Source: Verrucomicrobiota bacterium | GTDB lineage: Bacteria; Verrucomicrobiota; Verrucomicrobiia; Limisphaerales; UBA9464 | Direction: 5' to 3' | Length of the DNA: 64,000 nt | Assembly: GCA_016871615.1 (NCBI GenBank) | Contig: VHCX01000002.1 | Coordinates: forward strand, 12,935 to 76,934 | In this document: positions 1-64,000 of the stretch, one piece after another | Position numbering within the stretch: the stretch's first letter is position 1 | Layout: each line of letters begins with the position of its first letter | Notes under the pieces: model-generated | The model's database searches: none | What the model saw: only the letters and a program-made list of their open reading frames with translations | What the model was told of the DNA's origin: nothing | Translations under genes and position numbers: made by a program

Positions 1-1
1 C

Positions 2-346
2 CGCGACCGGGTGGACACGGTGATCGAGGTGCTCAAGAAGGACCCGGCCCATCCGCCGAGCCTCGAGGCCATCGCCCGGGAGGCCGGCTGCAGCCCCTTC
101 TACCTGAGCCGGACCTTCTCCAAGGAGATGGGCCAGACCATCCCGCAGTACCTGCGCCAGTTGCGCATGGAAAAGGCCGCCGCCCTCCTGCGCAGCGGTT
201 CCTTCAACGTCACCGAAGCCGCGCTGGAGGTCGGCTACTCGAGCCTGAGCCACTTCAGCGCCGCCTTCCACCAGACCTTCGGCTGCTGCCCGGGCCTCTA
301 CCCCATGGCCACGCCCACCCAACGGGCCGCCTCGCGGACGGGGTGA
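2..346 (+). CDS. AraC/XylS-family transcriptional regulator, C-terminal HTH domain (5' end outside window)
   Basis: The frame is open from the window edge to TGA at 344-346. The translation LEAIAREAGCSPFYLSRTFSKEMGQTIPQYLRQLRMEKAAALL...TEAALEVGYSSLSHFSAAFHQTFGCCP is the double helix-turn-helix signature of AraC regulators. Confidence 0.8.
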   Translation, partial: RDRVDTVIEVLKKDPAHPPSLEAIAREAGCSPFYLSRTFSKEMGQTIPQYLRQLRMEKAAALLRSGSFNVTEAALEVGYSSLSHFSAAFHQTFGCCPGLYPMATPTQRAASRTG

Positions 347-461
347 ACGCCCACCGGACGGCATCGTCGTCGTCGCGCCGTGCGCGAAGGGCGGGCATGG
401 GAAATCCGGCCTGAAGATGGACGTCGCGCGAGCGGTCCGGATGGGCTAGCCTTCCCCCATC

Positions 462-1604
462 GTGGCTTCCCACTCCGCCAGCGTCCGGCTGCTCCGGGAT
501 CTCATCGCGCTGCCCAGCGTGAACCCGGCCTTCCACGACGACCCCAGCCTACATGGGGAACACCGCGTCGGCGGGTTCCTCGAGTCGGCGGCGCGCCTCC
601 GGGGCCTCGAGACCCAATGGCAACCCGTGGTACCGGGCCGCTCGAACCTGCTGGTCCGCCTGCGGCCCCCGGGCCCGGTCCGGCGGCGGGTGCTGCTCGC
701 CCCGCACCTCGACACCGTGGGCGAACCCGACTACGCGGTGCAGATCCGCCCCCGGGTGCGCGACGGGCGGGTCTTCGGCCGCGGGGCCTGCGACACCAAG
801 GGCTCGGTGGCCGCCTTCTTCCAGGCGGTGCTGAACCTCGCCGGCTGCGGCCGGCGGCCGGCGCACACCGAGATCGTCTTCGCGGGCCTGGTCGACGAGG
901 AGAACATGCAGCTCGGGTCACGCCACCTGGCGCGGATCGGCCCCAAGGCGGACTTGGCGCTGGCCGGGGAACCGACCGGGCTCGAGGTGGTCACCGCCCA
1001 CAAGGGCGACGTGTGGCTGAGGCTGAAGACCACCGGCCGACCGGCCCACGGCGCCACGCCCCATCGCGGGCGCAACGCGGTGAGCGCGATGGCGCCGATC
1101 GTCCTGGCCCTCGAGGGCGGATACGCCGCCGAGCTGGCCTCCCGGCCGGCGCATCCCCTGCTGGGATGGCCCACCATCAACGTCGGCCGCATCGAGGGGG
1201 GACGGCAGCCCAACATCGTGCCGGCGTCCTGCACCATCGACATCGACCGGCGCACGCTTCCCGGCGAATCCGAGGCCGGCATCCGCCGGGAGATCGCCGC
1301 ATTCCTGCGCCGCCACGGCCTCCGCGCGGGGTTCGACACGCTGCGCACCAGCGCCTGCGAGCCGCTGGACACCGACCCGTCCCTGCCCCTGGTACGTACG
1401 CTCACCCGGGCCGCCGGCAGGCGGCGCACCCTCGGCGTCCACTACTTCACCGACGCTGCACCGCTGGCGGCCGGAGGCTCGCCCTCGGTGGTGTTCGGGC
1501 CCGGCGACATCGCCCAGGCCCACACCGCCTGCGAATGGCTGGCCATCGACCAGCTGGAGTCGGCCGTCCGCATCCTCGAGCGCTTCCTCCGGGACCTGGA
1601 CTGA
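462..1604 (+). CDS. M20-family metallopeptidase (ArgE/DapE-like deacylase)
   Basis: 380-aa ORF with a GTG start. The blocks APHLDTVG, GRGACDTKGS, GLVDEENM and LAGEPTG match the metal-ligand and catalytic blocks of M20 peptidases. The substrate cannot be assigned from sequence alone. Confidence 0.8.
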   Translation: MASHSASVRLLRDLIALPSVNPAFHDDPSLHGEHRVGGFLESAARLRGLETQWQPVVPGRSNLLVRLRPPGPVRRRVLLAPHLDTVGEPDYAVQIRPRVRDGRVFGRGACDTKGSVAAFFQAVLNLAGCGRRPAHTEIVFAGLVDEENMQLGSRHLARIGPKADLALAGEPTGLEVVTAHKGDVWLRLKTTGRPAHGATPHRGRNAVSAMAPIVLALEGGYAAELASRPAHPLLGWPTINVGRIEGGRQPNIVPASCTIDIDRRTLPGESEAGIRREIAAFLRRHGLRAGFDTLRTSACEPLDTDPSLPLVRTLTRAAGRRRTLGVHYFTDAAPLAAGGSPSVVFGPGDIAQAHTACEWLAIDQLESAVRILERFLRDLD

Positions 1605-1619
1605 AGGGTCCGACGCTGC

Positions 1620-2894
1620 ATGCGACTGGCCTTCCTGACCCATGAACCGTACTTCCCGCCCAGCGGCGGGGGGTCGGCCGAGGCCATCTACCTCGTGGCC
1701 GAGTTCGTCCGGCGCGGGCACGAAGTCCACCTGTTCTGCCCCGACTTCGAGGACGCCCAACGCGTCGCCGCCGGGCACGGGATCACCGTGCATCCATTCA
1801 CGGCCTGGCCAATGGGCCGGTACACGGCCCTGCGCAACCTCAAGTACCTCGCCTACCCGGCGGCGCTGGCTTGGCATGCCGGGCGGACGCTGCGCCGGCT
1901 GCGCCGCGACCGGGGCGGGGCCTTCGGGTTCGATGCGGTGCTCTCGCAGCATACGATCTCGGCGGTGGCCGCGGGGCTTCTGGGCCGGCGATGGCAGGTC
2001 CCCGTGGTCTTCAACTTCCTCGACTACCTCACAGGCTTCATGGAGACGTGGCCGGCGGTGTTCACCCGCACCGGCTTCGTGCCATGGCTCAACCGCTTCG
2101 AACGGTCGCTGCCACGCCGGTTCCTGGCCGACGGGGTGATGACGGTGTCCGCTCCGCTGGCCGAACGCTTCCGGGCCACCGGATACCCGGCCGACCGCCT
2201 CAAGGTGATCCAGTATGGCTACGACGCCCGGCGGTTCCGGCCGGAGGCGTGCGAGCCGGAGGCCGGCGCGCCACCGGAAGCCCCGGTGGTGGTCATGCAC
2301 GGGTCGTTCGACACCCATCACCTGGGACCCATCGCGCGGGACTGCGTGCTGCACCTGCACGCATCGCGGCCGGGGGTGCGGTTCCGCTTCCTCGGCCGGG
2401 ATACCCCGGCGCTGACCCGGCTGGTGCAGGCCGTCCGGGCGGCCGCGCCGGACCTCCGGCTGGATTGCCCCGGGTTCATCCCCTACGAGGCGATGGCCGG
2501 GGCCCTGCGCGGGGCGACCGTGGGCCTCGTGCCCTACGAGGAGTCGGAGGGAGTCCACTGCGCCTTCGTCGCCAAGGCGGTCGAATACCTGGGCTGCGGC
2601 ATCCCCTGCGCGAGCACACCACTGGAGAACCTCTCCGGCTACTTCTCGGGCGAGCCGGCCATCGGGTTCTCCGGCTGGGACGGCCAGTCGCTGGCCGGGA
2701 TCGTGGCGGGGTTCCTCGACCTGCCGCCGGAGCAACGCAAGGCCATGGGCCTCGCCGCCGCGGGCCGGGTGGCTGCCCGGCTGGACTGGTCGGTCGTCGC
2801 CGCCAACGCGGTCGATTTCGTCGAGGCCACCGCCGCGCGCGGGAAAGCTGTTGCCAAGGGCCCGGCCGGATTTGAGGTTGTCGGCCGCACATGA
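1620..2894 (+). CDS. GT-B fold glycosyltransferase (GT4/GT1-like)
   Basis: 424 aa. The N-terminus MRLAFLTHEPYFPPSGGGSAE is typical of GT4. A C-terminal E-x7-E-like block is present (YEESEGVHCAFVAKAVEYLGCGIPC). The stop overlaps the lipA start (ATGA at 2891-2894). Confidence 0.75.
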   Translation: MRLAFLTHEPYFPPSGGGSAEAIYLVAEFVRRGHEVHLFCPDFEDAQRVAAGHGITVHPFTAWPMGRYTALRNLKYLAYPAALAWHAGRTLRRLRRDRGGAFGFDAVLSQHTISAVAAGLLGRRWQVPVVFNFLDYLTGFMETWPAVFTRTGFVPWLNRFERSLPRRFLADGVMTVSAPLAERFRATGYPADRLKVIQYGYDARRFRPEACEPEAGAPPEAPVVVMHGSFDTHHLGPIARDCVLHLHASRPGVRFRFLGRDTPALTRLVQAVRAAAPDLRLDCPGFIPYEAMAGALRGATVGLVPYEESEGVHCAFVAKAVEYLGCGIPCASTPLENLSGYFSGEPAIGFSGWDGQSLAGIVAGFLDLPPEQRKAMGLAAAGRVAARLDWSVVAANAVDFVEATAARGKAVAKGPAGFEVVGRT

Positions 2895-3832
2895 GTTCCT
2901 GTTCGTCCACGCCGGCGGCCCCGGCGGCCTCGGTTCCCCTGGTGCCTCGCCGGCGCCTGCCCGAATGGCTGAAGGTGCAACTGCCGACCTCCAGCGCCTT
3001 CACGGCCACGCGCACCCTGCTCGAGGACCTGGGCCTGCACACCGTGTGCGAAAGCGCCAAGTGCCCGAACCACTGGGAGTGCTGGAGCCGCGGCACCGCG
3101 ACCTTCATGATCGCCGGCGACCGCTGCACCCGGGCCTGCGGATTCTGCGCCGTGTCGACCGCCAAGCCCCTGGCCCTCGAGACGGACGAGCCCCGGCGGG
3201 TGGCCGAGGCGACCCGTCGGATGGGCCTGCGGCACGTCGTGATCACGGCGGTGGCCCGGGACGACCTGGCCGATGGCGGGGCCGATCATTTCCGCCAGAC
3301 CATCGAGGCGGTGCGAACGCTCAACCCGGGCATCGTGGTCGAGGTGCTCACGCCCGACTTCCTCGACCGGGACGAGGCCATCGACACCGTGCTGGCCGCG
3401 CGGCCCGACATCTTCAACCACAACCTCGAGACCGTGCGCCGGCTGACCCCGTCGGTGCGCCACCGCGCCACCTACGAGCGGTCGCTGCGGGTGTTGGCGA
3501 AGGTGAAGGACCGACTGGGCGACGCGGTGCACACCAAGTCGGGGATGATGCTGGGCCTGGGCGAGACCCGCGCCGAGGTGTCAGAATCCCTCCGGGACCT
3601 GAGGGCCTCACGCTGCGACCTGCTCACCCTCGGCCAGTACCTCCAGCCGACCCTCCGCCACCTGCCGGTGGTCGAGTTCATCCCGCCGGCGGTCTTCGAC
3701 CACCTGCGCCAGGAGGCCGAGTCGCTCGGCTTCGTCCACGTGGCCGCCGGCCCGCTGGTCCGCAGCTCCTACCACGCCGACGAGTTCAGCCCGACGAAGG
3801 GTTCGGGGACGCCGGCGACGTCCCGGGCCTGA
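2891..3832 (+). CDS. lipA: lipoyl synthase
   Basis: 313 aa. It has the auxiliary cluster motif CESAKCPNHWEC and the radical-SAM motif CTRACGFC, followed by conserved LipA blocks (VVITAVARDDL, SGMMLGLGET). Confidence 0.95.
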   Translation: MSSCSSTPAAPAASVPLVPRRRLPEWLKVQLPTSSAFTATRTLLEDLGLHTVCESAKCPNHWECWSRGTATFMIAGDRCTRACGFCAVSTAKPLALETDEPRRVAEATRRMGLRHVVITAVARDDLADGGADHFRQTIEAVRTLNPGIVVEVLTPDFLDRDEAIDTVLAARPDIFNHNLETVRRLTPSVRHRATYERSLRVLAKVKDRLGDAVHTKSGMMLGLGETRAEVSESLRDLRASRCDLLTLGQYLQPTLRHLPVVEFIPPAVFDHLRQEAESLGFVHVAAGPLVRSSYHADEFSPTKGSGTPATSRA

Positions 3833-3840
3833 TCCCGAGC

Positions 3841-3864
3841 CCAATCCAACGTCCAATCCAACGC
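3841..3864. repeat. 12-nt tandem duplication (ccaatccaacgt / ccaatccaacgc) in the lipA-downstream spacer
   Basis: Read directly from the sequence. There are two adjacent copies with one mismatch, and a further partial ccaatcc at 3877-3883. Confidence 0.9.
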
Positions 3865-3893
3865 CCTATCCGGCAGCCAATCCCGCTTCCGGA

Positions 3894-4703
3894 TCAGGAC
3901 CCATGGTCCTCCCGGATGGGAACCCGGAAGGGCGACACCAAGGCGGCCGTCTCCAGACCGCCCTCCAGAAACGCCAGATACTCCGGCGACTCGAGCCGGT
4001 GGGTCTCCGGGCGGATGTCCAGCAGGTGTCTCAACTCGGCGAGATTGTCCGACCAGCGGTGGCCGTTGAAGAATTCGATTCCCTCGAACTGGGTCTTGTA
4101 GAGGGCCTTGGGGGAGTAGCAGGTCCCGAGGTGAAGGTGGGCCAGACCGGAATCGCGGGCCCATTCCACGGCCCGGACCATCATGGCCATGCCCAGGGAG
4201 CGTCCGACCGAGGCGAGGTCGTAGAAGGCGTAGTAGTAGAAGGCCAGTCGGGGTCTCTCGAGATGCAGGAGGGCCACCCCGCATTCCGGACCGTGGTCGC
4301 CGGCATCGCGGAAGACGAGCACGTGGGTGATGACCCGCCCGGCGAGCAGCCGGTCGAGCCGCGCGGCGGGCATGATCCCGGGACCGAAACGAGCCTCCGC
4401 GAACGCCAGCCAGGCCGACCGGCGTTCCGGGGTGATCTCAAAGCGGGCCCTGGGCACCAGCTCGCAGCGCAGATCGCCGACCTTGCGTCGCACGCGCCGG
4501 TTCTCGGAGGTGGGACGCCACGGTGCCAGCGGCACCCTCAGTTGCCGGGCCAGGTAGAATATCGACAGGTCCGGGGATGAGGGAAGGAATCCCGCCTCGA
4601 ACAGGTCGGCCGGCGTCTCACCTTCCTCGGGAAAGGCCCAGACGACATAGGGATAGACGTAGCGATCCGGGTCCGCCTCCGCCTCGGAGAAGACCAGTTT
4701 CAT
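3894..4703 (-). CDS. arginyl/leucyl-tRNA--protein transferase-like protein (ATE_C-type domain, Bpt-like)
   Basis: The block FYYYAFYDLASVGRSLGMAMMVRAVEWARDSGLAHLHLGTCYSPKALYKTQFEGIEFFNGHRW resembles the ATE_C/Bpt core (Y-F-Y-D...S-L-G...YLG...YK..F). The start is set at ATG 4703 (MKLVFSEAE). The upstream 148 codons of the 417-aa ORF are Arg/Pro/Gly-rich and look non-coding. Confidence 0.6.
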   Translation of the reverse strand: MKLVFSEAEADPDRYVYPYVVWAFPEEGETPADLFEAGFLPSSPDLSIFYLARQLRVPLAPWRPTSENRRVRRKVGDLRCELVPRARFEITPERRSAWLAFAEARFGPGIMPAARLDRLLAGRVITHVLVFRDAGDHGPECGVALLHLERPRLAFYYYAFYDLASVGRSLGMAMMVRAVEWARDSGLAHLHLGTCYSPKALYKTQFEGIEFFNGHRWSDNLAELRHLLDIRPETHRLESPEYLAFLEGGLETAALVSPFRVPIREDHGS

Positions 4704-4992
4704 GGCGCTACGGAGAGCCGGAGAGCCCGGCTGGGAATCGTCGACGGCGACCCGGCTTCCACCGGGCCGAAACCACGGGCAAACCGTTTCCCCGGGACGC
4801 GGATCCAGGATGCAGGGGCCGGACGGACGGGTTCCATGAACCGGGGTCGCTGCACGGGTTGCGTCACGGCTGCGGTATCCCGCGGCCCGCCGGGGACGTC
4901 GAGGGTTTTGTTGGTCGGCGGCCGTAAAAAACCTTCCTTGGATCCGGCGGTCAGCGTTGGATGCAGCCCGCGCGCTCCTTCCGGGGCCTCTC

Positions 4993-6378
4993 ATGATGCA
5001 TCCTCCGTCCGGCCCTGGAAGATTCCTCGCCTTGCTGTTGCCTCTCCTCGGCGCGGTGTCGGGTCTGGCCGCCGAGCCGACACCCTGGCGCCTGCGCTCG
5101 GCCCTCGACCTGCCCGACTGGGCCGACCTCGGGGGGGAACACCGCATCCGCTACGAGTCGCTCGGCAACCAGTTCCGAGCCGGACGGCCCGGGAGCGACC
5201 AGGCGCTGGCGCTGCGCACCAGCCTGCTCGGCCAGATCCGAACCGAACCGTTGGGTGCCGTGGCCGAGCTCATGGACAGCCGCCAGTACCTCTCGGACGC
5301 CGGTAGCCCGATCGACACCGGCCAGGTCAACACCGTGGACGTGCTTCAGGCCCATCTCCGCTGGAACGCCGGACCGCTCGGGTCCGGTGGCTCGCACCGG
5401 CTCCTCGTGGGCCGGGAGACCCTCGACCTGGGCAACCGGCGGCTGGTCGCGCGCAACGCCTACCGGAACACCATCAACGCCTTCACCGGCGTGGACTGGT
5501 TGTGGACCTCCGACTCGGGCGGCTCGATCCGGACCTTTGCGCTGCTGCCAGTGCGCCGGCTGCCGGAGGATGTGGAGTCGTTGCTCGACCAGCAGGTGGT
5601 CGCCGATTCCCAGGGCTTCGGCCAGCAACTGCACGGCCTCTACGCCACCTCGGCACCGCTGGCCTTCGACGCGCGGCTGGACGCCTATTGGCTGGGCCTC
5701 TTCGAGGACCGGGACCCGGCGCGACGGCACCGCCGGCTGCACACCGGGGGAGGCCGGTTCTTCCGCAACACCTCACCCGGCAGGTTGGATTTCGAGGTGG
5801 AGGGCACCTTGCAGCGCGGATCGTCCCGGGCGTCGGCCGGATCCGTCGTCGACCTGGACCACACGGCCTGGATGTTCCAGGCCGGCGCCGGCTACACTTG
5901 GGAGTCGACGTGCCGGCCGCGCCTCGGCATCCGGCTCGACCAGGCCAGCGGCGACTCCGACCCCGGGGATGGCCGCAACGGCCGGTTCGACTCGCTCTTC
6001 GGGGCGCGTCGCTTCGAGTTCGGCCCGACCGGGATCTATGGCGCCATCGCCCGGTCGAACCTCCGCTCGCCGGAGGTGCGGGCGTCGGTCGTGCCGTTCC
6101 GACGCATCGAGACCTCGATCAGTCACCGATGGGTCTGGCTCGAGAACGCATCCGACGCCTTCACCGCCGCCGGGGTCCGCGACCCATCCGGCCTTTCCGG
6201 GTCCTTCGTCGGCCAGCAGCTCGAGGGCCGGGTGCGGTGGGACGTGGTCCCGGGCCACTGCCGCCTCGACACCGGCGTCACCGCGCTCTTCAAGGGGTCG
6301 TTCCTCGACCGGGCCCCGAACGCCAACCCGAATGGCGACGCGCTCTACGCCTGGGTGGAATGGACCTTCACCTTCTAG
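4993..6378 (+). CDS. outer-membrane beta-barrel protein, alginate-export-family-like
   Basis: A signal peptide (MMHPPSGPGRFLALLLPLLGAVSGLAAEP) is followed by WRLRSALDLPDWADLGGEHRIRYESL. Alternating beta-strand-like sequence then runs to a C-terminal aromatic end (WVEWTFTF). The track ORF starts at TTG 4957; ATG 4993 is preferred. Family assignment is by pattern only. Confidence 0.5.
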   Translation: MMHPPSGPGRFLALLLPLLGAVSGLAAEPTPWRLRSALDLPDWADLGGEHRIRYESLGNQFRAGRPGSDQALALRTSLLGQIRTEPLGAVAELMDSRQYLSDAGSPIDTGQVNTVDVLQAHLRWNAGPLGSGGSHRLLVGRETLDLGNRRLVARNAYRNTINAFTGVDWLWTSDSGGSIRTFALLPVRRLPEDVESLLDQQVVADSQGFGQQLHGLYATSAPLAFDARLDAYWLGLFEDRDPARRHRRLHTGGGRFFRNTSPGRLDFEVEGTLQRGSSRASAGSVVDLDHTAWMFQAGAGYTWESTCRPRLGIRLDQASGDSDPGDGRNGRFDSLFGARRFEFGPTGIYGAIARSNLRSPEVRASVVPFRRIETSISHRWVWLENASDAFTAAGVRDPSGLSGSFVGQQLEGRVRWDVVPGHCRLDTGVTALFKGSFLDRAPNANPNGDALYAWVEWTFTF

Positions 6379-6457
6379 AGGCCCGGGCGGCCTGCAATCC
6401 GAACGCCTCGGGCGCGTGCGGGAAGGGATCCGGTGGGCTCCGTCCCCGGGCCCTTGC

Positions 6458-8626
<2,169 letters not shown>

Positions 8627-8709
8627 CCGCAGGCATTATGGACCGACTCGGCCTCCCCGCCAGAAGGAAAGTCGCTCCCGGCGCAGGCTGCCTCGGAGGC
8701 CGGGATCCG

Positions 8710-9570
8710 TCAGGTCGCCGGCACGAAGCGCTGCCCCAGCAGGCAGAGCAGGAAGAGGCCCCCATGGACCAGGAGGCTCGGGCCATCGGGAGCCACGGCC
8801 AAAAGATCGACCCAGCAGATGCCGGCCAGAAGACCGGCCACGGTCCGCCCCGGATGCGGCTCGGCCCGTCCGACCGTGTGGCTCAGGCACCAGGATCCCC
8901 AGCCGAGGAACAATCCCCCGGCCAGCAGGACTCCCGGACCGGGCCCATCCCCATGGACAAGCACCGCCAGCACCGCCGGCATCGCCAGGAACCCCAGCGG
9001 CCAGAAGGCGATCGGCCCTCGGCGGCTCTCCCGTCGGGCGATGTAGCTCAATCCGACGATCCAGCCCGAGAGGGCGAGGGCGGCCCACATCGCCTCGCCG
9101 GTGATACCTCGGGCCCCGGCCGAGGCGACCGTGAGCACGAGCAGGAACCGGCAGGCTGCCATCAGGAGGGGCGAGAGCGGGGTGCGCTTGTGGAGCGCGT
9201 CGTAGACCACCACCGCGCCCGCCAGGGCCGCGGCCATCAACGCCGGCTCCAGCCCCTGGACCGCCAGACCCAGGAATCCCACCGCCAGGAGGGACCATCC
9301 GACCCGCCAGACCCTCGCTTCCGGGAGGATGCCCGCCGGGATCGGGCGCTCCCGCCGGAACCTCCGGTCGAATTCCGCATCGAACGCGTCGTTGAGCACC
9401 ATGCCTCCGGTGTACAGCAGGCTGGCCGCGATCCCCACGACGATGAGGCGCCCGGGCTCCAGGCCCCCGCCGAGCAACCCGGCAGCTAGGCAGTTCGACC
9501 AGACCGTCGGCAGGTTGGAGGCCCGGGCCAGCACCAGCCATGCCCTCCAGGTTGTCTTGGGTTCCGTCAC
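8710..9570 (-). CDS. UbiA-family aromatic prenyltransferase (membrane)
   Basis: 286 aa and polytopic. It has the N-terminal LARASNLPTVWSN block and the Asp-rich motif NDAFDAEFDRR (NDxxDxxxD) typical of UbiA prenyltransferases. Confidence 0.8.
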   Translation of the reverse strand: MTEPKTTWRAWLVLARASNLPTVWSNCLAAGLLGGGLEPGRLIVVGIAASLLYTGGMVLNDAFDAEFDRRFRRERPIPAGILPEARVWRVGWSLLAVGFLGLAVQGLEPALMAAALAGAVVVYDALHKRTPLSPLLMAACRFLLVLTVASAGARGITGEAMWAALALSGWIVGLSYIARRESRRGPIAFWPLGFLAMPAVLAVLVHGDGPGPGVLLAGGLFLGWGSWCLSHTVGRAEPHPGRTVAGLLAGICWVDLLAVAPDGPSLLVHGGLFLLCLLGQRFVPAT

Positions 9571-9613
9571 CGGTCTGGTTCCTCCGTTTCCGGGTCGGTC
9601 GTCCGTGCGGGCC

Positions 9614-11041
9614 TCAATCGAGGGTGCGGATCTTCACCCCGTCCACGATGCGTTCCCCGGAGGCCATGTTGGTCACCACCACCACCGTGTCACCCCGGCT
9701 CAGCTCCCCGTCCTTCAGCAGTTGGAGCACCGCCTCGTCGACGGTCCGGTCGGGGTGCTGGGCATCGAAGGCCACCACGCGCGGCGCCACACCCCGCAGC
9801 AGGGTCATGCCGTCGGCGGTCGGCCAACGGTCGGTGAAGACCTGCACCTCCGAATGCCGCGGTCGCATCCAGGCCGCGTACCTCGCCATGTGGCCCCGCC
9901 GGGTGAACACCAGCAGGGCCGCAGCCTTCAGGTCGTCGGCCAGCGACACCGCGCTGCGCACCAGCTTCTGCCTCGGCGAGGTAAGTTCGGCGTTCTCCTG
10001 GTAATTGGCCCCGCCGCTGCGCTCGATGCGCCGTGCGATGGTGTCCATCACCTCGATGCACGCCAGCGGATGCCGTCCGACGGTCGTCTCGCCGCTGAGC
10101 ATGATCGCGTCGGCCTGCTCGAAGACGGCGTTGGCCACGTCGGTGATCTCGGCCCGGGTCGGCAGCGGATTCTGGATCATGCTCTCGAGCATGTGGGTCG
10201 CCACGATGACCGGTCGACCTAGCCTCTGGCACGTCTTGACGATGCGGCGCTGGATGATCGGCAGCTCCTCGTAGGGACATTCGATGCCCAGGTCGCCCCG
10301 GGCGACCATGATGACGTCGGCCTCGCGCGCGATCGCCTCGAAGTGGTTGACGGCGAACTGATGTTCGATCTTGGCAACGATCTGGGGCTGGTGCACCGAC
10401 GGGTGCTGCCGCAGGAAGGCCCGCAGATCCTCGATGTCCCGCGGGTCCCGCACAAAGCTCAACGCCACGTAGTCGACACCGACTTCGAGTCCCAGCCGCA
10501 CGTCCTCCTTGTCCTTGTCGGTGAGGGCCGGCAGGGACACGTGGACTCCCGGAAGGTTGATGTGACGTCGGCTGCCGATCGACCCCTCGGTGAGGACTTC
10601 GCACTCCACGCTGTCGACGGTCTTCGACAGGATGCGCATCTTCATCTCGCCGTTGTCCACGATGAGGGTGTCGCCGGTCTGGACATCGTCCACGAACCCG
10701 TCGTAGCCCACGCTGGTCCACTTGCCTGCCCCGGGCACGCGGCCGCGAACCGTGAAGGTGAACCGGTCGCCAATGGCCAGGGGGATCTTGGCCGGAAGGT
10801 CGCCCGTTCGGATCGACGGACCCTGCGTGTCGAGCAGGATGCCGACGGCTCGGCGGTACTTCTGGGAGATGGATCGGATGTCGGACACCACCCTCCGTAC
10901 CCATTCCGGCTTCGCGTGGCTCATGTTGAGCCGCAGCACGTTGACCCCGGCGAGGATGAGGCGCTCGAGCATGTCGGGGCTTTCCGAGGCTGGGCCGAGC
11001 GTGGCGATGATCCTGGTCTTGCGGAATCCTTGGGGGTTCAT
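9614..11041 (-). CDS. pyk: pyruvate kinase
   Basis: MNPQGFRKTRIIATLGPASESPDMLERLILAGVNVLRLNMSHA, plus MVARGDLGIE and other PK blocks. ATG 11041 is preferred over the track start GTG 11074. Confidence 0.93.
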   Translation of the reverse strand: MNPQGFRKTRIIATLGPASESPDMLERLILAGVNVLRLNMSHAKPEWVRRVVSDIRSISQKYRRAVGILLDTQGPSIRTGDLPAKIPLAIGDRFTFTVRGRVPGAGKWTSVGYDGFVDDVQTGDTLIVDNGEMKMRILSKTVDSVECEVLTEGSIGSRRHINLPGVHVSLPALTDKDKEDVRLGLEVGVDYVALSFVRDPRDIEDLRAFLRQHPSVHQPQIVAKIEHQFAVNHFEAIAREADVIMVARGDLGIECPYEELPIIQRRIVKTCQRLGRPVIVATHMLESMIQNPLPTRAEITDVANAVFEQADAIMLSGETTVGRHPLACIEVMDTIARRIERSGGANYQENAELTSPRQKLVRSAVSLADDLKAAALLVFTRRGHMARYAAWMRPRHSEVQVFTDRWPTADGMTLLRGVAPRVVAFDAQHPDRTVDEAVLQLLKDGELSRGDTVVVVTNMASGERIVDGVKIRTLD

Positions 11042-11152
11042 GGGGTTCGAGGTGGAAGGAGGCCGGGCCCCCACAGGATCACCGGTCGGCCGCCGTGGTC
11101 AACGGCGCTTGGCAACCGGTCCGGCTTCCCGGAAGATCGGCGCTCAGGCCCC

Positions 11153-12184
11153 ATGCCCACTGCCGACCTGCCACTGCTGGATGCTACCATCGCGCATCTT
11201 GAGGCCCTGAAGCTTCAGGGGGTGACGTGGCTTCCCGTGCGCCGGGAGACCCTCGAGGCGCTCTCGGCTCCTGCCGAGCGCCCGGGAGTCCCGCCCAGGG
11301 CCTTCTCTTTTCCAACGGCCCTTCCTACGGCCCCGCCGGTCGGACGGTCCGAACGTCTGGTCTCCTCCTCCTCCCGAAGTCCGGAATCCATGCCGGAGGG
11401 CGTTCCCGTTCCGCCGCCGGTCGAGGGGAAGGCGCCCAGCCTGAATCCCGCAACCCTCACCCGATGGGCCAAGGCCATCTCCCCCATGCCCAAAGCCTCT
11501 TCCTCCTCCGCGCCCCTCTCGTTCCGCACCCCCTTGCCGGCGCCCCTGCCTGCCGAGGCGCGAGTCGCGGCCCTGGAAGACCTCCGGACCCGCATCCTCG
11601 CCTGTTCGGTATGCTCTCATCTGGCCTCCTCGCGACACTCGGTGGTCTTCGGGATCGGCGATCCCTTTGCCCGGATCCTATTCGTTGGCGAGGCCCCGGG
11701 TGCCGAGGAAGACCTCCTGGGTGAGCCCTTCGTCGGGAAAGCCGGCGAATTGCTCACGAAGATCATCACCGCCATGGGACTCACCCGTGAGTCGGTGTTC
11801 ATCGCCAACATCCTCAAATGCCGGCCCAACACTCCGGGCCAGACCTCCGGAAACCGGAAACCGAAACCGGAGGAAATGGCCACCTGTTTTCCATGGCTGG
11901 AGCAGCAGATCGACCTGATCCAGCCCCAGGTGCTGGTGGCCCTCGGCGCCACGGCCGTCGAAGGCCTTCTGGGCAAGGGCCTGGCCGGCATCACCCTGCT
12001 CCGGGGATCTTGGCAGGAGCATCGGGGCATCCCGGTGATGCCGACCTACCATCCGGCCTACCTGCTGCGCAACCAGGCCCTTTCGGAGAAGCGCAAGGTG
12101 TGGGAGGACATGATGCAGGTCCTGGCGCGGGCCGGCTATCCGATCACCGATAGGCAACGGGGCTTCTTCCTCAGCCGCGATTGA
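11153..12184 (+). CDS. uracil-DNA glycosylase, family 4, with about 150-aa N-terminal extension
   Basis: The C-terminal half carries family-4 UDG motifs (ILFVGEAPGAEEDLLGEPFVGKAGELL, NILKCRPNTPG, HPAYLLRN). ATG 11153 is in frame with the 613-aa track ORF, whose upstream part is antisense to pyk. Confidence 0.85.
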   Translation: MPTADLPLLDATIAHLEALKLQGVTWLPVRRETLEALSAPAERPGVPPRAFSFPTALPTAPPVGRSERLVSSSSRSPESMPEGVPVPPPVEGKAPSLNPATLTRWAKAISPMPKASSSSAPLSFRTPLPAPLPAEARVAALEDLRTRILACSVCSHLASSRHSVVFGIGDPFARILFVGEAPGAEEDLLGEPFVGKAGELLTKIITAMGLTRESVFIANILKCRPNTPGQTSGNRKPKPEEMATCFPWLEQQIDLIQPQVLVALGATAVEGLLGKGLAGITLLRGSWQEHRGIPVMPTYHPAYLLRNQALSEKRKVWEDMMQVLARAGYPITDRQRGFFLSRD

Positions 12185-12497
12185 GCGTCCTTTGGCCGAG
12201 TGGCCTCACACCCATTGCCCCTTTGGGCCGGCGTAGGCGGGCCTGCGTCGCCGCGACCCAATGACGATCCCGGTCAGTGAGCCCCCCGGCATCATGCGTC
12301 CTCAACTTCAGGGTGACCGTGTTCCATCGGACATGGATGTCCGGATGATGGTTCCAGCGTTCCGCCTCGAAGGCGACCCTCCGTACCCAGGACATCGCCT
12401 GAGGGAAATCCTCGAAGATCTCGATGCGGACCAGCCAACCGCCCCGCACGAACCAGGGCGGGGGCGCCGACCATCGGGCCTTGGCGCAGTCCTTCAT
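12171..12497 (-). CDS. pterin-4-alpha-carbinolamine dehydratase
   Basis: FPQAMSWVRRVAFEAERWNHHPDIHVRWNTVTLKLRTHDAGGLTDRD is the PCD/DCoH core with the HHP motif. Start chosen at ATG 12497 (108 aa); ATG 12518 is an alternative. Confidence 0.8.
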   Translation of the reverse strand: MKDCAKARWSAPPPWFVRGGWLVRIEIFEDFPQAMSWVRRVAFEAERWNHHPDIHVRWNTVTLKLRTHDAGGLTDRDRHWVAATQARLRRPKGAMGVRPLGQRTLNRG

Positions 12498-12771
12498 GCA
12501 GGTCCATCCTACCTGCATCAGGACCCGGCTCAAGCGGCGGCTCCGGGAAAGTTCTTCGCAGGCCGTTGGGGACAACCCTCCCAGGACGGTCCAGAAGGAT
12601 CCCAACAACCTCGGGGCGGGGGTTAGCCTCCGGTTGTTCCCAAAACGGTTCACGACTAGGCCTCGCCCAAGAGGCCTGAGAACACGCCCTTTCGGGCAGG
12701 TAGTGCGGGTTGTTCACGCCGGTTACTAAGGACTTTCTCTTTGAAGATTCTCCATCAATAGTAGGGACGAC

Positions 12772-13887
12772 ATGAAGCTGACGATCGCCAAGGATCAGTT
12801 GCTGGTGGGTTTGCAGGCCGTCCAGAACATCGTGGGGTCCCGGTCGACCCTTCCCATCCTGTCGAATGTGCTCCTCGAGGCCGGTGACCGCCGACTGTCC
12901 CTCACCGCCACCGATCTTGACGTGACCATCACCTGCTCGGTGGCCGCCCAGGTCGAGACCACCGGCCGTGCCACCCTCCCGGTGAAGAAGCTGGTGGACA
13001 TCGCCCGGGAGCTGGCGGCGACCGAGATCGAGATCGAGATCGGCGACAAATCCGTAGCGTCGATCCGGGCCGGCAGCGCCTTCTTCAAGGTCAACGGGCT
13101 GGCGGCCGAGGAATTTCCGCCATTGCCGGTCTTCGCCCAGAACAAGACCGTCTCGGTGCCGCAGGACAAGCTCAAGGGCATGCTGCGCAAGACCAGCTTC
13201 GCGGTGTCCACCGACGAGAGCCGCTTCGTTCTGAACGGCATCTATTTCAGCCTCAAGGAGAACAAACTCATCCTCGTGGCGACCGATGGGCGTCGTTTGG
13301 CCCTCTGCGAGGAGGAGCTCGAGGTCTCGCCGGAGAACCAGGCCGACTTCATCCTGCCCACCAAAGCGATCAACGAGCTGACCCGACTGCTGCAGGGCGG
13401 GGGCACGTTGGAGGTCAAGTTCACGGAGAATCAGGCGTCCTTCTCGATGGTGCCGGCCGTGGAAGGGGGGGTGTCGGCCGTGTTGGTCACGAAGCTCGTC
13501 GACGGCGTGTATCCAAACTACCGGCAGGTGATCCCGGCCGAGCCGCTCGAGAGGGTGCCGCTGAACCGCGAAGAATTCCTGAAGGCCCTGCGGTTGGCCG
13601 AGATCATGACCACAGACAAGCAGAACTCGGTGAAGCTCACCTTCAGCCGAAACCAGCTGGCCATCACGGCCAATGCCCCGGAGGTCGGCGAAGCCCGTCA
13701 GACGGTTGCAATCAAGTACCAGGGCAAGGACTTCGCGATCGCCTTCAATCCCGGCTACCTCATGGATCCCCTCAAGGCCCTGGAATGCGACGAGGTGTTC
13801 TTCGAACTCATCGATGAACTCAGCCCCGGCGTGCTCAAGACCCAGGAGCCCTTCCTCTACGTGATCATGCCCATGCGCATGAGCTGA
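12772..13887 (+). CDS. dnaN: DNA polymerase III beta sliding clamp
   Basis: 371 aa, MKLTIAKDQLLVGLQAVQNIVGSRSTLPILSNVLLEA... with three-domain clamp length and a typical C-terminus (YVIMPMRM). Confidence 0.95.
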   Translation: MKLTIAKDQLLVGLQAVQNIVGSRSTLPILSNVLLEAGDRRLSLTATDLDVTITCSVAAQVETTGRATLPVKKLVDIARELAATEIEIEIGDKSVASIRAGSAFFKVNGLAAEEFPPLPVFAQNKTVSVPQDKLKGMLRKTSFAVSTDESRFVLNGIYFSLKENKLILVATDGRRLALCEEELEVSPENQADFILPTKAINELTRLLQGGGTLEVKFTENQASFSMVPAVEGGVSAVLVTKLVDGVYPNYRQVIPAEPLERVPLNREEFLKALRLAEIMTTDKQNSVKLTFSRNQLAITANAPEVGEARQTVAIKYQGKDFAIAFNPGYLMDPLKALECDEVFFELIDELSPGVLKTQEPFLYVIMPMRMS

Positions 13888-14033
13888 ACGAGGCCGGGTC
13901 AGGGTGACCCAGCCGATGGCCAAAGGGGGGTAGCACCGTCAGACCGATCCCCTCCCGGTGGGAGGCCAGCCCCGGGGTCGAGGCGGCGGTCGCAGGCATC
14001 CTGTGGGCGGATGGTTTCTTCAGATCGCCTCGG

Positions 14034-14057
14034 GTGGCCAGGTGGCCAAGTGGCCAG
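14034..14057. repeat. 8-nt tandem triplication (gtggccag gtggccaa gtggccag)
   Basis: Read directly in the dnaN-downstream spacer. Confidence 0.9.
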
Positions 14058-14110
14058 AAGCTCGGATATTCAGGTATCCAGAAAAACAGCAATCCAGGGG
14101 GGCCGATCTT

Positions 14111-14136
14111 GGCGTTCACTCATGGCGTTCACTCAT
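14111..14136. repeat. perfect 13-nt tandem duplication (ggcgttcactcat x2)
   Basis: Read directly; 48 nt upstream of the next gene start. Confidence 0.9.
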
Positions 14137-14183
14137 GGATTGCCACCGAAGGCATCCGTGGGGTTGACTCCAGTGATCCTCCC

Positions 14184-15077
14184 ATGAATGCGCTGTCGCC
14201 CTTGCCCTTGCCCTCGCTGTGGTTTCTCCTCTGCTGCGCCCTCCTAGCCGCCGGATGTGTGGCCGGAACGTCCGCGCCCGGAACCGGCAGCCACTTCAGG
14301 GGCCCGGTGGGCCTCCAGTTGTACAGCCTTCGGGCGCAGTTCACCAAGAGCGTGCCGCAGAGCATCGGGACGGTGAAGGGCTTCGGCATCCGAGAGGTCG
14401 AGCTGGCGGGAAACTACAACCTGAAGAACGCCGATCTCCGCCAGAGGCTCGAGGAGGCCGGGCTCAAGCCGATCGCCGGGCATTTCCCGATGGAGCGGAT
14501 CACCGGCGACACCGAGGCGGTGGCCCGGGAGTGTCGGGAGCTGGGCATCGCCTTCGTGGGAGCGGCCTGGATCAAGGGCAAGGGCGAATTCGACCTCGAG
14601 GCCGCGAGGAAGGCGGCAGCGGACTTCAATCGAGCCGGGGCGGCACTCGCACCGCACGGCATCAAGGTCTTCTACCACTGTCACGGTTATGAATTCAAAC
14701 ACCGCGACGGACAGGGACGGACGCCGATGGACATCCTGATCCAGGAGACCAACCCCCGCCTTGTGGCCTTCGAGATGGACGTGCTGTGGGTCCAATATCC
14801 CGGGGAAGATCCGGCCGCCTGGCTGGCCAAGTATCCGGGGCGTTGGGAGCTCATGCACCTCAAGGATCTGAAGAAGGGGGTTCCGACGGGTTTCCACAAC
14901 GGGGGTACCGATCCCAACAACGACGTCGCGCTCGGGACCGGGCAGATGGACTGGCCAAAGATCCTCAAGGCGGCGCGGAAGGCTGGTGTGAAGCACTACT
15001 TCATCGAGGACGAGTCGGCCTCCAGCGTCGAGCAGATACCGCAGTCGTTGAAGTACCTCGAGCAGGTTTCTTGGTGA
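14184..15077 (+). CDS. sugar phosphate isomerase/epimerase (xylose-isomerase-like TIM barrel), probable lipoprotein
   Basis: Lipobox signal MNALSPLPLPSLWFLLCCALLAAGC, then GLQLYSLR...GFGIREVELAG...YHCHGYEF...FEMDVLWV...HLKD, typical of AP-endonuclease-2/TIM-barrel isomerases. Start moved to ATG 14184. Confidence 0.75.
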   Translation: MNALSPLPLPSLWFLLCCALLAAGCVAGTSAPGTGSHFRGPVGLQLYSLRAQFTKSVPQSIGTVKGFGIREVELAGNYNLKNADLRQRLEEAGLKPIAGHFPMERITGDTEAVARECRELGIAFVGAAWIKGKGEFDLEAARKAAADFNRAGAALAPHGIKVFYHCHGYEFKHRDGQGRTPMDILIQETNPRLVAFEMDVLWVQYPGEDPAAWLAKYPGRWELMHLKDLKKGVPTGFHNGGTDPNNDVALGTGQMDWPKILKAARKAGVKHYFIEDESASSVEQIPQSLKYLEQVSW

Positions 15078-15233
15078 CCCTGGAGACGGAGGCCCCAGCC
15101 GGCACGGCGGCAAGCCGAGGCGCACCGGAAACTCAGGCCTGTACCGGCGACGAATCCTAAGTCAAACGATCCCCGCGCCCATGGGAACCGAGAACGGCAT
15201 CCAGGGAGGGCCGGGGCCAGTCGGCCGCGGGGA

Positions 15234-17216
15234 TCACTCGGGCTTGGGCATCCGGCTCCCGAGTCGGAGATACTCCCACACGGCCCGGATGGTCTTGGGC
15301 CCGTCGCCACCAAGAACGTCCGACAGGGCGCTGCGCCCTTCCTCATCGAAGTAGGCCGGCATCTTGGAGTTGGGATCCAGGGAGACCGGATTCCGCAGCC
15401 AGCGACGGAAGAAGTCCGGCTGGAGCCGGTCGAAGGAGAGGGCGAGGTTGATGCCGGGAGCCTCGAAGACCTGGGTGGCACCGAAGTCGGCCACGCCGTG
15501 GCAGGAGATGCAGGCAAAGCCACCGGAGGCGCCGACCAGCTTGTGGCCGACCTTGGCCAGATCGGCATCCGGGGGATCATCGACGGCTGCCGCGGGAGGA
15601 AGGCCGTGGGCCGTGGCCAGACCTTGGGCCAGCCAACGGGCATGGGTGGGGAAGGCGGGCATGCGGGACTCGAGCCAGGGGCGCGGCTTGCGGGGTTCCG
15701 AGCCGGAGAGGAACCGCGCGGCCCATTCCGGCTTGAGCTTCCCGCCCAGGAGATCCCACGAGGGGAAGCCCTCGAACTTGCCATGGCATTCCCGGCAGTT
15801 GAGGGAAACGGCGTGCCGTTCCAGGAAATCGGCGGCCGTGTGGCGGTCGAGAGAGGATCGGTCGCTGCGACCGAAGGCCGACAGGGCGGCCCGGTCGGCG
15901 GCGGAGAGGGAATATCGGGGAGCCGGAGAGCCGTCGACGGGGGACTCGGCCAAGCAGCCCCTGGACCAGGCTTCGGGTTTGAGTTCCGCCAGGGCCTTGG
16001 TCCGAAACGCGTTGGGTACATCGAGGGAATGGCAGTTCAGGCAGCCCGAGCCCGAGACCAGCGACCGACCCTTGAGGATCAGCGCCTCGTCGGAGGGAAG
16101 GGTCTTGCCCGAAGGCTGGTCGGCCACCGACTCGAGGTAGGCCGCCAGATGGTTGGCTTCGTCGAGGGAAAGCCTGAAATCGGGCATGCGGATCCAGGCA
16201 TAATGCTCGGAAGGCTTGCGCAGGAAGGCCACTAGGGAGCCCGGGCTGAACTTCGATCGGACTGCCTTCTGGGACACCTTGGACGGGGCGGGGTCCGAGC
16301 CCTCCGGGGACACGTGGCAGGCCACGCAATGGAGGGTTTCATAGAGGGCCCGACCCTTCTCGACCGAGTCGGCCGAGGGCGTGGACGGGATAGGGGCCTG
16401 TGGCGGTCCAGCGGTCGACTTCAACGAGGCGAGGTAGGCGGCGATGGCCTCGGATTGGGCCACGGCCTCGGGCCCATGGAAGAGGGCGGGCATGGGCGTG
16501 CCCGTCTGGAGGGCGGCCGGGTTGGAGATCCAGCGGGCCATCCACTCGGCCTGTCTCCGGGAGCCGATCCCGGAGAAGGCCGGGGCATCGGCGGCAAGCT
16601 CGGGCATCGAGCCACCGCTCGAATGGCAACGATGGCAGCGCAGCTCCGCGAAGAGATCCCGGCCACGGCGCAGGAGGGCCGACTGCCCGATCTCCGGCGA
16701 GGGCCGGTGGCCGAGGGCGGCGAGCGGGATCGGATTGAAGGCCACGTCCTTGGCCGACCAATACACCCGGATCTCGGAGTCCCCCTGGGGAGGGGCGGAG
16801 TATTCGGCCACGATGACATTGGCTCCCTTGTTGAGGCGGACCTTCGGGCTTTCGATCCACGAGGGGCTGAGACCCTCGGCATCGAGGACCGGCGCGTCAT
16901 TGATCCGCAGCTTGAGGCGGCCGTTGAAGGCGGCGTGGAACAGGTAGTCGCCACGCAGGTCGACGGTGATCTCGCCCGTCCAGATGGCGGTGAAGGGGCC
17001 GACGGGAACGAAGGGTGTCACGGGCTGACCCGCCGGTACGAACAGGGCGATGCCCTCGGCCAGCCGGTGATCGGAGAGGCCGCCGGAGCGCACGGTGAGT
17101 GCCAGCCCGGGTGAGGCGTCGGCAGCCGAAGCCGCCAACGGAAATCCGGCGGTGAACCCGAGCAGTCCGGCGGTGGCGACAATCAATCGGCAGAGGCCCA
17201 CGAACATGGATCGCAC
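15234..17216 (-). CDS. PA14-like domain + pentahaem c-type cytochrome protein (PVC type)
   Basis: Signal peptide, then an N-terminal PA14-like segment (FTAIWTGEITVDLRGDYLFHAAFNGRLKLRINDAPV). Five CxxCH motifs follow: CHRCH, CVACH, CLNCH, CRECH, CISCH. Alternative start ATG 17207. Confidence 0.75.
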   Translation of the reverse strand: MRSMFVGLCRLIVATAGLLGFTAGFPLAASAADASPGLALTVRSGGLSDHRLAEGIALFVPAGQPVTPFVPVGPFTAIWTGEITVDLRGDYLFHAAFNGRLKLRINDAPVLDAEGLSPSWIESPKVRLNKGANVIVAEYSAPPQGDSEIRVYWSAKDVAFNPIPLAALGHRPSPEIGQSALLRRGRDLFAELRCHRCHSSGGSMPELAADAPAFSGIGSRRQAEWMARWISNPAALQTGTPMPALFHGPEAVAQSEAIAAYLASLKSTAGPPQAPIPSTPSADSVEKGRALYETLHCVACHVSPEGSDPAPSKVSQKAVRSKFSPGSLVAFLRKPSEHYAWIRMPDFRLSLDEANHLAAYLESVADQPSGKTLPSDEALILKGRSLVSGSGCLNCHSLDVPNAFRTKALAELKPEAWSRGCLAESPVDGSPAPRYSLSAADRAALSAFGRSDRSSLDRHTAADFLERHAVSLNCRECHGKFEGFPSWDLLGGKLKPEWAARFLSGSEPRKPRPWLESRMPAFPTHARWLAQGLATAHGLPPAAAVDDPPDADLAKVGHKLVGASGGFACISCHGVADFGATQVFEAPGINLALSFDRLQPDFFRRWLRNPVSLDPNSKMPAYFDEEGRSALSDVLGGDGPKTIRAVWEYLRLGSRMPKPE

Positions 17217-17351
17217 ACCGGGATTCTAGGCCGGAAGGGCCCGATTGAAAAGAACCGGACCGCCACGATCGCGGGAGAAGAGCCTGAGGTCGAGGACAAG
17301 CGGCAACCTCGGCGACGAAGGCCGGTCCACCCGGGAGGTCCCGGGGCAACC

Positions 17352-17696
17352 CTATTCCGGCCGGGCCAGGTCGCCGACCTGTGGCGAACCCTCGACGATG
17401 TCGGCGGCGGCCGTCGTCGTGGCGGTCCACCGCGTCAGACGCAGGCGGCCCACCCGGTTGGTTCCCCGCAGGAGTTCGAGGAATGAGCCGGGAGCCGGCG
17501 GCGAGCTGAGGGTGTAGTCGAGGACCACGAACTTCAGGCGTTCCTGGACGAGGATCACCGAGCCCAGGCTGCCATCCAGCGGCCGGATGACTGAAGGATA
17601 TACCGGAGCCGGGGTCAGCAACCGTTCCCGGGAGGCCTGCGTGCAGCCGACCTGGAAGGACCCGGCGAGGGCCAGCAACAGCCCAAGCCAGGCCAT
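17352..17696 (-). CDS. hypothetical lipoprotein
   Basis: MAWLGLLLALAGSFQVGC reads as a lipobox signal; there are no recognisable motifs after it. Same strand as, and directly upstream of, the PA14-cytochrome gene. Confidence 0.45.
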   Translation of the reverse strand: MAWLGLLLALAGSFQVGCTQASRERLLTPAPVYPSVIRPLDGSLGSVILVQERLKFVVLDYTLSSPPAPGSFLELLRGTNRVGRLRLTRWTATTTAAADIVEGSPQVGDLARPE

Positions 17697-17943
17697 GTCC
17701 CAGCCCGGTGGCGAGGCAGGACCGGGGGGAGGCAGGTTCGAAGGAGGCATCGGCCCCCTAGCCAATCAGGCCAGGGCTGCCGGTCAACCCCCAGGAATCC
17801 CTGCCACCCGGGGTTCGAGCGTGGATTCCCGATGCCATGACCGGTCCCAAGGTTCCCGCCGACCGAGAGGGACCTGCCACATCGCAGATCGGTGGCCCCC
17901 CAGAGGTTGCCGCCGGCGACCTGGCCGCCTAGACTCCGCGTCC

Positions 17944-18159
17944 ATGGACTGGCAACAACCGGTGGCCCTCGGGGTGGTGATCCTCACGCTGGGGTGCTTC
18001 CTAGGGAGGGCCTTGCGCCGGCGCCGGGTCGGGTCCGGCTGCGACTGCCTCGCGTCCGGGGCCCGGCGGGCGTCCGGGGCCTCGGACTGTGGTCCAGCCG
18101 TCCGGGGTCTCGTGGTCCAAGGCCGCAAGGGTGAGCGGCCGATGCTCCGTTGGCGATGA
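17944..18159 (+). CDS. possible small Cys-rich membrane peptide (FeoB-associated-Cys-rich-like layout)
   Basis: MDWQQPVALGVVILTLGCFLGRALRRRRVGSGCDC: a single TM helix, a basic stretch, then GxGCxC. This resembles small FeoB-associated Cys-rich membrane proteins. The C-terminal part is poorly coding-like and no feoB is nearby. Confidence 0.3.
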   Translation: MDWQQPVALGVVILTLGCFLGRALRRRRVGSGCDCLASGARRASGASDCGPAVRGLVVQGRKGERPMLRWR

Positions 18160-19112
18160 GCGCCAGGCTCGCCAAGCCGTTCGGGGCCGCGCTCGCACGG
18201 CCGTCAGTCGACCCGACCGGGCCTCGACGTGGCAGGACTGCAGGACCCGCCCCGGGCCTCGAGCCCCGGGGCCCATTCTTGGCCCCACTGGTGATCCCAA
18301 AGGTCCTGCGCGTCGCCCTGGGTCTAGCCCTGATCCTGGCTTTCGGCCTGACCCATCGCAGCTTGGCGGCGGACGGCGGGACGGGTTCCCAGACCGGGGT
18401 CCCATCCTCGGAGGGTCAGCTCCTGGCCCGCCACCTTCGGACCTTGGTTCCTCAGGAGCCATCGACCCACCGGGCCGTCCTCCGGATGAGGGGTCCGCAG
18501 GGTCGCCGGCAGGTGCCGGTCACCGTCCTGACCCGTCCGGGGCGGGGTGGGGAAGCCGACCGTTGGAGCGTGGAGTACCGGGCGGGCGACCCGGATTCGG
18601 AGGAGGGGTGCGAGGTGTCGACCATCCACTACCGGATCGACGCGGCGCCGACCTATCAGCAGGAGCGGGTACCGGAGGTGAAGGGGACCCCGTCGAGTCG
18701 TCCACCGGCCGGGAGTCCAGGCCTCGAGGGTCCATCGCCGAAGGCCTCCCTCGGGGACCGCCCGATTGCCGGAGGGGATTTCCTGCTGCAGGAACTCGGC
18801 ATGGAGTTCCTGCATTGGCCCGAGCAACGGATCCGGGGTCGGGAGCTGAGCAACGGACGCTGGTGCCGGGTGCTGGAGAGCCGCTCGGGCAAGACGGAGG
18901 GGGCGGTCAGCGTGCGTTCGTGGATCGACGAGAAGCTGGACGTGCTCCTGAGCGCGGAGGTCTACGACAGCCGCCAGCATCGCCTGAAACAGTTTTCGGT
19001 CACCCAGTTCCGGGAGCAGGGGGATCGATGGTCCTGCAGCGTCAGCATGGTGGATGACCGCCGGGGTACCAAGACCGAGTTGTCCTTCGACGGCGCGGCG
19101 ATTCCCCGGTAG
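18150..19112 (+). CDS. secreted LolA-like (outer-membrane lipoprotein-sorting-type) protein
   Basis: Signal-like KVLRVALGLALILAFGLTHRSLAADGG. The C-terminal block IAGGDFLLQELGMEFLHW...NGRWCRVLESRS...VRSWIDEKLDVLLSAEVYDSRQHRLKQF...GDRWSCSVSMVDDRRGTKTELSF follows the LolA_like pattern. A more likely start is GTG 18291. Confidence 0.55.
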   Translation: MAMSARLAKPFGAALARPSVDPTGPRRGRTAGPAPGLEPRGPFLAPLVIPKVLRVALGLALILAFGLTHRSLAADGGTGSQTGVPSSEGQLLARHLRTLVPQEPSTHRAVLRMRGPQGRRQVPVTVLTRPGRGGEADRWSVEYRAGDPDSEEGCEVSTIHYRIDAAPTYQQERVPEVKGTPSSRPPAGSPGLEGPSPKASLGDRPIAGGDFLLQELGMEFLHWPEQRIRGRELSNGRWCRVLESRSGKTEGAVSVRSWIDEKLDVLLSAEVYDSRQHRLKQFSVTQFREQGDRWSCSVSMVDDRRGTKTELSFDGAAIPR

Positions 19113-19146
19113 GCGCTCCTCGAGGACCGCAGGACACCATCCTTCC

Positions 19147-20547
19147 TCACCCCGGAAGGCGTTCCGGAGCCCGGGACGCCTCGGATGCCACAAGATCCTC
19201 AAGCGTGATCGATAACGCTTTGGATTTTTCTGCCAATCGGACCCAACCGAGTGCCTCGGCCACGCGACCTCGGGCCGCATCCTCTGCGGTGGTCAGGTCG
19301 CGCCCGTGGGCGGTGCGGATCGCCTGGAGGATGTCATGCACGGTGAGGTCGCCCAACGGCTTGGCGGGAACATAGATGCTGTCGATTCCGGAGGTCTCAT
19401 GGAGCAGGCCGGCCGAGGAGAGCGATTTCAGGAGGTGCCGGGCCAATCGCGGCGGGATGCCCAGCCCGTTGGCGACCGAGTCGGCCGAAGCCGGGCGATC
19501 GCCCGCCTGGAAGGCCAGACCGATGGCGGTCATCAGTCGCAGTGCGGCGAATTCACGGCCATTCTGGTGGATGGCCTCAGCCTGCCGTTCCTGGAGGTAG
19601 GCTCCCCGGTTCTGGAACACGTAGGCGACCTGGGCGCCGAAGAGCAGGATCAGCCACGAGAAGTACAGGCCGAGCAGGAACAACGGCACGGCGCCCAACG
19701 ACCCGTAGATCTTGGAGTAGGTGACCACCCGCGTGTTGTACAGGGCTCCCAGCTGCGTGTTGGCCCACCACAGGGTGGCGGCGACCGCGGCCCCGATGGC
19801 GGCAGCCCGGGGATCGACCCGGGTATTGGGCATGAGCAGGTAGAACAGACCGAAGGCGAGGGTGAGGGTGATGATCGGCAGCAGGGCGGTGTTGAACACT
19901 CCGAGGAGGGGCAGGCGTTGCATCCACTCGACCCGGTCGAAGGTCGCGCGGACATAGCTGGAGGTCGTCACCAGGGCGAGCACCGCCGGCCCGAGGGTGA
20001 GAACGCCCCAGTAGAGGAGGATGCTGTTCCACCAAGAGCGGGACCGGGTGACGCCCCAGATGTCGTTGAAGGCGGCCTCGATGGTCCGCATGAGAGAGAT
20101 GGCTGCGAAAACCAGGCCGATCATGGCCGTGACACCGATGGTGCCGAAGCGGATGTTCGAGACGTAGGACACGATGCTGGTCACCACCGCTTCCCGGGAG
20201 GCGTCGGCCCCTTGTTGGCCGGAGAGCCCCAGGGTTGGCGCCACGTGCTGCACCAACTGGGCGATCCCTTGGTCGATGGCACTCTTGGCGTTGGAGATCT
20301 GGAAGAGGGCGAGCATGCTGACCGACACGGCAAGGAGCGGGACGAGCGCCATCAGGGTGGTGTAGGCCAGGGCCGAGGCGCGGACTTGGCAGCGGTTCCT
20401 CCAGAAGAAGCGGACCACCAACGCCCAGAAGTGGGTGAACCGCTGGAGCTGGTTCAGCGATTGCGGGTCGTGATGGACGTTGCCTCCCTCATGGAGAGCG
20501 GCCGCCACCTCGGCGTGGATTTGGTTGAGACGTGAGGATTTAGCCAC
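19147..20547 (-). CDS. YihY/BrkB-family inner-membrane protein with C-terminal winged-helix-like domain
   Basis: FWRNRCQVRASALAYTTLMALVPLLAVSVSML and six predicted TM segments are typical of YihY. The C-terminal 130 aa (ALRLMTAIGLAF...VANGLGIPPRLARHLLKSLSSAGLL) look like an Rrf2-type wHTH. Confidence 0.85.
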   Translation of the reverse strand: MAKSSRLNQIHAEVAAALHEGGNVHHDPQSLNQLQRFTHFWALVVRFFWRNRCQVRASALAYTTLMALVPLLAVSVSMLALFQISNAKSAIDQGIAQLVQHVAPTLGLSGQQGADASREAVVTSIVSYVSNIRFGTIGVTAMIGLVFAAISLMRTIEAAFNDIWGVTRSRSWWNSILLYWGVLTLGPAVLALVTTSSYVRATFDRVEWMQRLPLLGVFNTALLPIITLTLAFGLFYLLMPNTRVDPRAAAIGAAVAATLWWANTQLGALYNTRVVTYSKIYGSLGAVPLFLLGLYFSWLILLFGAQVAYVFQNRGAYLQERQAEAIHQNGREFAALRLMTAIGLAFQAGDRPASADSVANGLGIPPRLARHLLKSLSSAGLLHETSGIDSIYVPAKPLGDLTVHDILQAIRTAHGRDLTTAEDAARGRVAEALGWVRLAEKSKALSITLEDLVASEASRAPERLPG

Positions 20548-20613
20548 CCACCGAACCTACCCGTTACCCCGGGGGTTCGGCAATGGTCCAAACCGATTCC
20601 AGGGCGATACGGC

Positions 20614-22596
20614 TCAGAGGTCGCCGCAGCAGGTACCGAGGCCGTCCGGGCCATCCTGATGTTCCTCAGGTACGCAGGCGAGTCCGGAGTCCTGCGCAGG
20701 TCGGCCCGGGGCCGACAGGCGCCTTAGGAACAGGCTCAGCACGGAAAGATCGGCCGGGGTCACCCCGCTGATGCGGCCGGCCTGGCCCAGGGTCGAGGGT
20801 CGAAGCGAGAGGAGTTTGGTCCGGGCTTCTGAGCGGAGGCTGGGCACCTGCTGGTAGTCGAGGGTGGCTGGAATCCGCTGTTCCTCCCAGAGGCGCATCC
20901 GTTCCACCTCGGCCTCCTGGCGGTCGATGTAGCCGGCATACTTGAGCGCGATCTGGACCTGGAGCGCGACGTCCTCGGAGAGATCGGATCGCCGACCCGG
21001 GAGGCTCGCGTAGTCGACCTCGGGCCGCTTGAGCAGATCCGAGAGGAGGTCCTGTCCATGCCGCGCGGCGTGGAGTCGGTCGATTTCGGCCTGGATGCTG
21101 CGAGCCTTGGCCTGGAAGCGCTCAAACGTTCGGGCCGGCAAGAGGCCGATGTCATGGCCGATGGGGCTGAGTCGCTGGTCTGCATTGTCCTGACGGAGCA
21201 GCAGGCGGTATTCGGCGCGGCTGGTGAACATGCGGTAGGGTTCCTGCGTGCCCTTGGTCACGAGGTCGTCGATCAACACCCCGATGTAGGCCTGGTCCCG
21301 CCGCAGGACGACCGGCTCCCGGCCCTGGACCCGCCGCGCGGCATTGATCCCGGCCAACAGTCCCTGGGCGGCGGCCTCCTCGTAGCCGGAGGTGCCGTTG
21401 ATCTGTCCGGCCAGGAACAGATTCTGGCAGCACTTGGCCTCCAAGCTGGGCAGCAGGAGCGTTGGATCCGAGAAGTCGTATTCCACCGCATAGGCCGGAC
21501 GAAGGATCTCCGCGCGCTCGCATCCGGCAATGGATCGCACCATCCCGACCTGGACCTCGAACGGGAGGCAGGTGGAGAACCCATTGACGTAAATCTCGTC
21601 GGTGGCGATGCCCTCGGGTTCGAGGAAGATCTGGTGCCGGGGCTTGTCGGCAAAGCGGACGAACTTGTCCTCGATGCTGGGGCAGTACCGGGGGCCCACG
21701 CCCTCGATGACGCCGGAGTACATGGGGGACCGGTGGAGGTTCCGCATCACCAGGTCCCTCGTGGAATCGGTGGTGTGGGTGAGATGACAAACGGCCTGAC
21801 CTCCGTGGCGGGCGAGGATCGATCCGGGTGGGTAAGCAGGATTCGAGGGTTGGCCGTTGGGATGTTCCACGTGGAACAATGGATCCTCCCAGAGATCCTC
21901 CTTCCAGTAGGTGAACCAGGGAACGGGCTCATGACCGCGCTGGACCTCCATCCGATGGAAATCGATCGAGGAGCGCACCAGGCGGGGGGGTGTGCCGGTC
22001 TTGAGCCGGCCCAATCGGAGACCGATCTCGGCCAAGGATCCGGAAAGGCTCATCGCGGCCGATTCGCCGGCCCGGCCTCCGGGCTGCTGATGGGAACCGA
22101 TGTGCATCAGGCCCCGGAGAAACGTGCCGGTGGTGACCACGACGGTCTGTCCCAGGAACTGCACCTCCATCGACGTTTCGACGCCGAGAACCCGGCCATC
22201 GCCATGAACCAAGCGGATCGTCTGGGCCTGCTTGCAGTCCAGCCGGGCCTGGCGCTCGCAGACCCACTTCAAACGGAACTGGTAGGCCTTCTTGTCACAT
22301 TGGGCCCTGGGCGCCCAGACCGAGGGCCCCTTTTTGGTGTTCAACATGCGGAACTGAAGCCCGCAAAGATCGGTGGTCTTGCCCATCTCGCCGCCCAGGG
22401 CATCGATTTCCCGGGCGAGGTGGCCCTTGGCCAACCCACCAACCGCCGGGTTGCACGACATCTGTCCGATGGTGTCGAGGTGGATGGTGAGCAGGAGGGT
22501 TTCACATCCCATCCGTGCGGCGGCCAGCGCCGCCTCGACGCCAGCATGCCCCGCCCCGACGACGATGACATCGTATCGCTTCGGATAGATGAACAT
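20614..22596 (-). CDS. mnmG: tRNA uridine-5-carboxymethylaminomethyl synthesis enzyme MnmG (GidA)
   Basis: [31 protein letters not shown]... (FAD dinucleotide fold) with full-length MnmG similarity. Start set at ATG 22596. The 205 upstream codons of the track ORF are non-coding-like. Confidence 0.95.
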
Positions 22597-23274
22597 GGCC
22601 GAAGGGTATCGATCGGTTTCGGGATCATCAATCCCTAGTCGTTGGCATCCCTTCAGGGATCCATGGAGACTACGATCAAGAAACCAAAAACAATAACGAT
22701 AAAGATTTAAATAAATCGGCAGATTTGAAGGGTCAACGATACCGACGGTGTATTTCTCCCCCTGATTCTGGCCGTTCCGAAGGGCTTTCCCGCCCAACCC
22801 CCGGGTCGGTGGTCGGGCGGTTGCATCCGGGCATCGCCTGGAGGCGGGCGCGATCCGGGGTCCTGGATAGGGTGGGGTCGCTGGCGGGCGATGCCGGTGG
22901 CGGTAGCAGGGATGGATCAGCCCGGGCGGCCGGTCGTTCAGGGTGGTCGTTCCATCTTTCGGTCGTCGCTGGCCCCTTGGGCTTTTCGTCCGCATCGGCC
23001 GCCCCAGCGGCCCCCCGGGGTCGTGGGCTTGTCGCCACGGACGGATTTCGGGACTTGCCAAGATCGATGGATGAGCGCACACTTCCCCCGAATAGGCCAA
23101 AGGATCTCCCGGGATTTGAACCTTAGACTCTGGAGTCGGCGTCCGTCCGTGCGCCGGAAGCGGTTGTCGGCAGGATTTCCGGGACCTTGGGAGCTGACGG
23201 CAGGCGTCCATCCACCTACCGAGAGTTTACATTCAGAAATTCACATTCCAAAACAATCGTACTCCAATCCATCC

Positions 23275-23574
23275 ATGAAACTCATCGTTGCCATCGCGGC
23301 CCTGGCCGCCTTCTCCTCCGCGGCCCTGGCCAAGGAAGTCACCCTCACCGGCGAGGGCAAGTGCCTGAAGTGCGCCCTCAAGAAGGCCGACAAGTGCCAG
23401 AACGTGGTCGAGGTCAAGGACGGCGACAAGACCGCCACCTACAAGCTCACCGGGGATGTTTCCAAGGGCTTCCACGGCGAGATCTGCAGCCAGACCAAGA
23501 AAGTCAAGGTCACCGGCACACTCGACAAGGAGCACGGTGAACTGGCGGTGACCAAGATCGAGGCCGTCAAGTAA
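23275..23574 (+). CDS. small secreted Cys-containing protein (conserved small PVC-type family, function unknown)
   Basis: 99 aa with signal peptide MKLIVAIAALAAFSSAALA. The mature part TLTGEGKCLKCALKKADKCQNVVEVKDGDKTATYKLTG...FHGEICSQ has 4 Cys, including a CxxC. It is followed by a strong terminator. Confidence 0.7.
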   Translation: MKLIVAIAALAAFSSAALAKEVTLTGEGKCLKCALKKADKCQNVVEVKDGDKTATYKLTGDVSKGFHGEICSQTKKVKVTGTLDKEHGELAVTKIEAVK

Positions 23575-23647
23575 GACTGCCTCCCCGGTCCGGGACCAAT
23601 CCATTAGCCCCGGGGTGAGACCCCCGCGGCGGCGGCTCTTGCGATTT

Positions 23648-23680
23648 GTCGACTCCGATGTCGACTCCGATGTCGAAACC
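23648..23680. repeat. 12-nt tandem repeat (gtcgactccgat x2 plus partial gtcgaaacc)
   Basis: Read directly, between the small secreted protein gene and its terminator. Confidence 0.9.
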
Positions 23681-23688
23681 AACCTAGC

Positions 23689-23724
23689 CACATTGGCCCC
23701 CGTAGCCGGGGGCCAATGTGTTTT
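23689..23724 (+). terminator. Rho-independent terminator
   Basis: Perfect 13-bp stem cacattggccccc / gggggccaatgtg with loop gtagcc, immediately followed by TTTT. It lies 115 nt downstream of the 23275-23574 gene. Confidence 0.75.
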
Positions 23725-23830
23725 CAGGCTCTTGGAATTTCAGGCTCCTAGCATTCCGGTTCCGGGGTCCGGTCGCGTGGGCGCTTGGCCGAGTCGAGCG
23801 GTCGGGTGAACCACCTCCCTCCCGGAACCT

Positions 23831-23904
23831 TGGTAGGCCGACATGGATTCGAACCATGACTAAGGGCTTCAAAGACCCCTGTGCTGCCATTACACCATCG
23901 GCCT
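23831..23904 (-). tRNA. tRNA-Gln (anticodon UUG), CCA encoded
   Basis: The minus strand folds as a cloverleaf. Acceptor AGGCCGA/TCGGCCT, D-stem GTGT/GCAC, anticodon stem GGGGT/GCCCT with loop CTTTGAA (TTG), T-arm CATGG-TTCGAAT-CCATG, discriminator A, CCA. 74 nt. Confidence 0.93.
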
Positions 23905-23992
23905 GACCGAGCCAAATCCTAGGGCTTTCCCGTCGGGGCTGAAAGTCAAATTCGTCCGCCCAAAGCGCCACCCTCGCGGCCCAGCGACCACC

Positions 23993-25075
23993 GTGACCTC
24001 CTCCGATCCCCTTCCGCCCCCCATCGATCCCGGTTCGATGCAGCCCGTGCCGCCCACCGGCCCGCGCCGGTGGGCGAAGCTCGCCATTGCCGCGGGCCTC
24101 TTCGGGCTCCCGTCGTCGATCCTGGTCCTCGTGTTGCCGGGTTGGCTCTTCCAGCGGCTGGTCGCCTTCGAGATGGAAGGGGTGGGGCCCGTCTTCGGGA
24201 CGCTCTTCGTCGCCGTCTGGGCAGGATTCGTGGGCGGCATCCTCGGCGGTCTGGGCGTGCGGCATCATCAGGGGCCGGAACCGCTTCGGCGGGGTCGCGC
24301 CGGAGCCTTCCTGGCCTCGACCGGATCAAGGGCGCTCCTGATGGTCGTTGCCGGCGCGCTGGGATCGGTGGTTCTGGGCCGGGGAGGGGAACCGGCCGGG
24401 GAACCGGAGTTCCTGTGGCCGCGATGGATTGCCGGGTTGGCTGCGACCCTCCTGGTGGCAGGGCTTTACCTCAGGGCGCGCCACCGTGCGCTGGGCCGGG
24501 CGCGTTCCGGCCGCGGTTGGTGGGTCTTCGCCGGAGGAATCCTGCTCCATCTCCTGCTCATCGCGGCACTGCCGGTCTCGTTCTTCCAGGCCTTCGCCAC
24601 GTTCCGGCCGGAGGTGGTCCGCGGGGGCGGACAGAATCGGCGTTACGAAGGCCCGAGGGAGCCGGGCTCCTATGCCCAGCGTTCATTGCGACTGGTGGTC
24701 CCGGAAGGGGTCCGGGTGCGATGGATCCTACGGCTCTGGGAGGGGGGAAACCCCCGGGAACTGGACCGCTGGGAGGTGGACGGCCAGACGGTCGTGCCCC
24801 TGGAGTGGTTCCTGCCTGAGGACCCCGCGAACACCGGGGAACTGAGGCTCCGCCAGGCGGGCCCTTCGGCTTCCCACCAAAGAAGCTGGCCGGTCGGGCT
24901 GCCGACGGGGGCGGACCTTGCCCCGGTCATCGAGCCTGCGACGCTGCGGATCCAGGGCGGATCGAAGACCAACCTGTGGCTCTTCCAGGACTTCTCCGAC
25001 AGCGTGCCCCTGGGTCCGGAGGCGCGGCCGGCGCGGGCGATCGAGCTTCGGGTCGAATCCGAGGCCCGGCCCTGA
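23993..25075 (+). CDS. hypothetical polytopic membrane protein
   Basis: 360 aa with about 5 hydrophobic helices in the first 200 aa (LAIAAGLFGLPSSILVLVLPGWL, VFGTLFVAVWAGFVGGILGGL, LLMVVAGALGSVVL, IAGLAATLLVAGLYL, VFAGGILLHLLLIAALP), then a soluble C-terminal domain. No recognisable motif. Alternative start ATG 24038. Confidence 0.5.
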   Translation: MTSSDPLPPPIDPGSMQPVPPTGPRRWAKLAIAAGLFGLPSSILVLVLPGWLFQRLVAFEMEGVGPVFGTLFVAVWAGFVGGILGGLGVRHHQGPEPLRRGRAGAFLASTGSRALLMVVAGALGSVVLGRGGEPAGEPEFLWPRWIAGLAATLLVAGLYLRARHRALGRARSGRGWWVFAGGILLHLLLIAALPVSFFQAFATFRPEVVRGGGQNRRYEGPREPGSYAQRSLRLVVPEGVRVRWILRLWEGGNPRELDRWEVDGQTVVPLEWFLPEDPANTGELRLRQAGPSASHQRSWPVGLPTGADLAPVIEPATLRIQGGSKTNLWLFQDFSDSVPLGPEARPARAIELRVESEARP

Positions 25076-25107
25076 GCCCGCCGCCTGGCCCAGCAGCCCC
25101 GAGGCCC

Positions 25108-25566
25108 TTACCGGGACAGTTCCTCGATGGCCTTGCGGCAGTACCAGGCCACGGCCCCGCTCATCGGCGGCTCAAGCGCCAGGAGCTCGTCCGGGGAACA
25201 CCACCGGATGTCGAGATGCTCCTCCGCGGCCAGCGCCAGCGAACCACCGGTCGGCCGGGCAAAATAGATCAGGCCGATGTGCTCGTGGGTCGGGGAGATC
25301 CGGTGGATGTCGAGGAACCGCGGAGCGATCAGCGCACGGGTGCCTGGTTCGGTCGTGGGAGGGCGTTCACCGACCAGCTCGATGTCGTAGCCGCTCTCCT
25401 CCCGCGCTTCGCGATTGGCGGCCTGCTCCGGGTCTTCGTCCAGTTCGATGTGGCCTCCGATCGGCAGCCACTTGCCGAGCTTCCGGTGGAGGACCACCAG
25501 CACGCGGGCCTCCTGGACGAGGAAGACGGCGACGGTGAAATCGATCTTCTCATGCAGATGCGGCAT
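25108..25566 (-). CDS. NUDIX hydrolase
   Basis: Nudix box GGHIELDEDPEQAANREAREESGYDI (Gx5Ex7REUxEExGU); 152 aa. Confidence 0.85.
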   Translation of the reverse strand: MPHLHEKIDFTVAVFLVQEARVLVVLHRKLGKWLPIGGHIELDEDPEQAANREAREESGYDIELVGERPPTTEPGTRALIAPRFLDIHRISPTHEHIGLIYFARPTGGSLALAAEEHLDIRWCSPDELLALEPPMSGAVAWYCRKAIEELSR

Positions 25567-25701
25567 CGTGAGATGGAGGTTCGGACCGCACCCGTGTCCC
25601 GGTCAACCGTAACCGCCCGCGCCCCGGGGTGGTCTCCATCGACGACCAAGGGGTCCGAGCACCCCGCCACCCGACCGCGCCACCACACACCATCCATCGC
25701 C

Positions 25702-26292
25702 ATGAACCGTTCCTCGCTAGCCTCGATGTTGGCCGCCTGCGGCCTGATCCTCGCCACCACCACCGGGTCGCTCCTGGCCCAGAACGACGCGCCGCCGGCC
25801 CCGCAGGGAGGCGGTGGCGGTCAGGGCGGCCCCGGGGGTCGTCAGGGCCGCGGCAACTGGGATCCGGAGCAGATGCGCCAGCGCGTGATGGAGCGCATCC
25901 GCGAGCAGCTCGCCATCAAGGACGATGCCGAGTGGGGGCTCATCGAGGCCCGCATCAAGAAGATCACCGATTCCCGCATGGGCATGGGCCGCTGGTTTGG
26001 CGGTTTTGGTGGAGGCCCGGGCGGCGGCCCTGGAGGTACGGGTGGTTCGGGTGGCCCCGGTGGGGGCCGTCAGGGTCGCAGCGGGTTTGGCCAGCCCAAC
26101 CCGGATGCCGAGGCGCTGCAGACGGCGCTCGATTCGGGAGCCTCGGCCGATGACGTCAAGGCCAAGCTCTCGGCCTACCGGGCCGCGGCCAAGCAGAAGG
26201 AGGCCCAGCTTGAGAAGGCCCACGACGAGCTCCGGGCGCTCCTCTCCGTCAAGCAGGAGGCCCGTGCGGTGCTGCTGGGCCTGCTGAAGTAA
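25702..26292 (+). CDS. secreted Gly-rich helical protein (Spy/CpxP-like layout)
   Basis: Signal peptide MNRSSLASMLAACGLILATTTGSLLAQ. Two Gly-rich tracts (GGGGGQGGPGGRQGRG; GGFGGGPGGGPGGTGGSGGPGGGRQGRSGFG) separate helical segments, with an LTxxQ-like LSVKQ near the C-terminus. Function is inferred only from layout. Confidence 0.55.
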   Translation: MNRSSLASMLAACGLILATTTGSLLAQNDAPPAPQGGGGGQGGPGGRQGRGNWDPEQMRQRVMERIREQLAIKDDAEWGLIEARIKKITDSRMGMGRWFGGFGGGPGGGPGGTGGSGGPGGGRQGRSGFGQPNPDAEALQTALDSGASADDVKAKLSAYRAAAKQKEAQLEKAHDELRALLSVKQEARAVLLGLLK

Positions 26293-26425
26293 CGGTCCCA
26301 CCGGTCGACGACCCCGGGAGGGGCTTCCGGAGGAACGGCGCGCTGGCTCGGCCCGCCGATGCCCCGGGAGCCACCTCCCGGTCCCATTCCCGGGGCCCAC
26401 CGATCCTGATCCAACCACGCCCTCG

Positions 26426-28228
26426 ATGGCCGAACCTTCCACACCCACCCGGACGCTCCTCGACCAGATGATCGCGGAGCACCAGCTCTCGCCGACCGAC
26501 GCCGAGGCGTTCCAGGGTTCCCGGTCCCGCTTGCCGGCCGTCGATGGCGCCACTGCTCCCGACATCGCCGAGCGTGAGGTCCTCGAGTGGCTGGCCGGAG
26601 AATACGGGGTGGCCTTCCTCGCGCTCGACTCGGTCGAGGCCGACCGGGAGGTCCTCGGGCTCTTTCCCGCCCGCATCCTGCTCAAGGAGGAGTTGCTGCC
26701 GCTGCGGCGCGACCAGGGCTCGGTCGAGATCGCCACCTGCCGGCTCTTCTCCAACCGCGGCATCGACACGCTGCGCTCGCTCACCGGCCTGCGCCTGAAG
26801 CGGGTCCTGTGCCCTCGCGAGGCGCTGCTGCGCGAGATGAAGAAGAACCTCGGCGTGGGTGCCGACACCATCGGCGCGCTCGACGAGGAGAAGTCCGTCC
26901 AGGTGGTCGAGGAGGTCCGCGACGAATCGAACCTCGACGCCGGTGCCGAGGACGAGGCGTCGATCATCCGTTTCGTAAACCAGGTGCTCAAGGACGCCAT
27001 CGAGCTGCGCGCCTCGGACATCCATCTCGAGCCCTTCGAGCACGAGTTCCGCATCCGCTACCGCATCGACGGCGAGCTACAGGAGATCCCGCTGCCGGCC
27101 CAGCTCAAGCAGTTCCAGCCGGCGATCGTCTCCCGAGTCAAGATCCTCAGCCACCTGAACATCGCCGAGAAGCGCCTGCCGCAGGACGGTCGCATCAGGG
27201 TGCGCATCGAGAACACCGAGGTGGACATCCGTGTCTCAATCATCCCCATGCTGCATGGCGAGGCGGTGGTCATGCGCCTCCTGCGGCAGAACTCCACCCT
27301 GCGCGGCCTCTCGGAGATCGGGCTCGGTCCGCGCGAGCTGGAGTGCTTCCGGCGCGTGCTCGACCTGCCCCACGGCATCGTGCTGGTGACCGGCCCGACC
27401 GGCAGCGGCAAGACATCCACGCTCTACACGGCGCTCAACGAGATCAACGACGAGGTCCGCAAGATCATCACCATCGAGGACCCGGTCGAGTACCAGCTCC
27501 GGGGCGTCAACCAGATCCAGGTCTCCGAGAAGGCCGGGCTGACCTTCGCGCGTGGCCTGCGTTCCATCCTGCGCCACGATCCCGACGTGGTCCTCATCGG
27601 CGAGATCCGCGACCGGGAGACCGCGCAGATCGCCGTGCAGGCCTCGCTCACCGGTCACCTGGTCTTCTCCACGCTGCACACCAACGACGCACCCGGCTCG
27701 GTCACCCGCCTGGTGGACATGGGGGTCGAGCCCTACCTGGTGGCCTCGTCGCTCGAGGCGGTGCTCGCCCAGCGCCTCGTGCGCGTGCTCTGTCCCAAGT
27801 GCAAGGAGCCAGACACATCGGCCAACGCCCGGGCCTTCCGGTCCCGCATGGGGATTGCGCCGGATACGCCGCTCTTCCGGGCCGTCGGCTGCCGCAATTG
27901 CCGGCAGACCGGCTTCAACGGGCGGCACGCCATTTTCGAGTGGATGGACACCGACGAGACGATCCGCCGGCTCATCCTCGAGGGCGCCTCCACCGACCAG
28001 ATCCGGGCGGCCGCCCGCGCTGGCGGCATGCGCACGCTGGCCGAGGATGGCTGGCGGCTCGTGGCCCAGGGCATCACCACGGTCGAGGAGGTGCTGGGAG
28101 TCACCACCGACAAGGAGAGCCCCCGGCCCGCCGCGGGCGAGGCCGAGGATTCCTCCGGTGAGCCCGGGGTCCCGGGTGACGACACGGCCCCCGGCTCCGC
28201 CTCCCGGTCCACCGCCGTCCGCCCCTGA
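26426..28228 (+). CDS. gspE: type II secretion ATPase GspE
   Basis: 600 aa. It has an N-terminal T2SSE_N-like domain, Walker A GPTGSGKTST, Asp/His boxes (PDVVLIGEIRD, TGHLVFSTLHTN) and the tetracysteine CPKC...CRNC. Confidence 0.93.
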   Translation: MAEPSTPTRTLLDQMIAEHQLSPTDAEAFQGSRSRLPAVDGATAPDIAEREVLEWLAGEYGVAFLALDSVEADREVLGLFPARILLKEELLPLRRDQGSVEIATCRLFSNRGIDTLRSLTGLRLKRVLCPREALLREMKKNLGVGADTIGALDEEKSVQVVEEVRDESNLDAGAEDEASIIRFVNQVLKDAIELRASDIHLEPFEHEFRIRYRIDGELQEIPLPAQLKQFQPAIVSRVKILSHLNIAEKRLPQDGRIRVRIENTEVDIRVSIIPMLHGEAVVMRLLRQNSTLRGLSEIGLGPRELECFRRVLDLPHGIVLVTGPTGSGKTSTLYTALNEINDEVRKIITIEDPVEYQLRGVNQIQVSEKAGLTFARGLRSILRHDPDVVLIGEIRDRETAQIAVQASLTGHLVFSTLHTNDAPGSVTRLVDMGVEPYLVASSLEAVLAQRLVRVLCPKCKEPDTSANARAFRSRMGIAPDTPLFRAVGCRNCRQTGFNGRHAIFEWMDTDETIRRLILEGASTDQIRAAARAGGMRTLAEDGWRLVAQGITTVEEVLGVTTDKESPRPAAGEAEDSSGEPGVPGDDTAPGSASRSTAVRP

Positions 28229-28231
28229 CCC

Positions 28232-29497
28232 ATGGCCACCTTCTCGTACCGGGCCCTGCAGGCCGATGGCGGCATGGCCGAGGGCCTCACCGAGGCGGCC
28301 AGCCGGCCGGAGGCTGTGCGGTCGCTCGAGGCCAAGGGGTTGCGCCCGGTGCGTGTCGTCGAGGCCCGAACGGGAGCCTCTGCAGCGTTGTCGTCGCGGG
28401 CGGGCGGATCGGCCAAGGCCGGGTCGGCGGGCCTTCCGGGCTTCTCCCTGGGCGGGGCCACGGTGAGCTCGGCCGAGCTGGAGAACTTCACCCGCCTGCT
28501 CTCCAGCCTCCTGGCCGCAGGCGTGCCCCTGAGCCGGGCGCTGACCATCCTCGGCAAGGAAGCCTCCTCGCCGGCGGCCGCCGCGAAGTGGCAGGAGATC
28601 CATGGCCTGGTGGTCGACGGCATGTCGCTGGCCCAAGCCATGGCCCGCTCGCCGGACACCTTCCCCAAGGTCTACACCGCCATGGTCGAGGCCGGCGAGG
28701 CCGGCGGCTTCCTCGATGTGGTGCTGGCCCAGATCGCCGACTTCCAGGCCCGCGAGAAGGAACTCCGATCCAAGGTGCTCACGGCGATGATCTACCCGGC
28801 GGTGTTGCTGGTGATGGCGCTGGTCGTTCTCACGGTTCTGCTGGTGTTCTTCATCCCCAAGTTCCAGAAGGTCTTCACCAGCGTGAAGGGTGCGCTGCCG
28901 CTGGTGACGCAGATCATCATCGCCGCCAGCGACCTGCTGAGGTCCTACGGCCTGCTGGTGCTCGGCGGCGCGGTGCTCGGGGCCTTCTTCCTGCGGACCT
29001 GGATCGTCTCGCCGGCCGGCCGCCGCATCTGGGAGGGGCTGACGCTGCAGGCCCCGGTGGTGGGCCCCTTGAGCGCACGGTTCGCCATGGCGCGGTTCTG
29101 CCGGATGCTCGGCACGCTCATCGGCGCGGACGTCCAGCTCGTGCAGGCGCTGAATGTCGCCCGGCGTTCCATCGGCAACCAGATCCTCGTCGACGCGGTG
29201 GCCCGCTCGATCGAGCAGGTGCAGCAGGGGGGCCGGTTGGGCCAGAGCCTCGCCGAGTGCCCGACACTCTTCAGCGGCTCGGTCATGGAGATGATCTCGG
29301 TCGCCGAGGAGAGCGGACGCCTGGACGTTGAATTGATCCGGATCGCCAACGTCACGGAAAGCGAGCTGGACCGCCGCCTCAAGACCGCCGTGGCGCTGGC
29401 CGAGCCGCTGCTACTGTTCCTGATCGCCGGTTTCATCGGCTTCATCTTCATCGGCATGCTGCTGCCGGTGTTCTCGCTCCAAGACTACATCAAGTGA
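28232..29497 (+). CDS. gspF: type II secretion inner-membrane platform protein GspF
   Basis: 421 aa with two T2SSF repeats (MVEAGEAGGFLDVVL and MISVAEESGRLDVEL) and 3 TM segments. It starts 3 nt after gspE and overlaps the gspG start (GTGA). Confidence 0.92.
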   Translation: MATFSYRALQADGGMAEGLTEAASRPEAVRSLEAKGLRPVRVVEARTGASAALSSRAGGSAKAGSAGLPGFSLGGATVSSAELENFTRLLSSLLAAGVPLSRALTILGKEASSPAAAAKWQEIHGLVVDGMSLAQAMARSPDTFPKVYTAMVEAGEAGGFLDVVLAQIADFQAREKELRSKVLTAMIYPAVLLVMALVVLTVLLVFFIPKFQKVFTSVKGALPLVTQIIIAASDLLRSYGLLVLGGAVLGAFFLRTWIVSPAGRRIWEGLTLQAPVVGPLSARFAMARFCRMLGTLIGADVQLVQALNVARRSIGNQILVDAVARSIEQVQQGGRLGQSLAECPTLFSGSVMEMISVAEESGRLDVELIRIANVTESELDRRLKTAVALAEPLLLFLIAGFIGFIFIGMLLPVFSLQDYIK

Positions 29498-29961
29498 TTG
29501 CCCACGATCCCATGAACCCCCACCCCCACCGCCGCCGTCCTGCCGCCTCCGGTCCCGACCGTCGCCGCTCGCGGGGCTTCACCCTGGTCGAGATGCTCCT
29601 GGTCATCACCATCATCGGCATCCTCGCCGCGCTGGTGGTGCCCAAGATGATGGGCCGCAGCGAGCAGGCCCGGCAGGCGGCCGCGCGGGCCGACATCGCC
29701 TCGATCAAGACGGCGCTCGACGCCTATGAGGTGGACAACGGCGGCTACCCCAAGGCGCTGGCGGACCTGCTCCAGGCGCCGAGGCAGGCGCGCAACTGGC
29801 GCGGGCCCTACCTCGACAAGATCCCGCAGGACCCCTGGGGCAACGAGTACCAGTTCGCGCAGCCGGGGCGGCAGAACGCCAACTCCTTCGACCTGTCGTC
29901 GATCGGACCGGATGGCAGGGCGGGGACGGAGGACGATTTTGGAAACTGGACGGCCAAGTGA
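29494..29961 (+). CDS. gspG: major pseudopilin GspG
   Basis: Prepilin motif RG/FTLVEMLLVITIIGILAALVVP and the GspG core ARADIASIKTALDAYEVDNGGYP...WRGPYL...DPWGNEYQ. Start is GTG 29494 or ATG 29512. Confidence 0.92.
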   Translation: MIAHDPMNPHPHRRRPAASGPDRRRSRGFTLVEMLLVITIIGILAALVVPKMMGRSEQARQAAARADIASIKTALDAYEVDNGGYPKALADLLQAPRQARNWRGPYLDKIPQDPWGNEYQFAQPGRQNANSFDLSSIGPDGRAGTEDDFGNWTAK

Positions 29962-30541
29962 CCTGGGGCCCCGGTCGGCCTGCCGGCGGAGCGCCTTCAC
30001 CCTGATCGAGATGATCCTGGTGATGGCGCTGCTCGTCGTGGCGGTCTCGATGGTCTCGCCCCGCCTGTCGGACTTCCTCCGTGGCCGAGCGATCGAGTCG
30101 GAGGCCAGGCGTCTCCTGGCTGTGACGCATGCCGCGCGCAGCCGGGCCATCACCGAAGGCCTGCCCGTCCTGGTGTGGCTCGACTCGGGGACCGGGACCT
30201 ATGGCCTCGAACGCGTCGACGCCGGCCGCTCCGGCGACCCCCAAGCCCGGCAGTTCGATCCGGACGACCAGGTCCGGGTGTCCTTCGACCGTTCGCAGCG
30301 CCTCATCGGCCAGACGGCCACCGGCGTGCCCATGCCCACTGTCCTGCCCGGCCAGTCCGGCCTCAGGCGCACCCCGGTCTCGACCACCCGGCAGGGTCCA
30401 TCGATCCGCTGGGACCCCGACGGGACGATCGACGAGGACAGCCCCAACGCCATCCGGGTGGAGGATGCGGGCGGGGCGGTCCTGTGGCTGGTGGAGGCCT
30501 CGAACCGGCGACATTATGAGATCCGCACGACCCTCGACTAG
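29912..30541 (+). CDS. minor pseudopilin (GspH-like)
   Basis: Prepilin motif SA/FTLIEMILVMALLVVAVSMV followed by RAIESEARRLLAVTHAARSRAI, typical of GspH/FimT. Start uncertain: ATG 29912 overlaps the gspG end by 50 nt. Confidence 0.7.
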   Translation: MAGRGRRTILETGRPSDLGPRSACRRSAFTLIEMILVMALLVVAVSMVSPRLSDFLRGRAIESEARRLLAVTHAARSRAITEGLPVLVWLDSGTGTYGLERVDAGRSGDPQARQFDPDDQVRVSFDRSQRLIGQTATGVPMPTVLPGQSGLRRTPVSTTRQGPSIRWDPDGTIDEDSPNAIRVEDAGGAVLWLVEASNRRHYEIRTTLD

Positions 30542-30938
30542 GCGGCGCCGCGCCGGCTACACGCTGGCCGAGACGCTCGCGGCGCTGCTGTTCTTGGCCA
30601 TCGTCATCCCGGCGGTGGTCGAGGCGCTGCACGTGGCAGGCCGGGCAGGCACCGCGTCGGTCCGTCGAGCCGTCGCCGCCCGCATCGCCGAGCGGATCCT
30701 CACGGAGAACACGCTGCAGACCAACCTCAACGCCACCGCCCAGAGCGGAACCCAGATGGAGGGATCGGTCGACTACCAGTGGACCCTCACGCGCGGGAAC
30801 TGGGTGGTGCCTGGGCTGCCCCAGGTCACGGCCGAGGTGAGGTTCCTGACCCAGGGACAGGAATCGTCGGTCCGCCTCACCACCCTGGGACACGCGGTGG
30901 ATGCCGTCGCCGGGGCGGGTCCCACGGCCACGCGATGA
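30516..30938 (+). CDS. minor pseudopilin (GspI-like)
   Basis: MRSARPSTRRRRAG/YTLAETLAALLFLAIVIPAVV has Glu at +5. It is small (140 aa), consistent with GspI. The start overlaps the previous gene by 26 nt. Confidence 0.65.
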   Translation: MRSARPSTRRRRAGYTLAETLAALLFLAIVIPAVVEALHVAGRAGTASVRRAVAARIAERILTENTLQTNLNATAQSGTQMEGSVDYQWTLTRGNWVVPGLPQVTAEVRFLTQGQESSVRLTTLGHAVDAVAGAGPTATR

Positions 30939-31699
30939 AACCCCTCCCCCAGGCGACCTTCCCCAGAGGGGACCGGCACCGATGGACGCCGACCCCGGCG
31001 AGGCCGGGGGCGTCATGGTCCCGCGCCGCCGGGGCGTTCACCCTGATCGAGCTCATCCTCTCGATCGGCGCGGCCGCCCTCATCCTGATCGTGGCCAACC
31101 AGGTGCTCTTCACCAGCCTGCGCCTGCGCGACAAGGTCTCCGGCGCGGTCGAGTCGGCCTTCCCGCTGGAGCTGACGCTGGACACGCTGCGCCTGGACCT
31201 CCAGGGCGTGGTCACGCCGAAGACCAACGGCATCCTCTCCGGCTCCTTCCGGGCGGGCCCGCTCCAGAGCACGGTCGACTCCCGGCCGGTCTCCCTGGAG
31301 TTCAACACCACCACCGGGTCGCTGCGCGAGACGGAGCCCTGGGGAGCGGTGCAGCGGGTCTCCTACAGCCTGAGGACCCCGGTGGATCCCGGCGGCGGAT
31401 CGCTCGACCTCTACCGGGGCGTCTGCCGCAACCTGCTCTCGCTTTCGGTGGCCCCGGTCGAGGACCAGCTGCTGCTCCGGGACGTGGCCCGCATCGACGT
31501 CGAGTCCTTCGACGGGCTCCAGTGGCTGCCCCAGTGGGACACCTCCGACACCTCGGGCGCGACCACCAACCTCCCGGTCGCCGTCCGGATCCGTCTCCAG
31601 CGGGGGCCGACCTGGGGGGCCGATGCCAGTCCCGTCGAGCTCCTGGTGCCCCTGGGCATCCAATCCCGCACCAACTCCACCAGCACCGTCGGAGGATGA
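30935..31699 (+). CDS. minor pseudopilin (GspJ-like)
   Basis: ...SRAAGA/FTLIELILSIGAAALILIV; 254 aa. ATGA start/stop overlap with the upstream gene. Confidence 0.65.
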   Translation: MKPLPQATFPRGDRHRWTPTPARPGASWSRAAGAFTLIELILSIGAAALILIVANQVLFTSLRLRDKVSGAVESAFPLELTLDTLRLDLQGVVTPKTNGILSGSFRAGPLQSTVDSRPVSLEFNTTTGSLRETEPWGAVQRVSYSLRTPVDPGGGSLDLYRGVCRNLLSLSVAPVEDQLLLRDVARIDVESFDGLQWLPQWDTSDTSGATTNLPVAVRIRLQRGPTWGADASPVELLVPLGIQSRTNSTSTVGG

Positions 31700-33126
31700 C
31701 CCGGATTTCCCCCAACCCGTCCGTCCGCCGGAGCCCCGCCCCCCGGGCCGCAGTGGCGCGTCGCGCCTCCGAGGCCTCGGTGCTGGTGGTCGTCCTGTGG
31801 ATCACCGCCGGCCTGACGGCGCTGGTGCTCTACTTCGCCGCCTCCATGGGCCTCGAGCTGCGCGCGTCGGCCAATCGCGCCGCCGACCTGGCGGCTGGGC
31901 AGGCCATCGAGGGGGCGATCCGCTACGTCGGCTGGGCGCTGGCCAATGTCGCGACCAATGGCGTGATGACCACCAACAACCTCTTCGTGTGCGAGGCGTT
32001 GCCGATCGGCGAATCACGGGTCTGGATCGTCGGCCGCGATCCCGCCGCCTCGCAGAACGGGCTCAACCAGGTGGTCTTCAACCTCCTGGACGAGGCGGCG
32101 AAGCTCAATCTCAACCGGGCCAATTCCAACGCGCTCGTGATGCTGCCGGGCATGACGGCCGAGCTGGCCGCTGCGGTGATCGACTGGCGCAGCACCAACG
32201 GTTCCCTCAGCCTGGGCTACGCGGGCCTGGGCTACGAGGCGAAGCGGTCCCCCTTCGAGAGCGTCGACGAACTGCGGCTGGTGCAGGGCATCACCCTCGA
32301 CCATCTCTACGGCGACGACCGCAACCTCAACGGCGTGCTGGATCCCGACGAGCCGGGCCTTGGCGGATCGCTCTTCGTCACCCCCGGGCTGCTGGACACC
32401 ACGACGGTGTTCAGCCGGGAGCCCAACTTCCACGCCGACGGCACCCAGCTCACCAACGTCAACACCCGGGTCCAGCTCCAGGGCCTGCTCGATTCGGCCT
32501 TCGGGTCCGGGCGCAGCCGGGAGATCCTGGGTCGCCTGGGATTATCGCAGGGCGGCGGTCCAGGCGGCGGCGGTGGCGCTGCGGCTCCGAACTTCCCGAG
32601 CCTGCTGCGCTTCTACCTGTCCAGCGGGCTGAGCCAGGACGACTTCGAGCGCATCGCCCCCGAACTGGGCGTCACCACCAACGCCTACAGCTACGGCCGG
32701 GTCAATGTGAACACGGCCAGTGCCATGGTCCTGACGGCGCTCCTGGTCGGGGCGGGCCTTTCGGCCGAGGCGGCCGAGGGGGCGGTCTCCACCCTGGTGC
32801 AATACCGGGACCAGAACCGCTCGAGCCTCGGGTCCATCGCCTGGGTTGTGGCGGCGCTGGGTCGCGATCATCAGGCCGTAACCACTTTGGCTGGCCGCGA
32901 TCTCCTTACGACGCGGAGCTTCCAGTATACCGCCGACCTGGTGGCCGTGGGGCCGCAGGGCCGGGGGCACCGACGGGTCAGGCTCGTGTTTGACATCAGT
33001 GATGGAGTTCCCAAGGTCATCCACCGACAGGACCTCAGCCGGCTGGGCTGGGCGCTGGGGGACCGTGTCCGAAGGCAACTCGCTGAACCGGAGGGCCTGC
33101 CCCTGATGGCCCGGGACAACCCATGA
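31696..33126 (+). CDS. gspK: GspK-like pseudopilin
   Basis: 476 aa. N-terminal hydrophobic helix without Glu+5 (SVLVVVLWITAGLTALVLYF). GspK blocks LLDEAAKLNLNRANSNALVMLPGMTAELAAAVIDWR and FESVDELRLVQGIT. ATGA overlap with the upstream gene. Confidence 0.8.
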   Translation: MTRISPNPSVRRSPAPRAAVARRASEASVLVVVLWITAGLTALVLYFAASMGLELRASANRAADLAAGQAIEGAIRYVGWALANVATNGVMTTNNLFVCEALPIGESRVWIVGRDPAASQNGLNQVVFNLLDEAAKLNLNRANSNALVMLPGMTAELAAAVIDWRSTNGSLSLGYAGLGYEAKRSPFESVDELRLVQGITLDHLYGDDRNLNGVLDPDEPGLGGSLFVTPGLLDTTTVFSREPNFHADGTQLTNVNTRVQLQGLLDSAFGSGRSREILGRLGLSQGGGPGGGGGAAAPNFPSLLRFYLSSGLSQDDFERIAPELGVTTNAYSYGRVNVNTASAMVLTALLVGAGLSAEAAEGAVSTLVQYRDQNRSSLGSIAWVVAALGRDHQAVTTLAGRDLLTTRSFQYTADLVAVGPQGRGHRRVRLVFDISDGVPKVIHRQDLSRLGWALGDRVRRQLAEPEGLPLMARDNP

Positions 33127-34622
33127 CGTCGTTCCTCCAACGGATTTCCCGCACCCGCAAGGCGCCCTCGGCCGTGCTCGGCCTGGCTTTCGACGGTCGG
33201 CGTGTCGTGGGCACGCTGCTGCGCCGCACGCCCGACGGCCTCCGTCCTTCCGGGGCGTTCGAGGCCGATCTGTCGGCCGATTTCGATGGGGCGGACTCTG
33301 AGGCGCTGGGCCGGGAACTCCGGGCTCGGCTCGACGAGGCGGGCTTGAAGGAGCGCCAGTGCGCCGTGGCCTTGCCGGTCCGGAGCCTCTGGGTGACCCA
33401 GACCGGGATTCCGGCGATGTCCGAGGCCGACGCGCAGGACCTCCTCCAGCTCGAGGCCGAGAAGGGCTTCCACACCGACGCGTCGACCCTCCATGTGGCC
33501 TCGTCGCGGTGCACCCTGCCCGACGGAAGCCAGTGGGCGACCCTGGCGGCCCTGCCACAGGCCCGCCTGGCCGCCCTCGAGCGCCTTCTCTCGGCCGCCC
33601 GTCTCAAGCCGGTGAGCATCGGAGCCGACCTCGTCGAGCTTCAACCGCCGGCCTCCGACCCTCCCGAGGGCGCCATCACCCTCAAGCTGGGCCAGGGATC
33701 CGGGTCCATCGGCCTGCAGGCCACTGCCGGCCGGGAAGGACTCCTGGCGCTGCGGTCCTTCGAGGGAGTCTCCGAGGACGCCGAGGGGCGGCCCGTGTTC
33801 GAGATCGACAGCGTGGCCCGCGAGATCCGGATCACCCTCGCCCAGCTGCCGGAGCCCTGGGGCCGTTCGCTGCGCGACCTCCGCATCCATGGTCCGCAGG
33901 CGTTGGCTCAGGCGCTGGCCGACGGCCTGTCGGCCCGTCTGGCCCTCTCGGGCTTCCGGGTTCAGATCGCCCCACGGGCGTCCACGATGGTGTCCATGGC
34001 CCCGATGTCCGCGATGGGATCCGCCGCCGGGACGGCCGGCCTCCCCGGCGTTTCCCCGGCGTCGGTCTCGGCCGTCGTGGCCGCCCGCGTGCTTTCGGGC
34101 ACCGTCCCGGCCACCCTCGAGTTCCTCCCGCCCAAGCCCTCGGTGCTCCAGCAGTTCCTGGTCCGCCATGCGCAGGGTCCACGGCGCACGGCGTGGGCCG
34201 TCTGTGGCGGCCTGGCCACCGTGGCCGTCCTCGCCTTCGGCGTGCAACAGGTGCGCCTGAGCCTGCTGGAGTCGCGCTGGGGCGCCCTGTCCGGCAAGGT
34301 CCGCGAGTTGGAGCGCATCCAGGAGGACCTGCGCCTCTTCCGTCCCTGGACCACCGGTTCAGCCCGTGGTCTGGCGATCCTCGAGGCCCTCACCAGCGCC
34401 TTCCCAGAGAATGGCTCCGTGACCGCCAAGGCCGTCGAGATCCGAGAGTCGGGCGAGGTGGTGTGCAGCGGCACGGCGACCGACAGTCCGGCCTTCCTCG
34501 CGATGACGGCCCGGCTGGGCTCCGTGCCCGGGGTCAGCCGCGTGCATCACGACCAGTCCCGCGGCTCGTCGCCCCTGCAATTCAACCTCCGTTTCGTCTG
34601 GGAGGGAAGCCAGGCCCGATGA
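33123..34622 (+). CDS. GspL/PilM-like assembly protein (cytoplasmic actin-like domain + TM + periplasmic domain)
   Basis: 499 aa. PilM/GspL-like N-terminus (VLGLAFDGRRVVGTLL...). A single TM helix lies near aa 360 (AWAVCGGLATVAVLAFGV), followed by a periplasmic ferredoxin-like tail. ATGA overlaps on both sides. Confidence 0.7.
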   Translation: MTSFLQRISRTRKAPSAVLGLAFDGRRVVGTLLRRTPDGLRPSGAFEADLSADFDGADSEALGRELRARLDEAGLKERQCAVALPVRSLWVTQTGIPAMSEADAQDLLQLEAEKGFHTDASTLHVASSRCTLPDGSQWATLAALPQARLAALERLLSAARLKPVSIGADLVELQPPASDPPEGAITLKLGQGSGSIGLQATAGREGLLALRSFEGVSEDAEGRPVFEIDSVAREIRITLAQLPEPWGRSLRDLRIHGPQALAQALADGLSARLALSGFRVQIAPRASTMVSMAPMSAMGSAAGTAGLPGVSPASVSAVVAARVLSGTVPATLEFLPPKPSVLQQFLVRHAQGPRRTAWAVCGGLATVAVLAFGVQQVRLSLLESRWGALSGKVRELERIQEDLRLFRPWTTGSARGLAILEALTSAFPENGSVTAKAVEIRESGEVVCSGTATDSPAFLAMTARLGSVPGVSRVHHDQSRGSSPLQFNLRFVWEGSQAR

Positions 34623-35155
34623 ACCCCGCCCAACGCCAACGTCTGCTGACGATCGTCACCCTGGCCGCGGTGGGCCTGTACCTCGCCGACCTGCTGGTGT
34701 TCTCGCCGCTGGGCCGCCTGTGGTCGGCACGCTCGGCGCGCATCCAGGCGCTCCAGCGTCAGGTCGCGGCCGGCCGGGCCCTCGTCCAGCGGGAGGCGGG
34801 TCTCCGGGGCCAGTGGGAACGCCTGCGAACCCACGCCCTGCCCGCCGAGGCCTCCGAGGCCGAACAGCGCCTCCTGCGGGCCTGCGACGAATGGGCCCGG
34901 GCCTCCGGGGCTCAGATCGTCGACCGCATGCCGCAGTGGAAGGGCGATGAGCCTGCCTACCAGATGCTCCGGTGCCGGCTCGAGGCGGCCGGGTCGCTGG
35001 CCAGCCTCACCCAGTTCCTTCAGCGCATGGAGGAAGGCCCGCTGGCCGTGAAGCTCGACAGCCTGCAACTCCTCAGCCGGGACACCGCCGGCCGACAGCT
35101 GACCCTGGGTCTGCAGGTCAACGGCCTCGTGCTCAACCCCCCGACGAAGCCGTGA
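34619..35155 (+). CDS. GspM/PilO-like bitopic assembly protein
   Basis: 178 aa: N-terminal TM (LLTIVTLAAVGLYLADLLVF), coiled coil, then a C-terminal alpha/beta domain. Its position after the gspL-like gene supports the call. Confidence 0.6.
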   Translation: MNPAQRQRLLTIVTLAAVGLYLADLLVFSPLGRLWSARSARIQALQRQVAAGRALVQREAGLRGQWERLRTHALPAEASEAEQRLLRACDEWARASGAQIVDRMPQWKGDEPAYQMLRCRLEAAGSLASLTQFLQRMEEGPLAVKLDSLQLLSRDTAGRQLTLGLQVNGLVLNPPTKP

Positions 35156-35859
35156 TGCCTCCACTCCTTCCGACGACGGCGCAGGAGATTGGCCGGCGGT
35201 TCCCCCTCTCTCGATCCTTGCGCCCGACCGTCGCCCGGGTCTGCCTCCTCGTGTTGGCCTGCCTAGGGCTCGCCATGCCAGGGCTCGGTGCCGCCCAGAC
35301 CAACGCCCCGGCGTCGTCGGACCCCGCCGCCCTGGCCCGCCGGGTCGCCGAGCGGAACATCTTCGATCCCGATCGGCAGCCCCGGATCCGGGGAGACTCC
35401 CGGCCGGCTCCCAAACCGCGGCCGGTGGCCGCCGCCGACGCGGCGGAGTTCGGCCTCGTGGGCGTCCTGTCCTATGCCCGCGGCACCTTCGCCTTCTTTG
35501 ACGGCAACGATCCCGAGTACCGCAAGACGCTCGCCGTGGCGGCGACCATCGCGGGGCATGCCGTCGACGCGATTTCCCCGCAGTCGGTGACCCTGGTGGC
35601 CTCGAACCTTCCGCCGGTCCAGCTCCGGGTGGGCCAGCGTCTGCGCCGCGATCCGGAGGGCCATTGGCAACCGGTGGCCTCGACGGGCGGTGAAGGCTCC
35701 TTCTCACGGGGCGCCTCCTCCAGGGGGGCGTCCGGCACGCTGTCCGGATCGTCCTCCGGTTTGGGGGCCGGCACCTCGGCCGCCGGGGCCGAGGATCCGC
35801 CCGGATCCGAAGAAATCTTGAAGCGTCTGCTGAAGAAACGGGAACAGGAGATGAAATGA
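35155..35859 (+). CDS. GspC/PilP-like secretin-interacting protein
   Basis: 234 aa: TM/signal anchor (VCLLVLACLGLAMPGLGAA), Pro-rich linker, then a beta-rich HR-like block FGLVGVLSYARGTFAFFDGNDPEYRKTLAVAATIAGHAVDAISPQSVTLV. TGATG overlap upstream and ATGA overlap downstream. Confidence 0.55.
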   Translation: MPPLLPTTAQEIGRRFPLSRSLRPTVARVCLLVLACLGLAMPGLGAAQTNAPASSDPAALARRVAERNIFDPDRQPRIRGDSRPAPKPRPVAAADAAEFGLVGVLSYARGTFAFFDGNDPEYRKTLAVAATIAGHAVDAISPQSVTLVASNLPPVQLRVGQRLRRDPEGHWQPVASTGGEGSFSRGASSRGASGTLSGSSSGLGAGTSAAGAEDPPGSEEILKRLLKKREQEMK

Positions 35860-37139
35860 AGACCTCGATCACTCGCGCCATGGGCACCGCCTGGGCCCTC
35901 GGATGCCTCGTCGGCGGCATGTTCGCGCAGGAGTCCGCGCGCCCGGCCGACGACTTGGCCAAGGCCCCGGCGCCACCGGAGACCTCACCGACGAGGCCGG
36001 CGGCGGGCGGCGGGCCCGGCATCCAGATGAATTTCCGCAACGCGCCGCTGGAGCAGGTGCTCGAGCACCTCAGCGAGGCGGCGGGCTTCGTCATCGTGCT
36101 GGAGGCCCCGGTGAAGGGCACGGTCAATGTCATCAGCGCCAAGCCGATGAGCCAGGACGAGGCCGTGGACTTCCTCAACACGGTGCTCAACCGGAACGGA
36201 CTCGCGGCCCTGCGCGACGGCCGCACCCTCACCATCGTCGATCGTACCACCGCCAAGAGCCGGAACATCCCGGTCAAGGTGAGCAACGACCCGCGGCTCA
36301 TCCCCAAGAACGACGAGATCGTCACTCAGATCATCCCGATCCGCTATGTCGAGGCCGACCAGTTGGCCAAGGACCTGGCGTCCTTCATCTCGCCGCAGGC
36401 CACCTTCGTGGCCAATGCGGCCGGCAACTCCATCGTGATGACCGACACCCAGTCGAACATCCGGCACATGGTGGAGATCATCCGCGCCATCGACTCCAGC
36501 GCCGAGGCGGAGACCGAGATCCGCGTCTTCCACCTCACGCATGCCAGCCCGACGGATGTGGCCACGGCCCTCTCGGGGGTCTTCCCGAGCAGCAGCGGCT
36601 CCGGCAACAACAACCAGGCTCCGGTGCGTTTCGGCGGTGGGCCCTTCGGCGGCGGCGCCGGAGGCTTCGCGGCGATGATGGGCGGGTTCGGCGGACGCGG
36701 AGGTGGCGGTGGCGGCAATGGCGGTGGCGGTGGCCGGGGCGGCTCCTCGTCCTCCGGGCAGAACGATCGCATCAAACGGGCCCAACAGGTGCTGGCCGTG
36801 GCCGACGCCCGGACCTCCTCGGTGATCGTGACCGCCTCGAAGGACCTCATGGGCCAGATCGCGGGCATGGTCCGCGAACTCGACGTGCCCTCGACCCGCG
36901 ACCAGCAGGTCCATGTCTTCCGGCTGGAGAACGGCGATCCGCAGCAGGCCGCCCAGGTGCTCCAGAACATGTTCCAGAGCACCACCTCGGGCCGGGCCGG
37001 CACCTCGGGCAACAACCAGAACAGCGCCCTCATGCAACGCCAGCAGAACAACAACCAGACGATGGGCAACAGCTCCGGGGGCACCGGCACCTTCGGCAAC
37101 AGCGGCGGCGGCGGCGGCCGCGGCGGCCAGCTCTTCTGA
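35856..37139 (+). CDS. secretin N-terminal half (N0/STN + Secretin_N domains, no pore domain)
   Basis: Signal peptide MKTSITRAMGTAWALGCLVGGMFAQ. An N0-like block (IQMNFRNAPLEQVLEHLSEAAGFVIVL) is followed by two complete Secretin_N-type domains, the second interrupted by a ~70-aa Gly-rich insert. Only the first half of a third domain (QVHVFRLENGDPQQAAQVLQNMF) is present. It ends in a Q/N/G-rich tail and lacks the C-terminal secretin domain. Confidence 0.8.
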   Translation: MKTSITRAMGTAWALGCLVGGMFAQESARPADDLAKAPAPPETSPTRPAAGGGPGIQMNFRNAPLEQVLEHLSEAAGFVIVLEAPVKGTVNVISAKPMSQDEAVDFLNTVLNRNGLAALRDGRTLTIVDRTTAKSRNIPVKVSNDPRLIPKNDEIVTQIIPIRYVEADQLAKDLASFISPQATFVANAAGNSIVMTDTQSNIRHMVEIIRAIDSSAEAETEIRVFHLTHASPTDVATALSGVFPSSSGSGNNNQAPVRFGGGPFGGGAGGFAAMMGGFGGRGGGGGGNGGGGGRGGSSSSGQNDRIKRAQQVLAVADARTSSVIVTASKDLMGQIAGMVRELDVPSTRDQQVHVFRLENGDPQQAAQVLQNMFQSTTSGRAGTSGNNQNSALMQRQQNNNQTMGNSSGGTGTFGNSGGGGGRGGQLF

Positions 37140-37174
37140 CATCCTCCAATCCCGCGCACCCCAACACGTTCCTC

Positions 37175-38521
37175 ATGAAACTCCCCGGATCTCACCCTGT
37201 CGGCTCCCCGCATGGGATGGCCTCGATCCTCCGGCTCCCAGCGTGGTCGCCGATCCTCCTGGCCTTGGCCTTGGCGCTGGCCATCAGCCCGCCGATTTCC
37301 GCCCAACAGGGCCGGGGCGGCGGCGGCGGGTTCGGTGGCGGTGGGGGCGGCTTCGGAGGGTTTGGTGGCGGGTTTGGTGGCGGCGGCGGGTTTGGTGGGG
37401 GCGGCGGCAACCGCGGTGGCGGTTCCTCCGGCCTCTACAACAACAACGGCACGGTCGGCAGCGCCCTGATCTCGGTCGATCCCCAGACCCACAACCTGGT
37501 GGTCATCGCCGATTCGCTGACGGCCCTGCAGATCAGCAACGTGCTGCGCAACCTCGACTCGCCCAAGCCCCAGGTGCTCATCAAGGTGGTCTTCATGGAG
37601 GTCCAGCGGAACAACGGCTCCGAGCTCGGGGTCGAGGGCGCCTGGGCCAAGAACAACATCGGCAACAACGTCAGCAGCGGCGCTGGCACGGTCTTCGGGC
37701 TCTCCGGCGTCAACAACGTCACGACCAACCTCAACGGCCTGGGCTCCTCCATGGGCTCGGCGCTGACCCCGTCGGCGACCGGGGGCGGGGCCGGCGGGCT
37801 GTACCAGATCGCCGGGTCGGAGTTCCAGGCGACGCTCCGCGCCATGGCCACCTCGGGCAAGGCGCAGGTGCTGTCGCGTCCCTCGATCATCGCCCGCGAC
37901 GGACAGCTCGCCCGCATCGTCGTCGGCCAGCAGGTGCCGCTGCCCAGTGGCGTCTCCTACGCCACCTCCGGCGCCAACGTCATCCCCATCATCAACGTCA
38001 CCTACAACGACGTGGGCATCATCCTCAATGTCACACCCTTCATCGGTGCCAACGGCCAGGTGGAGATGATCGTCCAGCCGCAGATCTCCTCGGTCTCGGC
38101 CAACGAACGTCAGTCGCTCTCCGAGGATGTCTCGGCACCCTACATCAACGTGCGCTCGGCCGACACCGTGGTCGTCACGCCGCATGCCGAGACCGTCGTC
38201 ATCGGCGGGCTCATCTCCAACAACCAGTCCCAGACCGAGAAGAAGGTGCCCTACCTGGGCGACATCCCCGGCCTGGGAAACCTCTTCAAGACCCGCGCCA
38301 AGAGCGATGCCAAGACCGAGCTGCTCATCTTCCTCACGCCCTACATCCTCAAGGCGCCGTCCCAGTTGGCCCAGTTGACGACACCGGAGACCCACAAGGC
38401 CTCGCTGTTGACCAATTCGATCTCCGAGAACGACCTCAACCGCTTCCTGGAGCGGGTGCCCGTGAAGCCGGAGTCCCCGCCGGCGCCCGCGCCGAAGTCA
38501 AAGGGCTGGTTCAAGAAGTGA
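37175..38521 (+). CDS. gspD: secretin C-terminal half (own signal peptide, pore-forming secretin domain)
   Basis: Signal-like ILRLPAWSPILLALALALAISPPISA/QQ, then a (G/F)-rich tract and a half N-domain (ALISVDPQTHNLVVIADSLTALQISNVLRNLD). The secretin domain follows (LRAMATSGKAQVLSRPSIIARDGQLARIVVG...VPYLGDIPGLGNLF...TELLIFLTPYIL). Alternative start ATG 37217. Confidence 0.85.
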   Translation: MKLPGSHPVGSPHGMASILRLPAWSPILLALALALAISPPISAQQGRGGGGGFGGGGGGFGGFGGGFGGGGGFGGGGGNRGGGSSGLYNNNGTVGSALISVDPQTHNLVVIADSLTALQISNVLRNLDSPKPQVLIKVVFMEVQRNNGSELGVEGAWAKNNIGNNVSSGAGTVFGLSGVNNVTTNLNGLGSSMGSALTPSATGGGAGGLYQIAGSEFQATLRAMATSGKAQVLSRPSIIARDGQLARIVVGQQVPLPSGVSYATSGANVIPIINVTYNDVGIILNVTPFIGANGQVEMIVQPQISSVSANERQSLSEDVSAPYINVRSADTVVVTPHAETVVIGGLISNNQSQTEKKVPYLGDIPGLGNLFKTRAKSDAKTELLIFLTPYILKAPSQLAQLTTPETHKASLLTNSISENDLNRFLERVPVKPESPPAPAPKSKGWFKK

Positions 38522-38540
38522 GTCCTCCCGGGTCCTGAAA

Positions 38541-38568
38541 CGTCCCCTGGCGTGCGTCCCCTCGCGTG
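38541..38568. repeat. 14-nt tandem duplication (cgtcccctggcgtg / cgtcccctcgcgtg)
   Basis: Read directly, 20 nt after the secretin stop. Confidence 0.9.
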
Positions 38569-38602
38569 TGTCCACGGCGACTGCCCTCCGGCCGTCGGGG
38601 CC

Positions 38603-38628
38603 AATCCCGGCCCAAAATCCCGGCCCAA
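38603..38628. repeat. perfect 13-nt tandem duplication (aatcccggcccaa x2)
   Basis: Read directly in the secretin-apgM spacer. Confidence 0.9.
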
Positions 38629-38717
38629 AGTCTCGTTGACGACCGGCCGGCCGGCCAACAGGGTCGGCCCCCGGTCGCCGGCAGGAGTCCCCCAACGACG
38701 CCTGCCCACCCTCCTGC

Positions 38718-39962
38718 ATGTTCCTCTCCACCATGAGCACACTCGATTCCGTCTACGCGAAACTCCAGGTCAAGACCGGTGCCAAGATGGCCCTCATTGT
38801 CCTGGATGGCCTGGGAGACCTCGCCACCCGATCCCAGAACTGGATGACGCCCCTCGAGGCGGCGCGGACCCCGAATCTCGACGCCCTCACCCGCTCCGGG
38901 TGCGCCCAGGGCCGGATGATCCCGGTCGCGCCGGGCATCACCCCAGGTTCCGGGCCGGGCCATCTGGCGCTCTTCGGCTACGATCCCATCGAGTGGGAGG
39001 TCGGCCGCGGGGTCATCGAGACGCTCGGTCTGGGCATCGAGCTCAAGAATGGCGACGTGGCGGCGCGGGCCAATTTCTGCACGCTGGACGCCAAGGGCCT
39101 CGTCACCGACCGGCGCGCCGGCCGCATCGCCACCGAGGTCTGTGAGCGCCTGTGCGGCCTCCTGGCCTCGAAGATCCGGAAGATCGGATCGACCGAGGTC
39201 CTGATCTATCCCGGCAAGGAGCACCGCTTCGTGGTGGTCTTCCGGGGCAGGGGACTGGAGGGGCCCCTGACGGACACCGACCCCAACCGCGAAGGTCTGC
39301 CCATCGCCGAGGCGCGGCCCGTCGACCCGAAGAGCGCCGGCCAAAAGAAGGTCGCCCAGCTCATCACCGAGTTCTACCAGCTGGCCCTCCCGCTCCTGGC
39401 GGCCGAGAAGACGGCCAACGGGTTCCTCATGCGCGGCGTGGCCCACCAGCCCGACATCCCCACCTTCGAGCAGCGCTACGGGCTCAAGGCGGCGGCCATC
39501 GCGGTCTACCCGATGTACAAGGGCCTGAGCCAGCTCGTCGGCATGGTGAAGATCGAGGGGCCGGAGACCATCGCCCAGCAGTTTGAGCGCTACGTGCAGG
39601 ACTACGACCGGTACGACTTCTTCTTCATCCATTACAAGTACACCGACAAGGCCGGCGAGGACGGCAACTTCGCGGCGAAGGTGAAGGCCATCGAGGACTT
39701 CGACGCGGCCCTCCCGATCCTTCTCGCCCGCGAGCCGGACGTGCTCGCCATCACCGGCGACCACTCCACGCCGGTGGCCGTCAAGGGGCACTCGTGGCAT
39801 CCGCAGCCGGTGCTGCTGCACTCGGAGATCAGCGGCAGCGACAAGCTGGAGCGCTTCACCGAGACCGGGGCCAACTCCGGATCGCTCGGGATCTTCGAGG
39901 CCAAGTACCTCATCCGCCTCATGCAGGCCAATGGCCGCATGTTCGACAAGTACGGAGCCTGA
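38718..39962 (+). CDS. apgM: cofactor-independent phosphoglycerate mutase, archaeal-type (ApgM-like)
   Basis: ALIVLDGLGD...TPNLDALT...PGITPGSGPGHLALFGYDP...NFCT...ITGDHSTP are metal-binding blocks of the ApgM/alkaline-phosphatase-superfamily mutases. 414 aa. Confidence 0.85.
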   Translation: MFLSTMSTLDSVYAKLQVKTGAKMALIVLDGLGDLATRSQNWMTPLEAARTPNLDALTRSGCAQGRMIPVAPGITPGSGPGHLALFGYDPIEWEVGRGVIETLGLGIELKNGDVAARANFCTLDAKGLVTDRRAGRIATEVCERLCGLLASKIRKIGSTEVLIYPGKEHRFVVVFRGRGLEGPLTDTDPNREGLPIAEARPVDPKSAGQKKVAQLITEFYQLALPLLAAEKTANGFLMRGVAHQPDIPTFEQRYGLKAAAIAVYPMYKGLSQLVGMVKIEGPETIAQQFERYVQDYDRYDFFFIHYKYTDKAGEDGNFAAKVKAIEDFDAALPILLAREPDVLAITGDHSTPVAVKGHSWHPQPVLLHSEISGSDKLERFTETGANSGSLGIFEAKYLIRLMQANGRMFDKYGA

Positions 39963-40054
39963 GGCCCACCGGGGAGGTGGCCACCGTGCGCCGTGGAGTT
40001 CCGAAGGGCTCCCGGCGCTTGATTGCCGGTCCGCGCAGGGTCATTTTGGGGCCC

Positions 40055-41530
40055 ATGAACCCGCAGTTGCCCGGCATGGATCCTGGTTCCCCGGTCCTCG
40101 AATCGCTGAAGGCCGCCACCCGGCGGCGTTTCCTGCGGGACTGCGGCACGGGCATCGGGGCCCTCGCCCTGGGCGGCCTGTTGAATCCGGCCCTTCGGGC
40201 GGCTGCCCCGGCGGCGATGGATGCCGGGCCCGCGCTGCGCACGCTGCACTTCGCCCCCAAGGCCAAAAACATCATCTACCTGTTCCAGTCGGGCGGGCCC
40301 TCGCACCTCGACCTCTTCGACCCGAAGCCCGAGCTCACCAAGCGCAACGGGCAGAAGGTGCCGGAGGCGCTGGTGAAGAACATCCGCCTGGCGCAGATCG
40401 GCAAGGAGTCGAAGCTCCTGGCCTCGCCCTACCAGTTCGCCCGGCACGGCAAGTCCGGGGCGTGGGTCAGCGAGCTCATGCCGCACCTGGCGTCGATCAC
40501 CGACGAGGTCTGCTTCGTGAAGGGCTTCCATTCCGAGGCCTTCAACCACGACCCGGCCACGCTCTTCATGAACACCGGGGCCCAGCTCGCCGGGCGTCCC
40601 GGCATGGGATCCTGGTTCAGCTACGGCCTCGGCAGCGAGAACAAGGACCTTCCCGCCTTCGTCGTGCTGATGACCGGCGTGGGCCAGCCCCTGACCAACG
40701 CGGCCTGGGGCAGCGGGTTCCTTCCCACCGTGCACCAAGGGGTCACGCTGCGCTCGCAAGGCGATCCGGTGCTCTATGTCGGGAATCCCCCGGGCATGGA
40801 CCGCAGGCGTCGCCGGCAGACCCTGGACGTGCTGAAGGACCTCAACCAGGCCCGTTACGATGTGCTGCAGGATCCCGAGATCCAGACGCGCATCGCCTCT
40901 TACGAGCTGGCCTACCGCATGCAGACCAGCGTGCCGGAGGTCATGGACATCTCGGGCGAAGCGGCACGGGTCCACGAGGCCTACGGCACCACCCCGGGAA
41001 GGGCCTCCTTCGCCAACAACTGCCTCCTGGCGCGGCGCCTGGTTGAGCGGGGCGTGCGTTTCGTGCAGCTCTACCACCGGGGCTGGGACCACCATGGCGG
41101 GCCGGATGGCAACCTCGTCTTCGACCTCAAGAAGCGCTGTGCGGAGACCGACCAGCCCTCGGTGGCCCTCATCCTGGACCTCAAGCAGCGCGGCCTGCTC
41201 GACGAGACCCTCGTCCTCTGGGGTGGGGAGTTCGGACGCACCCCCATGATGCAGGGAGCCCTGCGGCCGGACCAGATCGGCCGCGACCATCATCCCCACG
41301 GCTACACGATCTGGATGGCCGGCGGCGGCATCAAGCCCGGCACCGTCCACGGCGGGACCGACGAGTTCGGCTTCTACGCGGTGGAGAACAAGGTCCATGT
41401 GCACGACCTGCACGCGACGATCCTCCACCTCTTCGGCGTGGACCATCTCAAGCTCACCTACCGCTTTCAGGGACGCGATTACCGGCTGACCGACGTCCAT
41501 GGCGAGGTGGTGCGAGGCATCCTCGCCTAG
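40055..41530 (+). CDS. DUF1501-family (sulfatase-like) protein with twin-arginine signal
   Basis: TAT motif TRRRFLRDCGTGIGALALGG. DUF1501 blocks follow: NIIYLFQSGGPSHLDLFDPKPEL, GFHSEAFNHDPA, VLWGGEFGRTP, GRDHHPHGYTIWMAGGGIK. Start set at ATG 40055. Confidence 0.85.
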   Translation: MNPQLPGMDPGSPVLESLKAATRRRFLRDCGTGIGALALGGLLNPALRAAAPAAMDAGPALRTLHFAPKAKNIIYLFQSGGPSHLDLFDPKPELTKRNGQKVPEALVKNIRLAQIGKESKLLASPYQFARHGKSGAWVSELMPHLASITDEVCFVKGFHSEAFNHDPATLFMNTGAQLAGRPGMGSWFSYGLGSENKDLPAFVVLMTGVGQPLTNAAWGSGFLPTVHQGVTLRSQGDPVLYVGNPPGMDRRRRRQTLDVLKDLNQARYDVLQDPEIQTRIASYELAYRMQTSVPEVMDISGEAARVHEAYGTTPGRASFANNCLLARRLVERGVRFVQLYHRGWDHHGGPDGNLVFDLKKRCAETDQPSVALILDLKQRGLLDETLVLWGGEFGRTPMMQGALRPDQIGRDHHPHGYTIWMAGGGIKPGTVHGGTDEFGFYAVENKVHVHDLHATILHLFGVDHLKLTYRFQGRDYRLTDVHGEVVRGILA

Positions 41531-41602
41531 GCTCCATCGGCCGATCAACCCGGGAGGCCTCCCGTTGACGGTGCCCCGGCCCGTTCCCATATTGGTCTCG
41601 CG

Positions 41603-42364
41603 ATGTCATTCGACCTCACCGCGATGCTGCAGGACTGGGAATACAAGCCCGGCCAGGTGGTTGCCCGCCGTTTCCAGGGCCGGGACGGCGAGAAGATCCA
41701 GCTCCGGGTCGACCTCGGCATCCTCCAGATGAACGCCGAGGGCCGGCCCGACGGCCGCAAGCCGATGGGCCACGAGTCCTGGTTCCACTTCTACCGCAAG
41801 CGCGCCGAGCAGGCCCCCGCCGACGCGGACGGCGAGAATTCCGACTTCGTCCTCGGCTCCGAGGAGTGCGGTCGCCTGCAGCAGGAGGCCATCCAGTACC
41901 ACCACCGTTACATCTGCTTCTTCCAGCTCGCCGACTACCCGGCCGTCGAGCGCGACTGTGCCCGCAACCTCGAGGTCTTCGGCTTCGTGGACCGCTTCGC
42001 CGAGTCGGACGAATTGTCCTGGAGCGTGGTGCAGTTCACGCCCCAGCTGCTCATGATGCGCACCCGGGCCCGCGGTGCGGCGTGTCTCGAACGGGGTGAC
42101 CGGGCCGGTGCGATGGCGGCCATCGAGACGGGCCTCGACGAGCTGGTCGGGTTCCACGGCGACCACGACCGCGAGGAACAGGCCGAGCAGTGCGGCGAGG
42201 TCCTGTCGCTGCGGGGATGGCTCGAGGAGCTTCGCAGACGGCCGCCCCAGAACGAGCTCGAGCGCCTCCAGTCGGCCCTGGCTGAGGCCATCCGCATCGA
42301 GGACTACGAGACCGCCGCCCGTGTCCGCGACCAGCTCCGCAGACTCCAAGCCTCCGAGACATGA
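41603..42364 (+). CDS. UVR-domain-containing protein (function unknown)
   Basis: 253 aa. The C-terminal LAEAIRIEDYETAARVRDQLRRLQ is a UvrB/UvrC-type UVR motif. The N-terminal 200 aa are unassigned. ATGA overlap with the next gene. Confidence 0.65.
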   Translation: MSFDLTAMLQDWEYKPGQVVARRFQGRDGEKIQLRVDLGILQMNAEGRPDGRKPMGHESWFHFYRKRAEQAPADADGENSDFVLGSEECGRLQQEAIQYHHRYICFFQLADYPAVERDCARNLEVFGFVDRFAESDELSWSVVQFTPQLLMMRTRARGAACLERGDRAGAMAAIETGLDELVGFHGDHDREEQAEQCGEVLSLRGWLEELRRRPPQNELERLQSALAEAIRIEDYETAARVRDQLRRLQASET

Positions 42365-42807
42365 GCCTCCAGCAACGCGTCACCGACGACCTCAAATCCG
42401 CCATGATGGCCCGCGAGGCCGTCCGCACCGCCACCCTCCGCATGCTCAAGGCGGCCCTCGGCTATGCCCAGATCGAGAAGAAGACCGACACCTTGTCGGA
42501 CGCCGAGGTGATGGCGGTGATCCAGCGCGAGGCCAAGAAGCGCCGGGATGCGATCGAGGAGTTCGAGAAGGGCGGCCGGGCCGAGATGGCCGCCAACGAG
42601 CGCGCCGAACTCGAGGTGCTGGCCGGCTTCCTGCCCAAGGCGCTTTCGCCCGAGGAGCTCGAGGCGCTGATCCGTGCCGTCATCGCCGAGGTCGGCGCCA
42701 CCTCCAAGAAGGAGATGGGTGCGGTCATGAAGGCCGCCCAGGCGAAGATCGATGGCCGTGCCGACGGACGCAGCGTCAGCGCCCTCGTCTCGAGGCTCCT
42801 GCCCTGA
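42361..42807 (+). CDS. GatB/YqeY-domain protein
   Basis: MSLQQRVTDDLKSAMMAREAVRTATLRMLKAAL...REAKKRRDAIEEFEKGGRAEMAANERAELEVLAGFLP is a typical full-length YqeY. Confidence 0.9.
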   Translation: MSLQQRVTDDLKSAMMAREAVRTATLRMLKAALGYAQIEKKTDTLSDAEVMAVIQREAKKRRDAIEEFEKGGRAEMAANERAELEVLAGFLPKALSPEELEALIRAVIAEVGATSKKEMGAVMKAAQAKIDGRADGRSVSALVSRLLP

Positions 42808-42824
42808 GGCCGGAAAGCCCTCGG

Positions 42825-43496
42825 ATGCCCCCTCTCCCGACGCCCCACCGGACCCCGAGCGCCACCGCGTCGGACTTCATCCAGGCGCTCCGCGCCTCGG
42901 CGTTGGCCGCGCGTTCCGGCGGACAGACCATCGGGGAGTTCCTCGACCGGCTCGGCAACGGCAACGCCTGGCTGATGTCCCTCATCCTCACGCTGCCGTT
43001 CATCCAGCCGCTGCCCACGGGTCCGATGGCCACCTTCGGCGGCCTGGCCTTCGCCGGGATCGGATGGCGCCTGCGCCGCGGTGACGAGTCGGTCTGGCTG
43101 CCCGGGCGCATCCGATCGACGCGTCCCGGCCCCTCCACGTGGAATGCCTTCTCCGGCTTCGGCTGCGCGCTGCTCCGGCTGCTCGGACGGGTGAGCCGGC
43201 CCGACCGGATGGTGTGCCTCGTGGAGTGGGTGGGCCGTCGGGGGGCCGCCTGGCTGATCCTCGTCGGCGGGCTGCTGGTGGCCGTGCCCTTCCTGGTCGT
43301 GCCCCTCCAGAACTCCCTGCCCGCGCTCATCATCTTCTTCGCCTGCGTGGGCCGCCTCCAGCGCGATGGAGCGATGTACCTGCTGGCCCTCCTCAGCCTA
43401 GCGGTGACGCTCGTCTACTTCGCCCTGGTCACCTGGGTCATGTTCTTCGCGGCGGAGCATTCCTGGCAATGGTTCCGCCAATGGCTGGGCCGCTGA
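42825..43496 (+). CDS. ExoD-family membrane protein
   Basis: TIGEFLDRLGNGNAWLMSLILTLPFIQPLPTGPMATFGGLAFAGIGWRLRRGDESVWLPGRI follows the ExoD pattern (LP...P.PG......G....WLP), with C-terminal TM helices. Confidence 0.7.
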   Translation: MPPLPTPHRTPSATASDFIQALRASALAARSGGQTIGEFLDRLGNGNAWLMSLILTLPFIQPLPTGPMATFGGLAFAGIGWRLRRGDESVWLPGRIRSTRPGPSTWNAFSGFGCALLRLLGRVSRPDRMVCLVEWVGRRGAAWLILVGGLLVAVPFLVVPLQNSLPALIIFFACVGRLQRDGAMYLLALLSLAVTLVYFALVTWVMFFAAEHSWQWFRQWLGR

Positions 43497-43649
43497 CGGC
43501 CTGCCCGGCGGCTTCCGAGCCCCCCCGAAGAGCCCGCGCAAAAACCGCTTGTGAAAACGTTCACGATCTCCCAGCCTTTACTGATCCGGGCCGTGTACGC
43601 GTCGATCCGCCGTGGAGGCGAAGTCGCGCCCACGGATCGTCCCTTCACG

Positions 43650-44561
43650 ATGCGTTGGTCCAGTCTTCCAGTCGCCCTTGCCGCCGCCACAGGCCTCCAG
43701 GTCTGCGGCTTGGCCGCCGACCACGGCGCGCACGCCGAAGCCGCCGCTCAGCAGGGGCTGCCTTCCGCGGCGCCGATCCTGTTCCATGTCGGGCCGCTGC
43801 CGGTGACCAATTCCATGGTGCTCACCTGGGTGGTCGCCCTGATCCTGGTGCTGGCCGTGCGCCTCGGGGTCGGAACCCTTCGCCAGATCCCCGAGGGGGC
43901 TCAGAACTTCTGGGAGTGGCTCGTGGAGGGCCTCTATGACTTCCTGGGCGGCATCATCGGGCCCGACCTCGTGCGCAAGACCTTCTGGTTCTTCTCGGCC
44001 CTCTTCCTCTTCGTGGTGACCACCAACTGGTTCGGCCTCCTGCCGGGTGTCGGCACCATCGGTTGGGGTCATCCGGGCGACCACGGCTTCCATGTTTCCG
44101 AGCCGCTGCTGCGCGGCGCCAACGCCGACTTCAACATGACCTTCGCGATGGCGTTGGTGTTCTTCGTGCTCTGGACGGTCTGGGCCTTGCAGGCCAACGG
44201 GCCGGTCGGGTTCCTCAAGCACCTCTTCGGCGCCAAAGGTGGCCTCGGCGGCTTCATTGGTCTGGTCTTGGTGGTGGTGTTCTTCGCGGCGGGCCTGCTC
44301 GAGGTCGTGTCGATTCTCTTCCGTCCGGTTTCCCTGAGCTTCCGCCTCTATGGCAACGTCTTCGCCGGCGAGAACATGCTGGAATCCATGACTCACCTTG
44401 GGGGAGTCAACTGGGGCTGGTTGACGGCTCTGCCGTTCTACTTCATGGAACTTTTGGTAGGACTTGTCCAAGCCTTGGTCTTCATGCTCCTGACGGCGGT
44501 CTTCACCCTCCTCATCTGTGCGCATGACGAGGAGCCCGGCGAGGAGGGCTCCCACCACTAG
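43650..44561 (+). CDS. atpB: F0F1 ATP synthase subunit a
   Basis: LFRPVSLSFRLYGNVFAGENMLE contains the essential Arg motif of subunit a; 5-6 TM segments. The track start GTG 43551 lies in a comparatively AT-rich, promoter-like stretch, so ATG 43650 is preferred. Confidence 0.88.
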   Translation: MRWSSLPVALAAATGLQVCGLAADHGAHAEAAAQQGLPSAAPILFHVGPLPVTNSMVLTWVVALILVLAVRLGVGTLRQIPEGAQNFWEWLVEGLYDFLGGIIGPDLVRKTFWFFSALFLFVVTTNWFGLLPGVGTIGWGHPGDHGFHVSEPLLRGANADFNMTFAMALVFFVLWTVWALQANGPVGFLKHLFGAKGGLGGFIGLVLVVVFFAAGLLEVVSILFRPVSLSFRLYGNVFAGENMLESMTHLGGVNWGWLTALPFYFMELLVGLVQALVFMLLTAVFTLLICAHDEEPGEEGSHH

Positions 44562-44634
44562 TCCGATTTCGGGCGCCAGACGGTGGCCAGACCGCCGGGG
44601 CGTCCGCGCAACAACAACCACGACACCCACCCAC

Positions 44635-44841
44635 ATGATCGCAGAAATGTCCGGAAACATCCACGTGGCCGCGGCCGCCTTAGGTGCCGCCATCGGCGTC
44701 GGTCTCATCGGCAAAGGCGCCGCCGAGGCCGTCGGGCGCAACCCTGGGGCCGCCACCAAGATTCTCGTGCAGGCCATCCTGAGCACCGCTTTCGCCGAGG
44801 GCATCGTCTTCTTCGCGCTGTTCCTTTGGAACGGCAAGTGA
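44635..44841 (+). CDS. atpE: F0F1 ATP synthase subunit c
   Basis: 68 aa hairpin: GAAIGVGLIGKGAAEAVGRNPGA loop and helix-2 carboxylate AFAEGIVFF. No Gln/Ser/Thr Na+-site pattern, so it is read as H+-type. Confidence 0.9.
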   Translation: MIAEMSGNIHVAAAALGAAIGVGLIGKGAAEAVGRNPGAATKILVQAILSTAFAEGIVFFALFLWNGK

Positions 44842-44958
44842 CCGGCACCGCCGGCGCAGGATCCCGCATCAACGGACTCCTGCGTCCGTAGGCGGATGCT
44901 CGACGGCCGCCCCCGGGCGCTTCCCCAGTCCGTCCCACCTGACCCGATTTTCCTCAAA

Positions 44959-45501
44959 ATGAGCCACGTCGCCCTTCTGGCGGCCGCCGAAGGCGGACCC
45001 GTCGAACAGATTGCCAAGACCTTCGGTGCCAACGTGCCGGCGCTGGTCGCCAACACGATCAGCTTCGTGCTGGTGGCCCTGATCCTCAAGAAGTGGGCCG
45101 TGGGTCCCATCCAGAAGGCCCTCGAGGAGCGTCGCGCGGTCATCGCCCAGGGGTTGGCCGATGCCGCCAAGGCCAAGGACGATCTCGCCTCGGCCCAATG
45201 CAGGGCCGAGGAGCTTCTCGCCGAGGTCGGTGTCCAGTCGGCCAAGGCCCTCGAGGAGGCCCGGGCCGCCGCAGCCCGCGTCGCCGAGGCCGAGACGCGC
45301 AAGGCCGTCGCCGCCGCCGAGGAGATCGTCACCAAGGCCCGTCAGGCCAACGAGGCCGAACTGGACCGCCTGAAGGCCGAGCTGCAGAAGGAGTTCGGTC
45401 GGCTGGTCGTGGCCGCGAGCCTCGAGGTCACCGGCAAGATCCTGACCCTCGACGACCAGAAGCGCCTGGCCGAGGAGACCCAGCGCCAGCTCGCCGCCTG
45501 A
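44959..45501 (+). CDS. atpF: F0F1 ATP synthase subunit b
   Basis: One N-terminal TM (LVANTISFVLVALILKKW) and a long charged Ala/Glu/Lys-rich helix. Gene order also supports the call. Confidence 0.8.
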   Translation: MSHVALLAAAEGGPVEQIAKTFGANVPALVANTISFVLVALILKKWAVGPIQKALEERRAVIAQGLADAAKAKDDLASAQCRAEELLAEVGVQSAKALEEARAAAARVAEAETRKAVAAAEEIVTKARQANEAELDRLKAELQKEFGRLVVAASLEVTGKILTLDDQKRLAEETQRQLAA

Positions 45502-45560
45502 ACCGGCGACCCGGACGAAGCGAGTTTCCCCAGTCTCCCCCAAGGAACCCCGACCCCCGG

Positions 45561-45953
45561 ATGAAGATCGGAAAACAGGCACGACGCGACGGCAAGGACC
45601 TCTACCGGGCCTGCCTTCGGGACGGCATGCTCGACGAGGCGCGCGTCCGGCAGACCGTCGATCAGGTCATCCAAGCCAAGCCGCGCAACCACCTGGCGGC
45701 CCTCCAGCACTTCCTGTCGCTGGTCAAGATCGACGTCGGCCGCCGGACGGCCCGCATGGAGAGCGCGGTCGACCCGTCGCCCGAGGTCAAGGCGTCGATC
45801 CGGGAGACCCTCGGCCGCCGGTACGGCCAGGGCCTCGAGTTCCAGTTCTCCGTGCAACCCGCCCACATCGGCGGCCTCCGGGTCCAAGTGGGCAACGACG
45901 TGTACGACGGCACCGTGAAGGCCCGCCTGGCGGCCCTCGAGAAGAGTTTCTGA
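45561..45953 (+). CDS. atpH: F0F1 ATP synthase subunit delta (short, 130 aa)
   Basis: The C-terminal block [58 protein letters not shown] matches the OSCP/delta C-domain. The N-terminal domain is much shorter than usual. No in-frame ATG, GTG or TTG codon lies between the atpF stop and ATG 45561. Confidence 0.75.
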
Positions 45954-45999
45954 CGATCCCCCCTTTCCGTTCCAACAGCCGACCAATCCCACTGACGAC

Positions 46000-49907
<3,908 letters not shown>

Positions 49908-49934
49908 CCCGGCCGGGCGATGGCCTTCCTTGCC

Positions 49935-49961
49935 GTCCCCAACGTCCCCAACGTCCCCAAG
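49935..49961. repeat. 9-nt tandem triplication (gtccccaac x2, gtccccaag) inside the atpD-atpC spacer
   Basis: Read directly. It occupies a third of the 79-nt intra-operon spacer. Confidence 0.9.
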
Positions 49962-49986
49962 ATTCCGAAACCAACCCACCGACGTC

Positions 49987-50394
49987 ATGGCCACGCTCAA
50001 GCTGGAGATCGTCACCCCCGAGGCCCGCATCTACTCCGAGGAGGTGGAGATGGTCACGCTGCCCGGGGTCGAGGGCGAGATGGGCATCTTCCCGATGCAC
50101 ATCCCCCTCATGACCCAGATCGCCCACGGCGAGATCATCGCCCGCAAGGGGGGCCAGGACCATTTCCTGGCTGTCGGCGAGGGTTTTGCCGAGATCACCG
50201 GAAGCCGGGTGGCCATCCTCACGGACATGGCCATCCGCGCCGACGACATCGACGAGGCCAAGGTCGAGGAGGCCCGCCGTCAGGCCGAGGCTCGCCTGGC
50301 GCAGAAGCTCGGTGACGAGGAGCAGGCGCTGGCGCAGGCCGCGCTCATGCACTCGCTCACCCAGCTCACCCTCAAGCGGCGCCAGAAGCGCTGA
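49987..50394 (+). CDS. atpC: F0F1 ATP synthase subunit epsilon
   Basis: MATLKLEIVTPEARIYSEEVEMVTLPGVEGEMGIFPMHIPLMTQI... is the canonical epsilon beta-sandwich, followed by a helical hairpin. Confidence 0.93.
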   Translation: MATLKLEIVTPEARIYSEEVEMVTLPGVEGEMGIFPMHIPLMTQIAHGEIIARKGGQDHFLAVGEGFAEITGSRVAILTDMAIRADDIDEAKVEEARRQAEARLAQKLGDEEQALAQAALMHSLTQLTLKRRQKR

Positions 50395-50525
50395 ATGCCG
50401 GCACGGGGTCGGGCGGTCTCCAACCCGTCCACCCGGCGGCCGCGGCATCCCGGCGGCCGTTGCGTTTCACGGGCCGCCCCGTTAGCTTCAGGATCGGCTT
50501 CCGGACGGTGTCCGCGCCCACCCCC

Positions 50526-50849
50526 ATGACCGATCCAACCGGCAACGCCCCGGGAACCGTGGAGATCCCGGTTCCCCAGATCGACCCCGAGGCCGAGACC
50601 CGAGTGGATCGGGAGCGCGACTACGTGGTCGTCGCCTGGGACGATCCCGTGAACCTCATGCCCTACGTGACGCACGTCTTCCAGCAGGTGTTCGGCTGGA
50701 GCCACGACAAGGCCCATCGGCACATGCTGGAGGTCCACGAGAAGGGTCGCAGCGCCCTGGTGCGCGAGAGTTTCGAGAAGGCCGAGCACCACGTGCACGC
50801 GCTCCAGAAATACTCGCTCAACGCCACCATCGAGCCCGGCCTGCCATGA
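50526..50849 (+). CDS. clpS: ATP-dependent Clp protease adaptor ClpS
   Basis: YVVVAWDDPVNLMPYVTHVFQQVFGWSHDKAHRHMLEVHEKGRSALV is the ClpS core (N-degron binding pocket region). Start set at ATG 50526. Confidence 0.9.
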   Translation: MTDPTGNAPGTVEIPVPQIDPEAETRVDRERDYVVVAWDDPVNLMPYVTHVFQQVFGWSHDKAHRHMLEVHEKGRSALVRESFEKAEHHVHALQKYSLNATIEPGLP

Positions 50850-51322
50850 GGCTGCTGGGCAAGGATGCCGAGGGCACGTCCTGGCTGCTTTCGCAGGACG
50901 AGTGCGGCCTGCTGGTTTCCATGCTCCGATTGCCCCCCGGGCCGAGATCCGCGCCGCGCCTGAGCCTGGCCGCCCGGAAGCTACAGGCGCTCGGCGGCGT
51001 CGAGCTGGCCGACGAGCTGGAAGCCCACCGGGCCTCGACGCGCCGTCGCCTGCAGGACCTGCTCGAGCACGCCCCGGGGGCCGACACGGTCGAGGGGGAT
51101 GCCCCGGGCCGGTTGCTCCGGCTCTCCGGGACCGACTTCGAGCTGTTCCTCCAGGTGCTGAACGATGTGCGTCTGGCCGCCTGGGAACGCCTTGGGCATC
51201 CGAACCCGCCCGAGCCGCCTGACGATCTCTCGACCGGGACCCCGGAGTTCCGCTTCTGGTTCGAGCTGGTGGTCGCCAGCCGGGTGCAGGGGTTTCTCCT
51301 CTCGGCCGCCTTCCCGGGATGA
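50846..51322 (+). CDS. hypothetical protein wedged between clpS and aat
   Basis: 158 aa with ATGA start/stop overlaps on both sides (50846-50849 and 51319-51322). No motif I can assign confidently. The central FELFLQVLNDVRLAAWERLG reminds me of the DUF2017 proteins found next to clpS in Actinobacteria, but this is unverified. Confidence 0.55.
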   Translation: MRLLGKDAEGTSWLLSQDECGLLVSMLRLPPGPRSAPRLSLAARKLQALGGVELADELEAHRASTRRRLQDLLEHAPGADTVEGDAPGRLLRLSGTDFELFLQVLNDVRLAAWERLGHPNPPEPPDDLSTGTPEFRFWFELVVASRVQGFLLSAAFPG

Positions 51323-51993
51323 GCCGGACCCCCGGAGCCGTCGCCTGCGTGGCCCCGGGCCAGCGGTTGCCCGACGCCCGCGATGCCCGGGGCGACGGGC
51401 TTGTGGCCGTCGGGGGCGACCTGTCGGTGGGGCGCCTGCTCGAGGCCTATCGTGGCGGCCTCTTCCCGTGGTCGGCCGATCCGGTCACCTGGTGGTCGCC
51501 GGATCCGCGCGGCATCCTCGAGGTCGGTGGCCTGCATGTTTCCCGCAGCCTCGCCCGGACGCTCCGGCGTGGCGTCTACCGGGTGGGCTTCGACGGGGAC
51601 TTCGAGGCGGTCATCCGCGCCTGCGCCACGGAGCCGAGGCGGGGAGTCCGTTCCACCTGGATCTCGGAGGGCCTGGTCGCGGCCTACCTGGACCTGGCGC
51701 GCGCCGGCCACGCCCATAGCGTCGAATGCTGGCAGGACGGCCGGCTGGTGGGCGGGGTCTATGGCGTGGCGATCGGGGCATTCTTCGCGGGGGAGTCCAT
51801 GTTCCATCGGGCCGACGACGCATCGAAGGTGGCCCTGCACGCGCTCGACCGCCACCTGGCGGCGCGCGGTTTCCGTCTGTTCGACTGCCAGATGGTCACG
51901 CCGGTGACCCGGGCCCTCGGCGCGGTGGAGATCCCGCGCGACGACTACCTCGCCCGGCTGGAGCACGCCGTGGGTCTGCCGGATCGGTGGTGA
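51319..51993 (+). CDS. aat: leucyl/phenylalanyl-tRNA--protein transferase
   Basis: GGDLSVGRLLEAYRGGLFPWS...WWSPDPRGIL...GESMFHR...LFDCQ are the conserved L/F-transferase blocks. 224 aa. Confidence 0.9.
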   Translation: MSRTPGAVACVAPGQRLPDARDARGDGLVAVGGDLSVGRLLEAYRGGLFPWSADPVTWWSPDPRGILEVGGLHVSRSLARTLRRGVYRVGFDGDFEAVIRACATEPRRGVRSTWISEGLVAAYLDLARAGHAHSVECWQDGRLVGGVYGVAIGAFFAGESMFHRADDASKVALHALDRHLAARGFRLFDCQMVTPVTRALGAVEIPRDDYLARLEHAVGLPDRW

Positions 51994-52091
51994 GGCCCCG
52001 GGTTGGGGGGATATCGGGGACGATGTCGGGGACGACGGTGGGGACGACGTCGGGGTCTTGGATCCTGCGGGGCCGCAAGGAGCCCCATCCT

Positions 52092-52823
52092 TCAGGCGGC
52101 GGCCTCCCGGCGGGACTCCAGCGAGGCGATCATGCCGGACAGGATGGCCCGGCCGTCCTCGCTGCCGAGCAGGCCCTCGACCGCCCGGTCCGGGTGGGGC
52201 ATGAGCCCGGCGACGTTGAACCGCTCGTTGGCGATGCCGGCGATGTGGTGCACCGAGCCGTTCGGGTTGGCCGCCTCGGTCAAGGCCCCGCCCGCATCGC
52301 AGTACTGCCAGAGGATCTGCCGGCCGGCCTCGAGGCGTCCGAGGGTCGGTGCGTCGGCGAAGTAGCAGCCTTCGCCGTGGGCGATGGGGATGCGCAGCGG
52401 CGCGCCGTCGCGGGCGATCCCGGAGGTGAAGGGCGTGTCGAAGTTGGCGGTCTTCAGGAAGACCTGCTCGCAGTGGAAGCGCAGGTCGCGGTTGCGGATC
52501 AGCGCCCCGGGCAGCAGGCCGGCCTCGCAGAGGATCTGGAAGCCGTTGCAGATGCCCAGGACGAGGCCGCCCGATTCGGCGAACCGGCTCACGGCCTGCA
52601 TCACCGGGCTGAAGCGGGCGATGGCCCCGCACCGCAGCGCGTCGCCGTAGCTGAACCCGCCCGGCACGATCACCGCGTCGACGTCGCCGAGGGAGGTCTC
52701 CTTGTGCCAGACCATACGGGCCCGGGCCCCCATCGAGCGCACCGCGTGGACGCAGTCCTGGTCGCAGTTGGAGGCCGGGAACTGGAGGATGGCCAGCCTT
52801 GGGGCCTGGATGCCGGAGGTCAT
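52092..52823 (-). CDS. purQ: phosphoribosylformylglycinamidine synthase, glutaminase subunit
   Basis: [12 protein letters not shown]..., the nucleophile elbow GICNGFQIL and the C-terminal HPDR are typical of PurQ. 243 aa. Confidence 0.93.
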
Positions 52824-53065
52824 TCCACGATCTCCAGGCGGTAGTCCTCGATCACCGGATTGCTCAGGAAGCGTCGCGCGGCCTCGTTCAGGGCGCGCTC
52901 GGCCTCGGGGGCCGAGGTGCCGGGGGCGAGGTCGATCTCGATGTACTTGCCCATGCGGACCCCGGCCACCCCGGCGTATCCCAGGTGTTCGAGGGCGCTG
53001 GCGACGGTCTTGCCCTGTGGATCGAGCACGGCCTTCTTCGGGGTGATGACGAGCTTGGCTTTCAT
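52820..53065 (-). CDS. purS: phosphoribosylformylglycinamidine synthase subunit PurS
   Basis: 81 aa, MKAKLVITPKKAVLDPQGKTVASALEHLGYAGVAGVRMGKYIEIDL... is canonical PurS. 4-nt overlap with purQ. Confidence 0.9.
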   Translation of the reverse strand: MKAKLVITPKKAVLDPQGKTVASALEHLGYAGVAGVRMGKYIEIDLAPGTSAPEAERALNEAARRFLSNPVIEDYRLEIVE

Positions 53066-53308
53066 GGTCGGCGGGAACGCGGACGGGAGTGGAGGATGGG
53101 TCAGGCGCCCGAGCGAGGTGAAGCCAATTCCCCGCCAGCTCCCGGGCGCGGCCGATTCCACGCGCAGCCGCACCCCGGGGCCCCGGACGGCGCGTACCGG
53201 AATTGGGGGAATGGGACAGGCCCGAATTGGACGCTTGCCAGTCGGTCGCCGGCCGATAGGCTCACGGTTCTTTCCGCTGGATGCCCCAGCGGTTCAATCC
53301 GTCCCAAT

Positions 53309-53869
53309 ATGGCCGTCAACGCGAACGAACTCCGCAAGGGTCAAGCGATCCAGTACAACTCCGACATCTGCGTCGTCCTCGAGGTCACGCACCGGACCCC
53401 GGGCAACCTGCGCGCCTTCGTGCAGGCCATCCTGCGCAGCATCCGCACGGGCAAGAGCATGGACGTGCGCTTCGGCTCGGCGGAGAAGGTCGAGACGGTG
53501 CCGCTGATGACCCGCAAGATGGAGTTCAGCTACAAGAGCGGCGACGACTTTGTCTTCGTCGACCCCGAGAGCTACGAGGAGGTCACGGTGACCCCGGAGT
53601 TTGTCGGCGACGCCAAGAATTACCTGACCGAGAACAGCCAGGTGACGATGACCTTCGTCGAGGAGAAGGCCGTGATCATCGAGCTGCCCTCCAGCGTGGT
53701 GCTCACGGTGACCGACGCCCCCGAGGGGCTCAAGGGCGACAGCGCCAACAACGTGCAGAAGACCGTGACGCTGGAGACCGGCGTCGAGATCAACGCGCCG
53801 CTGTTCATCAAGACCGGCGAGAAGATCAAGGTCGACACCCGCACGGGCAAGTACATGGAGCGCGCCTGA
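53309..53869 (+). CDS. efp: translation elongation factor P
   Basis: 186 aa. Three-domain EF-P similarity, including GLKGDSANN and PLFIKTGEKIKVDTRTGKYMERA. The loop tip reads TPGNLRAF (see findings). Confidence 0.93.
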   Translation: MAVNANELRKGQAIQYNSDICVVLEVTHRTPGNLRAFVQAILRSIRTGKSMDVRFGSAEKVETVPLMTRKMEFSYKSGDDFVFVDPESYEEVTVTPEFVGDAKNYLTENSQVTMTFVEEKAVIIELPSSVVLTVTDAPEGLKGDSANNVQKTVTLETGVEINAPLFIKTGEKIKVDTRTGKYMERA

Positions 53870-53975
53870 ATGGAGCGCCCCTGAGCCTGGCGCCCGTCAT
53901 CCGGACCGGTCGGGGATTGCCCTCCCGGCGGCAACGGCCCCCGGGGCTCCCCGTCCTCCGTCGCCTCTTGGCATG

Positions 53976-54016
53976 AAGGCCTGTCCCGCAGACAGCGGGG
54001 CAGGCCTTGCCGTTTC
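53976..54016 (+). terminator. probable Rho-independent terminator of efp
   Basis: 14-bp stem aaggcctgtcccgc / gcggggcaggcctt (one G-U pair), 5-nt loop agaca, then gccgTTTc. The U-tract is short, hence moderate confidence. Confidence 0.45.
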
Positions 54017-54098
54017 GGGGGGAGTGCCACGGATGCACGGCCCGGGCCCAGACAGGCCCCGGCCCGGGCAGGAGTCCGAGCCCGCCTCTCGGTTCCGG

Positions 54099-57000
54099 TC
54101 ACTCCTCCCAGTCGCAGAGGGCCGAGACGGCGGCAGCGGACCCGTCTCGCAGCCAGCCGTCGAGCTGCGCCGGGTCCTTGAGCTGCTGGCCGCGGATGCG
54201 GGGCACCACCACGAAGCGGGTGTCGATGTCGTCCAGGGCGCTCAGGTCGCCCCAGAGCTTCTCGAACTGGGTGACCGGAAAGACGTCCTCCTGGCCATGG
54301 CCCCAGCGCTTCTTGACCTCCTTCAGGGTCACGTAGGTCGGCAGGCGCCCGGCCAGGCCCCGGATGGCCGCCGCGATCCGGGCGTCGTCCTGCGCGAGGA
54401 TGTCCGCACGGGTCAGCCCGAAGGCCTCGAGCAACCGGTCGAGGTGGATCCACGTGGTCATCGAGTTGTAGAAGCGCAGGCGGAACTCGTCCTCCTCGCG
54501 CGGCATCGCCAGGCCCTCGACCAGCCGCGGCCGGCCATTCACCCGCGCCAGCCCGCCTCCGCGGTCCTCGAGCCGTCGGCCGATCACCTCGAAGGTCAGG
54601 CAGGCCCCGCTGAGCAGGTGCTGGCCGAGCAGGCCCGGATCCACCGAGGCGCCGAGCGTGTCGATGTTGTGCAGGAGCAGGTACTTGAGCTGGGGACGCT
54701 CGCCCAGCAGCCCGGCCAGCATGCCGTTGCGGAAGAGGTTGGGCACCTCGAAGAAATGGCCCACCGGGTGCAGGCATTGCAGCGGCAGGTTGTCGGTGTA
54801 GTCGGAGGCCTCGCCGGCCGAGCGGGCCCAGCCGATCAGCGCCGATCGCAGGCTCTCGCGCACCTTCTGCTGCTGCACGTCGAGCACCTGCTGCGGCATC
54901 TCCTCCCAGGCGAAGCGCAGGTCGCGCTCGGTGGGGATGAGCCTCAGCCCGACGCTGCGGCCGGGGGACAGCAGGAGCGGACCGGGATACCTGTAGCCCC
55001 CGGCCTCCCGCAGCCACGCCTCGGTCGGACCCTGCGTGAGGTAGCTGGTGCTGAAGAGATGCGGCAGCGCGTGGCCGGCGAGACGGCCCGAGCGGCGGGA
55101 CTTGGCGAGATGGGTCTCGAGGAAGGTCCGGTGACGGCCGGCCAGCTTGGCGAAGGGATGCAGCGCCTTGCAGGTTCCGGCCCCGCCCGTCCAGCGCGAG
55201 CCCGCCCCGGCCGCCAGCGTCACCACCGCGACCTCGCCCGCCCGCAACGCGGCCTCGCCGGCGGCCACCGCCTCGGGTGCAACGCGGGTGCCCGAGAAGT
55301 CCCAGCGGACCAGGTCGTCGTCCTCCACGTCCTCGATGCGGCTGTCGGCCCGCAGGCGGTTCTGGGCCAGGCCGATGCGGCCCTCCCGCAGGTCGGAGCG
55401 GATCTGCTCGTGCTGGGTTGGGTCGAAGCCGTTCTGCCCGAGCAGCGAGCGCAGGTCGTCGCGCCCGGAGGCGCCTCCCCGGGGCCGGGGCAGCAGCGTC
55501 TCGAAGAGGCTGGTGATCAGCCCGGCCAGTTCCGGCCGCGACCGGGCCGCCATTCCGACGCGGTCCAGCTCGGCCCGCCGGGCGGCGGTCAGCGAACGGC
55601 GGTCGGCTCGCAGGAGCGCCGGCACCGTGAGGGCGTAGTACCCCGGGGGCATCAGCGCTTCGTCCCCGCCGAGCAGGTCGGCCACGGTGCCGTGCTCGTT
55701 GATGGCGTAGTCGAAGACCACCGGGTCCATGGCGAAGGGCAGCGCCGCGGCCAGCGACCGCTTGGTCTCGAGCATCAGCTCGCGCAGCCGGGTCAGCGCC
55801 TCGGCCTTGCGCGCGGGCGCAAAGATGAAGCCCATGCCCCCGCCCGACATGCCTCCGAGCATCCAGAAGCCCCAGAAGTCGTCGCCGAACTCGGTCTCAC
55901 AGCGGGTGATGAGCCGCTCGGTGAAGTCGTTCGAGGCCCAGGGGATGATGGTCTGCAGCGGCTGCCGGAAATTGCGGGTGGTGGCCCGGGCCACCGCCCG
56001 GATGTCGCCCCGCCGGAGCGCGTTGATCACCTCGTCGAGCACGCCGAGGGCCTCCTGCCGGCCGGCCCACTCGGCGGCCGAGCGCAGCAGGTACTTCTCG
56101 GTCACCATCTCGAGGATGGGGCCCACGTTCTGGGCCATGCCGCCGTGCACCACCACCAGCGAGTCCATGAGGGCCCGCCGCGACGATTCCGGGATCTCCT
56201 GCCGGCTGAAGACGTGGTGGGTCGGCATGAGGCAGCCGCGCGACACGCCGAACTCCGCGTCGCCCTCGCCCGCGGCCACGCCCGTGATGAGCTTGATGCC
56301 CGGCCAGATGCCCCCGGAGTCCTGCCATCCGCCGCCCGAGCCGCCGAGCCATTCGCCCAGGAGGGCCCGAGCCAGCACCAGCCGGCGTTCCGACTCGTCC
56401 AGGGGACCGGTCAAAGAACCCGCCTGCCCGGTGGCCCGCATGCAGACGCTGATGAGCGAGCCGAGCAGGTTGGTGCTGACGGCCAGCCGCGAGCCCTTGG
56501 GGATGTCGTTGACACACGAGCACAGTTCCAGGCCAAGGCCCGGGCCGACGATCCGGGCCAGCAGGTCGGCCAGCGACCGGCCCGAGCCCTCGATGCCGGG
56601 AGGCACCAGCCCGGAGGCGATCACGGCCGCCTTGAGCAGCCCGAGATGGTCCTTGGCGAAGTCGAAGACCTCCGCCAGCGAGGCGATGTCGGCGGTGGCA
56701 CCCAGGTCCACCGAGGTGAGCCGCAGCACCGGCTCGTCCAGCACCCGCAGCCAGGCGCTGACCGGTGGCCGGGGCCCGGCATCACGTCCGTGCACGCCGA
56801 GGTCCACCGACAGGTTCAGCACCCGGGCCCCCTCGGGATAGTCCATGCCCAGGAAGAAGATGTCGGACCAGGCCGAATGGGTGAGGTCCATGCGCACGGG
56901 GGTCCGCTCGCGCAGGATGGGATGGGTGCCGTCGGCCGAGCGCTGCAGCAGCTCGGGCCGGAGGCGCAGCGGCTGGTCGGCCGGGTGGCCCATGCGGAAC

Positions 57001-57509
57001 ATCCACTGGTTGCCACGCACGGTGCGCACGCTCCGCCGGACCTGGTCGGCGAGGGTCTGGAAGGCCAGCCGGTGGTAGGCGGTTGCGAGGGCCGAACAGA
57101 GGCCGTCGGAGGGCACCCCGGCCCGTTGTTCGGCCAAGAAGCCGTCGATGGCCTCCTCGAAGCGCCGGTGCAGCAGGTGCTCGAACCCGGAGAACGGGAT
57201 CAGGCCGGCGTGGGTTCCCCGGCCCGCCGGCCCGCCGGAAGCCGACGAGGCCAGCCGGGGCGGCAGGTGGTAGCGGTGCAGCGCCGCCAGGAAGAACAGC
57301 GCCCGCACCCGCTCGTAGAGGTTCTGCGCGTCCCGCCGGAATCCGTCGAGGGCCTCGCAGGCCGTCCGCAGGTCGGCGAGGCTCGCCGCCCCGGCCCAGG
57401 CCTCGAGCGGACGGTCCCGCACCGAAGGCTCTGGCGACGTGATGAGCTCGATGAGCGGATGGGCCGGCACGATGGGCCGACCATCCCCGAAGGCCTTCCA
57501 CCCCGTCAA
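54099..57509 (-). CDS. three-part fusion: unknown N-domain + fucokinase-like GHMP kinase + UDPGP-family NDP-sugar pyrophosphorylase
   Basis: 1136 aa. Residues ~330-600 carry IPKGSRLAVSTNLLGSL (degenerate PxGSGLGSS), GGSGGGWQDSGG (fucokinase hallmark GGGWQD) and GGMSGGGMGFIF (GHMP motif III). Residues ~740-1136 carry VTLAAGAGSRWTG (GxGT/SR nucleotidyl-transferase loop) and LLLHNIDTLGASVD (UDPGP NxDNLG block). The start codon is TTG 57509 or GTG 57470. Confidence 0.75.
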   Translation of the reverse strand: MTGWKAFGDGRPIVPAHPLIELITSPEPSVRDRPLEAWAGAASLADLRTACEALDGFRRDAQNLYERVRALFFLAALHRYHLPPRLASSASGGPAGRGTHAGLIPFSGFEHLLHRRFEEAIDGFLAEQRAGVPSDGLCSALATAYHRLAFQTLADQVRRSVRTVRGNQWMFRMGHPADQPLRLRPELLQRSADGTHPILRERTPVRMDLTHSAWSDIFFLGMDYPEGARVLNLSVDLGVHGRDAGPRPPVSAWLRVLDEPVLRLTSVDLGATADIASLAEVFDFAKDHLGLLKAAVIASGLVPPGIEGSGRSLADLLARIVGPGLGLELCSCVNDIPKGSRLAVSTNLLGSLISVCMRATGQAGSLTGPLDESERRLVLARALLGEWLGGSGGGWQDSGGIWPGIKLITGVAAGEGDAEFGVSRGCLMPTHHVFSRQEIPESSRRALMDSLVVVHGGMAQNVGPILEMVTEKYLLRSAAEWAGRQEALGVLDEVINALRRGDIRAVARATTRNFRQPLQTIIPWASNDFTERLITRCETEFGDDFWGFWMLGGMSGGGMGFIFAPARKAEALTRLRELMLETKRSLAAALPFAMDPVVFDYAINEHGTVADLLGGDEALMPPGYYALTVPALLRADRRSLTAARRAELDRVGMAARSRPELAGLITSLFETLLPRPRGGASGRDDLRSLLGQNGFDPTQHEQIRSDLREGRIGLAQNRLRADSRIEDVEDDDLVRWDFSGTRVAPEAVAAGEAALRAGEVAVVTLAAGAGSRWTGGAGTCKALHPFAKLAGRHRTFLETHLAKSRRSGRLAGHALPHLFSTSYLTQGPTEAWLREAGGYRYPGPLLLSPGRSVGLRLIPTERDLRFAWEEMPQQVLDVQQQKVRESLRSALIGWARSAGEASDYTDNLPLQCLHPVGHFFEVPNLFRNGMLAGLLGERPQLKYLLLHNIDTLGASVDPGLLGQHLLSGACLTFEVIGRRLEDRGGGLARVNGRPRLVEGLAMPREEDEFRLRFYNSMTTWIHLDRLLEAFGLTRADILAQDDARIAAAIRGLAGRLPTYVTLKEVKKRWGHGQEDVFPVTQFEKLWGDLSALDDIDTRFVVVPRIRGQQLKDPAQLDGWLRDGSAAAVSALCDWEE

Positions 57510-57560
57510 CGGTCCGGACCGCTCCGCGGCGCTGGAGATGCGCCTCCTCGACCGGTTGGA

Positions 57561-60500
57561 TCAGCGGTCCCGGCGGCCGAGGCCGGCGAGGTAGCCGATG
57601 AGGTCGCGCAACTCGTCCTCGGCCAGCGCGTCGACCAGGCCGGCGGGCATGATGGATCCGGCCTGGGCCTGGGAGACGATCCCGCTGCGGGCCAGGCGCA
57701 GGGGTTTCCGGGTGGCGGCGTCGAGCAGCACGACTTCCTGCTCCGAGGTGCTCTCGATGCGGCCCTGGACCTCCTCGCCGTTCCGCAGCGTCACGTTCCA
57801 GCTCATGAAGCCCTCCTTCACTTCGGCCTGGGGCTCGAGGATGGCCCGCAGGATGAACTCGGGCGTCTGGGCGGTGCCGAGGGCCCCGAGGTCCGGTCCG
57901 AGGCCCGGCTGCGAGGCGCCGACCCCGTGGCAGGCGGTGCAACCCAGCTCGGCCTGCGCGAAGATCCGGGCTCCCCGGGCGGCATCGCCCGAGGTCGACA
58001 CCGTCTGCAGGAAGGTCGTCCGGGCGGCCGGCGAGGCCAGCCGCTCCGTGAGGGTCGGTCCGGAGGAGGCCCGGCCGACAGCCGGTCCCAGCACCGGCGC
58101 CAGCTCCGGGATATTCCGGCCGGCCTGCGCCAGGAAGGCCGCCAGCCCCCGGGCCGAGGCGGGGTGGGGCGGGGTGGCCTGCAGCGCCCGGGCCAGTGAT
58201 GGCGCCCCCCTGGGTTGCCGAAGGATCGGGGCGGCGACCGCCTCGATCGAGGCGGCGTCGGTCTCCCGGGCGAGCACCTCGGCCGCCAGGCGGGCCGAGG
58301 TGTCGGGGTCACGGGCCGGCAAGGCGGCGGCGGCGGCCGTCTTCAGGGCCCGACCCGCCCCCGGCCCGGCCGCCCGGAGGATGCGGCCGGTGTGTTCCGG
58401 GGCGGGGAAGAGCGCCAGCCCAAGGATGGCCCCGACCCGGACGGCCTCCTCCGTGTCCGCCGCCTCGACGAGGCGCGCCACGTCGGCCTCGAGGCCGACC
58501 ACCTGCCAGCGGCCGACGAGCCGGGCGGCGGCGGCGCGGATCGCGGCGTTCGTTCCGGCGAGCAGAGGCGCCAGCGCGGGACGGACATCCTGGGAGGGTT
58601 TGAGACCGGAGTCGCGGCCGAGGGCGTCGAGCCGCAGCAACGCCCGGGCGTGGGCCCCGGCATCGTGGGCCGCCCCGACGGTGTGGGTCCGAGGGGCCAG
58701 GAGCAGCGGGAGGTCCTGCGGGCGCGCGGCGGCGAGGACCGATTCGACCAGCGAGGCTTGCGTGTCGGCCGGCAGGGCCACCTCCTGCACCCGGCGCAAC
58801 CGCGTCGCGGCCTCGTCCACGGTGTCGGCGCTGCGGTCGGCGCGCGTGAAGGCATCCTTGCGTCGTTGGCTGCCGCCGAAGGCCAGGGATCCCCGGCCGT
58901 AGGGGCCTTTCCACAACGGCTTGAGCGCATGCACGCACTGGGTGAAGGCATACGTGATCGGCGCCTCCTCGGGCCCTTCCATGGCGAGCGAGGCCACCTC
59001 GACCGCCCGGGCGTCCGGCACGTAGGCGCAGGCGACCACGGCCTCCAGGCGCACCCTGGGTTGGGCATCGGTGGCGAGGCGTCCGAGGATCTCCAAGGGA
59101 TCCATAAGGCGTCCGGCCCAATGACCGGTGACGCGTGCCGCGCGGGCGCGGTGGTCGGGGTCGGGTGAGCGCGACAGCGCGGCGAGGAAGTCCGGCTCGG
59201 GCACCTCATGCGCGGCGAGGATGCCGATGGCCTCGTTCAACCGCTCCAGACGGCCCTCGCCCGACGGAGCGGCGGCGACCCAGGCGCGCACCCCCGCGAC
59301 GACCGCCTCGGTCGGCCGGTCTTTGAGCACCCGGGCGGCGAGCTGCCGGTTCCAGCGCTCGGGCGAGAGCAGCGCGTCGAAGAGTGCGGGCAATGCCGCC
59401 TTCTCGAGGGGGGCAGGTGCCTTCAGGGGGACCCTGCCGTTGGCGGTGACACGCCAGATCCGGCCGCGCGTCCTGTCGCGGTCGGGATGACGGAAGCTGG
59501 TCTGGTAGTGCCCGATGAGCGAGTTGAACCAGTCGCAGAGGTACAGTGCCCCATCGGGACCGAAGCGCACGTCCACCACGCGGAAGGCGGTGTTGGTGGA
59601 CTCCACCAAGGGTGGCAGGCGGTCGACCTGGAAGCTCGCGCCTTTTGGAGTCATGCGGAAGCGCTCGACGCTGTTGTGCAGGTAGCCGCCGGCCACGAAT
59701 TCGCCACGGTGTTCGGGGAGCCAGTGGCCGTTGTCGGCGATGTCGGCGCCGCCGAACTTGCGGCCCTGGTTCCAGAGCGGCGGATGCGCCTCGAAGTGCT
59801 CGGTGCGGATCATCGCCTGGGTCAGGTGGGCGATGCCGTGCCCGTTGCCGGCGAACACGAAGGGCTGGCCGGCGCGGTCGAAGGTGGTGCCGAAGGGATT
59901 GTGGGCGCCCATCGCGCCGTCCCAGAAGGCGTCGAGCCGCAGGCTGCGTGGCCAGAAGCGCCAGAGGCCGGCCTGGTGCAGCGTCTCGTTGCCCCACGGG
60001 GTCTCGATGCGGCTCACCGCATGCAGGCCCTGGCTCATCATCAGCTCGCCCGACGGTCCCCAGGTGAAGGAGTTGAGGGTCTGGTGGGTGTCGCCGGTGC
60101 CGAAGCCGCTGAAGATCACCCGCCTCAGGTCGGCCTTGCCGTCGCCGTCGGTGTCCTTGAGGAAGAGCAGCTGGTCGGCCGCGCCCACGTACACACCGCC
60201 GTCGCCCAGCTCGAGCCCCAGCGGCATGTGCAGACGGTCGTCGAAGACCGTGGTCCGGTCGGCGCGGCCGTCGTGGTCCGTGTCCTCGAGCACCACGATG
60301 CGGTCGCGCGGGGTCTCGCCCGGGCGGAGCTGCGGGTAGCTGGTGGTCGTGGCCACCCACAGGCGGCCGTCGCCGTCGAAGCGGATCTGCGTGGGCTTGA
60401 CCACGCCACCTTCCTCGCTGGCGAAGAGGCTGATGGAATACCCGGGCAGGGCCCGGAGCGTGGCCAGTTCCTCGTCCGGGGTCTGGGTGGCGACGAGCGG

Positions 60501-60587
60501 CCACGGGGCGAACAGGCCGAGGGTCGCCGCGACGAGGGCCCGGGCGAGGCCGGGGCGGAGGGTCGGAAACCGGTGGAGGCGGATCAT
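57561..60587 (-). CDS. PVC-type membrane-bound-dehydrogenase-domain / HEAT-repeat / cytochrome c protein
   Basis: 1008 aa. Signal peptide, then a beta-propeller region with DTDHDGRADR and DTDGDGKADL calcium-type loops. HEAT-like helical repeats occupy the middle. The C-terminal haem motif is CTACHG. Confidence 0.8.
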   Translation of the reverse strand: MIRLHRFPTLRPGLARALVAATLGLFAPWPLVATQTPDEELATLRALPGYSISLFASEEGGVVKPTQIRFDGDGRLWVATTTSYPQLRPGETPRDRIVVLEDTDHDGRADRTTVFDDRLHMPLGLELGDGGVYVGAADQLLFLKDTDGDGKADLRRVIFSGFGTGDTHQTLNSFTWGPSGELMMSQGLHAVSRIETPWGNETLHQAGLWRFWPRSLRLDAFWDGAMGAHNPFGTTFDRAGQPFVFAGNGHGIAHLTQAMIRTEHFEAHPPLWNQGRKFGGADIADNGHWLPEHRGEFVAGGYLHNSVERFRMTPKGASFQVDRLPPLVESTNTAFRVVDVRFGPDGALYLCDWFNSLIGHYQTSFRHPDRDRTRGRIWRVTANGRVPLKAPAPLEKAALPALFDALLSPERWNRQLAARVLKDRPTEAVVAGVRAWVAAAPSGEGRLERLNEAIGILAAHEVPEPDFLAALSRSPDPDHRARAARVTGHWAGRLMDPLEILGRLATDAQPRVRLEAVVACAYVPDARAVEVASLAMEGPEEAPITYAFTQCVHALKPLWKGPYGRGSLAFGGSQRRKDAFTRADRSADTVDEAATRLRRVQEVALPADTQASLVESVLAAARPQDLPLLLAPRTHTVGAAHDAGAHARALLRLDALGRDSGLKPSQDVRPALAPLLAGTNAAIRAAAARLVGRWQVVGLEADVARLVEAADTEEAVRVGAILGLALFPAPEHTGRILRAAGPGAGRALKTAAAAALPARDPDTSARLAAEVLARETDAASIEAVAAPILRQPRGAPSLARALQATPPHPASARGLAAFLAQAGRNIPELAPVLGPAVGRASSGPTLTERLASPAARTTFLQTVSTSGDAARGARIFAQAELGCTACHGVGASQPGLGPDLGALGTAQTPEFILRAILEPQAEVKEGFMSWNVTLRNGEEVQGRIESTSEQEVVLLDAATRKPLRLARSGIVSQAQAGSIMPAGLVDALAEDELRDLIGYLAGLGRRDR

Positions 60588-60593
60588 GGCGGG

Positions 60594-61535
60594 TCAGCGG
60601 GTGTTGGCGGTGGGCAGGGCCGTCGCGAGGGCGGCGAGCGCATCGGCCTTGCGGTCGGCGGCCTGGAGCAGGGGCACGAACTGCTCCATCTCGGCCGGGA
60701 ACCAGCGGACCTTCGGATCCCGGTGGTCGCGGCTGCTGGGCTGTTCGGTGCGGTCGCCCGCGAGGAAGGCCCAATTCGTCGGACGGGTGTAGCCCTTCCA
60801 GAGCGTGTTTCGCTCGACCAGCGCCTGCCGGAGGGCCTCCCACGACGGCTCGCGGAAACGGCCCGCCTCGTCGACCGGAGGCACCGCCCGCCCCCCGAGC
60901 CACGGCCCCAGCGCCGCCGCCGCGATGCGGGCGTGTCCGGCGTCGCTGAGCCGGCGGCCGTCCTCGGAGAGACCCCGGCGGCCTCGGGCCGCCTCGAAGA
61001 CGTCGAGGAGCGCCAGGTTCCGACGCCGGGCGATCCGGCGGATGCCCTCGGCGTAGGCCTCGACCGGCGGCGGGTCGGGGCGCACGACCGGGGCCGGAGT
61101 GGCCAGCACCACGCGGACGCCCATGACCCGGAGGTCGACCACCCACTGGTCGAGCCGCTCGGCGAAGGCGTCCAGCCGGTCCATGCCGGCGAAGGCCTCG
61201 CCCTGGCCGAAATCGAGCACGCAGACCGTCGCCTTCGCCTCGGCCACCTGGCGCAGGGGCGTCGGGTAGTTCACGTCGCGCAACTGGCTATAGACGGTGT
61301 CGCCCTCCCGCGCGAGGTTCAGCACGCGCAGCCGGTGGCCGGGGTGGGTGGCCATCAGGAGCGTCTCCCAGTGGGCGCCCCGCGCGCGCGCCTCGGCCGT
61401 GCCGCCTCCGAGCAGCGCGATCACGTCGTTGGTGCGCAGGGCGTGCGACGGCCCGGGGCCCTGGGCCTGGGCCGCGACCGGGGTCCAAAGGCTCCAGAGC
61501 ACCGCGCCGACCAGGATCCAGGGGAAGCGGTTCAT
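60594..61535 (-). CDS. SGNH/GDSL-like hydrolase-fold protein (catalytic motif degenerate)
   Basis: Signal peptide MNRFPWILVGAVLWSLWTPVAAQA. The layout is SGNH-like (VIALLGGGTAE..., NLAREGDTV, VLDFGQGEAF, RVVLATPAP), but block I reads GGGT rather than GDS. It ends 6 nt before the next gene. Confidence 0.45.
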   Translation of the reverse strand: MNRFPWILVGAVLWSLWTPVAAQAQGPGPSHALRTNDVIALLGGGTAEARARGAHWETLLMATHPGHRLRVLNLAREGDTVYSQLRDVNYPTPLRQVAEAKATVCVLDFGQGEAFAGMDRLDAFAERLDQWVVDLRVMGVRVVLATPAPVVRPDPPPVEAYAEGIRRIARRRNLALLDVFEAARGRRGLSEDGRRLSDAGHARIAAAALGPWLGGRAVPPVDEAGRFREPSWEALRQALVERNTLWKGYTRPTNWAFLAGDRTEQPSSRDHRDPKVRWFPAEMEQFVPLLQAADRKADALAALATALPTANTR

Positions 61536-61697
61536 GGGCAGTCAGAGAGGATGCGTCGGAATCAACCAGCCCGCCCCGGGCTTGGAAAGCCCCAACCCCG
61601 GTGGCGATCCGGTCCGGTGCCAGGGCCTCCCGGAGAGAGCCTTTGCAGAATCCTACCCACGGTGGTAGAAGAGCCTCCAATAGGAACCCAAAGCTCC

Positions 61698-63644
61698 ATG
61701 AACGCCCCCCTGTGCCCGTCCCGGTCGACCTGTTGTCTCCTTGCCGTCCTGGCGGGCCGCCTGGGCGCCGATGCGGTCGTCGACGTGCCGGATCCCGCGC
61801 TGCAGGAACCGGTGCGGGCGGCCCTCGAGGCCGAGGGGCGCCGGCAGCGGGCCGAGGCGTCGTCCTGGAAGGTCTTCCACGGGTTCTCCTTCCGGGACCG
61901 CCTGCCCGAGAGCGGCATCACCTTCCGCCAGGTGCCCGTCGATGACGGCGCGCGCGACTACAAGGCCGTGCACTACGACCACGGCACGGCCATCGCGGCC
62001 GGGGATGTCGACGGCGACGGCCGGCCGGACCTCTTCTTCACCAACCAGCGCGGGGGCAACCAGCTCTGGCGCAACCTCGGCGGCGGGCGCTTTGCCGACA
62101 TCACCGCGACGGCCGGTGTGGCGATGGCGGGCAAGGTGAGCGTGGGAGCCTCGTTCGCGGACCTCGACAACGATGGCCGGCCCGACCTCCTGGTGACGAC
62201 GGTGCGCCAGGGGCACGCGCTCTTCCGCAACGAGGGTGGCGGGCGCTTCCGCGACATCACGGCCGAGGCGGGCCTGGCCGGCGGCAAGCCCGCCCACGGC
62301 TCAGGCTCGGTGTTCTTCGACTACGACCGCGACGGGCGGCTTGATCTCTTCGTCTGCCACGTCGGCGTGTACACCCGCAACGAGAAGGGCCGGGCCGGCG
62401 AGTATGTCGGCCGGTCTGACGCCTTCCAGGGCTGGCAGTACCCGGAGCGCAGCGAGACGAGCCTCCTGCTGCGCAACCGGGGTGACGGGCGCTTCGAGGA
62501 CGGCTCGGCCGCCGCCGGCCTGGTCCATCGCGGCTGGAGCGGCGACGCGACCTTCTGCGACCTCGACGCCGACGGGTATCCGGAGCTGTACGTGCTGAGC
62601 ATGTCGGGCGAGGACCGCTACTACGCCCGCCGCGAGGGCGGCCGCTTCGAGGACCGCACGGCGGCCTTCTTCCCGAAGACGCCGTGGGGCTCGATGGGCG
62701 TGAAGTTCTTCGACCAGAACCGCGACGGCCTGATGGATCTCTTCGTGACCGACATGCACTCGGACATGACCACGGCCCAGATCAACGCCGGCGACACCAA
62801 TCTCACCTCGGCCTTCGAGAAGACCAAGAGCGACGCCTGGTGTGCGGCCGAGTGGAAGCCCGAGCAGTTCCGCAAGGCCGCCCGCAGCCTCTTCGGCAAC
62901 GCGTTCTTCCAGAACCAGGGAGCGGGCCAGGCCTTCGCCGAGGTGTCCGCGGCCGTCGGGGCCGAGACCTACTGGCCCTGGGGCGTCAGCGTGGCCGACT
63001 TCAACGCCGACGGCGACGAGGACGTCTTCGTGACGGCCGGCATGGGCTATCCCCTGCGCTACGTCGCCAACTCGCTGTTGCTCAACGACGGAGGCCGGCG
63101 CTTCGTGGAGGCCGGGGCCGTGCTGGGGCTCGAACCGCGCCGGGGCGACCCCGTGCGGCGCGAGGCCTTCGTGCTCGACACGTCCACGGCGGAGGGCCGG
63201 CGCCATGCGCTCGCCAAGGGACGGACCGGCACGGTGCGCGTGAGGGGCACGGCCAGCTCCCGCTCCTCGGTGGCCCTGGACGTGGACGGCGATGGGGACC
63301 TCGACCTGGTGACCAACGAGTGGAACGACGCGCCGCAGGTCCTGCTGAGCGACCTGTCCGAGCGGACCGCGCTGCGCTTCCTCCAGGTGCGGCTGGTGGG
63401 CACGGTGTCCAACCGCGACGGGCTGGGCGCGACGGTGCGGGTCCACTGCGGCCCGCGGGTGCAGACCCGCTTCCACGACGGCAAGGCGGGATACCTCGCC
63501 CAGAGCAGCCTGCCGCTCTACTTCGGGCTGGGGTCGGAGACGGCCGTGGACCGCATCGAGGTGGCTTGGCCCTCGGGTCGGCGGCAGGTCCGCACCGGCC
63601 CCATCCCGCTCAACGGGACGCTGGAGCTGGTGGAGCCGAGGTGA
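61698..63644 (+). CDS. CRTAC1-family protein (FG-GAP/VCBS repeats + ASPIC/UnbV C-terminal domain)
   Basis: Repeated GDVDGDGRPDLFFTN, FADLDNDGRPDLLV, FFDYDRDGRLDLFV, FCDLDADGYPELYV, DVDGDGDLDLVTNEWN. C-terminal NRDGLGATVRV...GYLAQSSLPLYFGLG...VAWPSG is the UnbV/ASPIC block. Start set at ATG 61698. Confidence 0.85.
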   Translation: MNAPLCPSRSTCCLLAVLAGRLGADAVVDVPDPALQEPVRAALEAEGRRQRAEASSWKVFHGFSFRDRLPESGITFRQVPVDDGARDYKAVHYDHGTAIAAGDVDGDGRPDLFFTNQRGGNQLWRNLGGGRFADITATAGVAMAGKVSVGASFADLDNDGRPDLLVTTVRQGHALFRNEGGGRFRDITAEAGLAGGKPAHGSGSVFFDYDRDGRLDLFVCHVGVYTRNEKGRAGEYVGRSDAFQGWQYPERSETSLLLRNRGDGRFEDGSAAAGLVHRGWSGDATFCDLDADGYPELYVLSMSGEDRYYARREGGRFEDRTAAFFPKTPWGSMGVKFFDQNRDGLMDLFVTDMHSDMTTAQINAGDTNLTSAFEKTKSDAWCAAEWKPEQFRKAARSLFGNAFFQNQGAGQAFAEVSAAVGAETYWPWGVSVADFNADGDEDVFVTAGMGYPLRYVANSLLLNDGGRRFVEAGAVLGLEPRRGDPVRREAFVLDTSTAEGRRHALAKGRTGTVRVRGTASSRSSVALDVDGDGDLDLVTNEWNDAPQVLLSDLSERTALRFLQVRLVGTVSNRDGLGATVRVHCGPRVQTRFHDGKAGYLAQSSLPLYFGLGSETAVDRIEVAWPSGRRQVRTGPIPLNGTLELVEPR

Positions 63645-64000
63645 CCGGTGGAGGGGTGGTCGCGCCGGCCGGCGCCCCCGGGGGCGGCCTCGGGGGACGG
63701 TATCCGATGCGGGCGTATTCCGGGGCCTGGGGCACCCAGTCGGCGTCGAAGCGCGGGTCGGGGCCGGCAAGCCGGTTGCGTGCCGGGTCGATCACCCGCT
63801 TCAGGTCGTGCACGGCCCCGAGGACCGCGCAGCCCTCCACCCGGGCCCCGGCGTTGACGGCCAGCTCGTAGCGGGCGAAGCCGGGCAGCCCGCCCTCGGC
63901 CCGGTTGGCGTGGAAAAGGCTGTCCAAGTAGACGCTGTCGCCGCCCATGTCGTCCACGCCGTTGCGGTTGCCGGTGAAGGTGCAGTTCTGCACCAGTGCC
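63610..64000 (-). CDS. C-terminal fragment of a probable right-handed beta-helix repeat protein (5' end outside window)
   Basis: The frame is open to the window edge. NCTFTGNRNGVDDMGGDSVYLDSLFHAN resembles parallel beta-helix repeat turns, and the tail is Pro-rich. It overlaps the converging CRTAC1 gene by 35 nt. Weak call. Confidence 0.35.
   Translation of the reverse strand, partial: ALVQNCTFTGNRNGVDDMGGDSVYLDSLFHANRAEGGLPGFARYELAVNAGARVEGCAVLGAVHDLKRVIDPARNRLAGPDPRFDADWVPQAPEYARIGYRPPRPPPGAPAGATTPPPVTSAPPAPASR

Follow-up and report, generated by a model that had tools for sequence, protein, structure and literature searches.

Secretins are the textbook example of a single-chain outer-membrane channel and are used by type II secretion systems (T2SS), type III secretion systems (T3SS), type IV pili and filamentous phage. 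In the T2SS, the secretin GspD assembles as a 12- to 15-mer and forms a gated channel that exports folded proteins across the outer membrane, and the pIV- and MshL-type secretins are short forms with few N-domains. To our knowledge, all solved secretin structures are homo-oligomers of one chain. The statement in an earlier note on this DNA that canonical secretins are single chains holds generally, but two exceptions have been published, in the mitochondrial T2SS and in rhizobial T3SS genes. In the mitochondrial T2SS of jakobids, heteroloboseans and malawimonads, GspD is distributed over several polypeptides, GspD, GspDL and GspDN1-3, of which GspDN3 comprises the N-terminal half of an N-domain with a low-complexity tail, and GspDN2 the C-terminal half (Horvathova et al. 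2021, PMC8134430). In the rhizobial-type T3SS the secretin gene is split into rhcC1 (nolW) and rhcC2, with the N-terminal and C-terminal parts on separate genes (PMC3574062, PMC3973906, PMC4500985). rhcC1 has been described as the remnant of an old secretin and rhcC2 as a separately acquired, Tad-like secretin (PMC4500985, citing Abby and Rocha 2012), and the pair is thus a mosaic and not one gene that was cleanly divided in place within a domain. A two-protein secretin complex has also been described for BfpB-BfpG, in which the two proteins occur 1:1 and touch each other near the N3 ring (PMC12531336). In the literature, no bacterial GspD was found to be described as split.

The window, i.e., the whole stretch of 64,000 nucleotides that was analysed, contains a full gspE-to-gspD T2SS operon, which is completed by two adjacent open reading frames on the forward strand. 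ORF1 (35856-37139, 427 aa, frame 0, stop TGA) encodes the N-terminal chain of a split secretin, GspD-N, and ORF2 (37175-38521, 448 aa, frame 2) the C-terminal chain, GspD-C. The coordinates, the different frames and the 35-nt spacer (37140-37174, CATCCTCCAATCCCGCGCACCCCAACACGTTCCTC) that had been noted earlier were all confirmed. JGI places the start of ORF2 at 37217, which gives 434 aa. A further stop in the frame of ORF1 lies beyond the spacer, at 37176-37178, and a scan of the spacer found no promoter-like site and no terminator-like site on the forward strand. The T2SS genes that precede ORF1 in this operon (26426-35859, forward strand) were assigned from Pfam and NCBIfam matches and from JGI gene calls on an identical contig (L001). 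They comprise gspE (26426-28228), gspF (28232-29497), gspG (29494-29961), a gspH-like gene (30023-30541), a gspI-like gene (30516-30938), gspJ (30935-31699), gspK (31696-33126), a 499-aa gene in the gspL position without a match to any Pfam or NCBIfam family (33123-34622), gspM (34619-35155) and a gspC-like gene with a weak match (35155-35859). From gspJ through ORF1, adjacent genes overlap by 1-4 nt. The order is therefore gspE-F-G-H-I-J-K-(L)-M-(C)-GspD-N-GspD-C, with the split secretin pair as the last two genes of the operon.

GspD-N starts with a predicted signal peptide (residues 1-24, 35856-35927) ending in ...GGMFA/QES, in which A24 and Q25 do not vary across alignment A2; it is not that of a lipoprotein, because the cysteine in its h-region is not conserved. 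The N0 domain follows (residues 58-130, 36027-36245; PF21305 at ORF1 58-122, 1.2e-13, with alignments to the N0 of GspD structures in the PDB), and then N1 (residues 154-216, 36315-36503), a Secretin_N domain to which N2 aligns with an hhalign probability of 97.4%. In N2 (36510-36893), as delimited by Pfam, PDB alignment and hhalign, the beta1-alpha1 half (219-245) is separated from the beta2-beta3-alpha2 half (305-346) by an insert of 59 aa rich in G, F and M (246-304). Only the beta1-alpha1 half of N3 is present, here called N3a (residues 348-375, 36897-36980, RDQQVHVFRLENGDPQQAAQVLQNMFQS), which was delimited by alignment to the N3 of XcpQ and by hhalign against N2. The chain ends in an N/Q/S/G-rich tail of 52 aa (residues 376-427, 36981-37136) with the C-terminus ...GGQLF, the last residue being F or Y in 64 of 78 sequences. 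The tail contains invariant columns in alignment A2, and the identity of its conserved motif QNSALMQRQQNN (37017-37052) over 77 species is 0.70 against 0.28-0.37 elsewhere in the tail.

GspD-C, too, has a predicted export signal (residues 1-43, 37175-37303) ending in ...ISPPISA/QQ, with A43 and Q44 invariant in alignment A1. Signal-peptide features occur at the head of ORF2 in all 78 sequences, those of the window and of 77 other species: a K/R-containing n-region, a hydrophobic stretch (best 9-aa Kyte-Doolittle mean with a median of 2.76 and a minimum of 2.11) and an A/Q site, preceded at position -3 by L, A, I or V in 72 of the 78. The suggestion that ORF2 opens with a Sec signal peptide is well borne out by these features. 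The N-terminus of the mature chain would be a G/F-rich tract (residues 44-87, 37304-37435) of conserved composition (GGFGGFGG), with an identity of 0.46 over the 77 species and an AlphaFold2 pLDDT below 40. The next segment (37436-37567) consists of the motif YNNNGTVGSA (residues 88-97), the most highly conserved of all (0.88 over the 77 species), and of N3b, the beta2-beta3-alpha2 half of N3 (residues 98-131), which aligns to the second half of N3 in XcpQ. The pore-forming secretin domain (residues 132-402, 37568-38380) is recognized by PF00263 (1.8e-47), whose whole profile (1-169) matches ORF2 223-393, and by GspD and PilQ structures in the PDB.

Taken together, the two chains present the complete GspD domain series of N0, N1, N2, N3 and pore, in which N3 is divided between ORF1 348-375 and ORF2 98-131. 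Pfam assigns N0 and Secretin_N (three stretches) to ORF1, and to ORF2 the Secretin domain (PF00263) only. On the GspD equivalog model TIGR02517, ORF1 covers positions 1-294 (193.4 bits) and ORF2 positions 283-600 (247.4 bits), so that each stays below the cut-off of 351.35 bits and the whole model is covered jointly. When aligned to XcpQ of P. aeruginosa (5wln), ORF1 306-372 corresponds to chain residues 201-267, i.e., the end of N2 and N3 beta1-alpha1, and ORF2 77-402 to residues 270-580, i.e., the N3 loop, beta2-beta3-alpha2 and the secretin domain. The joined halves N3a and N3b match N2 without its insert over 64 of 67 columns (hhalign probability 97.9%, E = 4e-13). The cut in GspD thus falls in the loop that links alpha1 to beta2 in N3. 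The proposed half-domain split of the last N-domain is backed by HMM, PDB and profile-profile alignments; the break had also been placed correctly in the loop where N2 carries its Gly-rich insert, but this insert has 59 residues and not about 70.

The split is widely conserved. The exact ORF1 sequence is found on 18 contigs from separate samples, and half-length homologues form more than 120 clusters for the N-part (about 420-450 aa) and more than 120 for the C-part (about 395-440 aa), reaching down to 56-65% identity. In the species-representative genomes that include the upstream DNA, which allowed the split to be tested in 77 species, both genes are adjacent with a stop between them in 77 of 77, at identities of 49-99%. 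The spacers in these species are mostly 3-44 nt long (median 26), the relative frames 0, 1 and 2 are all used (23, 25 and 31 times), and TAA, TGA and TAG all serve as stops. A second, more distant family (L083) shows the same break, with chains of 573 aa and 403 aa. Remote relatives that consist of an N-part only have 105 representatives at the 50% clustering level, and 99 of these close with a beta1-alpha1 half followed by a tail (median 49 aa). N3a has a mean identity of 0.71 over the 77 species, on a par with whole domains, and contains many invariant residues; both N3 halves and two tail motifs are, as judged from such conservation, under purifying selection. The sole unsplit relative of ordinary length, P0328 (915 aa), has at the break site a loop rich in Q, N, G and S that is about 40 aa long, and a form of this kind is likely to have been the precursor of the split GspD. 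These comparisons strongly support a genuine gene fission that would have been fixed anciently in a large group of Verrucomicrobiota. The preference expressed earlier for real fission over error was therefore upheld by the 18 identical contigs, the 77 species and the conserved second signal peptide, and the comparison of orthologous loci that had been proposed as a check found both the split and this signal peptide conserved in 77 of 77 species.

Whether the two halves of N3 complement each other in trans was addressed by covariation and by structure prediction. Residues ORF1-351 and ORF2-114 carry opposite charges in 34 of 77 species (K-E in 21, D-K in 8, K-D in 3 and R-E in 2), with no same-charge pair against 10.5 expected, and none of 5000 shuffles reached 34 opposite pairs; this pair was chosen as the top-scoring one, and the 77 species are not independent. 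The equivalent positions of the intact N2 are E-K in 59 of 77. Overall, MI-APC covariation between N3a and N3b was not above that of control region pairs. Two AlphaFold2 runs on concatenated ORF2 and ORF1, in which the chains stood in reverse order and the alignment was unpaired, gave no confident N3 domain: N3b was predicted as strand-strand-helix (pLDDT 71-85), and N3a as a helix only (pLDDT 52-68) with beta1 unformed (below 50). The proposed complementation in trans accordingly fared unevenly, as the conserved halves and the covarying charge pair speak for it and the unformed beta1 against it. Since AlphaFold2 failed to rebuild the domain from the concatenated chains, complementation is put forward here as a plausible reading of the sequences.

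Because the cut falls in the middle of a domain and each gene has its own export signal, the channel probably consists of two chains that re-form N3 after export. GspD-N and GspD-C would each be exported by Sec and cleaved at the A/Q site. GspD-C may then form the outer-membrane multimer, and GspD-N the N0-N2 rings that touch GspC and the inner-membrane platform. The two would be held together non-covalently through docking of N3a on N3b, which would remake one ring-building N3 domain and place the low-complexity tails with their QNSALMQRQQNN and YNNNGTVGSA motifs at the joint. As a whole explanation, the combination of fission, separate export and an N3 rebuilt from two chains is considered fairly probable.

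The fission could also be real and complementation absent, with GspD-C acting as a self-sufficient short secretin and GspD-N as an independent periplasmic ring or adaptor on GspC and the platform, whose N3a remnant and tail might bind, e.g., substrate, peptidoglycan or a neighbouring subunit. The absence of N3a docking in the AlphaFold2 models and the lack of discrimination by MI-APC are consistent with such an arrangement, and the MshL model spans ORF2 99-392 end to end, which indicates that short secretins of this extent exist. Against it, however, N3a is as well conserved as complete domains, N3a and N3b together match N2 end to end, and the charge pair between the chains parallels the E-K pair within N2. 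A lone beta2-beta3-alpha2 half would leave the core of the fold exposed, and the position of the break is retained in nearly all of the distant N-only relatives. Fission without complementation is therefore regarded as rather unlikely. A programmed -1 frameshift or stop-codon readthrough, which would join both frames into an ordinary single-chain GspD, can be drawn from the fact that frame 2 of the window is open from 35903 to 38521, so that a fusion would result wherever in the ORF1 tail a -1 shift took place. Such an open frame is expected at 68% GC, however, and the relative frames vary by species with an in-frame stop always present, the window having even a second one; a conserved slippery site is absent from the relatives, and a fusion would moreover put the conserved hydrophobic signal peptide into the middle of a periplasmic domain, all of which makes recoding very improbable. 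A pseudogene, or a sequencing or assembly indel, to which the position between two GC-rich low-complexity stretches would be prone, is practically negligible and refuted by the comparative data, given the identical sequence on 18 contigs from different samples, the split in 77 species and a second family, the conserved signal peptide that arose at the break and the purifying selection on both parts.

Since both halves score below the equivalog cut-off, tools that look for a single GspD, be it for annotation or for T2SS detection, wrongly call these systems incomplete or count two gspD genes in them. The organisms bearing the split GspD are known only as MAGs. If the favoured two-chain reading is true, the locus provides a natural experiment on the assembly and coupling of periplasmic rings and pore, and a test of N-domain complementation in trans and of the birth of signal peptides after fission.

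With the canonical GspD of E. coli (5wq7), V. cholerae (EpsD, 5wq8), P. aeruginosa (XcpQ, 5wln) and K. pneumoniae (PulD, 6hcg), the split GspD shares the domain series, the model order and the operon context, and the best PDB matches reach 3.6e-19 for ORF1 and 2.6e-40 for ORF2. It differs in consisting of two polypeptides cut in the N3 alpha1-beta2 loop, in the second signal peptide, in the long tails, rich in G/F and N/Q, that border the cut, and in the 59-aa insert of N2. Whereas rhcC1 and rhcC2 belong to a T3SS and have intervening genes, ORF1 and ORF2 are adjacent in a T2SS operon and abut on one GspD model. BfpG, in turn, is an unrelated partner and not a piece of a secretin, and BfpB-BfpG divides no domain.

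The mitochondrial T2SS has half N-domains on separate polypeptides, as found here for N3a and N3b. In our own alignments, GspDN2 extends into the beginning of the secretin domain (FDRPPQQLFLEFVFVEV) and finds its best match in the PDB over N3b and the secretin start (6i1x residues 200-246), which places the mitochondrial break in the same N3 loop as that between ORF1 and ORF2. A GspDN2 profile gave 13-16 bits with verrucomicrobial ORF2 heads, 7.9 with the ORF2 of the window and up to 18.7 with giant secretins, against 7.4-7.5 with XcpQ and E. coli fragments and 12.0 with the PDB GspD 6i1x (one domain); with a GspDN3 profile only two matches exceeded 7 bits, and it is probably the low-complexity tail that produced them. 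No specific kinship with the eukaryotic proteins emerged from these scores. The mitochondrial genes are nuclear-encoded and dispersed in eukaryotes, lack N0 and GspC, and have a secretin domain that is split further, whereas the split GspD described here is bacterial, includes N0 and lies in an operon with a gspC-like gene. The broadest reading, in which the GspD-C and GspD-N rings assemble apart and dock by re-forming N3 as a non-covalent joint of the conduit with functional tails, and in which mitochondria descend their system from split-GspD bacteria, is improbable when taken jointly. If it were true, the G/F- and N/Q-rich tails, present fifteen-fold at the joint, could act as a functional element such as a tether, seal or mesh, and the GspDN3/GspDN2 break would be inherited from a split-GspD bacterial lineage, providing a first handle on the donor of the mitochondrial T2SS. 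Convergent or inherited, the shared break point allows the origin and architecture of the mitochondrial T2SS to be compared with a bacterial counterpart.

The gspD position of a T2SS operon in the window is shared by two genes of the forward strand. ORF1 (35856-37139, +, 427 aa, stop codon TGA) is followed after a gap of 35 nt by ORF2 (37175-38521, +, 448 aa), which lies in a different frame. Pfam recognizes N0 and three Secretin_N stretches in ORF1, and in ORF2 the Secretin pore domain alone. On the GspD equivalog model of NCBIfam (600 positions), ORF1 covers positions 1-294 and ORF2 positions 283-600, so that the two abut on one GspD model; each alone misses the equivalog cut-off of 351 bits (ORF1 193 bits, ORF2 247 bits). 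The structure of XcpQ from P. aeruginosa (5wln) divides in the same way: its residues 201-267, the end of N2 and beta1-alpha1 of N3, correspond to ORF1 306-372, and its residues 270-580, from the Gly-rich N3 loop through beta2-beta3-alpha2 to the secretin domain, correspond to ORF2 77-402. An 872-aa ORF in the frame of ORF2 (35903-38521), spanning all of ORF1, was rejected as an artefact of GC-rich DNA; upstream extensions of this kind are expected at 68-69% GC, and the homologues of ORF2 align from the position of 37175 (MKL...), none further upstream. The JGI annotation starts ORF2 at 37217 (434 aa), versus 37175 by homologue alignment. In the lineage of the window, the n-region of the ORF2 signal peptide carries about 15 additional residues.

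Ten genes on the same strand lie upstream: gspE, gspF, gspG, gspH/I/J/K-like pseudopilins, a gene in the gspL position, gspM and a gspC-like gene. The T2SS operon is therefore complete, ORF1 and ORF2 filling its gspD position. No Pfam or NCBIfam match was obtained for the protein in the gspL position (33123-34622, 499 aa), and the 234-aa protein before ORF1 (35155-35859) has a weak GspC match (NF041515, 4.5e-4). Between 30935 and 37175, successive genes share 1-4 nt, from gspJ through gspK, the gspL-position gene, gspM and the gspC-like gene to ORF1; overlaps of this kind suggest translational coupling. The 35-nt junction is the sole spacer in the run from gspJ to ORF2. It has no obvious Shine-Dalgarno sequence, and neither a promoter-like site nor a terminator-like site on the + strand was found in it. 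The gene 3' of ORF2 encodes an unrelated phosphoglycerate mutase.

The cut falls inside the N3 domain. The beta1-alpha1 half (N3a, ORF1 348-375) ends the N-terminal chain, and the beta2-beta3-alpha2 half (N3b, ORF2 98-131) opens the C-terminal one. In a profile-profile comparison (hhalign) with profiles from 78 genome-paired sequences, N3a plus N3b, the latter taken a few residues further upstream (ORF2 93-131), matched N2 without its 59-aa insert with a probability of 97.9% (E = 4e-13, 64 of 67 columns, 30% identity); the yardstick comparison of N2 with N1 gave 97.4%. Because the joined halves align with N2, the break can be placed in the alpha1-beta2 loop, where N2 has its insert. The earlier note had proposed both this position and the assignment of the half-domains, and the match to N2 and the XcpQ alignments bear it out; its estimate of about 70 aa for the insert has to be lowered to 59 aa. 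When MAFFT aligned concatenates in natural order with full-length homologues, the N2b half of one family was placed on the N3b half of the other, a misplacement that is itself a sign of the homology between N2 and N3. Averaged over 77 species, identity to the window is 0.71 for N3a and 0.66 for N3b, with 0.75 for N1, 0.67-0.69 for the N2 halves and 0.69-0.70 for the secretin core. It reaches 0.88 in YNNNGTVGSA, immediately before beta2, and 0.70 in the ORF1 tail motif QNSALMQRQQNN, and is 0.28-0.46 in the inserts and remaining tails.

The N2 insert (36591-36767, +, ORF1 residues 246-304) is rich in G, F and M, reading FGGGAGGFAAMMGGFGG..., and its composition is similar to that of the G/F tract with which mature ORF2 begins (37304-37435). 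FG-like tracts are kept in both of these loops, that of N2 and that of the N3 break. ORF1 ends in GGQLF (37125-37136, +), and an aromatic C-terminal residue is present in 64 of 78 ORF1 sequences (F in 59, Y in 5); ...GGF or ...SRF is also frequent at the ends of more distant N-only families. In a periplasmic fragment, a C-terminal Phe that is conserved calls to mind the beta-signal of outer-membrane proteins, or else a docking peg.

Both chains carry features of export. By classical n-h-c criteria, a signal peptide is predicted on ORF2, and its elements recur in all 78 ORF2 heads (the window and 77 species): an n-region containing K/R, a hydrophobic stretch (best 9-aa Kyte-Doolittle mean, median 2.76, minimum 2.11) and an A|Q site whose -3 position is L/A/I/V in 72 heads. 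A43 and Q44 of ORF2 are invariant in an 18-sequence alignment, and ORF1 has an analogous site, A24|Q25. Lipoprotein signal peptides were rejected for both ORFs; a Cys in the h-region, seen in many ORF2 heads, is not conserved and lacks a lipobox.

A two-chain secretin could arise from these parts if N3 were rebuilt in the periplasm from the half-domains of both chains. This complementation in trans is considered the most likely mechanism, with confidence somewhat better than even. The main rival, that the fission is real and the halves do not complement each other, is judged unlikely, and the evidence divides between them as follows. Covariation by MI-APC in 77 related sequences did not separate the region pairs. 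Informative, by contrast, is the top covarying pair between N3a and N3b, which joins ORF1 351, directly ahead of beta1, to ORF2 114, where alpha2 begins. Opposite charges occupy it in 34 of 77 species (K-E 21, D-K 8, K-D 3, R-E 2) and like charges in none, where 10.5 are expected under random re-pairing; at least 34 opposite pairs were reached in 0 of 5000 shuffles, for a pair picked after the fact in phylogenetically related species. In the intact N2 domain, the positions that hhalign matches to this pair hold E-K in 59 of 77. A swap of polarity across two chains, at the positions of the conserved charge pair of N2, is what a shared fold would predict. Counting to some extent against complementation, AlphaFold2 did not dock N3a confidently in single-chain concatenates with ORF2 first and unpaired alignments (two runs, 33 and 115 rows). 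In both models N3b formed strand-strand-helix (pLDDT 71-85), the N3a helix reached pLDDT 52-68 and beta1 was unformed. As for covalent re-joining of the chains, no motif supporting a sortase-like, intein-like or other route was seen.

Whatever becomes of N3, the split is almost certainly a real fission into two exported chains. Scanning the species representatives of GTDB yielded 571 confirmed relatives of ORF2. Almost all of the 80 best loci come from Verrucomicrobiota (Limisphaerales, subdivision 3, Verrucomicrobiia), and in each of the 77 with upstream DNA present an ORF1 homologue stops shortly 5' of the ORF2 start. With start codons chosen by us, the spacers in these loci are mostly 3-44 nt long (median 26), two negative values reflecting a start codon picked too far upstream. 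A conserved frameshift is excluded, since the relative frames 0, 1 and 2 are all used (23, 25 and 31 of 79 sequences, comprising the 77 species, the window and L001, a duplicate of its locus). The stop codon between the halves varies among TAA, TGA and TAG, and in the window a second in-frame stop (37176-37178) would meet any readthrough of ORF1. An identical ORF1 protein occurs on 18 contigs that come from different metagenomes. Its homologues fill more than 120 database clusters (420-450 aa, 65-99% identity), every listed one with N0 and Secretin_N and none with a secretin domain, and those of ORF2 fill more than 120 others (395-440 aa, 56-99% identity). The earlier note had preferred real fission with a new signal peptide on ORF2, and the orthologous loci of relatives, in which split and signal-peptide features are conserved in 77 species, support it; its alternative of a frameshift, pseudogene or assembly error is excluded by the same loci with their varied frames, by the 18 identical contigs and by the homologue clusters.

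Nine loci with the split-gspD operon (L028, L037, L046, L047, L053, L063, L066, L072 and L076) lie in GTDB MAG records titled Bifidobacteriaceae, Bifidobacterium, Dongiaceae, Sulfotelmatobacter, Limnocylindria or Acidiferrales; these contigs with a verrucomicrobial operon are probably mislabelled or mis-binned.

More distant relatives were surveyed by searching 50%-identity cluster representatives exhaustively with ORF1 and classifying the best 150. Among these, 105 have no secretin domain (102 of them at most 700 aa), and half-domain HMMs place a beta1-alpha1 half plus tail (median 49 aa) at the end of 99 of the 105. A single ordinary-length unsplit secretin was present, the database protein P0328 (915 aa), in which a loop of about 40 aa, rich in Q/N/G/S, occupies the position of the break, plausibly the precursor state of the split. 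The remaining 44 are giants of 1666-5532 aa, 43 with a C-terminal secretin domain. They lie among the proteins P0241-P0378, with 9-50 stretches matched by ORF1 (24-50 where the length exceeds 2,600 aa); the giant P0356 has 9 matched stretches versus 11 Secretin_N domains by Pfam. N-domain rings stacked on this scale would give a very long periplasmic tube. In a second family with the same operon, named Pedosphaera or Verrucomicrobiales where named, the N-parts measure about 500-600 aa; adjacent genes encode 573 aa and, after a 42-nt spacer, 403 aa with a secretin domain. Its junction has the features seen in the window, reading ...VYVYSLENAEVDQVQQVLQDMF plus a tail ending in ...GGF, then MN...LLPAQA|QFGG...YYNNSTVGDAVVSVDPETKRVVVITD.

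Canonical GspD has the domains and context found here, and differs in being one chain rather than two. Existing annotations name these genes 'secretin N-terminal domain-containing protein', 'gspD 1' or 'general secretion pathway protein D', and full-text searches of the literature turned up no account of a bacterial T2SS secretin in two pieces. The rhizobial T3SS genes rhcC1 and rhcC2 are termed a split secretin gene in the literature; according to PMC4500985, rhcC1 is the remnant of an old secretin, rhcC2 is a Tad-like secretin acquired separately, and the two are not adjacent, whereas ORF1 and ORF2 are. The mitochondrial T2SS also has a divided GspD, whose pieces could not be assigned to N1-N3 in PMC8134430. 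In the supplement sequences of that study, GspDN3 consists of beta1-alpha1 (MFFYYPKYLHPEAVALIAQNLL) and then a low-complexity tail up to the stop, and GspDN2 runs from beta2-beta3-alpha2 straight into FDRPPQQLFLEFVFVEV...FRY. As this motif opens the secretin domain, GspDN2 spans the junction of N3b and secretin; on PDB GspD, its profile fits best at N3b and the beginning of the secretin domain (6i1x, residues 200-246). In eukaryotes, too, the break therefore falls in the alpha1-beta2 loop of N3. Kinship is another matter: the GspDN2 profile showed no clear preference for the split-gspD family (13-16 bits on ORF2-family heads, 7.9 on ORF2 of the window) over proteobacterial GspD (7.4-7.5 on two fragments); the best PDB domain scored 12.0, and the GspDN3 profile gave no usable signal. 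Split secretins are already on record in a T3SS lineage and in mitochondria; as far as we found, none has been described in a bacterial T2SS, and none that combines so clean a cut within a domain with a newly formed signal peptide and conservation of this breadth.

Follow-up and report, generated by a model that had tools for sequence, protein, structure and literature searches.

A fucokinase-like kinase fused to a UDPGP-type nucleotidyltransferase and co-inherited with a GalU-like protein: a candidate two-step sugar-activating enzyme in Verrucomicrobiota

The DNA analyzed here (the window; 64,000 nucleotides from a Verrucomicrobiota bacterium, VHCX01000002.1:12935-76934) carries a gene that an initial annotation described as a fusion of a sugar kinase and a pyrophosphorylase. 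The annotation named no strand; the reading frame lies on the minus strand. The open frame, its homologs, and the folds of both halves agree with the proposed fusion. Because homologs with 58-94% identity have the same length and the whole chain is modeled confidently by AlphaFold2 (mean pLDDT 91.2, pTM 0.90), we regard the gene as real. Translation likely starts from the GTG at 57470, giving 1123 amino acids, the start also used in NCBI protein P0004 (94% identity), although the TTG at 57509, giving 1136 amino acids, may be used instead. A plus-strand frame of 1408 codons (53973-58199), rich in Arg, Gly, Ala, and Pro, overlaps the gene; in DNA of 72% G+C, we interpret this as a probable shadow frame on the antisense strand. 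The features of the fusion gene are listed below with residues numbered from the TTG. FKP is the Bacteroides fragilis protein (PDB 5yys, 9iit, 9iip; PMC11982464), which likewise combines an anomeric GHMP kinase and a sugar-1-phosphate nucleotidyltransferase in one chain.

54099..57509, minus strand: whole ORF with stop codon, 1136 codons from TTG
56925..57470, minus strand: all-helical N-terminal domain, residues ~14-195 (AlphaFold2 helices 18-172)
55665..56918, minus strand: GHMP kinase of the fucokinase/heptokinase type, residues 198-615 (profile and fold matches)
56472..56501, minus strand: motif II variant PKGSRLAVST, putative phosphate-binding loop, residues 337-346 (aligns to FKP loop 712-720)
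56319..56336, minus strand: GGGWQD, residues 392-397 (D397 is the counterpart of the FKP general base Asp762)
55485..55664, minus strand: helical interdomain linker, residues 616-675 (helices 622-672 in the AlphaFold2 model)
54102..55484, minus strand: UDPGP-fold nucleotidyltransferase, residues 676-1136 (Pfam PF01704 and fold matches)
55167..55214, minus strand: nucleotide-binding loop AAGAGSRWTGGAGTCK, residues 766-781 (G768 96/97, R772 96/97, K781 95/97)
54177..54203, minus strand: PRIRGQQLK, residues 1103-1111 (R1104 92/97, R1106 95/97, K1111 97/97)

A fucokinase-like GHMP kinase had been placed in the middle of the protein, and both sequence profiles and structure confirm this. NCBIfam PRK13412 aligns to residues 198-583 (E 2.6e-18), the kinase part of FKP aligns in sequence with an E value of 7e-12, and the modeled domain superimposes on the FKP kinase (PDB 9iip) with a Z score of 37.0 (rmsd 2.7, 354 of 361 residues), compared with 35.9 for WcbL and 30 for galactokinase. 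The full-length FKP model, NCBIfam NF009948, gave 65.1 bits, short of its equivalog cut-off of 721, matching only through profile positions 609-952, which correspond to the kinase. The motifs quoted in the annotation are all present in the fusion protein: GGGWQD (392-397) and motif III, GGMSGGGMGF (552-561), in this domain, and GAGSRW (768-773) and HNIDTLGA (947-954) in the C-terminal one. In HddA-type kinases, motif I presumably lacks the Trp that is present here (GGGTD).

Conservation was counted over 97 relatives of the fusion protein. Motif I (PxRxD) reads PVRMD (204-208), and its R206, which aligns with FKP R592, is kept in 97/97; E386, aligned with FKP E751, is kept in 95/97, Q396 and D397 in 96/97 each, and G552 and G558 of motif III in 97/97. 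Motif II had been called degenerate. Compared with PxGSGLGSS, PKGSRLAVST retains the Pro, the Gly-Ser, and the Ser/Thr pair, while two glycines are replaced by Arg and Ala. The variant is nevertheless near-invariant (P337 97/97; K338 91, with Arg in 5 more; S340 97; R341 91, with Gly in 6 more; S345 97/97; T346 96/97), and is a conserved family signature rather than the result of drift. Deep-branching members of the family still show GSGL. In FKP, mutagenesis and structures have identified R592, W599, D601, E751, D762, and S719/S720 as essential, and the Ala mutants of E751 and D762 have no detectable activity (PMC11982464). These residues align with R206, W214, D216, E386, D397, and S345/T346, kept in 90-97 of the 97 relatives, so that the catalytic Arg, Glu, and Asp are common to both proteins, as are the residues that contact the sugar (Trp214, Asp216, and Gln396), which resemble those of fucokinase.

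The first ~330 residues had been reported to match nothing recognizable. Since the kinase fold begins at ~198, just ahead of motif I, the part without an assignment comes down to ~180 residues (~14-195). A fold search of residues 1-330 had been proposed: folded separately, the N-terminal domain is modeled confidently (pLDDT 89.8), but the best match among 48,161 chains reached only Z 7.8 and involved generic helical/TPR-like hairpins, and we therefore assign no fold. In the whole-chain structural alignment it occupies the position of the helical linker of FKP (486-570), and a helical segment precedes the kinase in both proteins. The overlap with that linker is positional only; the Z score drops from 37.0 to 33.8 once the domain is added. 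The interdomain linker falls outside both the kinase and the UDPGP fold alignments. Both helical parts would have a structural role. In relatives, a Y1_Tnp-containing insertion sits between the kinase and UDPGP halves.

The C-terminal domain belongs to the UDPGP family, as had been proposed. It scores 26.2 bits with Pfam PF01704 (cut-off 22), with an aligned core limited to residues 923-1027, and residues 688-1133 of the model superimpose on chain positions 46-407 of Ugp1p (2i5k_B) with a Z score of 32.8 (rmsd 3.3, 346 residues). At Z 29-32 there are matches to over 30 UGP and UAP entries. The proposed lower bound of 740 was too high, because residues 676-740 are also part of the UDPGP fold. 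At the sequence level the match to UGPases is remote (E ~1e-7): the GH and NxD blocks align, whereas the alignment of the nucleotide loop is below significance (score -3.0). Within the family, G768, R772, K781, G917-H918, N948, D950, and K1111 are kept in 94-97/97. We take PRIRGQQLK to be the equivalent of the UGPase C-terminal motif that bears the catalytic Lys. The model ends at ~407 of 2i5k (466 residues modeled), and the C-terminal beta-helix of eukaryotic UGPases is absent; this oligomerization domain is typical of the eukaryotic enzymes and not of PF01704 itself.

The fusion family is large and occurs in several phyla, with a patchy distribution (14 of 201 sampled genomes of the source phylum). 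One cultured carrier is Chthoniobacter flavus Ellin428, whose homolog (P0108) has 74% identity. The architecture is present in the databases, with thousands of entries labeled UGPase, and wherever a source gives a name the relatives are called "UTP--glucose-1-phosphate uridylyltransferase." This label is inherited from PF01704, and the specificity for UTP and glucose-1-phosphate is putative. The family is thus known to databases, and neither a biochemical characterization nor a paper on the architecture was found in the literature searched.

A survey of distribution and neighborhood had been suggested, and it revealed a divergent GalU-like gene directly upstream of the fusion gene in 69 of 80 related loci (median gap, 21 nucleotides). 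The initial annotation missed this conserved neighbor because in the source genome the gene lies on another contig (G000:C11:21934-22770). It was found in all 13 fusion-bearing genomes and in none of the 20 that lack the fusion. That the two genes have been separated in the source genome and both kept argues for mutual dependence. The partner retains the sugar-phosphate half of GalU, including the EKP and GDH motifs, while its nucleotide loop, AAGxxQRTLPLQT, is missing the Thr and Lys of what we take to be the signature, GxGTRxLPxTK. A BLASTP search found no GalU-like domain within the giant fusion proteins described below. In the source genome a GT4 gene is divergent from the partner gene, and such a gene was near the module at no other locus examined.

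When ORFs within 6 kb were clustered across the 80 loci, no recurrent real gene besides the partner was found, the next clusters apparently being shadow frames over the partner gene, and no conserved transporter, glycosidase, or glycosyltransferase adjoins the module in these loci. The genes upstream of the fusion in the window are of a different kind. SGNH-like and dehydrogenase/HEAT/cytochrome c genes share the strand of the fusion gene, and the gaps measure 6 and 51 nucleotides. A search for promoter-like or terminator-like sites in between came up empty, and the same order recurs in the two closest relatives (L002 and L003, 85-88% identity), all of which would fit the suggested operon with the fusion and a common pathway. 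However, none of the remaining 78 loci shows this arrangement, the majority having the GalU-like gene upstream instead, and DUF7133/HEAT/cytochrome c proteins are presumably a multicopy family across the superphylum. The arrangement is a local one rather than a conserved functional unit, and a shared pathway is very improbable.

Both halves of the protein look active, since the FKP catalytic residues and the UDPGP catalytic motifs are conserved in 92-97 of the 97 relatives. We infer that this is probably a two-step sugar-activating enzyme, in which a single chain carries out both the phosphorylation of a sugar and its coupling to UDP, and which acts with the GalU-like partner. The GHMP domain (198-615) would use ATP to phosphorylate the anomeric hydroxyl, with Asp397 as the general base and Arg206, together with a metal held via Ser345/Thr346, stabilizing the transition state by analogy with FKP. 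The UDPGP domain (676-1136) would then react the sugar-1-phosphate with a nucleoside triphosphate, for which UTP is the likeliest candidate, yielding an NDP-sugar and pyrophosphate. The residues involved would be Arg772 and Lys781 in the Gly-rich loop, His918, Asn948/Asp950, and Lys1111. The fusion enzyme would operate together with the strictly co-inherited GalU-like protein. The departure of motif II from the canonical form at two glycines counts against this reading, as do the ordinary phosphohexomutases of the source genome and the lack of a conserved neighboring transporter, glycosidase, or glycosyltransferase that would point to a substrate. In addition, a simple two-step salvage reaction needs no second nucleotidyltransferase-like partner, which raises the possibility that the real pathway is more complex.

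Those same two glycines could instead mean that the GHMP domain is a catalytically dead sensor, binding a sugar or nucleotide and regulating a plain UDP-glucose pyrophosphorylase, in accordance with the database name. The domain is barely seen by Pfam models (GHMP_kinases_C, E 0.25), and the fusion is the only PF01704 protein of a genome without a canonical GalU. However, motif III and the general base, Arg, Glu, and metal-binding Ser/Thr are kept in 95-97/97, and these are positions where drift would be expected in a pseudoenzyme. The variant form of motif II hardly changes across the family either, and the deep members retain the canonical GSGL. Replacement of GalU by the fusion was also rejected on its own account, because a canonical GalU is also missing from most fusion-free genomes of the phylum, so that there is no anticorrelation and no GalU gap to be filled. 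We consider the sensor unlikely. A division of labor, in which the partner is the true pyrophosphorylase for the kinase product and the UDPGP domain has another role (as a scaffold, in pyrophosphorolysis, or in making a second NDP-sugar), would account for the strict co-inheritance and for the intact sugar-phosphate half of the partner, and in the GDP-heptose pathway HddA-type kinases are usually paired with NTP_transferase-family enzymes. With the altered nucleotide loop of the partner and every catalytic motif of the UDPGP domain conserved in the fusion, such a division appears quite doubtful.

The kinase may also act on a sugar that is already phosphorylated. WcbL, a heptose-7-phosphate kinase, fits the domain about as well as FKP does, and K338 and R341 add basic residues to motif II; the GHMP domain could thus phosphorylate C1 of, e.g., hexose-6-phosphate, as HddA/WcbL do with heptose-7-phosphate, after which a separate phosphatase would trim the distal phosphate and the UDPGP domain would form the UDP-sugar, giving a mutase-independent path to UDP-hexose. 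Giant deep-branching relatives (P0150, P0165, P0276, and P0277) add ROK glucokinase-like, PGI, and HAD or IMPase modules to the core, including two unrelated phosphatase folds, and point weakly to hexose-phosphate chemistry. The longer forms were matched with P0150 as the query; none was matched with the window protein as the query, owing to a limit of the word index. They group with Omnitrophota members, whose long proteins string together many sugar-metabolism modules (bioRxiv 10.64898/2026.06.07.730766), and the fusions are therefore weak evidence for a pathway. No ROK, PGI, HAD, or IMPase homolog was found near the 80 bacterial loci, in the window, or at the partner locus, the sequence profiles match FKP and not HddA, and the source genome has three PGM/PMM-family genes, which also led us to reject the idea that the fusion replaces a phosphohexomutase. 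We hold this bisphosphate route to be improbable. Little weight can likewise be given to the broader proposal that the fusion and its obligate partner form an unrecognized, horizontally mobile two-protein route to UDP-hexose without a phosphohexomutase, whether (a) the kinase acts at the anomeric position of a common free hexose or (b) it phosphorylates C1 of a hexose-6-phosphate, giving a hexose-1,6-bisphosphate that is then trimmed and uridylylated. In this proposal the partner would be a modified subunit, perhaps with a regulatory role like that of GalF.

The two-step reading places the protein beside several known systems. In contrast to FKP, the fusion is kinase-first with a UDPGP/PF01704 domain, the motif II variant, and a co-inherited GalU-like partner, whereas FKP has its own N-terminal domain with a beta-helix, and no residue of the fusion aligned structurally to FKP 1-485. 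Structural and sequence alignments thus support the earlier statement that the two domains stand in the opposite order and that the pyrophosphorylases are of different families. The same applies to zebrafish DrGKUP (glucuronokinase/putative UDP-GlcA pyrophosphorylase; PMC3938481), which also fuses a GHMP sugar-1-kinase to a nucleotidyltransferase, but there the nucleotidyltransferase is N-terminal and resembles the short bacterial NTP_transferase enzymes. In plants, Leishmania, and archaea, salvage follows the same logic with the same enzyme families (sugar to sugar-1-phosphate to UDP-sugar; PMC4002622, PMC3938481), with GHMP sugar-1-kinases and USP (PF01704) as separate proteins; here they are fused, and the UDPGP part has no C-terminal domain. 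The HddA/WcbL, GmhB, and HddC pathway to GDP-D-glycero-alpha-D-manno-heptose (PDB 4usk, PMC4691232) shares the kinase fold, and its kinase works alongside an NTP_transferase-family enzyme, a role that the GalU-like protein might fill here. WcbL differs in being a stand-alone 345-residue kinase that acts on a sugar phosphate, and the fusion family has no conserved adjoining phosphatase or isomerase.

One-chain kinase/pyrophosphorylases like FKP are widely used in the chemoenzymatic synthesis of nucleotide sugars (PMC12732313, PMC11868170), and an enzyme of this kind that forms UDP-sugars and has a sugar pocket like that of fucokinase would be of practical use. The finding would also correct the label UTP--glucose-1-phosphate uridylyltransferase that the relatives now carry. 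The source genome, in which the fusion and partner genes are split and both retained, offers a natural experiment. The two-gene module is strongly conserved and patchily distributed in polysaccharide-degrading phyla, and its product, an activated sugar, would be one that current metabolic reconstructions leave unaccounted for.

The fusion gene follows two genes on its own strand:

54099-57509, minus strand, fusion gene, open for 1136 codons from a TTG
57561-60587, minus strand, DUF7133/HEAT/cytochrome c gene (1008 residues), its stop 51 nt before the fusion's TTG
60594-61535, minus strand, GDSL/SGNH-like gene, upstream of the fusion gene

The product of 54099-57509 is a real protein, because it has database matches, a confident AlphaFold2 model and a single-copy gene. 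It matches more than 8,000 database clusters (the best with 94% identity and nearly equal length) and 2,743 representatives in a search without a word index. Its model, based on 60 relatives, has a mean pLDDT of 91.2 and a pTM of 0.90, and the gene occurs once in the genome of the window (3.8 Mb, 95.6% complete). We take an overlapping plus-strand frame of 1408 codons, with an Arg/Gly/Ala/Pro-rich product, to be a shadow frame in DNA of ~72% G+C. The closest annotated homolog starts where an in-frame GTG lies at 57470, giving 1123 residues, and residues 1 to 12 of the longer TTG form have pLDDT values below 50.

The model and structural alignments divide the protein into four parts:

residues ~14-195, helical domain (model)
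residues 198-615, GHMP kinase (model and structural alignments)
residues 616-675, helical linker (model)
residues 676-1136, UDPGP-fold nucleotidyltransferase (model and structural alignments)

The kinase superimposes on the fucokinase part of Bacteroides FKP, a bifunctional L-fucokinase/GDP-L-fucose pyrophosphorylase (PDB 9iip; Z of 37.0, rmsd of 2.7 Å, 354 residues), and on the heptose-7-phosphate kinase WcbL (Z of 35.9). The UDPGP domain aligns with yeast Ugp1p at a Z of 32.8 (346 residues, pairing model 688-1133 with chain 46-407) and gives Z values of 29 to 32 for more than 30 UGP and UAP entries; the chain stops where the C-terminal beta-helix domain of eukaryotic UGPases begins. By sequence, Pfam UDPGP exceeds its cut-off on residues 923-1027, the NCBIfam FKP model aligns through its kinase part only (residues 198-583; E of 2.6e-18), and searches of PDB sequences recover FKP and UGPases over these same regions. 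Fold and motifs thus place the protein in the GHMP and UDPGP superfamilies, as the initial annotation had proposed. It had also described an unrecognized N terminus of ~330 residues, which shrinks to about 180, as structural and sequence searches place the kinase from residue 198. Folded alone, this part is predicted with confidence as a helical bundle (pLDDT of 89.8), with no convincing structural relative among 48,161 chains (best Z of 7.8, at the level of helical-protein noise). When the whole chain is aligned, this part falls on the FKP helical linker (chain 486-570), which we treat as a positional resemblance only.

In FKP, Asp762 is the general base, Arg592 stabilizes the transition state together with a metal that Ser719/Ser720 bind, Glu751 is essential, and fucose is contacted by Trp599, Asp601 and Gln761 (PMC11982464). 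A HMMER alignment equates the catalytic residues Asp762, Arg592, Ser719/Ser720 and Glu751 with Asp397, Arg206, Ser345/Thr346 and Glu386 of the fusion, and the sugar contacts with Trp214, Asp216 and Gln396. Conservation was scored over 97 sequences (80 species-genome loci, 13 distant representatives, three giant-protein cores and the query). In the kinase, Arg206, Asp216, Ser340 and Ser345 are each kept in 97/97, Thr346 and Asp397 in 96/97, Glu386 in 95/97 and Trp214 in 90/97; in the UDPGP domain, Gly917-His918 and Lys1111 are kept in 97/97, Gly768, Arg772 and Asp950 in 96/97, Lys781 in 95/97 and Asn948 in 94/97. In alignments with UGPases, the GH block pairs with PpGH and the NxD block with NxDNLGA; the stretch that pairs the Gly-rich loop with the UGPase LNGGLGT loop is below significance. 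PRIRGQQLK is presumably the UGPase C-terminal motif carrying the catalytic lysine. With catalytic residues conserved in both domains, both therefore look competent. Motif II of the kinase had been read as degenerate, but PKGSRLAVST is almost invariant in the alignment (Pro337 in 97/97, Lys338 in 91 with Arg in 5 more, Arg341 in 91 with Gly in 6 more, Leu-Ala-Val in 96 to 97 of 97), and deep-branching members keep GSGL. This pattern points to selection maintaining a family signature rather than to decay.

Identification of the fusion as an FKP was rejected, as it misses the equivalog cut-off widely (65 versus 721 bits) and lacks the FKP N-terminal domain. The database label "UTP--glucose-1-phosphate uridylyltransferase" is a putative assignment carried over from Pfam. 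The general type, a bifunctional sugar kinase/pyrophosphorylase, is already known; our literature search found no published description of a GHMP kinase-UDPGP fusion.

Co-transcription of the fusion gene with the SGNH-like and DUF7133/HEAT/cytochrome c genes (the latter with a weak glucose/sorbosone dehydrogenase match), suggested earlier, is possible: they lie directly upstream on the same strand, and no promoter-like or terminator-like site was found between the three. However, this order recurs only in the two nearest relatives, loci L002 and L003 (85 to 88% identity). Downstream lies a convergent elongation factor P gene on the opposite strand. Beyond the SGNH-like gene and on the opposite strand to it, FG-GAP/VCBS-type repeats occur together with an ASPIC/UnbV domain in the C-terminal region (window ~62000-63644) of a long frame on the plus strand.

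The usual upstream neighbor is instead a GalU-like partner, a gene of the NTP_transferase family (~285 residues) that immediately precedes the fusion gene on the same strand in 69/80 related loci (median gap of 21 nt); three of the other 11 have less than 1 kb of upstream DNA. The partner aligns with GalU over the C-terminal two-thirds of the latter (TIGR01099, 96 to 116 bits; cut-off of 327) and with the PDB sequences of YngB and GalU (E of 1e-24). The conserved loop at its N terminus reads ITAAGxxQRTLPLQT; against what we take to be the GxGTRxLPxTK signature, Arg is kept and Thr and Lys are missing. GalU itself exceeds the TIGR01099 cut-off in 1/33 other genomes sampled from the phylum, regardless of fusion presence, and does not exceed it in the genome of the window.

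In that genome the partner is found apart from the fusion gene, on a different contig (G000:C11:21934-22770; 66% identity with the partner at locus L005), between a convergent trigger factor gene and a divergent GT4 glycosyltransferase gene (region G000:C11:21934-24259, L083:7932-10259). This GT4 gene was not found near the kinase-UDPGP module in other genomes. In a FastTree phylogeny of the family, one supported clade unites the query, L002, L003, L004, L006 and L007, none with an adjoining partner, and their sister L005 has one, which fits a single loss of adjacency. Partner orthologs occur in 13/13 other fusion carriers (E ≤ 6e-67) and 0/20 noncarriers (best match of 4e-28, an ordinary GalU-like gene), a pattern rather than a statistic, as these genomes share kinship. 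This strict co-occurrence in the genomes sampled, together with the fact that the genome of the window has kept both genes although they were separated, argues for functional dependence. In one genome the partner follows the fusion gene instead of preceding it (G033:C187:142-4410). Two partner matches contain in-frame stops (one TGA in G180:C1:5020245-5021114; one TGA and one TAG in G165:C4:21259-22146), which sequencing errors or decay of the copies might explain.

Relatives of the fusion are encoded in at least 584 stretches of a one-genome-per-species collection and, by record titles, in Verrucomicrobiota, Planctomycetota, Chloroflexota, Armatimonadota, Lentisphaerota, Myxococcota and Pseudomonadota; one language-model cluster is commonest in Acidobacteriota, and distant members include two from Omnitrophota and one from the eukaryote Blattamonas. 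The distribution is patchy: in the phylum of the window, only 14/201 high-quality genomes carry the fusion (58 to 67% identity). Sequences from other phyla nest within verrucomicrobial diversity in the FastTree phylogeny, which fits horizontal spread; the tree is unrooted, and some bins may be mislabeled. The Blattamonas nauphoetae protein (P0155, KAK2962578.1; 1,292 residues), from what we take to be an oxymonad, sits on a long branch beside a bacterial sequence in this otherwise bacterial family, and lateral transfer is possible. Oddly for a metabolic enzyme, an in-frame transposase-like Y1_Tnp domain (IS200-like/RayT, PF01797) separates the kinase and UDPGP halves in relatives of 1,360 to 1,470 residues from outside the window (P0048, 866-941; P0080, 913-988; P0278, 846-921) and occurs in 60% of a 62-member Atlas cluster.

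The simplest reading is that the fusion probably performs two-step sugar activation in one chain, in which the GHMP domain would convert sugar and ATP to sugar-1-phosphate and the UDPGP domain would convert this and UTP to UDP-sugar and PPi. A heptose-like route (sugar-6-phosphate to 1,6-bisphosphate, 1-phosphate and UDP-sugar) is suggested by four giant metagenomic relatives (P0150, P0165, P0276 and P0277; 2,318 to 3,780 residues) that join the family core to ROK glucokinase-like modules, HAD or IMPase-family phosphatases and, in one, phosphoglucose isomerase (E of 8.5e-48). We consider it improbable: the giants group with Omnitrophota members, whose long proteins routinely string together sugar-metabolism modules, ROK and HAD included (preprint 10.64898/2026.06.07.730766), no ROK, HAD, IMPase or phosphoglucose isomerase module was found near bacterial fusion loci, and ordinary mutases are present in the genome of the window. 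The giants look like Omnitrophota-type multienzyme proteins and at most hint at a core in hexose-phosphate metabolism. P0277 also has weak HExxH-protease-type matches (Astacin, SprT, YbeY) at ~780-820 and ~1280-1315.

Two-step activation would share its logic with plant and protozoan salvage, where GHMP kinases and USP are separate, and with FKP, also a single chain. As initially noted and as the structural alignments confirm, the domain order is the reverse of that in FKP and the pyrophosphorylase family is different; the family also differs from that of zebrafish GKUP. Since the sugar-contacting Trp, Asp and Gln of FKP are kept in the predicted pocket, a plausible starting guess for the substrate is a sugar resembling fucose, galactose or arabinose. 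The GalU-like partner may regulate the enzyme as a subunit, act as a further nucleotidyltransferase or form a complex with the fusion.
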